DNA of 62,522 nt, from contig MU271454.1 of NCBI GenBank assembly GCA_021432655.1, forward strand, positions 1-62,522, given 5' to 3'. The notes under the pieces are model-generated. The model made no database searches. It was not told where the DNA came from and saw only the letters and a program-made list of their open reading frames with translations. Positions 1-62,522 of this stretch are shown here, in pieces. The translations under genes and the position numbers were made by a program. Position 1 is the first letter of the stretch. Each line of letters begins with the position of its first letter. Source of the DNA: Atractiella rhizophila. Lineage: Eukaryota.

Positions 1-1
1 T

Positions 2-332
2 CAATCGAAAAAGCGTAGTGGCTCCACTACACCAAGAGCGAAGACTCCTCCGCCCGCCAAAAGGCAGAGAGAGGATGAGGATATCGAGATGGAGGGAGAC
101 GATGATGATGAGGAAGATGATGAACTGGCACGAGCATTGGCTCTCAGTCGAGGTGGTGCGTCGCGTGTTTATTTTCAGCTGAAGCAGAATTGAAGTCCGG
201 TGAATAGATGAGGACGTAGAGATGGAGGGTGATGATGAAGGCGCAGCAGAAGAGGAGGAGATGAAGCGAGCGGGGGTTATGAGCTTGAGAGATTATGAGA
301 ACCAGGACAAGCAACAAGGGAAGAAGAAGTAA
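2..332 (+). CDS. 3' end of a UIM-containing protein, possibly the proteasome ubiquitin receptor Rpn10/S5a (partial, one intron)
   Basis: Frame 2 reads ...EDEDIEMEGDDDDEEDDELARALALSRG (UIM-like), then a GTGCGT..TAG intron (156-207), then DEDVEMEGDDEGAAEEEEMKRAGVMSLRDYENQDKQQGKKK* with TAA at 330-332. The N-terminus lies outside the window, so identity is uncertain. Confidence 0.5.
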
Positions 333-956
333 TTTTCTCAATACAAAGATTACAAACAAACACGCGTTGGGCTTAGAAATGGATCTGGATGATGATTGAG
401 AGAACCACTAAGCAGGAGATGGTGTATCTACAAGGACGAGCTTGGGAAGGCAAGTCAGGCTAAATCAGGTTGCATCGCATTCAACTTTGCCTGCTGGAAC
501 GGATTTGGAAAGAGTTGCGCCAGGCGTTCATGTACGAGGATTGCTAATACCGAGTTACAAATACCGACCCACGCCAGCGCCAACTGTGAGGTTTTGCGCA
601 AGTCAGGAATACCCGAAATGCTAGCAGCAAGTGCAGCAATAGCGACAAATAAAGAGAGCGATTGTCTTATGAATCTGAAAATGGTCTGAAAGTGCGAACT
701 TATGCGGAAATCCTTATATCGCTGCGCTCCCAGCTTCCTATTCATCTTGTCAGCGAATGAGAGAACGATGGATGTTCATGCCCACTTGGATTTCGGTCGG
801 GAATTGGATCGAGGCCGAAATCGTCTGAGCAAGGCGGATAGCCATCCTCTCCTATTCGGGACTCGTCAGCAAACCTGGGAGCTGCACTAATCTTTGATAC
901 TCACTCGGATTCCAATTTTGCACCAGGTCGGTGCCAGAATGCTCTAGGAAAAGGTC

Positions 957-1826
957 TCAAGTATGTCGGGGAAAAAAGCAGAGCGCGAACGGTGTTTTCC
1001 TGTCTAGGCCAAGAATTTCCGGACGGTAGACCTTCTTCAGTTGAAGCCGTCTATGTTTAATTTTCAACTGCAGCCCTCCTTGTTCTTGTTTCAGACTGAT
1101 GCTATCGTGAATGATCCCACTGGCCACCAGCGGTTCTGTCAACAAAGTAAGCGAAAATGTTGTCAAAAGCCGATTACGTACTATCTTCGTCGTCTATATC
1201 GTCGGTAACGAAGGCTTTGATGCGAGCGGTGGCTTTGATCTCTTGCTCTTGACAGGGATTTGGTATCGGGATTGATAATGAATCCAAGTCCATGTGAACT
1301 TCAAAGTACACATACTGTTGAAAGGACAAGTCAGTCACCTCACATAGGATGCTACATTTGAACAGTTCGTACCGCGAAGTAACAGAAATCATAGATCTTG
1401 CTAACGGCGGCGTTCAGCTTGTACTTTGGCTTCTTCTCCGGCCGTAAATGGGCAACAATATCCCACACTACTTGGTCTGGCCTTTCGCATAAGTGATAAT
1501 ATTCCATCATGGGAGAGAAATAGCTCGCCATTAGTGTGATATGACTCAAAAACTTCACTATTCCTCTGGCCGTGGCCATTATCGCACGACGTTCTACAAA
1601 GACATCCTGTGGATGCCTCAGAGTTAAAAGAGGAAAAAGCTTCGTGCAGACTTAGGGAATCTCTGACCAACGCAGAAATCTTCAGGTGCACAATCGAGCA
1701 TTCGAATTCTTTCTCCAACAACCTGACCTTGCCCTCCAGTCGCTCCACCTCGTCCTTCAAGAGTGCAAGGTTATCCTTCAATTGTGTACCCTCATCCTCC
1801 GCGTTATGAGCAGGAACTGGAGGCAT
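957..1826 (-). CDS. hypothetical protein or decayed gene (chain of overlapping ORFs, N-terminal coiled coil)
   Basis: Consecutive minus ORFs 1401-1826, 1352-1579, 1174-1392 and 957-1166 have protein-like composition, including heptad-like LKDNLALLKDEVERLEGKVRLLEKE. No family recognised. Confidence 0.3.
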
Positions 1827-2722
1827 TCTTGAAACGGGTGTGGGGTCTTCACTATGCGCCTATGCTGGTTGTTCTGTTGGTACAGTAGGGTGACGGCTCC
1901 ATGAGGGTGCGATCTTTTGAAGGCCTGATGACTAGGAAGGGACTAAGCACCACTCCATGTAAATACGAGGTTCCCATCATTGGTTTGTCGCCTTGGTCGT
2001 TCTTCTCGTTCACTTCGTCCATAGAATTGCTCGGAATCTTTCGTTCTGCAAGATTGAAGGACGAAGATCAAAGTTAAAAATATTGAATATCGCCAAATGA
2101 ATGACACTATAGGATGACATGTCAGGTGATTAAGGAATGAATACTAATTGAGGACTGATCGAGGGTGATCAATTGATCAATGAGATCATTCAGCAGCACC
2201 AAACATTCACCAAAGCAAAGCTAGACTGACAGGAACATGCATGGGCATGAACGTTGAGGCAAATATACATTTGCCCAACCTAGCTGGTTCCGGTTCCCAC
2301 TTTAGAGCTTCAATCTGTTGGATTTTGCAGTCTAGTTTCGTGCCACTCAGTGGCAAAGTCCTTTAGTTTTCTGGAATGTTCTACTATTTTCTAGTTGTCA
2401 CTGCTGTAAGCTATATAAACACATAGAATTCCATTTCCTGGTGCTCATGCGTTTGCAAGAGCTCAGCCAAACGTAACCAAGTCGTACTTAGCTCCGCTCC
2501 TCAGCCCGTCGATTTCCAACACAATCAGGATCCCATCCCTCTTGCCCTCACCAATTCTGTTGCAAGGCTCTAGAGTGGGAGATGGAAGTGATGGCACGGT
2601 GAGTATTGTACACGTCAACACCTGCTCGATATCGAACTGATCCACCATCGATTTCGCAGCCAGCGTGAGGTCGTGAGACTGGAAATTGCCAGGGTCCTTT
2701 TCCTTTCTTGGGTTGTTAGGGG

Positions 2723-3515
2723 TTGATAGAAAGTTCCAATCAGGTGTATCAGCAGGATCTAAGCGTCATTACAGATGTTTTTTACCGCGATGAAACAGCC
2801 TTGGGACTTTCTTTTTCGCTTGATTTCGGAACGCTGCCGCCTGAGCAACAGCCAAAATTCACCGAGCTCTCCCTCAAAGTCGAATTTAATTGCCTTGACG
2901 AAGTTAAGGCGCCCCTCATCAAGTCCATGTTTCCGTGCAATCTCTCTCCAAATTGGTCAGTGCAAACTTCCTCTTCCTCTGCATGTTTCAAGTTAAAATA
3001 AAAGCAACAATACATGTAGGATCAAGGCAAGGGCAAATCAGAAAGACGAAACGATTGCGTATCCCCGTGAATTCCAGAATCATTTCGGACAGCATCCCAA
3101 AGATTGGATCGCTGAGCGGGGCTCGGGGATGACTGGAATGGGAATTGATACCAACAAAGCAAGCTGGCGTCTCCAAGGTAAACTCACTTGACTTAGCCTA
3201 ACAATAGAAGTACCGACGAAGTTGACAGACAAAAACTTGCGGCTTCCATCCTCTTTTTCCCTAGTCGTTGTTGCGAGGGATCAGACTTGGGATGATTGGA
3301 ACATCAAGATCGACGTTAAAGCAAAGGCTGAGAGGGGCATGTTTTCTTTCTGGGGCCAGCGCAATGTTGCAACTGCAGTACCCTTCCCATCCCCACTACC
3401 AATTCAACAGGAAGATGGCAAGGAGGTGAGGGGCATGTGGGGTGTTGGCTGGACAACAGATTGCAAGAAAATGAGTAGCTGGCTTACAACGAATGATGTT
3501 AAGGGCAGGTGGTGA
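2723..3515 (+). pseudogene. hypothetical beta-rich protein, probably pseudogenised
   Basis: ORFs 2723-3001, 2935-3132 and 3222-3515 read as one protein-like sequence (LSFSLDF..KFTELSLKVEF..IKATIHV..IISDSI..G*LEWELIP..LPSSFSLVVV..IKIDVKAK) with an in-frame TGA at 3130-3132. Confidence 0.35.
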
Positions 3516-3604
3516 TTTGTGGGAAGTATAAGAATGTCACATGACAAATATCATTTCAAAGAAGGAAATATCAAGGAAAACTCAATGTTGGAACCAATGC
3601 CTTG

Positions 3605-3851
3605 CATAGTGAAGTCACTTCCCCCCTCATGTCTAGAATAGACCCAACACCTCCAATACATTCCTCTGCTCTATACCTCAAACTGCCCAAGTTTTGCCTT
3701 GTGCAGGTATCAAACTTGCTCCCCCTTCCACCTTCAAAGGAGTGCCCAGCTTAGTAATGACTTTTCTTTACGAAATTTACGTCTACACTTATGCCATCCC
3801 AGGCTAGTTCCCCTGAGAACAGTCAAAAATTTACTTACTCTGTCACATATG
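3605..3851 (+). mobile_element. decayed gag fragment of an older related Gypsy element (left half of the insertion target)
   Basis: Translates to SIPQTAQVLPCAGIKLAPPSTFKGVPSLVMTFLYEIYVYTYAIPG*FP*EQSKI, matching the intact gag SIPQNAQVSPYAGIRLATPSIFKGVPSSAPTFLREIYVYTSAIPGQFPSEKSKI. Confidence 0.85.
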
Positions 3852-4273
3852 TGTTAGGGCTGACACTATGTGCGGTCGCTGATAGGCGATGCGTCTGTAG
3901 TGGAGATAAACCTAAGTGCATGATATGGCATGGAGACTAACCTGTAGTGGAGATAAACCTAAGAGAATACTCTAAGGTCACCTCCACTACTCTCTGATCT
4001 ATATATACAAGCGGAATAACACTGCCACACTGCCACAGAGCGTGGAGGAGAGCAGATGAAACATGTAAGAGAACTAAAAGGGGAAGTGACAGTGGGATTA
4101 CGCGGAGTTAATAAGAGGAGGTTAGGCACAATGGGCTAAGTGGTGATGTAGGTGCGAATGGGCGAACGGGAGACGCAGTGGCGACGGGCGCCGATTCGCA
4201 GGGAACGCAAATGGGCGATAGGAGACGTAATCCGGCGAACGGGCGCCGATTTGCGTAAGATGCAAACCTGACA
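3852..4273 (-). repeat. 3' LTR (422 bp)
   Basis: TGTTAGGGC...AAACCTGACA; matches 9923-10344 apart from 2 substitutions and two 8-bp indels. Confidence 0.97.
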
Positions 4274-4290
4274 ACACCCCCCAGTTTCTG
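4274..4290 (-). promoter_or_regulatory. polypurine tract (plus-strand primer)
   Basis: Minus strand reads CAGAAACTGGGGGGTGT immediately before the 3' LTR start TGTCAGG. Confidence 0.7.
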
Positions 4291-4810
4291 TGGTGCTTGC
4301 AGTAAGCAGAAACTTCTTCTTCGTAAGGTTTGCCAATTTTGCGAAAAGTGCCTGAAGTACCAGCCGCCGCTCGGGCAGAGATGAAATTTTTGGAGCAAAG
4401 AGACATTGTGTACCTCGCAATTTGAGGAATTTTTCGAAGTTGACCAGGTGTTGTTTTGGTGTAATAAGTGTCCATTCTGCGAAAACGGGCTGGACAACTC
4501 ACCAACAAACCGGTCGCCTAGACCTATGTTCAACAGTGTGACTAGGGATTCACCCAGCGAGGCGTATAGAGGAGTAGGACCTCTTAAAGTGAGGGGGAGG
4601 GGACCTCGCGATTGAGGGCAATTTTCGTAAATGCGAGATTGGTGATGGTGCGAGAACGCAATGAGCATTCGTCTTTGACGGGCGACGAATGGACTCACCA
4701 ACGACCAAGTCGCCGACTTGCCCGTTGAGGAGCAAGTCGGCGCCTTGCCTCGACCTAAGTATCAAAGACTAGGATTTCACCCGGCAAGGCATATAGGGGT
4801 GTTGGACCCC

Positions 4811-7800
4811 TTAAAGTGAGGAAGACCTTTCAGCGTGTTTTCGTTGAAGGTTACGAAAACACGCATTTGGGCGATTTTTGGCGGAGTTTGGTATGGAATC
4901 GGGACGAACTGCAAGAGGGTGTGCAGTGTGATAGTCTTTTATAGCATCCTGGGAATTTTCTAGATCTGTGATGTTGATCCACTCGTCTTCAGATGGTGAA
5001 TACCCTTTGTATCGAACGCAATATTTGAAAACTCTATTTCGGGTACCGAACCATTTTCCATCGACAATTTTCTCCACTTCCCATTCTTCAATTCCATTCA
5101 CCAATTCCGGAGGTGGTTTCGGCAACTGGACTCTGCCCGGGATGTCATCCTCGTTGACTTTTCGTATCAGACCTACATGGAACACTGGATGTATCTTCCA
5201 TGAGGATGGCAACTCAAGTTTAAGGTTGAGGGGACCCAAAACTTGCAAAACGCGAAAAGGGCCATGCCATTTGTCGTCCAACTTCTTGACAGGTCTCGTC
5301 GACTTGATGTTTTTCGCGCTCAACCAGACGAAATCGCCGACATGATATTCGGGCGCCGGTGCGCGTTTTCTGTCATAATGTTTTGCCATGAGATCTGCTG
5401 CTTGCTCGAGTGCTGCTTGTGCTTCCCGGTCGGCGATTTGCATCTTTTCGACGAATTGCGCCGCCGCGGGAACGTCCTCGTCGGAGATGGGTTCGAAGGC
5501 CATGCGGGGATGTTGACCGCAATCGAGCGAAAATGGAGTTACACCCGTCGCCGAACTGACGCGATTGTTGAGCGCAAATTCTGCGTTGGGGAGCCCTTCC
5601 ACCCAATTATCCTGAAGGTGATTGCAGAAAATGCGCAAATATTGCTCAACTTCTTGGTTCATGCGTTCAGTCTGGCCATCACTTTGTGGATGATAGGCTG
5701 TTGATGGTGAGCCTTTGATACCCAATAGGCGAAAAAGCGCAGATGTGAATTTAGACACAAACTCTTTTCCCCGATCCAAAATTGCGACATCGAAAAGTCC
5801 ATGTAGTTTCCATACGTGGTCGCGAAAAAGTCTTGCAAGACCCTCTGCATCCATCGTCGAATGGGTGGGGATGAGATGGGTGCGTTTTGAGAGTTTGTCA
5901 ACTATGACGAAAATCGTGTCGAACCCTCCAGATTCTGGGAGTGGTCCAACCAAGTCCATACTGACAATTTGCCAGCGACGTGTGGGAATGTCATTTGGTT
6001 GCAAAAACCCGACAGGTGGGGAAGGAAAGTTTTTCGTTCTGTGGCAAGTGTGACAGGCGCCGACATATCGGCGAACATAATGCGCCAAACCCGGCCACCA
6101 GTAGTACCTTTTTACGAGAGCCGTCGTCGATTTTACGCCTGGATGACCGGCGATTTGCGAATCGTGCAGGTCTTGCAGTATCGAGCGGCGAATTTCGTCG
6201 TCACGGGGAATGTAGAGTTTTCCGCAAAAATAGACAGCGCCATCGACTTCTTGCCACTCCCGTCGGCGAATTGCGTCGACTGGTTCGTCTAGGATCTCTC
6301 TCAAGGCTTTGACTACTTGTTCTTCTCGTTCAGGTACCTTTTTCACGCGTTCCAGTATACTCAACTCCGACATTTGTCTTGTGAGCGCAACCGCGCTCCC
6401 AGTCGCGTTGATCATGATACGATCCGTGTTGAAAAAACGTTCTGGGAGTAATACTACGTCAAAGTTGTCGCAAGTCGCCGGTTTGTGATCCGGTCGCCGA
6501 CTGAGCGCATCTGGTTTTGCGGAGTTTCGTCCAGGACGGTGTAAAAGAGTGAAGTTGAAAGATGCAAGTTCGGTGATCCAGCGCGCCTGTCGCCGATTCA
6601 ACTTTTGTGGCATTCTGAAATACTCAAGATTTTTGTGATCGGTCAAGATCAGAAGTGGCTCATCAGTACCTTGAAGAAGGTGTCTCCATTCTTGCAGTCC
6701 ACGCATAATCGCGAGCATTTCTTTGTCGTAGGTGTCGTAGTTCCTCTGGGCAGCGTCGAGCGATTTCGACACGAAACCGAGAGGATGAAACTTCCCATCA
6801 GGTTTCATTTGCGACAAAACGGCGCCTGTCGCAAAATTTGACGTGTCGACTTCGAGCAAAAACCGTCCTATTTGTTCGGGATGCGCCAAGACGGGCGCCG
6901 AAGTCATGAGCTGTTTCAAAGCGGCGAACGAACGTTGTTCGTCTACCCCCCAGACCCAGGAAACCTCCTTTTTGGTCAGTTCATATAAAGGTCTTGCGAT
7001 GTGACTAAATCTGTCGCAAAAGCGGCGATAGAAATTAGCGAAACCGAGGAACATTTGGACTTCCTTCATGTTTTTTGGTTCCGGCCAATCCATCACTCCT
7101 GCAACTTTCACTGGATCCGGTTCGATCCCGCTGCTGGAAATGATCAAGCCTAGATACTCCACCTCCTCTTGACACCAAACGCATTTCTGCAAATTTACGT
7201 AAAGTCCATTTTCGCGCAAAATTTGACAAACTTGTCGAACACGTTCCCAATGTTCTTCTTCAGTCTCTGTCGCAATTAGGATGTCGTCGATGTATATGAA
7301 GATGAACGCAGCGGCGATCATCGCGCGAAAAATAGAGTTCAGGAAAGCCTGAAAAGTCGCCGGTGAGTTGCAGAGACCGAAATACATCACCAATGGTTCG
7401 AAAAGTCCGCGATTTGTGCGAAACGCCGCTTTGTGCTCGTCTCCTTCTTTGATGCGACCGTTGTTGAAACCTTTTCTCAGGTCAATCTTGCTAAAAAATT
7501 TCTTACCAGAGACCATGGAGAAGAGGTCAGCTTGGATAGGGAGCGGAGTTTTGTCTTTGATTGTGGCTTCATTCAACTTACGATAGTCGAAAAGGGGACG
7601 AAGTTCGGGTGAGTCTTTTTTGTGTGTAAAAAAGACGGAAGCACCATGTTCACCTGTGCTAGGACGTATACGACCGGCGCTCAGTTCAGCGTCAATGAAT
7701 TGGTCGAGCGCCGCTTGTTCGTCTCTTTTCAAGGGGTAGACGGGACCAGCATATGGTTGAGCTTCTGGTTTGAGGTTGATGGCATGGTCCCACGGTCGTC

Positions 7801-8611
7801 GAGGAGGAAGCGAGGTTTTGGATTTTTCATCGTCGAAAATGTCTGCAAAATCGGCGATTTGCGTCGGTATTTCGACAACGCTTTTTGGTCTCATCGCCGC
7901 TGCGTCTTTCGCCAGTTTCTGCGATTTTGTCATGGCGGCACGTATTGAGGCAGAGGACGATGGAAGTTGGTCTCGTGTGGTAGACACATCAACCGCATTG
8001 CAACTGGTGGGGCAACGAGAGAACTCAACTTTCCCTGATGCCCAGTTAATCTCTGGGTTGTGGTGTCTTAGCCAGTCATGACCCAGAATCATGTCGACTG
8101 TCCCCAACTCCGCCACCGCAAATTGCCAAACTTCGTGATGGGCGGCGATCGAAATGGGTAAATAAGCGACAGAATGGATGGAACCCCCCTGATTGAGGGA
8201 TCCGTCGATATTGTAAACGGGCACTGGGGAAGGGAGTTGAGTGACGGGTAGGTTGTATTCAGAAACGAGTTTTGGAGAAATAAAGGAAGTGGTTGCTCCG
8301 CTATCGACGAGCGCCGATGTGGCGTGTCGGCGATGGGAGTGTGGGTGATGGAAAGCGGTCCTGAGTTTTGTTTTCGAACTGACTAGGGATGCCGTCGTCG
8401 AACGTAAATGGACTTTGTCGTACATTTTTGCGACATCAGCGCATCTTTGTCTCCAAGATGGAAAACGCAATTTTGGAAATGGGGAGTCCTGTTCGGGAGA
8501 AGGGAAATCTGCGCAAAGCGGCGCTTTGTTGGGAGTGATTTTAGATGACGAAAATGAATTGCAAGTCGGCGATGGGGACACTCTTTTCACCCATCGCCGT
8601 CTCAAAAATCC
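4811..8611 (-). CDS. pol: Pol polyprotein (aspartic protease, RT, RNase H, integrase, chromodomain), expressed by -1 frameshift from gag
   Basis: ALVDSGA protease, [10 protein letters not shown] and YIDD RT motifs, VDTS/TDH/DALSR RNase H, H..H..CHTC zinc finger, D(SMD)-D(LDRG)-E(QTER) integrase, GPF, and WEVEKIV..VRYKGY..DEW chromodomain; no internal stops. Confidence 0.97.
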   Translation of the reverse strand, partial: GFLRRRWVKRVSPSPTCNSFSSSKITPNKAPLCADFPSPEQDSPFPKLRFPSWRQRCADVAKMYDKVHLRSTTASLVSSKTKLRTAFHHPHSHRRHATSALVDSGATTSFISPKLVSEYNLPVTQLPSPVPVYNIDGSLNQGGSIHSVAYLPISIAAHHEVWQFAVAELGTVDMILGHDWLRHHNPEINWASGKVEFSRCPTSCNAVDVSTTRDQLPSSSASIRAAMTKSQKLAKDAAAMRPKSVVEIPTQIADFADIFDDEKSKTSLPPRRPWDHAINLKPEAQPYAGPVYPLKRDEQAALDQFIDAELSAGRIRPSTGEHGASVFFTHKKDSPELRPLFDYRKLNEATIKDKTPLPIQADLFSMVSGKKFFSKIDLRKGFNNGRIKEGDEHKAAFRTNRGLFEPLVMYFGLCNSPATFQAFLNSIFRAMIAAAFIFIYIDDILIATETEEEHWERVRQVCQILRENGLYVNLQKCVWCQEEVEYLGLIISSSGIEPDPVKVAGVMDWPEPKNMKEVQMFLGFANFYRRFCDRFSHIARPLYELTKKEVSWVWGVDEQRSFAALKQLMTSAPVLAHPEQIGRFLLEVDTSNFATGAVLSQMKPDGKFHPLGFVSKSLDAAQRNYDTYDKEMLAIMRGLQEWRHLLQGTDEPLLILTDHKNLEYFRMPQKLNRRQARWITELASFNFTLLHRPGRNSAKPDALSRRPDHKPATCDNFDVVLLPERFFNTDRIMINATGSAVALTRQMSELSILERVKKVPEREEQVVKALREILDEPVDAIRRREWQEVDGAVYFCGKLYIPRDDEIRRSILQDLHDSQIAGHPGVKSTTALVKRYYWWPGLAHYVRRYVGACHTCHRTKNFPSPPVGFLQPNDIPTRRWQIVSMDLVGPLPESGGFDTIFVIVDKLSKRTHLIPTHSTMDAEGLARLFRDHVWKLHGLFDVAILDRGKEFVSKFTSALFRLLGIKGSPSTAYHPQSDGQTERMNQEVEQYLRIFCNHLQDNWVEGLPNAEFALNNRVSSATGVTPFSLDCGQHPRMAFEPISDEDVPAAAQFVEKMQIADREAQAALEQAADLMAKHYDRKRAPAPEYHVGDFVWLSAKNIKSTRPVKKLDDKWHGPFRVLQVLGPLNLKLELPSSWKIHPVFHVGLIRKVNEDDIPGRVQLPKPPPELVNGIEEWEVEKIVDGKWFGTRNRVFKYCVRYKGYSPSEDEWINITDLENSQDAIKDYHTAHPLAVRPDSIPNSAKNRPNACFRNLQRKHAERSSSL
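8567..8611 (-). promoter_or_regulatory. programmed -1 ribosomal frameshift signal
   Basis: G GAU UUU slippery heptamer (8611-8605) directly before the gag UGA, 5-nt spacer, then a 10-bp stem CGGCGAUGGG/CCCAUCGCCG (8599-8567); pol lies in the -1 frame. Confidence 0.85.
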
Positions 8612-9879
8612 TCCCCCAGATCCGATGATTGAACGACGCTTGTTTTCGGCGACTGGTCGGCGATTTGCACAGCTTGTCGTTCTTGTTCTACGAGACGAGA
8701 GTCGAAATATTCTCCTTGTGCACGAAGATATTGCTCCTTGCATTCCTTCTCTCTGTGTCCGATCTTTTGGCATCTTCGACAACGGGGCGGTCTGAACTTC
8801 GTTGCGTCCACCTCCATATCGTCAGGGTCTTTGGCTTCATGAGGTTGCGAAGCGGCGATGGGTGACAAAGCGGCGCTCGGTCGGTACAGAGGGGGTCCGT
8901 TGTTGTCCTTCTGTTTCATCGATTTTGGGTGATCTTTCTTTGCTGAAGGTGTATTTTGGGTTCCACTCGTCGCCGATGAGATGCCCCGAAAGAAGCTGGA
9001 ATGCGCAAATTCTTCTGCGTCGATTCGCCGCGTTTTTTCCTTCCACTCTTCAAGCGACTTTGGAAAATCACCCTGTGTCACTTTAAGGTGCAGGGCAGGA
9101 TTGAGGCCCCGTTTGAAGAAAAATGTGAGCGCCTCATCATCAAAGTCTGCCTGATTTGCCAACTCCTCAAACTTGATGATGTAGGACTCTAGGTTGCCCT
9201 TCTGTTGCAGGGAAGACAGTTTCGTTTGCGCAATAAGTTTGTGGTCAGTTTTGCAAAAACGCGATCTGAACTCCGACAAAAATTGCTCCCACGAAATCTG
9301 TTCCTCATTTTCGACAAATCGGCACAGTATCCCAGCGGCGAATTTTTCAGCGTCTCCTTCTTTCATATACGATAGAGTAAAAAAGATTTTCGATTTTTCT
9401 GAAGGGAACTGTCCTGGGATGGCAGACGTGTAGACATAAATTTCGCGAAGGAAGGTCGGCGCCGAGCTAGGCACTCCTTTGAAGATAGAGGGTGTGGCAA
9501 GTCTGATTCCTGCATAAGGCGAAACTTGTGCATTTTGAGGTATAGAGGGAGGAGAGTAAGTTTGGGGTATTGGGTCTGTTCGCGATAAAAAGGGGGAGGT
9601 GGTTCCACTGTCTCTAGGAGGAGGCAGTCTGGAGTCCAGTAATTGTAAAATTCGGTCGTTTGTGTTCTGGACGTCGGACCTCAGTTGCGCAATTTCGTTC
9701 GCATTCTGGGAGGTTTGTGCGTTATGTTGGTTGAAACTTGTTATGAGGTCTTGTTCGAGTTTTTTGAACTGTTTTTCCGTTGTGAGGTGTAGGGTTTGGA
9801 ACATCCTTTCTAAGTGCAAGATGCGTTCTTCGCTCGTTGGCGATTCGCGCGTTTCCATATCTCCCCAAACCTCCGACAT
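8602..9879 (-). CDS. gag: Gag (capsid plus CX2CX4HX4C zinc knuckle)
   Basis: 425-aa ORF with a retrotransposon gag domain (FFTLSYMKEGDA, LQQKGNLESYIIKFEELA), PDDMEVD motif and CRRCQKIGHREKEC knuckle. Confidence 0.95.
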   Translation of the reverse strand: MSEVWGDMETRESPTSEERILHLERMFQTLHLTTEKQFKKLEQDLITSFNQHNAQTSQNANEIAQLRSDVQNTNDRILQLLDSRLPPPRDSGTTSPFLSRTDPIPQTYSPPSIPQNAQVSPYAGIRLATPSIFKGVPSSAPTFLREIYVYTSAIPGQFPSEKSKIFFTLSYMKEGDAEKFAAGILCRFVENEEQISWEQFLSEFRSRFCKTDHKLIAQTKLSSLQQKGNLESYIIKFEELANQADFDDEALTFFFKRGLNPALHLKVTQGDFPKSLEEWKEKTRRIDAEEFAHSSFFRGISSATSGTQNTPSAKKDHPKSMKQKDNNGPPLYRPSAALSPIAASQPHEAKDPDDMEVDATKFRPPRCRRCQKIGHREKECKEQYLRAQGEYFDSRLVEQERQAVQIADQSPKTSVVQSSDLGEDF

Positions 9880-9910
9880 TTTTTAAGTTTGGTTTTCGAA
9901 ATTGAGAGAG

Positions 9911-9920
9911 AGAGTATTCT
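9911..9920 (-). promoter_or_regulatory. self-priming primer binding site (Tf1-type, not tRNA)
   Basis: Minus strand AGAATACTCT lies 2 nt after the 5' LTR and is the exact complement of AGAGTATTCT at 10044-10035, about 30 nt downstream of a TATA box; no TGG/tRNA complement. Confidence 0.85.
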
Positions 9921-9922
9921 TC

Positions 9923-10344
9923 TGTTAGGGCTGACACTATGTGCGGTCGCTGATAGGCGATGCGTCTGTAGTGGAGATAAACCTAAGTGCATGATATGGC
10001 ATGGAGACTAACCTGTAGTGGAGATAAACCTAAGAGAATACTCTAAGGTCACCTCCACTACTCTCTGATCTATATATACAAGCGGAATAACACTGCCACA
10101 GAGCGTGGAGGAGAGCAGATGAAACATGTAAGAGAACTAAAAGGGGAAGTGACAGTGGGATTACGCGGAGTTAATAAGAGGAGGTTAGGCACAATGGGCT
10201 AAGTGGTGATGTAGGTGCGAATGGGCGAACGGGCGAACGGGAGACGCAGTGGCGACGGGCGCCGATTCGCAGGGAACACAAATGGGCGATAGGAGACGTA
10301 ATCCGGCGAACAGGCGCCGATTTGCGTAAGATGCAAACCTGACA
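9923..10344 (-). repeat. 5' LTR (422 bp) with TATA box at 10071-10078
   Basis: Direct repeat of 3852-4273; TATATATA; internal duplication of CTGTAGTGGAGATAAACCTAAG. Confidence 0.97.
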
Positions 10345-10394
10345 ATATGAAGCAAGGAGATGTAGAAAAATTTACCGCTAGAATAGTAGACCGA
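10345..10394 (+). mobile_element. continuation of the decayed target gag (right half)
   Basis: MKQGDVEKFTARIVDR matches gag MKEGDAEKFAAGILCR and continues 3605-3851 across the TSD. Confidence 0.8.
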
Positions 10395-10540
10395 TATTAG
10401 GGCAGACACTAAATGTATGCTCACCAATTGATAGATCTAAGTGGATATCATAACATGATGGGACAAACCTATAGTGAAGATAAACCTAAGAGAATACTCT
10501 AAGGTCATCAACACTACATGTTGATTTATATACATGTCGA
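10395..10540 (-). repeat. diverged LTR (R/U5 end) of a related family
   Basis: TATTAGGGCAGACACTA resembles the LTR end TGTTAGGGCTGACACTA; retains AAACCTAAGAGAATACTCTAAGGTCA and a TATA-like TTTATATAC; the far boundary is not recognisable. Confidence 0.7.
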
Positions 10541-11639
10541 GGGGCACGACCATGAACTGTAAAGTATGATCTATGAACATGTAGAGCAACTAAATCAGGA
10601 AGACAACAAAGGAAATAATCGGATATCCTTATATATAAAGCAAGACAGGTTTTAGCATGACTCAAACACGTACTTTTGAGCACTTCTCTCAACACCCACA
10701 ACAAGCCTGCCAGAAATCTGAGCATACCAGCAGAACATGCGTGTTGGCACCTTGCGAACCGTATACAACAAAGCTTATTTAAAGGACAAAAAATAATTGT
10801 CTTCATGACTGAGTAAAGTGACTGGCTTTGGTACTCGGGACAAGCTTTTTCTCACCTACTCAAAATAACTTGGCAATGTAAAGAGTCTGTGTGATGGTGT
10901 AGTTGGTGGTATGTGGGAATGTGAACCTAATTTGGCTTTTGGTGTTGGTTCAATTCTCTGTTCCCTCACATTTTATCACTCTTGAAGCTGTGGGTTCCTG
11001 TACACAATTTAATAGATGTGCAGTTTCCAAAGAAGTGTTATGAGTACTCAATCACTGATTATCTCTCAGCATGTTCCTAACAGCATAGTCAACCACTTTG
11101 TATTGAAAAACAGCGGAAACTCAATGTGGTCCCTTCAAGGGACGAGGGCTCACCCAACTTGTACGTTATAATATGAGGAACAATATGGAAGGGTGTCAAG
11201 ACAGAAACAGTGAGGATGCAGACCGGCAATATGAATGGATGTCCTGAGCAGCAACCTGTTCGTGGAGCTGCAAAGCGGCAGATAGCACAGGAGGAGGCAA
11301 AACGGCGATTGGTAGGAGCATAGAAGGACAGACTTGCACAGTAGAAAAACGGGTCATGTGACCTAGGTCAGGGCATTTCAGTAATGTATGGGAGCAAGCC
11401 TGCCAACACCCTCCAAATTGCTGACTAGTGTGGGTGAGTCATGGAATTTTGAAGTTAAGGTTTGCGACCGATCATTGTCTAGTGAAATGTATCAGGTCTT
11501 CCATCACTATCATCTTCTTTTCCTCCAAAATGTCTACCAACTCACAACTTTTTGACTTTGTTTCGATGAACAAAGATGGGAAAGAGAGTACGGTTTACTA
11601 GGATGTGCAGAAAGCAAAAGCAGTGAATTTGGACAATTT

Positions 11640-14600
11640 TGACTTCTTGCCATTCTCATCTGTGAATTGAGTCGACTGGTTCATCTAGGATCTCTCTCAA
11701 GGCCTTGACTACTTGTTCTTCCCGTTCAGGCACCTTTTTCACATGTTCCAGTATGCTCAACTCCGACAATTGTCTTGTGAGCACAACCGCGCTCCCAGTC
11801 GCGTTAATGGTGATACGATCCCTGTTGAAAAAACATTCTGGGAGTGTCACTACGTTGAAATTGTCCCAAGTCGCCAGTTTGTGATCCGATCGCCGACTGA
11901 GCCCATCTGGTTTTGTGGAGTTTCGTCCAGGACGATGTAAATCAGCGAAGTTGAAAGATGCAAGTTCAGTGATCCAGCGCACTTGTCGCCGATTCAACTT
12001 TTGTGGCATTCTGAAATACTCAATATTTTTGTGATCGGTAAAGATCAGAAATGGCTCATCAGTATCTTGAAGAAGGTGTCTCCATTCTTGCAGTCCAGCA
12101 TAATTGTGAGCATTTCTTTGTCATAGGTGTCATAGTTCCTCTGGGCAGCCTCGAGCGATTTTGATGTGAAACCGAAGGATGAAACTTCCCATCTGGCTAC
12201 ATTTGTCACAAAACGGTGCCTATTGCGAAATTTGATGCATCACCTTCGAGCAAAAATTGTCCTATCTGTTCGGGATGTGCCAAAACCGGTGCCGAAGTCA
12301 TGAACTGTTTCAAAGCAGGGAACGAACGTTGCTGGTCTACCCCCAGACCCAGGAAACCTCCATTTTGGTCAGTTCATATAAAGGTCTTGCGATGTGACTG
12401 AATCTGTCGCAAAAGCGGCGATAGAAATTAGCGAAACCAAGGAACATTTGGACTTCCTTCATGTTTTTCGGTTCCTCCCAATCCATCACTCCTGCAACCT
12501 TTACTGGTCCGGTTCAATCCCTCTGCTGGTAATGATCAATCCTAGATACTCTACTTCACTTTGACACCAAACACATTTCTGCAAATTAACGTACAGTCCA
12601 TTTTCTCGCAGAATTTGACAAACTTATCAAACACGTTCCCAGTGTTCTTCTTCTGTCTCTGTAGCAATCAGGATATCATTGATGTATATGAAAATGAACG
12701 CAGCGGCGATCATTGCACGAAAAATAGAGTTCAGAAAAGCTTAGAAAGTCGCCGGTAAGTTGCAGAGGCCGAAATACATCACCAGTGGTTCGAAAAGTCC
12801 ACGATTTGTGCGAAATGCCACTTTGTGCTCATCTCCTTCTTTGATTTGAACATTGTTAAAACCTTTCCTCAGATCAATCTTGTTGAAAACCTTCTTACCG
12901 GAGACCATGGAAAAGAGGCCAGCTTGAATGGGGAGTGGGGTCTTGTCTTTGACTGTGGCTTCATTCAGCTTCTGATAGTCAAAAATGGGATGAAGCTTGG
13001 ATGAGTCTTTTTGTATGTGAAAAAGACGGAAGCACCATGTTCTCCTGTACTGCAGCGAATATGACCGGCACTCAGTTCAGTGTCAATGAATTGATCGAGC
13101 GCCGCTTGTTCATGTCTTTTCAAGGGGTAGACAGGACCAGTATATGGTTGAGCTTCTGGTTTAAGGTTGATGGCATGCTCCCAAGGTCGTGGAGGAGGAA
13201 GTGGGATGTTGAATTTTTCATCGTCGAAAATGTCTGCAAAGTTGGCGATTTGCGCCGGTATGGGTCACTCCTTTCACCCATCGCCATTTCAAAAATCTTC
13301 ATCCAGGTCCTATGATTGAGTGACCCTCGTTTTCGGTGACTGGTCGGCGATTTGCGCAGATCGTCGTTCTTGTTCTACGAGACAAGTGTCGAAATACTCT
13401 CCTTGTGCACGAAGGTATTGCTCTTTGCTCATGGACTTCTTGCATTCTTTCTCTCTGTGCCCGATTTTTTGGCATCTTCGACAATGAGGGGGTCTGAATT
13501 TCGTTGCGTCTACCTCCGTGTCATTAGCTTCATGAGGTTGCGAAGCGGCAATTGGCGGCAAAGCCGCGCTCAGTCAGTACAGAGTGGGTCTGCTGTTGTC
13601 CTTCTGTCTCATCGATTTTGAGTAATCTTTCTGTGCTGAAGGGTGTATTTTGGGTCCCCCTCGTCGCCTATGAGATGCTCAGAAAGAAGCTGGAATGCGC
13701 GAATTCTTCCGCATCGATTCCCCACGTTTTTTCCTTCCACTCTTCAAGGGACTTGGGGAAATCACCTTGTATCACCTTAAGGTGTAGGGCAGGATTGAGC
13801 CCTTGTTTGAAGAAAGAATGTGAGTGCCTCATCATCAAAGTCTGCCTGATTGGCCAACTCCTCAAACTTGATGATGTAGGACTCCAGGTTGCCCTTCTGT
13901 TGAAGGGAAGACAGTTTCGTTTATACAATAAGTTTGTGGTCGGTTTTGCAAAAACGCGATCTGAACTCTGACAAAAATTGCTTCCACGAAATCTGTTCCT
14001 CATTTTCAACAAGTCGGCACAGTATCCCAGCTGCGAATTTATCAGCGTCTCCTTCCTTCATATACGACAGAGTAAATACAATTCTCGACCTTTCTGAGGG
14101 GAACTGTCCTGGGATGGCAGACACGTAGACGTAACTTTCGCAAAGAAAAGTCGACGCCAAGCTAGGCAGTCCTTGAAGATAGAGGGTAGGGCAAGTCTGA
14201 TTCCTGCATATGGTGCTACTTAGGCAGTTTGAGGTATAGATGGAGGAGAGTAAGTTTGAGGTGTTGGGCCTGTTCATGATAAAAAGGGAGAGGTGGTTCC
14301 ACTGTCTCTAGGAGGGGGCAGTCAAAATTCGATCGTTTGTGTTTTAGACGTTGGACCTCAGTTGCGCAATTTCGTTCGCATTCTGGGAGGTTTGCGCGTT
14401 TTGTTGGTTGAAACTTGATATAAGGTCTTGTTCGAGTTTTTTGAACTGCTTTTCGGTTGTGAGGTGTAGAGTTTGGAACATCCTTTCTCAGTGATGGATA
14501 TGTTCTTCACTTGCCAGCAATTCGCGCGTTTTCATATCTCCCCAAACCTCCAACATTTTCTAAGCTTGGTGTGTTTTGAAAAGGAAGAGAGAGTATTCTT

Positions 14601-14960
14601 CTGTTAGGGCTGATACTATGTGCGGTCGCCGATAGGCAATGTGTCTGTAGTGGAGATAAACCTAAGAGAATGCTCTAAGGTCACCTCCACTACTCTCCGA
14701 TCTATATATACAAGTGGAATAACACTAACACAGAGCGTAGAGGAGAGCATATGAAACATGTAAGAGAACTAAAAAGGGGAAGTGACAGTGGGATTACGCG
14801 GAGTTAATAGGAGGAGAATAGACACAATTGGGCTAAGTGGTGATGTCGGTGCAAATGGGCAAAGGGCGACCGGGCGCCTATTTGCACGGGAGGCGCAGAG
14901 TGGCAATGGAGATGCGATCCGGCGAATGGGCGCCGATTTGCGTAAGATGCAAACCTGACA
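11640..14960 (-). mobile_element. degenerate truncated copy of the chromovirus (5' LTR, gag, RT-RNase H; protease deleted, integrase missing)
   Basis: Co-linear with ~6246-7868 and ~8575-10344 of the intact element, with many CpG transitions, stops and frameshifts. Confidence 0.93.
14602..14960 (-). repeat. 5' LTR of the degenerate copy
   Basis: TGTTAGGGC...AAACCTGACA; PBS at 14590-14599; carries only one copy of the internal U5 repeat. Confidence 0.9.
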
Positions 14961-15151
14961 CTCAGCTACTGACATCAATGTCAGTGTCCTAGGTCGACTT
15001 TTACTTCTCCCGAGATGAGATCCCAAAGAATTTCTATCATCATTGTCTGAAAGGTACTAGTGGCATTGCAGAGGCCATAGAACATGACCAATTGCTTAAA
15101 GAGGCCCCAATTGGTGAGCAAGGCTGCTTTGTGTTCGTTTTCCTACCTTGA

Positions 15152-15530
15152 TGTCAGGTTTGCATCTTACGCAATCCGGCGAACAGGCGACGCAGCGTCT
15201 CCCATCGCCACTGCGTCTCCCGTTCGCCCATTTGCACCTACATCACCACTTAGCCCAATTGTGCCTAACCTCCTCTTATTAACTCCGCGTAATCCCACTG
15301 TCACTTCCCCTTTTAGTTCTCTTACATGTTTCATCTGCTCTCCTCCACGCTCTGTGGCAGTGTTATTCCGCTTGTATATATAGATCAGAGAGTAGTGGAG
15401 GTGACCTTAGAGTATTCTCTTAGGTTTATCTCCACTACAGGTTAGTCTTCATGTCATATCATGCACTTAGGTTTATCTCCACTACAGACGCATCGCCTAT
15501 CAGCGACCGCACATAGTGTCAGCCCTAACA
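15152..15530 (+). repeat. solo LTR of the same family with 5-bp TSD CTTGA
   Basis: TGTCAGGTTTGC...AGCCCTAACA is the reverse complement of the LTR, flanked by CTTGA at 15147-15151 and 15531-15535. Confidence 0.95.
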
Positions 15531-15599
15531 CTTGATCTTAACATTGTTGGATCCCCAGTGAATGTCAAGCTTGATCTTCTTGCCGCTGATTCGTTTGAT

Positions 15600-16800
15600 G
15601 ACGCCATTGAGGAGAGGAATAGGGTTTCAATTCTTGATGGTCATGTTGAATTAGACTAAGTTCCTTTCCATCCTTCTTTTTCATGAAGAAAACTAGATAT
15701 CTATGCTCTCCCTTCTCATGGTGTATCTTCCTAGTAGCCAGGTTCTTCTCTAAGATCTTATCCAACTCTCATTGCTCGTTCTTAGACATTGGGTACACCT
15801 GACCCTTATAAGCCTCTGCCCCTTCCTTAAGATCAATAGCATAATCCCGCTTCTTCCTCTCTGGGAGTTTATCATATTCCTTCTCATCAAAGACATCCGA
15901 ATATTGTTGCAGCCACTGAGGCGATCCTGTGTAGCCTGCTCTGGGTTCTTGGCCATTGATTCCTGAGCAAGACATTGGGATATTGAGGTTGTGGCAGAGA
16001 ATAAAGGGAGAATGGGTGATTGGGAGTGTGGATATCAACCATAGAGATGAAGTTGTTGAGCCAGGTGGACGTTCAGCTGGGATAGCTTCCTTCCTGAGTT
16101 TTTACATCAACACCGTTGAGTTTTGTCTGGAGAGATCCCCAGGAAGTTGGACATTGGGAACTTGATGCTTCCTTCTCTCCAGTCAATTGAGGGATTGTAA
16201 TTGAATAGCAAGTCGTAACCAAGGATTGTATCTACTGGTCCAAGTTCACGAATTGCAAAGGTCCTCTTCTCTGAATGATCTTTGGTGAGAACATAAAGGT
16301 CAACCATCTTTTCCATAGTGCTACCAGGTTAAGAGCACCATCGATGATATAAACTGGGATCCTCTGGTCCAGCCTGTAAGGTTGAAATTGAGGCGTTTTA
16401 AAGAAATGAGGACTGAGGAAAGATGTGGTTGCTCCAAAGTCAATGAGAGAGGTGATAGTTTCAATGGGACCATTGCTCAGGGATTGGAGTTGGATTTGGA
16501 TCTTCAAGCGATTCTTCATCTTGACTGTGCTAGTTGTATGAATAAATAATGATGTGTCTTGGGAAACAGAATGAGGAGAAATGTTGTAAGGGTGTAGCCA
16601 TTTCCCTGCTCACTATCCAATGAAGCTGAGGCCTGGAAGTGGGCGACAGTAGATTGAATGGCATGTTGGAGGGTGATTTAGGGCAGTTCGTTCTAGTGTG
16701 TCCTTGTTGACCACAGTTGTAGCAGACTATAGGGCTGGCATAACGTGGTATCTTCAAGCGATCAACATCCATTGGAATTGGAGGAGAAGGTCTGGAGGTA
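15600..16800 (-). mobile_element. old Gypsy relic (gag knuckle, protease, start of RT), different family
   Basis: Fragments CYNCGQQGHTRTNC, SLIDFGATTSFLS, ILGYDLLFNYNPSIDWREG, YSDVFDE..LPERKKRDYAIDLKEG, FFMKKKDG, with many stops and frameshifts. Confidence 0.85.
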
Positions 16801-17129
16801 ACAGTAGTATTTGTAGAGGGAGAGAAGAAGACCCAGGCACTGGTTTTGAGTAGTGGTGTGTTTTTATGAGATAGGACAGTGAGTGCTTCTTCCTATTGAG
16901 TTTTGAGATGCTGACACTCTTCTGTTTGTGAGCAATGGGGGATGCTGCCAAGTAAAGTGAACGTCCTAAGGGAACCAATCTGGATATCTCAGTCCAGTGG
17001 TAGGGGTATTTATACACAGACAGCCACAAGTTCCAGAATGTTCTAGCATACTCCACCCTCAATCCTATTTGCTATATGCCTAACAGAATCTTCTAGACCA
17101 TTCACCACATATTCCAGAACATGAGTCAT

Positions 17130-18300
17130 GCTACAAAAGCGAATACCGACAGCTAGGAACAACTTTTGAAGAAGATGTTGAAATTGCAGACTTGTTTGGT
17201 GATACAGGTGTCCCTTTCACGCATTGTTTCCACTGATCTTCCATCATATTTGTGTAGCTCCTGCTTGAAATTAGCAACTTGCGTTCTAAGGTACGGATGA
17301 GCATTTTGGGATTGCTAGTAAATTTGCAACGATCTGTATAATGCCCCAACTTTCTAACGTTTCTGTGCAGACTCCCGTCTTACACTTCAGTCTCATCATA
17401 TCAACATCCATGGCATTTAGGTCCTTTGACAACGAAGAGGATGTCTTGAGTGTTTAAAATTGGTGAATTTTCATGTTGTGCCTGCAAATCGAGAAGGAAA
17501 AGTAATGCCAGGTTGCTGTCTTTGCTTGAAGTCATGATTTCCCATCAGTAAGTCATAATCGATCTCTCTCACTTTTGCTTTCCATCCTGCCAGTGTCTGT
17601 AGTGGGCTGGACCTACTAACTTCAGCAAAAAGGTCAGTGCAAAGTTCTCGATTGAAGCAGTCCAGGAGTTCCTTATCGTTGTAACCGGAATCACACACAT
17701 ACTCATTGAACTCAATGATGAGCTGTTTGATCTTTTGCAACTTCAATTGTTGATAGGTGTAAAGCTTCATTTGTACAAAGCCTTTGCTATCTCCCTTGTG
17801 AAAGACAGTGAAAGTCGGCAACAAAGGTATCAAAGGTTATGTTGACTTGTTTGGCAGATCAGTGGCAAGGTCTGCAAGATATAATTCTGCCCAAGGGCCA
17901 GCAGAGACTCCACGCATGTAGGAAAGTACAAATGTGACTTTGGAAAGTTCGGTTGGGAAGGATCTTAGAACAGAGATGACAACAAGTCTGACTTGGTGGA
18001 TGCACACTTTGGCTTTGCAACTTCTCCACTGAACAGTGCTGGTTCTGCAAGTTTTGGCAAAAAGTTGAAGAAAAAAGTTGGCAAATCATGTATATATTGG
18101 GTGGAGGGTAGGATCAAAGGTGATGTTGACAAAGAGGTTTGTTGTTGCTCAAGCCTTGACTGCCACACTTCGAAATTGGCAATTTTTTGTGTTTGTCGAA
18201 ATATTATTTTGAACACCTTCAATCAAAACTTGTAAAATTTGAAAGGATGAACCTATCTTGCCAAAAAATTTATCAAACATCACTAGCGTTTGTCAATCAC
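17130..18300 (-). mobile_element. old Gypsy gag relic
   Basis: Gag-like IIEFNEYVCDSGYNDKELLDCFNREL...TLAGWKAKVREID and an MDVD motif near 17410; heavily broken. Confidence 0.6.
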
Positions 18301-19328
18301 TTGGGTGAACCCTTTCATAGAGAGGGTTGGTCTCCATTGTTCACCATGGTTGAATCTTGGTCATCGGCTGGTGGGTGATTTGAATGCTAAGGGTTTGGAT
18401 CCAGGAATTCAGAACCAGGGAACGACATGTTTGAGTTTGTTCTTCTGCCAGGGCAGACACAAAGATGATGTCGTGAAGGTAATGTGCTGGGTCACATACT
18501 ACAACACAATGTTCAGCAGACATCCTGAGAGAACAAACTAGGTCTCTTAGGAGCATTGTCCTCCCCTATTGACAAAGGGCTGCACAGTTACAAACTATGA
18601 CTCTGACTCTATCCAAGATAGGATGTAAAGGTCAGATGATATGTAGAGCAAAAGAGATGGTGAAACAGAAATGCAAAAATAAAGCAACATAAACATGAAT
18701 TGAACCTACAACTCTAAATAGACTAAAAATATGTGATCTGGGGCGATCCTGACATCAGTATTGTCCTTGCAGTAGGTGACACGACATGTTCACTGAATCA
18801 GCAATTTATAGAAGTCACATGATTTCGACAAGCCGTCAATTCACATTGTCGTCAACACATTCTATGTCATACTCACCCATGTTTGCGTCCAACTGTTCTT
18901 TGCCTTGAAGTACTGAGCAGCATTTTAAAGAGCCTTCTACCCTCTCTGTCCCTGTATGGTCTTGCCTGTTGCTTATATGGGCTCTTATGCCCTGCCTGCA
19001 TCAGCTCAAGTTTGTTCTGATTACAACCCAGGCCCACAAGTATGTACAATCCTTCTGCACACCCACAGGCATATACCCTACCACTCTGTTTTCATATATC
19101 AATTCACTGTGATACTTACTAAAGGAGCTACCTGCAAACAACGAGGGGGAAGCAGAACCAGAATACGGACCACTACAAATTCACAGTAATAAGGTTTTAT
19201 GTCCACCTGCACACACTAAAGATTACTATATTCACGCCACTAATAGGACAAAACTTGGACATCATCTTCAAAGCAAGATTGTGGCCAAAGAAAACACTGC
19301 CTACCTTCAAGCTGGTATGACAGAAAGA

Positions 19329-19385
19329 TGTCAGATTTGCATCTTATACAAATCGGTGCCCATTCGCCAGATTGCATCCCCTATC
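19329..19385 (+). repeat. short fragment of the chromovirus LTR (U3 end)
   Basis: TGTCAGATTTGCATCTTATACAAATCGGTGCCCATTCGCCAGATTG matches the LTR start with transitions. Confidence 0.75.
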
Positions 19386-19873
19386 AGATTGCAGGATCTC
19401 AATCATCACTGGTCAGAAAGACATCGGAACAAGTGCAATAGATGACCAGATGCTTGAGGTGTTTATATAAAACTTCAAGTAAATTTGACCATATGAGGAA
19501 TACTATATGCAAAAGTGTGAACTCGAACGATCTTTTACTAATATCTCAGCTTTAAAGTCCATTTCCCTTTCTTTTCTTATGAATACACATTGTCTATGTT
19601 GTAAAATTGTATATATAATTAGAAAGGAATCATGCTGCTGCCAGACAAGCTATCTTCCTTTCACCTTGTCCCATTAGTGGGTACTCCACACATACACGTG
19701 GTGCAAATACAGTTTTTGTTTTGTTGGACGTGTTAGCTGTGGACGGGGATGAGGATAGGTTTAGACTACGGTAGTTGTACGTTCGATGTAGCGGACGACG
19801 ATAGGGCTAAGAGAGGTAGGAAGAGAGGTTGACGGGGAGGGATGGAGGTGGAAAAGATGGTCCGCAGAAACCG

Positions 19874-20872
19874 TTAGACACGGTCAAAGACTGAACGAGA
19901 ACCATGTATGGAGACATGGATTAAGATAGGGTGTTGACGAATGTAAATTTGGAACGCTTCTGAGCTCCACCTTCCAATTTTCTGAATGATGGATTCTGGG
20001 ACACCGTTGGCCGCGAGATGGGTGGCTCCACCTGATCGAAGCGAGTGGCCAGCAATGTCGCTGCTGAAGAATCTCCTGAGCTGTCGTATGAACCACGAAC
20101 GAGTAGGAATTGATCCATCCAGATTCACGAAGAGTTCTGGATTGTAAGGATGTTCGATGTCCCTTCGTTTGAGATACTGTTTGAGAATGCCAGTGGGATC
20201 TAGAGTTTCGCAGTCCCTCTTCTGCAAGACACATAAGTTTCCCATAAATGTGCGGTCCCCCTTATGAGCAGGAAGCATATAGGAAATCGTGTCATCTGCG
20301 ATGTTGACTGAAGTGCGCTTGATTCGATTTCGAAAGTCGCGTTTCGAAACTTCGTCTGGGTCGACCAGCTCCCCCGCTCGATGCAAGTTATGCCAACCGA
20401 CCGCGACAATGCATTTGAATAGGGTGTCGTCGTAGCTGTCAGAGAGATGGCCGAATAGGAAAATAAGGTCTGATTCCATCAGGGGGCGTTTTCGATTCGT
20501 GGGAGTTTGAAAGCGCTTAAAGCATCCAGCCAGTGTCAACTGGACAAGACGAGAACGGCGGATGGCTGGCCATTCAGGGAAGTACGGTTCTATGAAAGAG
20601 GCGATTCCGGATAGATAAGATTTGACTGTTGAGGGCTTGACAAAATGTGACATATATACGATGTAGAAGGAAAGGGTGTCACGGGATGGTGTAAGGGAAA
20701 ATTTGTGTAGTTGGCAAAACTGGATGTAAGACCGTGCTGCTGAAGAATAGGCCTCCTTTGTAGCAGGGTCGTAAGCCAAGGCTAGCGTTGTAGCGCGCTC
20801 CTGTATAAGGCGCTCGCGCGACCAGGCCTTTCGGTGAGGCTGCCTTCCCACTGAGAGGCCCAAAAGATCCAT
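19874..20872 (-). CDS. tyrosine recombinase of the YR retrotransposon
   Basis: 332 aa; catalytic R (LHRAGE), K (HKGD), HSLR, GRW and Y (AFQIYIR) all present. Confidence 0.95.
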   Translation of the reverse strand: MDLLGLSVGRQPHRKAWSRERLIQERATTLALAYDPATKEAYSSAARSYIQFCQLHKFSLTPSRDTLSFYIVYMSHFVKPSTVKSYLSGIASFIEPYFPEWPAIRRSRLVQLTLAGCFKRFQTPTNRKRPLMESDLIFLFGHLSDSYDDTLFKCIVAVGWHNLHRAGELVDPDEVSKRDFRNRIKRTSVNIADDTISYMLPAHKGDRTFMGNLCVLQKRDCETLDPTGILKQYLKRRDIEHPYNPELFVNLDGSIPTRSWFIRQLRRFFSSDIAGHSLRSGGATHLAANGVPESIIQKIGRWSSEAFQIYIRQHPILIHVSIHGSRSVFDRV

Positions 20873-22700
20873 TACTCCTCCTCCCCCCTCAACTCTTCGG
20901 TGGGGGGTTCAAAAGGTGTAATGATCAAGTTAGGGAGGTAACATCGCACCACCTCCCGGTTCCTTGAGAGGGCATCTGCAATGTAATTCTCCTCCCCTGG
21001 GACATGCAACACTCTGAGGTCGACCTCAGGATGTTGTGCCAGGAGGAGCACTGCGTTTCGAAAGACCTTCGCTAACGAGAGCGGGGGAGAATGCAAAGAG
21101 AAAAGATCGACTGAGTTCATTGAATCTGTGAACAAGACGATCCTTCGATGACCTCTGGCTATACTGAAACGTAAAGCGTGAAGAACGGCGAGAGATTCGG
21201 CGAGGAAGATGTCGACGTTGAAAGGGACGTTGAACTGTCCTTGGAAGCCTATGTTAAGCTGAGGGAACCAAAACCCCACTCCACGTGGACATGCATCACA
21301 GTATCCTAGCAAATCTGCCTTGTTGCCGCTCCAATCCCTGTTTTCAATCCACAAAACACCGTCGGAGGTCTCAACGTAATCTGCTGCCCACTCCAAGTCC
21401 CTCTTGACAGCGCGGTTAAGAAAGAGAATTTCGCGGATCTGCGAGACTTCCCAGCCGTCTTCCGGTAAGAGGATTGGAGGGCAAAGCGTGCAAGGGGGAA
21501 GACGTTGAGGATCCAATTGAACCATCCTTGGATTCTCCACCAGTCGATGAGGGGCCGTTGTCTGCTGGGAGAGCGTACAAACTCTCGAAGAGAGTGTACA
21601 AACTCCGCTTTCTTCTCCTTCTCTAATGAAAGTAGAAGTTTTGCTGCGTCGACCTGAAACCCAATGATCTCTAGGCTTCAACCGTGGAGCTGCTTCTTCC
21701 AGTCGTATGGAATTCCCAAACGTTCCCACAGAGCAAGGAGTCTTGCTTGTTGAAGAGGAATTCGAATACCGTGGAAGGAAGTCATCGAACGACTATGCTG
21801 GACCGACCAGACATCGTCCATGAGATGCTGCACTGTGGGGATGTGGAGTCTCCTGTTGGCAATCCAGCAGACCAAAGAAAAGAAGGAGCACCAAAGGTAT
21901 GGGCTACCCGAGCTGCCGAATACCGCGAACCAATCGACGTAATATAGGTCGTCGATTCGCAGGACCTGTAATAGCTGCCACAACGGATGCATAGGCAGGA
22001 GGCGAAAAGCTGAAGACACATCTGATTTCCAGAGCAATAGATTGTCTGGTCCCCATAGACCTGCGTAGTGTCAAAGCCAGGGAATGAAATCGTGAATGTT
22101 GTCGTACCGAACTCGCACTTTGGCTTTGTCAATGAGGGAGTTGAGGGATGATTCACCGTAGGACTGATCCGTGATTATCCTAAACTTGGCAGAGTCCTTC
22201 TTTGGGATAAGACCCAACGGACTAGTCGTCATACCCGGTAATAGGTTTTCAAACGGTGGAGACCACCTCCCCTCCTGTAACTCTTCATCCCGCATTGATC
22301 GTAGAACTTCCATGTTGATATCACATGTCCCATGGTTCCTTCTTTCTTCCATGACCTGAGGCCTAGAGACTGCGTGTGGCCAAAACCCCTCCCGAAAACC
22401 TGTCAAGACCGACTCGACGAAGGCAGGGTTGGGATGGGAAGAGAGCTGCGACTCGAAGTATTCAAGATTGATGGGAGTCCAGACCTTGAACAGTTCGGGA
22501 TAAGCTCGAATAGTTGCCCAGGCCACAGGATCTTCCATAAAGGAGCGGGGAGGCCGAGGAAGAGGAGAGGAAATTTCGGAGGAATCTGCGGAAGGGTTGA
22601 CCAGAGATTCCTCCCCATGCCAGAGGAAGTTACGAAGATATCGTGGGCGAGGGAGATGATTCCCTTCACTTCTCCTTGACAACCCGTACCTTGGGACAAG
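20872..22700 (-). pseudogene. RT-RNase H of the YR retrotransposon, inactivated
   Basis: SPLGLIPKK, FRIITDQS, WKSDVSSAFR, MDD, CDAC, FTDSMN, HVPGEENYIADALSR; in-frame TGA at 22071-22073 and 21678-21680 and a frameshift near 21430. Confidence 0.9.
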
Positions 22701-23946
22701 CTGGCTCGCCTGCCCTATGACTCCTTCCCCCACAGACGGAACATTCGTGTTTTCTCCTACAGATACTTTCCGCTTGTTCGCATCGACCCTCATTCCACTT
22801 CCTGCAGGCTTCCTCCAACTTCTTGTGGGGTCGACCGGAGCCGCCTGGACGCTTGGTAGAAGTAGAAGCAACAGGAGCATGAGAAGGAGTCGAGGATTTA
22901 TTCTTGAGTCCCGCAACGAGGTAACGAGTAACGACACCGTTGAAATGAACGTGAGCGTAGTCGCCGATGGTGAGAGCAGGGGTCTGAGCAAGCTTGATGC
23001 GAAAGCCGTCATCGTATGCGAGAACTTGATGGTGGAACTCGTTTGGGAGATCTGTGAAGAGTCCGGTGATATGCTTGAAGTATTCTTGTAATCCGTCTGA
23101 GAGCATAGGAAAAACTGTCTTAACACTCTTCATGTAGAGGCCGTACACTGAGATCCATGCTCCAGCATCATCAACCTTCTCCTCCGCCATAATTCCCTCG
23201 ATGCTGAGCTCGTGCTTTCCCAGCTGGGCAAGGCACCTTCCCTCGCTGGTGGACCCATGCTGATAGGCTCGGGGTTGGGAGAAAGAGATGTATTCATTCT
23301 GCAAGAGGCTGTCGAGGTGGACTGATTTAAGCAGAGGACAGATGGGGGATGACTGAAGGTCGATTCTAGCAGTCTTAAGGTCTCGCCTATGATTAGCGAC
23401 CAATTCGAGCACTTCCTGAGCGAGCGGTGTGGGAGCCGGACCAAAGGCGTTAGCAACATCGGCCTTTCGCCACTGGAAAAGGCTCGTGACGGGCTTCTTT
23501 CTCCTCCCTCCCTCGTCGTCGCTGCTATCGTTCTCCTCACGAGCTCTCTTTCCACCGTATCCAAGTCTCGTGAGGAGATCTGGAACGGCAGGCTGGGAAG
23601 GAGGGTCGTGAGAACGTCCTGGAGTAGGGTTCGCACCAGCAGCTGTGGCAGAGGTGGTACCGAAGTTAGAGGGAAGATCCTGCGGGGGCGAAAGGTCGTT
23701 ATTCCTGGCCTCGCTTCCCAACGTGCGATTTGCATCGGACCTATCCAGTCCATCGATGTACACGCTTCGGTCATCCGGGATGAGATCTTGCAACTGGGCA
23801 ACCACGGCTTCTCGATCCCGTCCATCACCTCGCCCATAAGCGGAAACGAGCGCCACAGCATCAACAACAGCAGGAAGAGGAGCACGACCCCTTTCCACCG
23901 GACTCGTACTCTCTGTAGGAAGGGCGGCAGTGACATTCTCGCTCAT
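22666..23946 (-). CDS. Gag-like ORF1 of the YR retrotransposon with C-terminal Cys/His finger
   Basis: 426-aa ORF ending CRKWNEGRC..CRRKHECSVCGGRSH, the type seen in Ngaro ORF1. Confidence 0.85.
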   Translation of the reverse strand: MSENVTAALPTESTSPVERGRAPLPAVVDAVALVSAYGRGDGRDREAVVAQLQDLIPDDRSVYIDGLDRSDANRTLGSEARNNDLSPPQDLPSNFGTTSATAAGANPTPGRSHDPPSQPAVPDLLTRLGYGGKRAREENDSSDDEGGRRKKPVTSLFQWRKADVANAFGPAPTPLAQEVLELVANHRRDLKTARIDLQSSPICPLLKSVHLDSLLQNEYISFSQPRAYQHGSTSEGRCLAQLGKHELSIEGIMAEEKVDDAGAWISVYGLYMKSVKTVFPMLSDGLQEYFKHITGLFTDLPNEFHHQVLAYDDGFRIKLAQTPALTIGDYAHVHFNGVVTRYLVAGLKNKSSTPSHAPVASTSTKRPGGSGRPHKKLEEACRKWNEGRCEQAESICRRKHECSVCGGRSHRAGEPACPKVRVVKEK

Positions 23947-24614
23947 GGACTAGTGGCGGAGATGGGCGAAGACTGGAGGAGTTTATGGGGGATTGCGAAA
24001 TACGCTTGATAAAGGACTTGGTGGCAACTTCTTTGTTGAAAGCGAGAGTTGAGAGCAATGAGATTTAGATGGACAACGTATCTAACAGTAAAAAAGTGCT
24101 GTTAGCTTCAACGACGACATTGGTGGTTGCGAGTAGCTAACATACCTAACAGGAAAGGTGCTGTTCGACTTCAACGACGACGTTGGTGGTTGCGAGCAGC
24201 TGGACGGAAGGAGGGGTCCGATCGTGACCTCCTTTTGTAGCTGCGCAAGGGCCCCACGTCTTGTTAACAGTGCACCCAGCACTTTCAACAAAAACGACTT
24301 ATGCAAAAGGAAACGTGGTTTGTCAGAATGCTCGCCGTCGAGCTCCTGATCGAAACTGCATTTCCTAAGCTGACCGTCAGCTATGACCAGGTCGACCTGG
24401 GGACTCTGCTTACCTAGCCCGGTAGGTAGCGTAGAGGGAGACGACTCCATGGACGCGAAGCGCCAGCAGTGGTGTTGTGAGCGAACGTCCCGGACGCAGC
24501 ACGTACAACTGGTGTAATCCTTGCATTAAACTCGAAATATGAAATTACGAAAAGCTGGCAGCAAAACAAGCAAAAAACTGGTAAAAACAGGTTTAAACTT
24601 AAAATTCATTTATA

Positions 24615-24787
24615 ACACCCGTTGTTCCCCGTCTGACCCGTCATGGAAGCACAAGAGGGTTGACGGACGGGTAGCACCCGTCCGTTTATACCGTCCGTCG
24701 TCAAAAAATCAAAGTTGTGACGGTGACGGGACGCGTGGCCAAAAATGCCGTCCGTCCCGACCCCGTCACCCGTCTTGACAGTGCCGG
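24615..24787. mobile_element. GACGG/CCGTC-rich terminus of a probable DNA transposon or MITE
   Basis: More than ten GACGG/CCGTC motifs in both orientations, ending abruptly at ...CCCGTCTTGACAGTGCCG; no partner end found. Confidence 0.45.
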
Positions 24788-25229
24788 TGCAAAGCCCTAG
24801 ACCCGAGAGCAGGACCCTTTTGAGGCGTCCACTGGAACTCCTCCTCAAGGGAATAGCAGCTTGATGTCTCTCGGATTGCCTTTCTATCTCATTCCTATGA
24901 CATTCACCATCAGTTCACGCTTTGCTGTGACGTCTATCTTTTCTACTCCAGCCTTGATAGCACGCCACCATTCAACTTTCGTTCAGGTTATCTGACGGAT
25001 CAATGCGGTTCCATTTCAGGGGGAACTGTCTTCGCCTTTCGTGTTCAAGACTCGTTGCACGACCTGTATCTGACTTGGTTTCGCTCTAATTTCCTGTGGG
25101 ACTTCGTGGTGAAGAAGCATATCCATTTCTGGACTCGACTTCTTATTCAACGTCGTGTTCGTTCCTCTGCCTTTTCTCGCTTGATCTCTGGAAGACAGGC
25201 TGTCTCGCTGCCCTCGTCGCACTTATGAT

Positions 25230-26308
25230 CAAGCTGGTGCGACCCTGCTCTTACAGTCATAGCACAAGGACCTTAGTGTTTGGCTGGACGCACGCTATAG
25301 AACCGCTCTATGCGATGTCCTTGCCCTTAGAGATGAAGGTACGAGAGCATTGGTTCATTTTGGGAGGCCGCATCTTTGCTTTCATAAAAACAGTCACTCC
25401 GATGGCTACAGACTCACTTGGAGGAGCTTCACAAAGCATGCGACGAATTGCAAGTTCATCCTTGCAGGTGGAGGGCAATCATCCGTCCCTAAAGTATGTG
25501 GACCAAGCTGCCTTATACCTTCGAAAGTTACGCTCCATATGAAGCTGCTCTTCGCAAGATCACATAGACGATTGGGACGACGGCGTCCTCAGCCGTCGCT
25601 CCACGGCACGAACGCTGGGAATTGCTATTGGAGCCAAGAACAGTGGGTTGGTATCAGTGGAGTGGACGATCCTGCTGCGTGGAGCTTGGATGCCATTTTG
25701 CGGTTTCCGCCAGGCCGTATGACGACGTCAAGTACGCCTCTTCTCGGAATGTCAGTTGTACGGTGGGCAGCTCTTCGTTCATATTGCCATTGCCATTACT
25801 TTTCAAAACGGTGCCAGTACAAGCAAACTTTCTTCACTTGACGGAGGGGAACACTTTACGGCCACGCTAGTCAAGCAGATGCTCCTGAAAAAGGCATCTC
25901 CACGATGAATGTCTCGCCTTGGCACTCCAACGATATGTGTCAAGCTGCAAACTACCAAGATATTTTTGATGGCGTCTGCCGACACCTCAACGTGACCTTG
26001 TATCTGTACTAGATAAGCCAGTGCCGATATGGACACATCATTGCTCATTGCAGCCCTATGACTCCTTCAGTTCTGAACATGAAAAGATTCATGCTTTGTT
26101 AGACGCAACAACTGGCTCCATCTCAGGAGTCACTGATGCATCTGTCAGTGCGGCGAAACAATTTACTGCAGACATCGGATTTAAAAGTGTTTTCTCTCGA
26201 CCAGAAATTATTCTCTCGATGGGGTCGATACCCCAGTCAGTTCGTTTGAAAGGCTCGACGGAGAATGGACGAAATTATGCAGTGTTCACACCAGTTCATA
26301 ATCCATGA
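25230..26308 (+). CDS. hypothetical multi-exon protein
   Basis: Protein-like ORFs 25096-25542 and 26021-26308 with a GTATGT donor near 25494; no family recognised and the structure is uncertain. Confidence 0.3.
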
Positions 26309-26862
26309 TTGTTTCGCCGTGTTTATTTCGTGGCAACGATGTTCTTTTTGGTGAACGATATAATTTGTAGATGGGTCCATCCCAGTAGTTGGATCAATAC
26401 TATTAGAGAATAGTGGTGGGACCCAGAGTAGGCAAGTGCTCGCAGACCTCACCAACTTGATGACGCGCCGTGCGTAATCATAAGCATGGTCCTTTCAGTT
26501 CGGTGACTTCAACCTTCGAATAGGTTCTCTCAATTCACACCACGGATTGCACCCTATCACGCGACGAGAAACTTGATAACCACGGACATTAAAGCCTTCC
26601 CGTTTCAATCCAGGACCAGAGATATACAACGCTGAGGTAGTCACCCATGGAGGGTGTCGGGCACCGCCGTGTGCTGGTGCTGGACCGAGGTATACATGAA
26701 AGATGGTCCCTTGAGATGAACGTTCAGGTTGACGACATTGGAAACGCAGAACCTCAAGCTAATTGAAATTGACACATCGCAATGGAGCACACGTAAATAT
26801 GATAATCACGCTTCCAATTCATCCCATTGTTAACTTATTTTGTTTTCGGACTTGTCCATCCT

Positions 26863-27687
26863 TCAAACAGTTCCGCTCTGGGCGATCGTGATGGTTCCAG
26901 AAGTTTTGCCGCTGGAAGATCCCTTCGACTCGACCTTCTTGACGACGTCGAGTCCCTCGACAACCTCGCCAAAAACGACTATTCCAATCATCAGCCTGAC
27001 ATTCGCATAAAAGGACATAGATACATACCGTGCTTGCCATCCAACCAGCTGGTAGGAACAGTGGTGATGAAGAACTGAGATCCTGCGGGTTTACTCAGCC
27101 ATTTGACCCGGTTCATTGAAGGGAAGCTGCATACCATTAGTGTTAGGACCAGCGTTCGCCATGCTGAGAAGTCCGGGCTTGGTGTGCTTGAGCTTGAAGT
27201 TTTCATCGGCAAACTTCTCTCCATAGATGGACTTTCCACCAGTTCCGTTACCACGGGTGAAGCTGACAGACCCTTAAGCCCTTCATCAACTCATGGGAAG
27301 AAATGACGCACTCTCCTCCCTGAAGCATAAATTGAGGGATGACCCTGTGGAATGAGGAGCCCTGGTAACCGAAGCCGGGAGCACCAGTCGCCAACTCCCT
27401 GAAGTTCCTCTACCCCACCACGTTTCAGCACCGTGGATCAGACGTGTTCAGAAAGTGCGCACAGCGGTCTTTGGTACTACATCGTCGTACTGCAAGTAGG
27501 ATTCAGCATCTCCTCTCAACGCATAATGAAGTGGACACACCAGCTTGAAGACGATCCTTCCTGCGGGAGCACCATCAATGGTGATATCAAAATACACATC
27601 AGCCATTCTTCTGATTGACGAAGAGGCAAAGCCGCGAGATTGTTGGAAGGTACGGAAGGTGGAAGAGAAGGTGCCAAAACGATTCAT
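26863..27687 (-). CDS. CPR1: cyclophilin A-type peptidyl-prolyl isomerase with N-terminal mitochondrial presequence
   Basis: Spliced reading [117 protein letters not shown]...SGTV*. Confidence 0.96.
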
Positions 27688-28150
27688 GGTTGATTTTTTT
27701 GGTGTTTCGAGAATGTTGATCGCAGATTTGCGAAAGATCGGGGAAAGTCAAGTGAAAGGAGATGAGGTATTGAGGTCAGTGAATTGAGCTTGCATGGAAT
27801 GGGAAACAAAGCTGCTTACATTGCTTTACAGTTACAAGTGTTTGCTACTCGTTACAGATGGACGTTTGAGGGGATTTCAAAGAAGGGGTCCCTCCTTTTA
27901 TATATCGATGGGATCGAGGTCGCATTTTGCAAGGTTCCGCTGATTGCGACTGATTGCGTCATTCAGCGTGGGACCGCGCACGTTCCACACGTGCCCCCAA
28001 AATCATATTTTCGATAATACGGAAATGCTGCAAAACCTCCAGAGTTGTATCAAAATGATTTCATTGGTTCGTTTGTAGCCATAGATTCTTTTGACTTATT
28101 TAATAAGGACGTTTCTGCTACTGTTTGTCGCATTTCCACAAGTTCATTGA

Positions 28151-29424
28151 TCAAACATGTTTCTGGAGCCATTGGACGCTCTCTTTGAAAGAGTTCTCCT
28201 TGGCAAACCTGTTCAATTCCATGTCAGATTAAAAAATAGCATATAGAGGGGGCAGAATACACACTTGATTTTTTCTTGAGAAAGGTCTCCCCTGACGGCA
28301 AACCCATGTTGAGTGCCCTAAACACTGCTTCAAATTGTACGTCTTAGATACGTTTGACAACTCACAGGATAGAAGTTTCTCTTGTCTGTGAATGGAGTAA
28401 ATGTTAGAACTCCCGAACAATTCTTGGGAAAGAACTCACAGTTCGGGTCATCCTTGAAAATTCTGTCGGCGTCCGCTTGATATTCTTGGTTCATCTGAAA
28501 GTCATCCTCCGCAGTGTTCCAAAGGATAGGGACATTCGCCTTTTTAATCGTCTCGAACTCGCTGGGGAAGTCAAGGAGAGAAGGACTACGCAACCGAACT
28601 TAGGTGCAGCTGAAGCAATCGAAAGTGGACATACTGATTCATCACGCCAGCCTTGATCTTCCCTTCCTGGGCCAGGAGAGAAACAAATTTACCTAAAAAG
28701 GAATACCAATCAATCTTGGGTAAGAGAGAAACCCAGGACTCGTCTACCGCCAAAACAGTATCCAGTCGCGCCAAAAACTGTGATTCCCTTTTCCTCAAGG
28801 CCAGCAATGACTTTCTTTATGATGGCTTACACGACCGAGAGTAAAATTAGACATGTTATAGAGAGAGTAGACCTGGAGGTGCATACCAAGGACGTCATCT
28901 ACCTTGTGCTTGCCCAAGAAGCCATGGAGGTCGAAGTTGGATCCAGGACTCAAGGCGTTGGGTTCAGCCGATCCTCCTTCAAAAAACATCAGAGTGGATC
29001 GAGGACAGGATGGAATGGACGAACCGTTGAAGAGATCAGGAGCGACGACATGGAAGCCATTGAGCGCGAAGTCATCGGCGAGAAGCAGGGCATTTTTGAG
29101 CTGAATGCCGAAAATCTGTTCGTCGGTGTTGTCAGCGATGGCCCACTGTGAAGATTAGATCCACTTACGTCGGTGAGCAAAAGAAGAGCTTTATCCTTAG
29201 GGTATTCCATCTCTGGGATCGCGATATATGAATCAACACCATTGATCTGTGGATTGTTTAGCACAGATCATCGTATTGATAGAAGAAGGAGTCAAAATCA
29301 CACCTTTTCGACCTTCCCCTTTGTTTCTCCTTCATGACGGACGCCAGAAACACTGATGTTCAGGATGATAAGCACTTTATAAGGTCGAACACAGGATGAC
29401 AAACCATTGCTTGCAGAGAGACAT
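28151..29424 (-). CDS. dienelactone hydrolase family protein (AIM2-like alpha/beta hydrolase)
   Basis: MSLCKQC..GVRHEG..; LLLLTD-IFG; GYCFGG nucleophile elbow; NTAEDD acid; HGFAVRGD catalytic His; many short exons. Confidence 0.9.
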
Positions 29425-29599
29425 GATGCTTCGAATACTTCTCCAGAACTATTCAGTGGACTGGACAAGTGGAAAGACGAGAGCTCACTTTATATACTCT
29501 GAAAGAAAGCAGACAGAGGTTTTGTGGTTTTGCCGCCACTTCCGCCGCTGATAGCATCATCCCACTCTGAGCACGTGCAGCTAAATATAGGGAGCTGGG

Positions 29600-30075
29600 T
29601 CAGGCTGGGCGGAGAATGAATGGAAGGCAGATGCTCCCTTCCCCTTCATGCCGTGCGGGGGTGCGGGTTCTGAGTTCTTTGAGTAGGGAGTGACGACGCG
29701 ACGGAGGTGATCCCGGAGCTCCCGTGCGCGAGTTGCTGAGGCTTGGAAAGCGAACCACAGAACATCGTTTGCTCATCTCAATACTCCGGTGCAGGCGCGG
29801 GGGGCTCACGGAGAGACGTTTGCCATTGAAACTCGCGTTGGGTGGTAACTTCGTCAGCACCTCGTAAAGAGAACGCGATCTCCGGGTTGCTGCAGTCCCC
29901 TCCGAGTCAGGTTGAATATTCATTGGCATCGGTTCACCTCCATCATCAATATATTCTATCGGGCACAAAAGGGGCTGGTTGGATCAAACCTGCTGCGATG
30001 ACATGTGTCTCAGCCGTGAGAAGTGACTGTCAGATAAGCAGAAGAGACATCGCATTGAGATTGAGCCAGGAGTTT
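29600..30075 (-). CDS. possible small hypothetical protein (Ser/Pro/Arg-rich)
   Basis: 122-aa ORF 29600-29968 with a possible upstream exon; no homology recognised. Confidence 0.25.
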
Positions 30076-30288
30076 TCATCACAGATCTGGAAGAACGACA
30101 AAAGCAAGCTAAAAACAGTGAAAGAATAAACTGGACTATGTGAAGAAAATTTTTAACGTAGAACTGAATATTTGTGGGGGTGATGATACAAATGTTGGCT
30201 TTCCTCGATTCAGGAATCAAATGAATATAGACGAACTCGAATCCAAAGTGCGAACCGGACAATCTGAACATACGTGAAAACCCAAATC

Positions 30289-33200
30289 TCAACTCAGCTT
30301 TGCCTTCTTCAACTTATTCCCGATGACATCTGACGCCTCCCTCTTCTTCCCCTTCTTCTTCTCCTCCACCCCAAAACTTGCTTTCAAGCCCTTGAAGGCA
30401 TCGTCAAACAGCCTCTCGAACTCTCGCCCGGAAGCGTAGACAGGAGTATCTGATGCGTTAAAAGTATAACAGTTCTTCAACATCAGCTTGACGTCCGCTT
30501 CGAATTCGTCGAAATTTCGATAACGATCTTGGTCAAGGTGTTTTCGAATGGTGGACAGATCTCGAGCGTCTTTGCGTGGGATGATGTCGAAATAATGGGG
30601 GATTTGGAGGGCAATAGGATCAACAGGGTTGTGGAACGGGAATGCCCTAGCATTGCGACACGTAAGGGGCGATACAACAAGGTGACAGATGAAAACATAC
30701 GCTCCCTCTTTCCCCAACTTCGTCAACATTGCTCCCAAACTTCTTTTCTCCATATAAGAGAGATTGTTGGCCTTATGCCATTCCTTCTGCCACTGCGAAG
30801 CAAGATTCTCCACATTCTGGACAGGTTGCGTTCCAGGAGGATTGAAGATCTTACAGTTCTGGACGATTTGGCGAAAGTCTTTATCGATATCGCCGTATGT
30901 ACGATAACTGTGCGAATCGAGCTTACTCTGCATTGTGGAGAGATCCATGGGCTGATCGCGGGTTAGACAACGTCAAAGATAGTCGTCAAGGAATGCATAC
31001 ATGTTTGATCTCGTCGTAGTAAGTCTCACAACCAGGAATAGCCGGATCCACAGGCTTGCGGAACCATAAACTGTCCATCGACTCCACAACCTTTTTCATG
31101 ATGGGTTTCACCTTCTTGATATTCACCGGCTCGTCGACAAGTTCATTAGGAAGGTAACTTTCCCCGTGTTTTGTATTCGTACCATGGCCATTTGACCGTC
31201 TCGGCGCAGGATGTGCCTCTTCGATGACGGAAGTGGGAGGGCTCAGAGAGGAAAGCGGTGATGGTACTCTTCTGCCATCGTTCTCTGGAGGCGTGAGATC
31301 CATCGCCGGAACGATAGTCGGAGCAGTCTTGGTGGCGGGCTTGGGCTTGGGAGAAGACTGTGGTGGTTGAACAATGAATTGTGAGTCAGGAGGGTTGGGT
31401 GGAGAGTCTCCAATCGATCCGCCTGAGCTGGGGTCATTTACGGGAGTGGGCAGCGCAACAATTTCAACTCCTTTGACCTTCTCCTTCTTTGGCCTTCCCT
31501 TCTTCTTCGCAGGCGGCAACTCCGATTCTTCTGCTGCCTGCGCTTTCCTTTTCTTGTTGGAAGGAGGAACAATATGAAGGATTGGCGTAGCTTGCACCGG
31601 TTTCTCCTCTTTGCCTAGGAGAGGTGCAACTGGCGCAGATGTAGAGGGAAGAGAGGGTGAAGGAACCGCTGGAGTGGCGGTAATAGGCTTGAGCTTGAGC
31701 TTCAAAGGTCCCTTTGGCTTAGGGGCTGTTGGTGTACCATTCGCATTTACTTCCACCTTCACCGGAGACTGTCGCCCATCGATATCGCGTAGCTCCGCTT
31801 CTCCATCATCTTCTTCAATCGCAGCTAAGACTGAAGCCGAGGGAGGTCCCGGCTCCCCAACCCTCATCGATGCCAGCGTGTTGATAGTACGTTCCCACGC
31901 TTTATCGAACATCGCGTCAAGGGACTGGCCGAGTTTATACGCCTTGCTGACTGAAGAGTTGTATTTATGACAGTTCGAGATCATGAGCTTGAAGTCTTCT
32001 CGGAAAGCATCTCGATCCTTGTACTGTCCTTGATCGAGCTTTTGTGACAATGTCCTGAGATCCATTGGCCGCTTAATGATTTCGAAACTGAAGGAGGCCA
32101 GTAAGCATCCAACCTAGCGACACCGGTAATTGGACGATAATAAAAACTTACTAGTTTGGAGCCATGTCTTTGATTGGATCTGTGCAGGGAGAGAGGTCTA
32201 GTCAAAAGGGAAATGGGCATGGAAGGTACTTACCGACAGGATTACGAAAGATTTCACTTTTCTTGGCACCAACAAGTTTCTTGAGAACGCTTTGACACGC
32301 TTTCAAGTCTTCAAAGGACATCCCAGAAGCTTGTTGAGGCAGAAGCGGTCGTGGTGCATCCCCTTTTGATGGTTTGAGTGCTTTAGGTGGACGAATGACA
32401 AGTTTGGTTGACGGAGGGGTAGGAGCTGGGCCGCCATGGGGTAGTGACGGTGCAGGTTCAGTGGAGGGAGCAGGCTTGGGAAGGGATGGAGAGACTGCGA
32501 CGGGGGGTGGCGGAATAAGTGTGGTTGTTTCTGTAGGCGGTGCGACGGATGGGCGGTGGGATAGCTGAATTTTGATAGTGGGACGGGGAGCTGGCGGTGG
32601 TGTTGGTTCCCTGACAGGTTCCGGGACTGACTGCAAAGGAAGCTTGAACTTGAGCTTAGGCAGTGGTTCTTCTTCTGGCTTGAACAGGATCTCGGAGACC
32701 TTGAGCAAGCACCAGCGAACTTGCGGGTCCAAATCAGGGTTACTAGGAGGCGGTCAGCTGACCACTTCAAAACAAGGCAAATGGCTCACGAAAGAGCAGA
32801 TAGCAAGCTCTCCCTGAACATAACCGACTTCCCAATTTCCTTCCTCAGCTGCTTGATTACACGGTCGGCGTTCAACTTTCCTAACGGAGGTTGTTCCTGT
32901 GCAGGAGGTGGGCCTGCGAAATCGTCCATGACTGCCAAGACAGCGATTGATTCGACCAAGCTCTGAGCAAGTCGGCGACGAACAGCCACAGAGGAATCGT
33001 GCAGCAAGACAGCGAAGATATAGCGCGCAATGTATCGCTCACCAAGGGCTCGAAGCAGAAGGAGGGCATCAAACGCCGCCATGCGAACTGGAGGGTAATT
33101 GCCTTCCCTAAATCATCCGCACTGGGTCAGCAGAGGATACTGAGCACTGTGGCAACATACCTGGTGAAGTTGAGAAAGTACAGCATGTCTACCTCTAGTA

Positions 33201-36200
33201 GTCCAGCCATGGTCATTCTAACCTTCCATTCCAATCCAGCGACAGTCATCACGTTGTGATAGGTTGGGAACAATCGATCCATCTTCATAAGCCTATCTAC
33301 CTCCTTATTCACAGTATCGAATATCTTCGTGAATGCGGGCGGGAGAGTTCCATTCCCAAACATGAAGCTGTTACTCAAAGTGGTTATAAGGTGGTCGAGG
33401 TAGTGCACATCCGAGTACTGATATTTCTCAGAAACTGGCTCACGGCTACAGTAGGTCGAGGACGCTTACAGTGTTTGAAGAGTTATCATTGTAGAGCAGC
33501 TGGTCGGCCAGAAACTGCACAATCTTGGGATACGGTTGTCCAAATTCATCCCGAATAATGGCGATGGAAGATATTAATGCCTTTGCACCGTTTAGCATTC
33601 TCACTCAACAGTAAGACGGGCAAACAAACCTTTTTTAGAAAGTACATCGTGAGATCCGTAAAATTGTTCGGTTTCGGGATTAGAACGAATTCGAAGGGGT
33701 CCTTGGAGTTCTTTGATTGAAATTCGTTGGGATCCTCGTAACAAAACCAGGTGAGATATAGTTTAAAAAGGTGAAATATGCCGATAAAATTAAACTTCGG
33801 TTGCGCGCACTGCAATCACTACAGTCAACCAATATTCGTTGGGAGATGGGCTCTTACATGAACAAGTGCTTTTGCCGCCTCCATTCGTATTCGAAAGAAG
33901 TAATTGGAGACCAGTACTGTCTTGCACAGATGGCTGGAGACAATGTTTGAAGGCTTTGCCATGAGCGCTCGGATGGCCTAACTTGTTTCAGAAACAGACC
34001 TTCAAGGCGAACGAAACGACCTACATCCAATTGAGCGACCACATCCCTATCTCTCCCCAACATGGAACACCACATGTAATCCGGCTGCTCCAAATCTACG
34101 ACCGCGATCCACTCAAACTCACTATCCGCGCGTATCCACTCCCAATTCTTCTTCGTAATCGCCCCCTCTTGCGGCTCAATATCTTCATCTTGCCCACTCA
34201 GATCTTTGAAATCCTCCACCCTCCACTTGGCCTTCTCCCTCGGATCAGCCTCCCAAGGCTGGTACACCTCGAACGAAAGTTCTCCCATCCCATCAACCCC
34301 TCCGGTAGTGACCTCGATCTCTTCTTCGTCTTTATCACCCTGTCGAACCTTCAAGCGCTTCACAGCGCCGACTTCCCCTGCAACGCCCATGCCGATTCCA
34401 AGGCCACGACTCCTACCCGCCCGCCGATATTTGCTATTGAACGGCAGGTTGTGGACCTTGGACCGCTCCCGAATATCGATAACGTGTTCGTAAGCCGTTC
34501 CGTCCGCCTCATGTATCCGAATTGTCATCTGTCCTTCGAAGCAACGGACGGGACGAAGGATGACGCGCTCCTCCCATGGCGCTCGATTGAAGTAGGTGAA
34601 AGCCATAACCTCTTGTTGGACGTGCACCTCAACAGCCATCTTCTTCCTGTTGAAAGAAGTCTCAATTTTGAAATGAGGACAGCCGTTGCTGAAGATCCAC
34701 TGTTCGGAGAAAGTCTTCAAGTCAATTCCACCAGCCGAAGAGACTCCGCAGATCTTTCGGCAACTTTTAAGGAATCCACTCGTGCCCAACAAGTTCGTGT
34801 TGTTCCCCAGTTCTCCAGAAATGGCACCGAGGAAGATCTTCGGTATGACTCTCGACAGACCCAAACTCGTGCCTGATTTTCGAAGAAGTTTGTCAAGACT
34901 CCACAGAACGAGAGGAGACTTGAGATTGATGAAAGCGAGGAGATCTTCAGTTGGCGGTGCCATTGTCCCCGGAACGCTGAGGGGAGGCATCGTGATATCT
35001 TGGCTGGTACACCTTTGGATGTCCTTCTTCAAACGCAATCTCCACTCATTCACTCCCAAGCTTTCCCGCAACCAGAGACCGGCGATGTAAAGTCCCAAAC
35101 CGTTGATGAGCCAGGTGTCAGACCACGTCTTCTGGATAATATTGATCCCAACCCATTGTGTGATCAGAGCGTGAGCCAGAACTTGTCTTGACTCGTAAAC
35201 TTGGTCGATGATGGAACTGAGATGGAGATAATCGGAGGAGAGAATGGTGAGGGTCGAAGAGTGCGCGACAGGGTTGGTAACGGTTGGGAGGAAGAGGACT
35301 GTGTAGGATGAAAAGGGATAGGAACCGAACTCTTGAATGTAGAAGGACAGGCAGGCCTTGAGAAACATCGTCGTGTTGAGCAGTTCCATCTCTCTTCCCG
35401 GTAGACAGAAAGCGTGAAGCGCAGGCAACGAATCATTGTCTTCGGCCGCCTTTGAGTTCTGACGAGCGAACGCCTCCTCTGCAGAAGCGACAAGAGATTG
35501 GGCATTGTTTCCCACTAATTTTCCTTTGACCAAGTCGACTCCTTTGAAAGGGCCGACCGCCCACTGGAGGTGTTGAACACTTGAAGGGGAGGAGAGCGAA
35601 TAGTAGAAAATGGATTTGCTCTCGTCAGCCGGATGCTGTATTCGCTCAATTAAATCCCCGCTGGCGACCACTAGCACCGGGAACTCTTCGATCTCTTCAG
35701 ACGTGTCATCCTCCTCATCAGAAACGGAGGATATGATGGATTTTGGAACGACAAATTCCAGATCCCAGGTGCAGCGGTCGTGTAAGGTGTCAATGCATGG
35801 TACCCACGAACGAGCAGACGTGGAGTTGTGAGAAGTGGTACAGATGTGCGGGATACACTGCGAGAAGGGAAAAGATGAGAATAATGGGCAAAAGAGAATG
35901 AAGAGACGCGTCCGGTCAACGTCGCCTGGACGCCACCCATTCAATGATAAGCGAGAACACTCACGTCGTCGCCTTCGCCTCCTTCCCCAGGACGAAACCA
36001 CATCACTCCGTCTTCCTTTTTACCTTCTCCCATCCCCTCCCTAACATCATACATGATCAAGACGTCAATCTGCGCAAACTCCTCCTTCTTCCCGACTTCA
36101 TCCTCTCCCTTCCAAACGGGCTTCACGAACTCCTCAATTCCTCCAATCCTCAACTCTCCCTCCTCTGCCTCATTCGCCGTGGTGAACATGGACCTCTTGA

Positions 36201-36501
36201 GCGCTGGGAAATGGTGAACATGACTCTGGAGGCTGGTATTTTGAGAATTTGAGGTCGAAGCTCCATTTTGATTGATGGATAAGGGAATCGAAGGATTGAG
36301 GGTCAGGAGGTGGTAGGGGACGGATTTCCCATTGACGGACACCGAAGTGATGTTGCATCTAGCGCAATTGAGGTAGAGTGTCTTGAGATTCCTCCTCGTT
36401 GGCGTTATTGCGAGTTCGGTATAACCCGACAACACTCCGGAGAATGACAGGGAGAGGGCGACCTTTTGGTGAGAAAGTGTGAAGCCGCGATTAGTAGACA
36501 T
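30289..36501 (-). CDS. TAF2: TFIID subunit 2 (degenerate M1 aminopeptidase fold) with three C-terminal bromodomains
   Basis: FTLSHQKV, ARSWVPCID..RCTWDLEF, LAHALITQWVGINI..WSDTWL, GQMTIRIHEADG, WIRADSEFEW, DRDVVAQ; spliced through a Pro-rich linker to three bromodomains (PMDL..NCHKYN; PMDL..NCKIFN; ARDL..NCYTFN). Confidence 0.93.
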
Positions 36502-36879
36502 GTCGCCACATTATCTGCTGAGGATAAAGGGTCCCAAGCGAGAATGGTTGGCAATGTCGTTCGTGACTTGACTAATGGTAGTTGTAGTCCACTTGCCTGT
36601 TCTGGATGTTTGTTTGTCTGCCCGTTGCTTCGGCGGCATCTGCGGGCGGAACCAATTGTCACTTCAAGGCCGCTGAAAAAGTGACCACCAACACTTCGCT
36701 GCAGAGGTCCTTCGCTCATTACCTTCATTGCTTCAAAGCCTTAGAGAGGCTCAGTTCGTTCTTTCAATTCTGTCTCTGCAAAGAGCCAGCCAAAACTTCG
36801 AACTTCCTTGCCTTTGACAGGCGTCTCCTTTACGACCATACTCCGACTCTCGAAATAGCGATAGCGCAATCTCTCGACA

Positions 36880-37903
36880 ATGGAATATCGACTCCTCAGA
36901 AAAATCTGCTCCGGTGCCTCCCTACTCCTCAGCTTCGTAACTCTCGTGTTGGGGCTCAGAGAAGTCATCAAGTGAGTATTCATTGCGATCCATTCAGCCG
37001 CAAATGTTTGCATGTTTCATCCATGTTGACCGTCGCGTGACAGTCTCCTCAACCAACAAAGCCGTTTCAAGGTGCGCAGATTCCTTTCCATCCTGCTAAG
37101 GACGGATTCTGATACGCGGCGCAGGAGCTCTTCCCTCGAGGCTCATTCTCAACGAGACTACTGCTCCCTGCGGATTGGGTGCTCATCGGAGCGATCGTGC
37201 GTCAGCTCCGTTCCTCCCCCGAAATGGCTCAACTGTCATTGCGACTAGGTGACGGGCATCATTATCTCTACCTACACGCTATGGACCATATTCTTCCCTT
37301 ACGGCTGGGAAATGCCGAGAGCTACGAGGCAACAAAAGATCTTGGTCAAGCAGGTTCTCTTCGCCGCTGTCGTGTTTATCGAGTTTGGAGCGCTTCTCAC
37401 GGCTGTGGTACGTCGCTCGTATCGTTGTCCTTCGAAGCGCTCATGCGAGTGATAGATCGTTACCGCCACGACTGGACCCGAAGTGTCGGTGCCCGGGAAG
37501 ACTACGGAGGAGATCGATGAGCTGCTAGATCTGAAAGGCGAGTGCATGCACTACAAAGATGCACGGGGACAAATTGCATACACAGTCATTGGCTCGTCAT
37601 TTTCTTCCCATCTCAAGGCTGGAAGCTAACGAAGAACATAACATATCAGGCTGGTTTACCTGGATCATCACTCTGCTGTGTTTCGCCCTCGATCGTCTAG
37701 ACCACGACAACACGACTTTCCGGTGTGTGATCTTCTTTCCACTCCGTCCGCAGACGCTGATGAGCGAGAGGACATGTAGACCGGGCATGCACATGCATTC
37801 AGAAGTGGATGTTCCAGCACCAGCGATGGTCGATTTCAACATGGCAAAGACCCCTCAAAGCATGACGATGAAGCGGGGCCTGTCTGAAGTCTCCTTCGTC
37901 TGA
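36880..37903 (+). CDS. small multi-pass membrane protein (about 4 TM), unknown family
   Basis: Spliced reading MEYRLLRKICSGASLLLSFVTLVLGL..VTGIIISTYTLWTIFFP..VLFAAVVFIEFGALLTAV..GWFTWIITLLCFAL..SEVSFV* with canonical GT-AG introns. Confidence 0.55.
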
Positions 37904-38197
37904 CGTCCTATCTGTCCTCCTCACTTCCGATCTCAATTGCATTACATCCTCCATCGAGTCCATTCGTACTCAGTCATCACTTCATTTATTCAGGTTGACC
38001 CTCCTTCGTCCGTCATACGTTTAAGAGTCATAGCTTTCGATTTTCGTGCTTTCTCCGAAGTTCTGCAGTGATTTGTCGTGTGGGTAATTCATCCAATTGG
38101 CTGGTCATAAGTTTGGAAAGGTATCTAGCGCTGTCTATTCACAAAAGGTGACTTCACAAGGAAAACAAACCTCAACCCCGAGGAGAAGAGTGTCAAA

Positions 38198-39773
38198 TCA
38201 AAATGCGGCTTGCAGGGGCTGCATCGTCGTCGTTCCGAGGAGAAGGGCCTCAAGGTCCACCTCGAAGAATCTCATCAATGGATCTGACTCCTCCAACTCG
38301 TAATTGAACGTCTTCTTCGCATAGAAAGCATCTTCGTCTCTTAAAACCTGCCCAACCGACTGCCATGCCATTAAATTCTGTTCCTCCAGCTCCATCAGCG
38401 AAATAATTTCGTCCAAAAGTATTGAAGAAGGAGGGAACGATCGATAAGTGATGTGGAAAACGGTGACATGAAAGTGATCTACGACGCATCCCTTCGTCAG
38501 TCGAGCAAAGAGGCGTCCCACATCAAGGATGGCAGAGGGGAAGACCCACAATACATCGGATGGTAATGCACCAACATCCTCACCTGGCCCTTCTCAACAC
38601 CACAAAGCTCACCCGCGATCCTTTCTGCCTCACTCTTGATATTCCTCAGCATGGTCAGATGTTGCGCCCGAACGTCTCGAAGCGAAGCGATCGACTTTGT
38701 GCGCGCAATCGCTTGCATGTGCAGCGTCGCCGGCGTTTTGCGATCCCATTTGGAGTCCGGCACAATTACGAAGCCAGAGAAAGGGTCAGGGTCGCTGTAG
38801 AGGATAGATTCGGAGTGAACACGTCCATCGAGGATGTTGTAAAGCCACTGTAGTCGGGTCTAGGACGTAAGAATCAGTCAAAATATTTGGGATCAAGGCA
38901 AAGTACCTTAGGATATCCTTCAATGTATGGCTTGATGAGAGTCTGATACACCAACGGTGTTTCTTTCACCAGTTTCGTTCTGGGAGGACCGTATTTCTTG
39001 ACATGCTGGGGATATTTCGACATTTTGTCAGACAAGGGAAATGAAATGGGGAGGATCAGCTTTAAAACATACCATTTCGTTAGCAGGCACGATCAGCTCA
39101 ATTTTTACGTCCGGATCTATTCGGTCTGCCTTAAAGTAGCCATCTAACCATGTAAACATGTCATTCTGTTGAGAACCGTGGAAATCAATCTCTAATTTCT
39201 TGTGTGCGGCACACATTGAGTGAAACCCTCACCTCTCCGCGAATGACGAGCCTTCCAATTTGAGAAGGAAGCCCAAAAACATCATGTGGAAATGGAGTCT
39301 TCTCAAACTTGATCACTGCAGGCAAAGGGTCGTTACTACCGCGACCGGGTGAATAATACGATCCTAAATACAGCGAGTTGCAGCAAGATGTCAGAAAATG
39401 CAGCACAGTCAGCCTTCGAGCGCCGGGGAGTCATGGTGGGTTCAGTAGACTCACCGAGCAACGATAAGATTGGCTTGAAAGGGTCTAGGATAATTCGGCA
39501 CATGAGCTTTAACCCACACTCCTTGTAACTGCAGTTGGAAAGTGCTTGCCTCGATGGAGAACTTTTTCCACCTTGAATCGTTGAATCAAATCTTGCAGTG
39601 ACCCCATGGGCGTGAGTACAGCGACAACGGAAATACACAGACGGCACACCAATAGAAACATCTTCCTTCTTGGCTTCCCAATCCATCGGGTCTTTATTAG
39701 GCGGGCTCCTTCCAACACTCGAAGTCAGTCCATGAGCAATGGTTGGGTGTTGGTTATATATCGAAGGATTCAT
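38198..39773 (-). CDS. DCS1: scavenger mRNA decapping enzyme DcpS/Dcs1-like HIT protein (third HIT His replaced)
   Basis: RFKVEKVL, AVIKFEKTPF, NDMFTWL, KETPLVY..IKPYI, WLYNILDG, FVIVPDSKWD, SLRD, VHYHPMY-YHFHVT, ILLDEIISLMEL. Confidence 0.85.
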
Positions 39774-40417
39774 CGAGAAGAAAGAAAAGTGGGTCAGGAC
39801 GATCGTCGAGTTGGAAGCTATGGATGATAAATTTTGCTGAAATTATCGCTGGTGGATAAGAAAATTCAACCCACATAACGGGTCACAATCCAGATGCGCT
39901 GTGCAGAGGATGGGAGAATGACGAACGCACGCAAGTATCCCTGATTCCTTGGGCTCCCTGACCCTCAGTCTCTCGGGCACGTCCTGTGGGCGTGTTTACC
40001 CTGTCGGATTATGCCAATTTGACGGATACCTCCCTCTCTGTCTTGAATAAAAAAACAGTTCGGGACTTTATCAATTATTTGTATCGTTTCCTGTTTTTCC
40101 GCAGCAGGACCCATTGTCTGACATCAAATTAACTTTAGTTCGATTAATAACCTTAATGAAGTGACATGTTGTGCAAAAGGACGCGTCGTGAGTTTCTTTA
40201 CTGTGTAAGGAGCTCTTTTGAAGGTGAATTGAAGTAGACTGAAAACCGCTGCGGGCAGAGAAGGAAGGATTTGATCAACTGAGTTGTTAGAGGAGGTTTG
40301 TCGCCGTTTGAGCGGCAATTCGGTTAGGGCTCACAGTCAAACATGTTTCCTTGAACCTATAGAGATGCAAATCTTGGCCACGCAAACATCAACAGCTATG
40401 CGGACTGCTCGTTCTGG

Positions 40418-41913
40418 TTATGACTTGATATTTGCATCCTTTGCCTGGCTCAACGGTTGCATCCAAAGACCTGCCACCGCGCTTCTCATTGCACGGTCCC
40501 AAATTTCCTTCACCTCATAGCCACCAGCAAGCGTCTTTCGATCTGTAAGGAAATTATCAGTCCACGGATCGATGATGCCTGCATTCGGCTCGGGGAGCGT
40601 GAAAAGGTCATCGTAAGAATACCAGTTCTCGCGTTCCGTGTTCTTGAACGAATCCTCTGCAGGCGGCATGGATAGAGGAGGGGGTTCGATGTCGACGTTG
40701 GAAGAGGAGAAAAGGTGTGAGAATTTAGATGAGGTGGATAGGGAAGGACTGGCTGAACCTCGCGCGGAAGATTTCTTGAGCATCGAAGTACGCGACTTCG
40801 ACAATATCTTCGTTGCAGGTTTGTTTGTCGTTTCCTGATCATGCAGATATCGTCAGTAACAAACCCATGAAACGAGATCAAGGAAAGAACCGCACGAGCT
40901 CCTTAAGCACAGTCTTCCTTGCTTCAGCCTTTTCTCTTTCTTCCTCCTCCGCTTCCTCCTCGGCAAGTCTCTGACGTTCTTGTCGAGCTAGCAGTTCCTG
41001 TAAATTCACCTTTCAGCATCCGTAGGCGGGGTAGGACGAAGGCAAACCTCCTCTTCCCGCTTCATCTCGGCCTCCCTTTCTCGCTCTTCTTCCAAAAAGT
41101 TCTCGGCTATGATTCGAGAATTTTCGTGCTGAAATTTCTGAATCTTTTTCTCCGTCTCCTTCACCGAAATGTTATGAATAAGATTAAATGCTGGAACATT
41201 GTGACACCGTCAGAATAGGAACACAGGAAGCAACTTCGAAGAGGAGGATGGCGTACTTATTTCCTCCACCAGCTCCAGGTAATCGTTGTACTCTTTAAGT
41301 GTAGAAAAATCTTGTTGCCTCTTGTTGAAAGTCTTCGCAATACGTTTACGTGTGTCCACCTCCCTCTCGACCTTCAAATCCTCAAAGGTCTGAGGTGTGA
41401 AGTTAGTCTTTCGGAGAATGAGGTTGCATCCGTTCGTAGGGCAAGATTCCGGGCCTAGAGTATAGAGGCGAGAGATACATGATTCACACCTTAATTTCAG
41501 GCAACGTCAGGTTAACTTTCGGAGGAGTGAGAGAAGAGCGGACATTTTGTGAAAGCATTTGTTGGAAACGAGCAACCGAAGCTTAGGATTTAGAAACCTA
41601 TTGGTATGACAAATGGGACACGAATCATCTACGCTCTATTGCAGGACCAGCAGTACGTCAGTACCTGTCTAGAAGCACAGCAGAAAGCAAAGAAACGGAC
41701 CATATACTCTTTTGTCCGCCCAGACGGATCATTTGGCAAATTCCTCAACTCGCCCTCCTTCAACGGCTTGACCTCCTCCTGCTTCTGCTTTTCCCTCTTC
41801 TGTTTCTCAGCAGCAGCGCGTGCTGCTGCTACTTTTCTAGCTTGTAAGGTAGATTGCGAACTTGAGACGTTGAAGCTGTTCGCGCCACGAATGATGTAGT
41901 TTTTGCTCGCCAT
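40418..41913 (-). CDS. TFB3: CDK-activating kinase assembly factor MAT1 / TFIIH subunit Tfb3 (RING)
   Basis: CPICHTNRFLNPKLRLLVSNKCFHKM-CESCISRLYTLGPESCP, QTFEDLKVEREVDTRKRI, YNDYLELVEEI, C-terminal AGGY..WDRAMRSAVAGL. Confidence 0.95.
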
Positions 41914-42104
41914 GCTTTGTAGATTCTTCCAAAATGGCAGCCGAAGGATTTAAGGCCAAGGTGTCCTTGTGCAAAGTGATGTGGCGAAATGGTCGCTTTG
42001 TTGGAGTTGACTCATCGTCACGTTCGATCAATTAAGGGCAACGAACGTCCAACATCCCCCTCCGCCACCAAATAGGCTAGTTTAAGAAGAATCAGGAGTG
42101 AAGT

Positions 42105-42657
<553 letters not shown>

Positions 42658-43001
42658 TCAACCTATCTCGTACTTGTGTCATTTCGATCTCATGTACCAC
42701 CAAACCAAGTACGTACGTATTAATTAGCATCCAAAGTGATAAGCAATCAAGTTGTATCGGAGTCAGACAGGATGGCAACATGTCCAATGTCCAGCGTATC
42801 TCCACCCTACATATATATATTTCCTGGACCCCAATAACACCGAAGAGATGATGAAACCCAGCGTAGTCTTGCTTGTTGAAACTGGCGAAATCGCTCCCAT
42901 AGTACAAGGAGATTATGGACATATTTTCCATTCAAGTTGTACGCCGATTGATCCGAGCTCGAATCATGATGATATTTCTCGCGCCCTTCTGTTTGATCTG
43001 T

Positions 43002-45042
43002 TGCACACTCTGGCGTCGGGAAACGATGTGCGAGATCGCTACTCAGTACTCCATGTCAATTCAAGTTTTTGTTCGGTTCCCGCGTTTTTCGCAGTGTTCT
43101 TCGTAATCAAGCTTTGCACATCTGTGAGCATGATAGTATGATGCGTTCATGTTGAAATTTGGAAAGATGTTTTACAGCACATTCGTGGCTTCAGGCATAC
43201 ATGCCATTTACACAAAATGTTCTCTGAGTCTTACAGCACTTCTTGAGCATCATCCATATCATATATGCTTTTACGATTACTGCGAGCACCTCGGATTCCT
43301 ATAGTGACCAGGCTGAGAAAAGTCTTCATGATCTCTGTTAGTTCGCTCTGCAAATTGTCGTCTAACCCGCTGAACATTAGTTTCGTTAGCGAGTGCAGGA
43401 GACGACATACCGGTGCCCGAAGAAACCTTGTCCCAATTAGGCGAAGAGGTGCACTGCGACTATCGGAGGCATTGGGGTCTCAGCAGCGACCCATATATCC
43501 AGTTCTAAGTGCCCAGGCTTTTATCTCCCCTTTACTTGATCGATGACGATGGTCGACTATCGTCCAAATTTATATTCGCTCTCTGCGATATCCACCGACC
43601 GACACCATTGCTCTTGCTGAAACCCTCCAACCGCGGCCAAACCTGATGAAGGATTCGGAATGAAATGGCGGACCAACAAATTCTCCTGTCATGCGCAGAA
43701 ACAGGCGAAACTCCTCAATTGTGTCTTTCGTTGCCTCGAAGATGCCATGTAACTCTCGATCTCTTTGGGCAGAGCCATACCGTCACGCGTAGCGTCAGCT
43801 CTCATCTTTTTCTTATGACGCCCTTCCTAGGTCTCTGAAATTGCGCGTCTTGCAGAACTTCTATCTCGTTGCGACTCCTTAACCCTTTTTCAGTTTATCT
43901 CCCCTTGTGCAACCTCGGGATCTTTGTATGCTCGGCGCGCGCCTAAAGCATCCTGTACTTTGCGAATTCAAATCGACTTCCACCACCTCATGATATACAA
44001 AGGGAACCCTATTCCCAAGATGCACACTCTGGCGTCGGGAAACGATGTGCGAGATCGCTACTCAGTACTCCATGTCAATTCAAGTTTTTGTTCGGTTCCC
44101 GCGTTTTTCGCAGTGCTCATCGTAATCAAGCTTTGCGCATCTGTGAGCATGATAGCTGATGCGTTCATGTTGGTATTTGGAACGATGTTTTGCACGTTCG
44201 TGGTTGCAGGCATACACGCCATTTACGCAAAATGTTCTCTGAGTCTTTTAGCACTTCTTGAGCATCAGTCATATCATATATCCTTCTATGATTACTGCGA
44301 GCACCTCAGATTCCTTTTTTTTCTCGCAGTGACCAGGCTGAGAAAAGCCTTCATGATGTCTGTTAGTACCCCCTGCAAATTGTCGTCTAACCCGCCGAGC
44401 ATTAGTTTCGTTAGCGAGTGCAGGAGACGACAGACCGGTGCCCCGAAGAAACCTTGTCCCAAATAGGCGGAGAGGTGCACTGCGACTATCTGAGGCATTG
44501 GCATCTCAAAAGCGACCCATATCTCCAGTTCTAAGTGCCTAGGCTTTTATCTCCCCTTTACTTGATCGACGACGATGGTCGACTATCGTCCAAATGATAT
44601 TTCGCTCTCTGAGGTCGCCACCGACCGACACCATTGCTCTTGCTGAGACCCTCCAACCGCGGCCAAACCTGATGAAGGATTTGGAATGAAAATGGCGGAC
44701 CAACAAATTCTCTTGTCATGCGCAGAAACAGGCGAAACTCCTCAATCGTGTCTTTCGTTGCCTCGAAGATGACATGTAACTCTCGATTTCTTTGGGCAGA
44801 GCCATACCGTCACGCGTAGCGTCAGCTCTCATCTTTTTCTTACGAGGCCCTTCCTAGGTCTCTGAAAGTGCACTTCTTGTGGAGCTTCTATTTCGTTGCA
44901 CCTCCCTGGCCCTTTTTCAGTTTATCTCCCCTTGTGCAACCTCGGGATCTTTGTGCGCGCCGAAAGCCTCCTGTACTTTGCGAATTCAAGGCGACTTCCA
45001 CCACCCTCATGATATACAAAGGGAACCCTATTCCCAAGCGAG
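43002..45042. repeat. tandem duplication of a ~1.02-kb unit (43002-44020 and 44021-45042)
   Basis: Both units begin TGCACACTCTGGCGTCGGG and end GGGAACCCTATTCCCAAG; similar throughout with scattered substitutions and indels. Confidence 0.95.
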
Positions 45043-45332
45043 TGCACATGACATTGCTCCCGTGTCAGTTTGGGAAAGGTTGGGGGACGGCAGGATCAAG
45101 TTTTCCCAGAGCGCCTGTGATGTTGGGGATATTGTTTGGAACGAATGGCCTGCCGTGTTTACGGGCACTGGTTCGAGGAGATGGACGAGACGGAAGGAAT
45201 TAATTATGTGAGGAGGTACCTCTGTTAGTGTGCTTTAGTTACACCAAATACTAGAAAACTTCACAGAACCAGGCCAAGATTCAACGCATCTCACAGGAGT
45301 GTGACAGATATATGACGATCTGGATGAACCGT

Positions 45333-46409
45333 TCATCGGAAACCGCCCAAGTCCAATTCGCCAACTTTCTCTATGGTCTTCTTCCATGCATCCCTAGCAT
45401 AAACTCTCTCCCTCCACTCCGCGACTTTCGGGTAGTCTTTCAGACCAGGGGTCATGTTCATACAATCGACGGGGTAGTGCATCATAATATCAGCCGTCGT
45501 GAACTTGTCTCCCGCAAAATAAGGGGTCTTTGAGAGATTGTCCTGGAAGACGTGGAGCATCTTGGTTACATCTGGTTGCTATCCACCCAAATTTGAGTCT
45601 GAGTAGTCAGGGAAGGAGCGAGATAAACGGACCACCATCCTGCTATTCAGAGCGCCGGAAATGCCGTTCACAATGGGACGGATGAGGAGCGGCGTGTTCT
45701 TGGGAAGAGCACGAGCGATAATGGCAATGAGGAGAGGAGGCATGGCGGTTCCCTGTTCCATCACATCCAGCAGTTAGTGTTTTGTCTAATCGTGCAAAGG
45801 AGAAACAGACCTCAGCCATGTGCATGAAGTAGTGGTAATTGTACTTTTGTTCGAGCGTGGCATTGGAATCAGAGGCGTAAGAGAACTTGTGTTCTTTGTC
45901 GAACAGGTCCAAGAGGACTTCCATGATCGCTTTTCACATGGAGCGTAAGAAGATTCGTCTGGAGTGAGGGTAGAGGAAGCGACCAACCTCCAGACTCGGC
46001 CAACATCATCTTTGGCTGTCCAGGGATCTCAACTTCAAGGACGGGAGCCTACGCTAATGTCACCAACGAATTTGAGTTAAAAGTGAAGAAAAAAAGGGAC
46101 AAACCTTTCCGAGAGGCGAGAGGGCAGTCAATTCCTTCGGCGCTCTCATATCAGCTCCTCTCTTATATTCCACAAGCTGTTCAAGCGCATAAGCATAAGC
46201 AACATCAGCTCACGGCTTATGTATGAATTGATGGAGGAAAATCGCACGTCATACTCGACTCCCAGCTCCTCGAGCAACCACACGATCCTGTGGGCTCGGC
46301 TGCGATTCAGCCAGTGCAGAGTGAGTTTTGGCTTCGTGGTTTGACTTTCTGAAGACATTTTGAGGTGGGACGTAATTTGCGAAGTCCTTTGGAGGGCTGA
46401 CGAGAGCAT
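45333..46409 (-). CDS. glutathione S-transferase, GTT1/Gst3-like
   Basis: LTLHWLNRSRAHRIVWLLEELGVEYD, SPLGK-APVLE, LAESG-AI, FMHMAE-GTAMPPL, YFAGDKFTTADIMM, YPKVAEWRERV..DAWKK. Confidence 0.93.
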
Positions 46410-47432
46410 AAAGCGACGAGTTCGTGGTTTTAAGAGAACGCAGCGTGGTCACATCGTCTTGCGGTTTTGTTGTTTCAGTCCGGTCATCCGGTTAACAAGC
46501 CGCCGACGGATGTAGAGTGAGACGATGATGAGACTTGGCCGGCTTCACCCTAGGCTGCACCACTCTCAATGATAACAAGTCTATGACATTCAGCAGCTCG
46601 ATAGCTGTCGAAAGGCTTTAGAGTGTCATTCTAACACGGAACCTCGCACAGGAGGATTTTCTCGCGACCCAAAGGGAAACCTAGTGGGTTTCGGTCGGCG
46701 GACGAGGAGATTTGTGTCCCCGACTCGCGCGGTTTACGAGTAGCAGTTCGAGCTTCGAGTCTGCAGAACAGAGGGTCATCAGGTTTGTAAATTTTGCACC
46801 TAAATGTGTGGGTGCCTTCGTTCTCCAAAACAAATGGCTGCTCGTTTGCCCGAAGAATGCTGCAAAATACAAGTTGTGGCGCAAGAGACATGTCCAATGG
46901 TGTTCTGACCTGAGGGTTACATTTGCACAGAGGGTTTATTCTGAGGAATGTGGCAAGAGGGCAATCTCGTTGCTGCAGAGAAAATCGAATTGATGTATAC
47001 GCAGACTTGAAACACCTAAGAAACTTGAGCCGTTGACTACATCAAATATCATCAGATAAGTGAAAGTAGTCGTGCAGTTTTACCAGATGATTTTGTGGAT
47101 AGACGGGCAAAGACTTGGGGTTGTTTTTGAGGGGGCTGGGTTGTAATTGTATCGAAAGGAGACGACCCTCACTGAAGCTTCTGATAGTGTCAGAGGTGGG
47201 AATGACTGAGGACCGACGGACGGTGTTGGAGAGAACATCGCTGCTGAATTCCGAGACTCTTTGATGTTGCCCAAGTATCACTTTGGGGACTACTCGGGAT
47301 GTAAGGATCAAGTTTTCTGGTGCTGAGGATATTTTTTGAAGTGAATAGTCTTCGGATTGATTTACGCGCAGAGGTACCTCCTTTGCTGTGGAACCAGACC
47401 ACATTTCCCCCACTTGCACTGTGCTGCACAAT

Positions 47433-48020
47433 AGTCTGACAGATATGTGACTTTCTGGACCAATAACTCATCGAAATCCACTCGAGTCCAATTCGCCCAC
47501 TTTCTCTACCATCTTGTTCCATGACCATCACCAGGATGATGGACGTCTTTCAGAACAATCTTCCAAAGACCCTCTTTGCTGGAGACAAGTTCACGACGGG
47601 CGACATCATGATGCATTTCTTCTTCGTCGACGATAACGCCATAACCTCTGATCTGAGACTGCCTGAAAGTCGCTGAGTGGAGGGAGAGAGTTTAATGCTA
47701 TGGATGCACGTCCGGTTCCTGTCCATCCAAAGAGAGTGTGAGTGAAAGGGAGAGGGAAGGCTGGAAGGGGAAGAGGCGAGATGACGGGCCATCATCTTGC
47801 TGTTGAGGTTCACCGTAGGACGGATGAAGAAAAGTGTGGTCTCGGGGAGACCACGAGCAATGATGGAGGAGAGGAGAGGATCCATTGCGCTTCTCTGTAC
47901 CATCACACCAGAAATCAATTAGTTACGTCTGAGGTCAGCCATGTGCAAGTAGTAGTACTTTTACTCATTGGAAGCAGAAGGATAAGACAACTTTGCTCGT
48001 TGTCGAACAGGTCTGGTAAT
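47433..48020 (-). pseudogene. pseudogene copy of the GST 3' half with an internal inversion
   Basis: Minus-strand SAMDPLLSSIIARGLPETTLFFIRP and a 3' end matching 45300-45390; the segment ~47524-47708 reads MMDVFQNNLPKTLFAGDKFTTGDIMMH on the plus strand. Confidence 0.85.
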
Positions 48021-48540
48021 CTGGCCACTAGACCGCAGACATGCCACTGGCAGGATCTGTCTGCGCCACTTTGGGCCATTCCGAGGGTGGGAATTCCGCA
48101 CGATAACAGGCTTTAGATTGCGACGCACAACCTCGCCCGGAAGGGTTCTGGGAACAGAAAGTGAACCTAGCGTGGGTTTCGGGCGGAGAACGTGGGGATG
48201 GCGTCCCCGGAGTAGCACAATTCGTTGAGGCAGCTAAGTGCGCGAGACGGAAGAAGGGAGAAGACGAGAAGGAGCAGGTTTGTCATTTGCGATCTATATT
48301 GGGTGAGTCGTTCGGTGGAATTGGGCACTCCGGGTTTGGGGCATTTGAACGTTGATAGCTAGCTCCATTTGTGCTCACGAGCTCCTCACTTCAGTAGCTA
48401 CTGGCGACCCTGCTGGCGACCAGGTGCCAGGTGCGAGGGTAAGTGCGCATCCGACCGGGTACGTCTTCCTGTACGTACAGCCGATATCCGATGCCTGTAC
48501 GTTGACGTAGCAGCCGATTTTTACGACCGCGACCGCCGTC

Positions 48541-51500
48541 ATGGCGAGCAGCTCACCTCCCGTCCCCGCGCACTCTCCCACCCACGCGACCCACGCAGCC
48601 ACGCACTCGCCCTCCAACGCCGCGGGTCCGACCAACGCGCGACGGACAAACGAGCATGGGGAGAAGAAGAAGGTTTTTGATTTGCACGATCTCGTCAAGA
48701 GGGGGAGCGGTCTCTCTCCTGCGAAAAAGGGAGTGGGGGTGGGACTGGAGGGTGGTTTGGGATTAGAGCTGGGTGTGGGGGGTACGGGTAAGGGGGAAGG
48801 GGAGAAGGAGGAGACGACGTCCCCGTTCAACACGCCGCCGCGTCTCGTTGGCGCGGGCGTGGGAGACACATCCACCACTCCTTCTCCGTCGCCGCCACGC
48901 GTGGCCATGGGCATACCGTTCAACGGGGACGATGCCGCGTTCGAATTACACGACTATCTCGCGCTCGATCCCTCCGTCGAAGCTGGAGCGGACGAGGAGG
49001 CGAAGATCCAGCAGAGGAAGGAGAAGAGGGTCAAGGTCTATTCGCTCGCCAAAGCGGTGTGGGATGACCTCGGCACTGGGTTCTGCGAGGGACGGTACCG
49101 CATGAGTCCCGAGCCTGGAGAGAGAGAGAGGAAGGAGAACGAGTCCACCTCGCCGCCGTCCAGCCCGCCGCTGTTCCCTGCTCCGCCAACTCTTGCGGCG
49201 CAGGTGTTGGTCAGAGCTGAGGAGAATCAGGAGTCGTTGTTGTTGGAGAGCGAGATCGAACCGTGGTTGCCGGAGTGGGGAGCGATGGACGAAGTGCCGC
49301 TTTCGTTATCTGAAGAAGAGAAGAAAGGAGGAACAGACCGCATAGGGCGGTATTCGAGACAACAAGGTCAGTCCCTTCCCATCCGTCCATAGTTTCGTAA
49401 AGACGGGAAGTTGATGGGAGGTCAAGACACGCTGATTGTATGGAACGACACGAACTTGGGCGTGGACATGGCGCTCAGCTTCGCGACCGCGAAAGGGTGT
49501 GAGGAGATGTGGGAGTTCTTTCTCACCGCTCAGAAACAGGTGGCTCTCAGTCTCGAAGCCGCTGGCGACTGGGGCGAGGACGGTTCGTCCCACCACTTCT
49601 ATGCTCTTATGACACGCGACTCATGTACTGTTGTTATCGATGGCAGACGACCTCATATCATACTCCAACCCCTCCTCTCCACTCACCTTCGGCTCCCTCT
49701 TCCCTTCTTTCGGGACAAGCATGAACGGCACCCTTCCTCCTCCTTCGTTGGGCAACATCAAAGAGGCCGAGCAAATAGTGCGCCACTGCGCAAAGTCGCT
49801 CTTATGGAGGGAAAAGTTGTCGGGATGGATCGTGAGCTCGGGATATCTGAAGAAGCTGGTGGAGATATTTGTGGAGGCGGAGGAACTGGAGAGTAACGAA
49901 GACTTGAATTCTATTTGCGAACTCATGCAAGCCATCCGTGCGTCCCCCCCTCTTTCACTTAATGTGAGCAGGCGCGTATGAGGAGTCATGTTGCAGTGCT
50001 CCTGCATGACACCGCCATATTCGAATTCATCATAGCCGACTCTCTCTATCTACCAATCTTCGGAATGCTCGAATATTCCCCCTCTCATCCCACCCAAAAA
50101 GCCAACTATCGACACCACCTATCCACCCCAAACCTGTTTCAACAAATCGAAGGTCTCCCCATCACCGACGAAAAGACGCTGATAAAGATCCATCATACCT
50201 TTCGTCTGCAGTATTTGAGGGATGTAATCCTAGGAAGAGTGGGAGATGAACCCGTGATGGGAGTCCTGGGCAGCTTGTTGTTTTTCAATCAGGTACCTCG
50301 CCTACTTACCTCTACTGTGCCGTATCTTGAACTCGGGAACGTGGATACTGATAGGTGGATATGGATAGTGCGACATCGTTGGACATTTGATGAACAACAA
50401 GCCGTTCTTGACGGAGCTCTTCGGAATGTTTCAGGATGCTGCCTATCCAGAGGGTGAGGCAGAAACGAAGGCGACGCCCACATCGCCCGACTCCAAATCC
50501 GAACCAGAGATAGGGCCACATCCCCCTCCTTCTCCTCAGAAACCACCCTCGAGCCGCTCTCGTCGATTACAAGCCATGCTCTTCCTCCAACAACTGTCCG
50601 GCCTCGCAAAGACGATGCAAGTCTCGCAACGGTCCAACATGTACCGAAACCTGATCGAGCTCGGCCTCCTCCGCGTGATCGAGTACGGTCTGGCGGCGGA
50701 TAAGCAGGACAAGGAGCGAGCGGTCGGGTTGGAGCTGCTCATGATCGTCATCGATCATGATCCGTCGAAGATTAGGGCGTACACGTTGCAGCAGAATGCG
50801 GGGAGGAAGAAGACGCTGGTGCTGAAGATGATTGAGACGGTGTTGGAGGAGAGGGATTGGGGAACGCAGCTGCAGATGATGGAGGGCTTGAGGGTCTTGG
50901 TGGACGCTTCTGGTGAATTTGCAGATGTACAGATAGCCTTTCTCTCCTGCTCGGGACGGATGTGCTGACGTTGGTCGTTTTTGATAGGCTGGGACGGGAG
51001 GAGGTCCGAATCGGATACGATTGGAGGATCCGGTGGCGGAACAGTTTTTGCACTATTTCTACGAGCATTGCGCCAAAGTCCTACTAGCCCCTATTGGTGA
51101 TCTCGAGGTGTCCAAAGGTCAGTCGTCCGTTACTAATCTATTTCTTTCGTGTTCGACGATCTGAGGCAAAGTAGAATCTATCCCCCAAATCCCACTAGCA
51201 AATGTCAACCTCATCGGACAACTGTGCGACCTCCTGTGCTTCTTCATCTTCAGCCATGGATTCCGTTCCAAATACCTCGTCCTTTCCGGCACCGGAAAAC
51301 TGCTCGAACAAATCGTCTCCCTCCTCCGCACCCCTTACAAGCACTTGCGATTAGGTATGTTGCTTCAACCCTGTTCTTCTCGGACGTTGCAGACTCCTTA
51401 TTCTTTGCTTCTGCAGCTGGCATCAGAGTCCTTCGGGCCGTCGTCCAAAAACAGGATGACTTCTACAATCGTTCCCTCATCCGGAGCGACGTCTTCGGCA

Positions 51501-52739
51501 CACTTCTCAGTCTGGTAGAGATGGAAGTTTCCAGCTTTGGGCTCACGCTTTCGGCCTGCCTCGAGCTTTTTGAACTCATCAAATCTGTAAGTCCGCCTCG
51601 GCTTATACTACCAAGAGCCCAATGACCAATGGGTGTTCCATTCGTCCTAGTCGACCCAGAAGGTGATCATCAACCACCTTTTCGATGTGTACAAGGAACG
51701 AATGAAGGCTTTAGGGAACAAGTTGAAGACTTTCGCTGCACTCGACATCAAGTGGGAGCAGATGAACGACAGCGCAATGAGGCTGTCGAGCTCCGTATCC
51801 TCTGCTCCTGACACTAGGTTAGCGCTCACTCTCACTCCCTTACTATTGCATTCTCCTGATACCTTTCATGTCCATAGCACGCCAAAGAGAGAGATCAGTA
51901 TCGGTGCTTGGGGCCCCGGCCGCCGTATTGACGCTGACGAGGAGTCGTATTTCAACGATGACGATGACGATGAGGGAACTCTCAACATTTCTGTCATCAA
52001 CCGATCCGGTCAAACTTCTGCCACCGGATCCAAGAAACGGGTTCTAGAGGATGCAGACGATGGGGAAGAGGAGGGAAGGAAGAAGCCTCGATTAATAGTT
52101 GCGAGAACTTCGCCAGCCAATCCGAACGGAGTCCCGAAATCTCAGTCCTGGCCTTTGCCTGGATCCCCTGCGAAGGGTCTGGTGGACTACGATGACGAGG
52201 ATGAAGACACAGCTGGGGGCTTCGTTCGCGAATCTCTTTCGTCAGAGAAGGACACGATACAGCCTCCATCGTCTGAGACTGTGCCATCTGCAGTAGCAAA
52301 TGAGGCGTCCCGCGCACCGTCGCCGCCTCCACCGCTCTTGAAACCAGGAGAGAAGCGTCGGCGGGAAGAAGAAGAAGAGGAGGAGGCATCGGCGTTTGGG
52401 AATCTGGCGAAGAAACGGTCAATCGTCGGTTTGAACGACAAGCCCGCGAATCCATCCCCGAAATTGAAAACTCCTTCTCCTGCCCCAAGCGACACGTCGA
52501 CCCCGCCAGGAAATGGCAAAATCAAGTTCAATCTCGGACAAAAGTCACAAATTCCCATTCGGAGATCTGTCTCCACACCTCCGCCTGGTGGCTTGGTGCT
52601 GAAACTCAAGAATTCTGCAATTCGGAAAGCGAATGACGATTCGGATAGTTCACCATCGAATGGTAATGCAGAGAATGGGAAGCCGCAACGGACTGGGGAA
52701 GTGACGGCAGAGAATAAAACGAAGAAAGATACAGGATGA
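48541..52739 (+). CDS. PSY2: protein phosphatase 4 regulatory subunit 3 (Psy2/SMK-1)
   Basis: EVH1-like RVKVYSL..WDDLGTGFC, YSRQQ-DTLIVW..DMALSF..GCEEMWEF; DUF625-type GMLEY..KANYR, KIHHTFRLQYLRDVIL, FFNQ; EESYFN and LVDYDDEDE tail motifs. Confidence 0.95.
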
Positions 52740-53034
52740 TGTTGTTTGCTTCCAACTTTCTATTCAGTTGCTGAAGTATTCTGGTCGTGCAAGGAGTTTA
52801 AGTTGTCTATGTATCTCTAAGTAGCAGAAGTAGCAGCTAGATTATACTTTGTTCTTGCCAATATCGCTAACGCTCACACCGTAAATCAGAAAACTCAAAA
52901 GGAAACTGTTTCAATTTGAAATTTCTATTTGAAACACGAAACTGGGATTTCTTTCGCTGGCTGGAAAAGTTTGTTAAACTTCTTGGGAGCTAAAGTGCAG
53001 CAACTTTCTCATTGTTCTACTTCAACGAACAGGG

Positions 53035-54163
53035 ATGAGCGAGTTGACACCTGTCGAAACCTCCTCCATTGGAGCAACAAGCTCCGTGGTGGAAAACAAC
53101 CCTTCCGATCCTGGCTTATCAAAGAATGCAAGGAAGAAGCTCGCCAAAGCAGCATTGCGGGAGACGAGGAAGAAGGAGAAACGAGCGCTGGAGAAGGCGC
53201 GTCGGAAAGAGAATAAGCGAAAACGGTTTGAAGCTGGAGAAGTCCTACCTCCCAAGGCCAAGAAGCGGAAGGTTGGCTCCCAGGAATGGAACGGAGCATG
53301 GGTGGTGCTCGATTTGGGATTCGATGATAAGATGCTTGATAAAGTGCGTTGTTTCCTTGCTTCAGCGCGAAGCGTAGTCGTGATGGAGAGAAAGGAAGTT
53401 TCCAGCTTGACAGGACAACTGTCTTATTGCTATAATCACTCCAGGACAACAGAGAAGCCTTTCAGAATCATATGCACTGGCTTGGATGGTCGTACACTTG
53501 ATCGCCTCAATGGCACTTTGGGGGGACAGCATCAAAGCTGGCACGGCTTTCAGTGGACATCAGAAAGCTTAGACTGGCTCTGGAAGAAGGATCCAGCTCC
53601 ATCAACGAGCGAACCTAAACCTCCTGACGACGTAGCGAAGGCAGTACCGCGTGAAAGTGTCAAATTTGACACTATACCTACCTTCAGTCAACAAGATGTC
53701 GTTTACCTCACCGCCGATTCACCCAATATTCTCACCACGCTAGACCCAGGCAAAGCATACGTGATTGGTGCATTGGTGGATCACAACCGATACAAAGTGC
53801 GTCTCCCTCGCACTGCCCATTTGCCGTTAAACAGAGTGCCAGGCCCTCTGTCTCAACAAAGCAAACGACCTCAAAATTGAACATGCCCAACTCCCAATTG
53901 GCGAATATCTCCCACAACTGACTACTCGCAAAGTGCTCACAGTTAACCAGGTCCTTGCCATCATGCTGAAGTGGTGGGAGACAAAGGATTGGAAGCACGC
54001 CCTGGAAGCTGTCATCCCTTCTAGAAAGTTTGAGAAGCACGAGGCTAGTGGGCAGGAACTAGAGGAGGATGTAGATGAAGAGGAAGCCGAAGAGGGGAAC
54101 GACGAGATGGGAGAAAAGGAAGAGCAGGAAGAGGGAACGTTCCAGACTGTTATTCAACTTTAA
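53035..54163 (+). CDS. TRM10: tRNA (guanine-9-N1)-methyltransferase
   Basis: LSKNARKK, VLDLGFDDKM, QLSYCY, VVYLTADS, YVIGALVDHNRYK, LPIGEY..RKVLTVNQV, ALEAVIPSRK. Confidence 0.96.
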
Positions 54164-54503
54164 CTTCGAGGCCCAATCCATACCCAACATTACAGACGTC
54201 AATCTCCCATCAACGCGAAATAACATTCCTGTTCGTCGTTATCGGATCCAGCAACATTCTCACTTTTGCAATGCCAAAGCTGCAAGCAAAGTTAGACTTC
54301 CATCCATCTCATCTCATCTCCGAATTCTCCGATCTTTCTCTTACGTTGGACAAGGTTGCATTTTGCTGCATTTGGTTGCAGCTTTGCCCAACCAAACACA
54401 TCGATCCCTGAAAGCAACAAACCCTCAAAAATCTGTTCCGTTTGCCTTGCCACGCCAGCCTTACAGCTTTACCTTACGACGACATACCACCAGTCCATCC
54501 ACC

Positions 54504-57184
54504 ATGCCCCTCGAATTCTTCGATCCCTCTTTCTCACAGGAGCAAGTCCAGGCGGTTCGCCGTCAGCCACTATTCTCGAAATCTTTCTTCTCGCTCAAGA
54601 CGAAGAAGTATTACGCCCCCGATGTCGAGCAGAACATCCCTGTCATGCTTCCTCCTCCGGGTCAGCTTCACCTTTTCTCCCTGAGCTTGAGCTGAACCGC
54701 CAGAGTAGAATACGTCTACGTCCCCCTTCCTAAACCAGAACCCGTCTTTGCTTATGAACCCGCGCCACCGTCCTCCGTACCCTCCGGTTATCGAGCGGCA
54801 GTGAGCCCTCGAAGCCAGACAATGGATCATATGGATGGCTTAGAGGACCTGTTTAGGGAGGGAGATAATGTAGAAGATGTGCTGGCAGGATTGCGAGGGG
54901 ACAACGGAAGGAGCGCTGAGGAAACAGCGGCGAGGCTGCAAGAACTGAAGAATCGTCAGTACCACCCACTTTCTCATACACCAGTCCCTCATCTGTTGTG
55001 TTGCAATCGTAGGCTTAAATCGCGATGAAGAGCTTTATAGCAATCTACGCGAAAGGATTCAATCTCAGTCTCAGTCTCAGACCCAATCCAATCCCTCCCA
55101 GCGGAGAGCCCCTTCAATGCGTGCACCTCCTCCACCGCCTTCCATGCCTCCCATGCCCCGTCGAGGCACGGTTCCTGCCCCTCGATCGACTCGGAGCGGT
55201 TCAAGCCTTCCTGCATACAGCTCGCCAGATTTCAAGTTGCCTCCCCTTCCTTCTTCAGATGGCCGCACTGCCATGCCCCCTTTGCCTTCGAGCGACGGTC
55301 GCACGATGTATGCAAGGACAGAAGCAAATTGGGCGGATGATCTGAGGAGTGCGCCTCCGACTGAGATCGGAGAACCACGGAAACGGGCTGCTCCTCTCTT
55401 TCCAGCTGGTCGAGGTGCTGCTGGGAAAGGCAGTGCAGTAAAGAGCAATGACGACGACGAGATCTGGTTCTCAGACGATCCGACTGATCCTCGATTCGAG
55501 CTCAGCAATGACTTCGTTTGCGACATCGACGTACGCGGTTCCATCCAGCGCGTGTGACCTACTAACATTTCTGATCCAGCTTGGACATGGTCAAGAGTTT
55601 CCCACTCTGACACATCTTTTTCACTCGTGCAAATTTCTCGATGAGTCGGATTCTGAAATCATACGGAGGTGCCGAACTGCTGGAGAAGCAGGGGCTATGG
55701 CAGCTAAATTGAAATCTCGAGCGGATTGGCGCTTTGTGCAGGACGCGATCATGCGTGGCGGCTTGGCCATCAAGTTTGGCGATCCTGAGTTGCGAGCGGA
55801 GCTGTTGGATACTTTGGGAAAGAAGCTAATATTCGATTCTGAAGATGCATATTGGGGTCGCGGAAAGGTATTGGCATCTTTCTTACATATATTCGAGGAA
55901 GCTCACGCCTCCATAGGACGGGCAAGGGTTCAACAAACTCGGAGTCTTCCTCATGGAGTTGAGGAATAGGCTGTAGGCATTACCTCCGTCAGTGAGAGCG
56001 ATGATCTGACTCTGAATAGTTGGCAGGATGAGAAGAACGCGTCTACCGATATTGTGGCGACGGCGTTACAGATCGCCCTTCGATTCTCCTATAAACTTGC
56101 GCCAGCTTCTAGCCCTCCCTCGCCTGTTCAAACTCCGAAACCCCCAACGAGAGCACCTACCGAAGTTGAAACAAACACCAAAGTGGATCCTACAAACTCT
56201 GGGGGTGGGTGGGGAATGGGAAGCATCGCCAAAACGTTCACTAACAGCATCAAAAATGCGTTTTCGGATACCGCGAGCGTGTTCGGCGGAGAAGGTCGGG
56301 AGCGTCTCGATGTTGAGGAGGACAAGAAGACAGAGAAGGAGGTCACCTTTGACTTGAAGCGAGAGTATATGAAGGTGCCGAAGAAAGATTCGGATTTAGA
56401 ATCGGTGGCCAGTGAGAGGAAGAAACCCTCCGTCTTTGCTCCTGAAGGCTCTGTCAAAGGAGGGGAGAGCGATGAAAAGCCAACAGATTATCTCAGACGG
56501 GACTACATGAGGGCAGCTTCCCAACCTTCATCACCGAAGGAGACTCCTCTCTCTATTCTGCAAGCACTTTCCCCTCCTAACCCTCCAAACCTGCCAACAT
56601 TCTCCAACCCGACTCAATGGGAGACCTATACTACCTCGCAGACCTCTCAACCTATTGTCGCTCCCACTTCGCAGGTCATTATCATTAATCGTGGCAGCGG
56701 CAACCTCTCACCGGAGGAAGTGCTGTCTCTCGCCGGAATGCGGTCTCCTGGTAAAGGAATCTCGAACGCGGATGGTGATTTGAACCTACAGAACTTTAAT
56801 CAAGCGACAGCGGTAGCTTCGAGAACGGCGCGAGCCCCGAACACAAATTCATCTTCTCGAACGCCTAGTCTCAAAGGTGTCAGCTCAGCTATGCCACAGT
56901 CTCCAAGAAACGTCCCTCTTCCAGCTTCACCAGCCATGAGCACATTGAGCAGTTTTTCGGATCGCCGTCTTGCCCCTGCTGGTGCCCCTGGTCTCAGCTC
57001 ACAAAGGACAGGCAGCCAACTTCCAGCAAACAAGAACCGTCCAGCTAGCAAAGGAAATAGTTCGGGCACTACGACGGATGGTCCATCGAATGTGCAGTAT
57101 CGTTCAGAAGAACCTCAGTACCAACAACCCGATTGGATACCCGACGATGAGAGGTCGTGGAGAAGGGCATTCGTACCCAAGTGA
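54504..57184 (+). CDS. NADAR (YbiA-like) domain protein with long Pro/Ser-rich disordered flanks
   Basis: Central ELSNDF..FPTLTHLFHSCKF..RADW..IMRGGLAIKF..LRAELLDT..LIFDSEDAYWGRGK-DGQGFNKLGVFLMELR; spliced continuity to ORF 56054-57184 is inferred. Confidence 0.75.
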
Positions 57185-57381
57185 TGACTTCCAACTAAAC
57201 ACCATTCATCCGCATTGCAAGAACTTCATTGTCCTTTCATCTTCTGTTGTCAGTGATCCTAGATTGCAACTCTGATACATACGACATGTTACTTCCTACA
57301 GCACATTGAGCACGAAATGCATTGAACTTTTAGCAAAATAATGCGGAGGAGACACGAAAGGACTGGAGTGAAGCTCCTTTG

Positions 57382-62522
<5,141 letters not shown>

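Follow-up and report, generated by a model that had tools for sequence, protein, structure and literature searches.

A tandemly duplicated, putatively selected RNA domain at the pol stop codon of a Ty3/gypsy chromovirus

The region between pol and the 3' LTR of a retrotransposon in the window (the whole stretch of 62,522 nucleotides analyzed) carries two imperfect copies of a sequence that seem to differ by compensatory base changes, which raises the question of whether a selected RNA structure is present, on which strand it folds, and how far it extends. The element harboring these copies is a Ty3/gypsy chromovirus (Table 1). Indeed, flanking LTRs (95.8% identity over 431 columns), the domain order PR-RT-RNaseH-INT, a C-terminal chromodomain, and a gag with a CCHC knuckle were all found, and both gag and pol are open. 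The Pfam domains comprise RVP_2, RVT_1, RT_RNaseH, Integrase_H2C2, rve, SH3_Tf2-1, and Chromo in pol, and Retrotrans_gag and zf-CCHC (one CCHC knuckle) in gag. No tRNA-type TGG primer site was found after the 5' LTR; the 10-nt stretch directly after this LTR is complementary to its presumed transcript start. Self-priming is the mechanism of Tf1/Tf2-type elements, and the present element resembles self-priming chromoviruses of this type in its chromodomain integrase, its Tf2-type SH3 domain, and the 10-nt post-LTR complementarity.

Table 1. Coordinates of the chromovirus and of the predicted RNA features of its 3' region
Feature	Positions	Strand	Details
Host element, Ty3/gypsy chromovirus	3852..10345	(-)	LTR pair, ORFs, Pfam domains
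5' LTR	10345-9923	(-)	LTR pair
gag	9879-8602	(-)	ORF and Pfam
pol	8782-4811	(-)	protease, RT, RNase H, integrase, chromodomain
Hup, upstream hairpin	4833..4864	(-)	11 bp (4864-4854 with 4843-4833), in last pol codons
Whole tandem duplication	4385..4840	(-)	roughly two units of ~227 nt; B 4840->4607, A 4613->~4385
pol stop codon TAA	4811..4813	(-)	between H0 5' strand and hairpin H1 of domain B
3' UTR	4810-~4275	(-)	
Domain B, intact four-way junction	4694..4820	(-)	MFE fold, pair check, covariation
H0 closing helix, domain B	4820-4815/4699-4694	(-)	6 bp, CUCACU/GGUGAG
H1 hairpin, domain B	4811-4806/4800-4795	(-)	5-6 bp
H2 helix, domain B	4790-4783/4749-4742	(-)	8 bp, register GCCUUGCC/GGCAAGGC
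H3 small hairpin, domain B	4773-4769/4758-4754	(-)	carried by H2
H4 hairpin, domain B	4741-4732/4721-4712	(-)	10 bp, conserved 10-nt loop UCCUCAACGG
H5 hairpin, unit B	4666..4691	(-)	8 bp (CAUUCGUC/GACGAAUG), loop starts GCCCGU
Domain A, damaged	4498..4593	(-)	H4 and half of H2 3' strand missing
H0, domain A	4593-4588/4503-4498	(-)	
H1, domain A	4584-4580/4572-4568	(-)	
H2 5' strand, domain A	4563-4556	(-)	
H3, domain A	4546-4543/4526-4523	(-)	
H5 hairpin, unit A	4469..4496	(-)	6 bp UGUCCA/UGGACA; different stem, same relative place and loop start GCCCGU as unit B
Polypurine tract AGAAACUGGGGGG	4277..4289	(-)	read from sequence; just upstream of 3' LTR, marks 3' UTR end
3' LTR	4274-3852	(-)	LTR pair

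The 3' UTR of this chromovirus is tandemly duplicated on the minus strand. The two imperfect direct copies lie where the initial annotation had placed them, as positions 4540-4594 and 4767-4821 match over 55 nt (84% identity) and blastn aligned 4516-4594 with 4747-4821 (77.5% over 80 columns, E 2e-10), and copy B does overlap the pol stop codon. Copy A was also retrieved by a covariance model derived solely from copy B (41 bits, E 1.4e-9, 35 model positions deleted); elsewhere in the 62.5-kb window, this model matched only a palindromic hairpin read in antisense. Each duplicated unit measures about 227 nt, instead of the 85 nt or so first proposed, with the first unit starting inside the terminal part of pol. 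Between the units, the domain's 5' half is identical at 43 of 52 positions and gapless, and the remainder of the units after the domain is identical in 51 of 78 aligned columns, with several gaps. This better conservation of the domain than of the rest of the unit argues against a neutral slippage duplication of the 3' UTR, in which the hairpins would be palindromes kept perfect by template switching of a DNA polymerase or RT, without RNA selection. Such an origin draws on the tandem repeats common in the UTRs of plant LTR-retrotransposons, as reported in PMC7004042, and on the capacity of template switching to make and maintain hairpins with apparent compensatory changes, as reported in PMC8794818.

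The repeated sequence recognized at first is one half of a structured domain, about 127 nt long, of the genomic (sense) RNA. In its intact copy, domain B, it starts at the pol stop codon, and closing helix H0 surrounds H1, H2 with H3, and H4, an invariant GGGUGAA stretch being carried within H2. The MFE of domain B was -58.8 kcal/mol, compared with -43.6 +/- 4.2 for its shuffles (z -3.61, none of 200 as stable). Similarly, the fold of the whole 606-nt UTR gave z -4.96 (0/20 shuffles), and the first 200 nt past the stop gave z -4.8, whereas the values for 68 distant relatives had a median of -0.59 and did not fall below -4.0. For the narrower spans initially delimited, stability was ordinary, with z values of 0.09 in copy A and -1.72 in copy B. 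Concerning the helices, the hairpin AGGGG/CCCCU in one copy and AGAGG/CCUCU in the other was recovered as described, by both model and pair count, and so was the CCUA/UAGG hairpin; the 10-bp hairpin at 4741-4712 and the closing helix CUCACU/GGUGAG had been overlooked. A suggested UCAC/GUGA pseudoknot competes with the latter, longer helix, which is the one taken by the MFE fold. In a bolder reading, the domain might be a conformational switch, as CUCAC(U) has two mutually exclusive partners, namely GGGUGAA (in H2) and GGUGAG (after H4). H0, the UCAC/GUGA partners, and GGGUGAA are invariant and show no covariation.

Domain A is short of 35 nt after 4518 that other copies of the family carry. 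The junction lies in TCGCC at 4514-4518, where the other copies have 30 extra letters and a second TCGCC; a loss between direct repeats, here two TCGCC motifs, is typical of slippage and fits the neutral explanation. Unit A normally bears the H4 hairpin, as found in the other family copies (X1). Because the deletion removed H4 and half of H2, the second compensatory helix of the initial annotation (CGCCU/AGGCG versus UGCCU/AGGCA) had been mis-registered: it sits on the deletion junction, and its apparent change between U-A and C-G compares a non-homologous pair. Position 4564 reads U, not C, in most other family copies.

As to covariation, the two copies in the window alone yielded two two-sided changes, counted over three rows that include the antisense H4 match, which is not significant, since 113 of 500 shuffles scored as high; this result, too, is in favor of a neutral duplication. 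A second comparison used a full-length unit A, a hand-made composite of the window and 30-letter strings from other contigs, the pairs being counted by hand. The other family copies came from 786 contigs (run X1), and a further contig, from another organism, came from X13. Between unit B and this composite, 24 substitutions in 117 alignable positions left 33 of 35 pairs kept, with five two-sided changes, four one-sided changes compatible with G·U, and two breaks (hand counts). H4 accounted for three two-sided changes and three one-sided changes to G·U, without breaks in its 10 pairs and with an identical loop; H2 had one two-sided change and one to G·U; H1 had one two-sided change and a break at its loop-closing pair; and H3 had one break on its loop side. 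A simulation on B under a simple null, for these hand counts on the composite, gave P values of 3.8e-4 for at least five double changes, 0.0055 for at most two breaks, and 3.5e-5 for both.

Further copies of the family point in the same direction in part. In six read-outs of other copies, the H4 hairpin of unit A kept 10, 10, 9, 8, 9, and 10 of its 10 sense pairs (hand count); one H4 read-out had a 2x2 internal loop, and one had a change in the 3' strand of H2. One X13 contig (297 nt, 12 differences) combined 4721T with 4732A, turning the closing pair of H4 from C-G to U-A, and 4836C with 4861G, turning a pair of Hup from U-A to C-G. At this Hup pair (4861/4836), nearly all other copies have C-G in place of the U-A found here, and both changes are non-synonymous. 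Lone variants that break sense-strand pairs occurred as well among those listed (16 further rows and 792 pieces stand beside this list and may hide helix-breaking variants), with 4721T in six X1 contigs versus 4732A in three, and with 4856G in X13, which makes C·A.

These variants bear on the strand too. Alternatively, the repeats could act as DNA or through the antisense strand, for example as a promoter of antisense transcription, as a structured antisense transcript, or as DNA repeats bound by a protein. This would be in line with the antisense fold, as stable as the sense one (z -3.76), and with 4721T alone and 4856G, both wobble-compatible on the antisense strand only. Such a reading is quite improbable, as the four one-sided differences fixed between the units all give G·U in the sense RNA and A·C on the antisense strand, where the three G·U pairs of H4 in unit A mismatch as well (hand counts), and as the region has no antisense ORF of at least 100 aa. 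The G·U pairs favor the sense RNA as the folded strand.

The same three G·U pairs in H4 of unit A (hand count) are not expected from an event that copies one arm from the other, and the compensatory changes are spread over three separate helices, including the long-range H2 (strands about 40 nt apart), besides Hup; in addition, stems change while loops stay conserved. For these reasons, a neutral origin of the hairpins is considered unlikely, even if the perfect 10-bp palindrome formed by H4 of domain B and the equally good antisense fold are in its favor. The core of the initial annotation, i.e. a selected structure on the sense strand, was supported by the stability of domain B, the 33 pairs kept, the low probability of five double changes, and the two two-sided changes added by X13; it is rather likely that, in the sense transcript, the domain of about 127 nt forms a cis-acting RNA structure under selection.

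Known families were searched for with cmscan against all 4227 families of Rfam 15 (both strands, E <= 10) in regions 3800-10400 and 4460-4880. No family reached its gathering score in either region, the noise lying at 11-18 bits versus thresholds of 50-90. The models of hammerhead, HDV-like, twister, pistol, hatchet, hairpin, and VS ribozymes gave no match in the domain on either strand at E <= 10. Ribozymes occur in other retroelement classes, and a compact multi-helix junction with invariant single-stranded GGGUGAA and UCCUCAACGG might suggest an unclassified self-cleaving ribozyme that processes the 3' region of the transcript. This option of the initial annotation is hardly tenable, as neither a ribozyme nor any other Rfam family appeared at E <= 10 on either strand, save noise at 11-17 bits, far below gathering scores, and as cleavage between pol and the polypurine tract or 3' LTR would strip off sequences that genomic RNA needs for reverse transcription. 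A tRNA-like reading was rejected as well, since ARAGORN returned no genes in 3800-10400 and the helices measure 6, 6, 8, and 10 bp, one arm being interrupted by 33 inserted nt.

Relatives of the domain were not retrieved outside the family. The closest full-length pol relative in the protein collection was 48% identical over the last 284 residues (54 matches). A metagenome scan with these 284 residues listed at least 570 relatives, of which 80 loci, all 35-43% identical, were analyzed, and closer relatives may exist beyond the matches listed; their 3' regions had no nucleotide similarity to the UTR (best E 0.21, 16 nt), and the best hit of the domain B model in their 406,014 bases reached 13.9 bits (E 0.4) on the wrong strand. 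Viral contigs with a related pol were represented by one locus (37% identical), without a homologue of the domain, and scans with motif patterns gave no matches in viral contigs and none in genome contigs. As no homologue occurred outside the family in the loci of 81 distant relatives examined, among the relatives listed, deep covariation is not available. Judged from these comparisons, the domain is probably a new, lineage-restricted RNA family.

Two other readings concern transcript processing and coding. Firstly, the repeats could be splicing signals, delimiting a short intron or binding U1, and not a folded domain. GGUGAGU (4699-4693 and 4503-4497) is a heptamer resembling a 5' splice site, and each unit opens with CUCAC...AAG, which resembles a branch site followed by a 3' splice site; both are invariant between units, and we take them to fit the loose eukaryotic splice consensus. 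Among the 786 contigs, none of the three joints listed removes 4697-4587 or any GU..AG interval, which counts against splicing, since retrotransposed spliced RNA would leave such copies. Together with the poor 3' site that AAG provides and the covariation in H1, H2, and H4 that would be left unexplained, this makes the reading very improbable. Secondly, a stop-free sense frame of 217 codons (4761->4108) runs over domain A and half of domain B, a length rare in mononucleotide shuffles of the stretch (fraction 0.001 of 2000). A third coding frame is nonetheless scarcely credible: it has no Pfam family and no homologue among 5.8 billion proteins (52-168 aa range), it continues through the polypurine tract into the LTR, a spacing of 227 would put the two domains out of frame with each other, and 1-nt indels occur in some other copies at 4423, 4429, 4439, and 4446. 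Moreover, none of the three sense frames has a stop over 4136-4498, which suggests an effect of composition. Stop-codon readthrough, involving the stop and H1, was rejected, the frame past the stop closing again after 13 codons. The RSE of RSV is an NMD-protecting element; such a role is less apt here, as the exposed stop in a gag-pol frameshift element is that of gag.

With regard to the favored reading as a cis-acting RNA structure, a tandem duplication of about 227 nt of the 3' UTR gave the element two domains, the downstream one of which lacks 35 nt in this copy, comprising H4 and half of H2. The domain may be a cis-acting signal, putatively bound by a protein, through which the fate of the full-length RNA would be determined, and having it twice might raise avidity. 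As a first choice, it would be recognized by the element's own Gag, with its single CCHC knuckle, for packaging or dimerization, because the 5' leader is short and used by the self-priming structure and no splicing forces a 5' location; this role is possible, albeit on the unlikely side. Complementarity of the 5' leader (10045-9860) to the domains was no better than in shuffles (fractions 0.49 and 0.20; RNAduplex, weak on long inputs). A second choice, slightly more doubtful, is a putative export or stability element of the kind of the RSV direct repeats or the CTE.

Indeed, both domains sit on the sense strand between the pol stop and the polypurine tract and LTR, a location as in 3' cis-acting post-transcriptional elements of retroelements. 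In the CTE, a single long stem is interrupted by two internal loops and provides two equivalent binding sites, whereas a four-way junction is present twice here; moreover, the RNA of an intron-less retrotransposon is less in need of bypassing splicing-linked retention. The likeness lies in a structured element in the same place, as the CTE acts in cis, sits downstream of the last gene and ahead of the 3' LTR, and recruits an export factor of the host, according to PMC3856414. Similarly, the RSV direct repeats DR1 and DR2 are repeats of roughly 100 nt in the 3' part of a retroelement genomic RNA that act in cis and reportedly influence cytoplasmic accumulation, stability, and packaging (PMC3856414). 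There is no sequence or model similarity to them (no Rfam match); further, the present host is a Ty3/gypsy chromovirus of a soil eukaryote, whereas RSV is an avian retrovirus, and the repeats are adjacent and derive from one tandem duplication, whereas those of RSV flank an acquired gene. Flavivirus xrRNAs and dumbbells are compact junction folds duplicated in tandem in the 3' UTR, with helices kept by covariation, and thus share the tandem-duplicated, junction-type architecture in a 3' UTR. Those elements of RNA viruses fold as three-way junctions and contain defined pseudoknots, in contrast to the four-way junction found here, which no Rfam model of those elements matches. In plant LTR-retrotransposons, too, a section of the UTR separating pol from the LTR can be duplicated in tandem (PMC7004042); those arrays are treated as hypervariable DNA and satellite seeds, whereas the unit described here holds a fold kept by compensatory change.

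Tentatively, the domain might even be the first representative of a class of RNA signals not described before in retrotransposons, i.e. a four-way junction on the pol stop of self-priming chromoviruses that would be bound by Gag or a host factor, supply packaging, dimerization, or export, and be duplicated as a dosage device, by analogy with the RSV direct repeats and flavivirus xrRNAs. To our knowledge, no 3' UTR domain of such kind has been described for Tf1/Tf2, and the papers listed in literature searches included none on a comparable one. The cis-acting RNA signals of LTR retrotransposons have been characterized for a handful of models (Ty1, Ty3, and retroviruses), whereas those of the many chromoviruses in fungi and protists have hardly been studied. 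If functional, the domain would offer a compact target for studying genomic RNA selection or export in a self-priming chromovirus, with natural compensatory variants in two helices and a natural deletion variant, as well as a new family for RNA catalogues. If not functional, it would exemplify how two-copy covariation can mislead, as one of the two compensatory pairs sat on a deletion junction. Concerning copy number, one direct repeat suffices in RSV strains without src, according to PMC3856414. In the present element, one domain is damaged while gag and pol are open, indicating that two intact domains are not needed to keep the ORFs open.

The element carrying the motif, read on the minus strand, is a Ty3/gypsy chromovirus, an LTR retrotransposon, as follows from its LTRs and the domain content of gag and pol (see table). 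Its 3' UTR is single-copy in the window; a second, related element (approximately 11620-14960, 83-89% identical) is without the 3' part. The duplication proposed for this region by the initial annotation was recovered (4540-4594 versus 4767-4821, 84% identity across 55 nt; blastn of 4516-4594 versus 4747-4821, 77.5% over 80 columns, E 2e-10), but its size of about 85 nt was not, the repeat unit really being ~227 nt. Unit B (4840 to 4607), whose start overlaps the last pol codons, is followed in tandem by unit A (4613 to ~4385). Tandem Repeats Finder did not report this ~227-nt repeat, because the copies differ by indels. Between units, identity amounts to 43/52 (gap-free) in the 5' half of the domain and 14/18 at its 3' end, versus 51/78 aligned columns with several gaps in the remainder; this contrast fits purifying selection on the domain.

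Features of the chromovirus and of the RNA fold around copy B
Feature	Coordinates	Strand	Description
LTRs	10345-9923 and 4274-3852	minus	95.8% identity, 431 columns
gag	9879-8602	minus	425 aa; Retrotrans_gag, Ty3 capsid, one CCHC knuckle
pol	8782-4811	minus	1323 aa; protease, RT, RNase H, integrase, Tf2-type SH3, chromodomain
3' UTR	pol stop TAA 4813-4811 to polypurine tract (PPT) ~4289-4277	minus	
Hup	4864-4854 with 4843-4833	minus	11-bp hairpin in pol tail, upstream of domain B
H0	4820-4815 with 4699-4694	minus	CUCACU/GGUGAG, domain-closing helix
H1	4811-4806 with 4800-4795	minus	first hairpin of the initial annotation
H2	4790-4783 with 4749-4742	minus	GCCUUGCC/GGCAAGGC
H3	4773-4769 with 4758-4754	minus	within H2, adjoining invariant GGGUGAA
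H4	4741-4732 with 4721-4712	minus	10 bp, loop UCCUCAACGG, abuts H2 directly
H5	4691-4666	minus	8-bp hairpin just downstream of domain B

The sense RNA carries a duplicated, stable, multi-helix fold with pairs kept through substitution, and the domain probably represents a selected RNA structure of the sense transcript. The minimum-energy structure of 4825-4680 (sense, 146 nt) is a four-way junction of -58.8 kcal/mol, versus -43.6 +/- 4.2 kcal/mol for shuffled sequences (z -3.61; 0 of 200 equally stable), with the pol stop codon located between H0 and H1. The two copies as originally delimited fold unremarkably on the sense strand (A, z 0.09; B, z -1.72). The entire 606-nt UTR has a z of -4.96 (0/20 shuffles) and the first 200 nt 3' of the pol stop one of -4.8. 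The equivalent 200 nt in 68 distantly related elements gave a median z of -0.59 and a minimum of -4.0 (below -2 in nine elements, below -3 in two), indicating that a strongly folded 3' UTR start is not general among them.

A covariance model built from copy B alone matches unit A at 41 bits (E 1.4e-9), but the match skips 35 model positions, namely the whole of H4 and half of the H2 3' strand. Contigs from public sequencing runs aligned to 4200-5000 revealed a high-copy family within one organism; the 786 contigs of run X1 comprise 229 at >=99% identity, 342 at 95-99%, 170 at 90-95%, and 45 below 90%. Following 4518, 30 additional letters and a second copy of TCGCC are present in at least four X1 contigs, in a four-read loose-end group of the same run, and in one loose-end contig of run X13. 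In the sense direction, these letters bring back an H4 homologue with identical loop and complete the H2 3' strand. Unit A of the window is therefore a deleted form, lacking 35 nt that lay between two 5-nt direct repeats. Consequently, the second helix initially described as compensatory (CGCCU/AGGCG) lies on the deletion junction, and the U-A and C-G compared there are not homologous pairs. Position 4564 is U, not C, in most other copies (12,912/18,831 of X1 depth; also the contig of run X3). Summed X1 contig depth is ~2,000-14,000 at 4281-4520, 25,000-48,000 over the domains, and ~97,000-147,000 over the LTR; from the low values, the stretch from domain A to the PPT may differ or be missing in many family members, contig depth being a poor measure.

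As for the compensatory changes claimed initially, shuffling is uninformative for the two window copies alone: with the H4 palindrome read in antisense as third row, they show two two-sided changes, one one-sided change, and two unpaired cells, a result equalled in 113 of 500 shuffles. Comparison of B with full-length A does yield compensatory changes, counted by hand with A a composite of copies and the structure chosen on B. H4 displays three two-sided changes, three one-sided changes to G·U, and no breaks in its 10 pairs; H2 one two-sided change (U-A to C-G) and one change to U·G; H1 one two-sided change (G-C to A-U) plus a lost loop-closing pair; H3 has lost its loop-side G·U; H0 is unchanged. 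Over 35 pairs, this amounts to five two-sided, four compatible one-sided, and two broken, given 24 substitutions (18 transitions) at 117 alignable positions. Placing 24 random substitutions on B, with matched transition share, gave at least five two-sided compensations in 76 of 200,000 runs (3.8e-4), at most two broken pairs in 0.55%, and both in 3.5e-5. A neutral duplication, with palindromes upheld by mutation, for which PMC8794818 and PMC7004042 are cited, is considered unlikely.

Further copies supply independent hints. A 297-nt contig of X13, from another organism, has 12 differences, including 4721T with 4732A (closing pair of H4) and, in Hup, 4836C together with 4861G (U-A to C-G). At the latter pair, almost every other copy has C-G rather than the U-A of this element (near-fixed in X1). 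Each of the two non-synonymous substitutions alters a pol residue (Cys to Arg, His to Arg), suggesting a greater importance of the RNA fold than of the protein tail. The X3 soil contig (300 nt, six differences) has none at paired positions of domain B, and six read-outs of unit-A H4 keep 10, 10, 9, 8, 9, and 10 of 10 sense pairs. There is counter-evidence, however. Among the variants listed, 4721T occurs in six X1 contigs versus three for 4732A, hence a mismatch in some copies; 4856G of X13 makes C·A in Hup; H4 contains a 2x2 internal loop in one read-out, and the 3' strand of H2 is altered in one. This tally covers the listed variants, 16 further variant rows and 792 pieces being left out.

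The antisense strand folds equally well (z -3.76) and copy-level polymorphisms are evenly divided between the strands. The four fixed one-sided differences between units, however, all turn into A·C mismatches when read in antisense, as do the three G·U pairs of unit-A H4. The sense genomic RNA is the better candidate, and a DNA-level or antisense element is quite improbable. Splice-like signals are rated still lower: each domain starts with CUCAC...AAG and ends with GGUGAGU, resembling a 5' splice site (4693-4699 and 4497-4503, minus), but no intron-less copy was seen among the three joints listed. Similarly, a third ORF is scarcely credible. A 217-codon stop-free sense frame (4108-4761, minus) does cross the 3' UTR and the PPT, reaching into the LTR, and is rare in shuffles (fraction 0.001 of 2000), but it matches no Pfam family, no homologue was found, and all three sense frames are open across 4136-4498.

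Rfam 15 returned no family at E <= 10 in the domain except noise (11-18 bits); the domain therefore has no counterpart among known ribozymes, xrRNAs, or other families, and a ribozyme is very hard to credit. ARAGORN did not find a tRNA. The motif had no match in viral or prokaryote-genome collections, nor the domain in 80 metagenome loci (of 570 relatives) and one viral locus with 35-43% identical integrase ends; the nearest full-length pol in the protein collection shares 48% identity across the last 284 residues. Among the data searched, the domain is seemingly limited to this chromovirus family, and its fold has no match among described families. Structured cis elements in retroelement 3' regions, even in two copies, are already known in kind; a characterized signal of this sort was not found for chromoviruses in the literature searched.

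No tRNA-type TGG primer site follows the 5' LTR. Directly after it, AGAAUACUCU (9911-9920, minus) is complementary to AGAGUAUUCU within the LTR (10035-10044), ~30 nt downstream of a UAUAUAUA box. Both LTRs contain a long, imperfect hairpin, GUAGUGGAG...CUCCACUAC (10015-10061 and 3944-3990), enclosing this presumed self-primer; against Rfam it gave only miRNA-like noise (18 bits). The arrangement looks like self-priming of the Tf1 type. The domain would act in cis on the full-length transcript as a candidate protein-binding signal. Gag recognition for packaging or dimerization is tentatively preferred, because the leader is short (~120 nt of LTR downstream of the presumed start, then 43 nt before the gag ATG) and occupied by the self-priming structure, because an unspliced element does not force the signal to the 5' end, and because both units contain exposed stretches rich in G (GGGUGAA, UGGUGAG). 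The second choice, somewhat doubtful, would be a candidate export or stability element of the RSV DR or CTE kind, by comparison with those treated in PMC3856414.

Pol lies in the -1 frame relative to gag in their overlap (8602-8821), where no canonical X XXY YYZ slippery heptamer occurs in the gag frame. An inverted gag fragment occupies 3608-3851. Finally, 10346-19400 is a nest of related elements, with an inverted solo LTR (15201-15531, 96%), LTR scraps (15149-15181 and 19329-19385), and fragments of a more distant gypsy element within 15008-18013.
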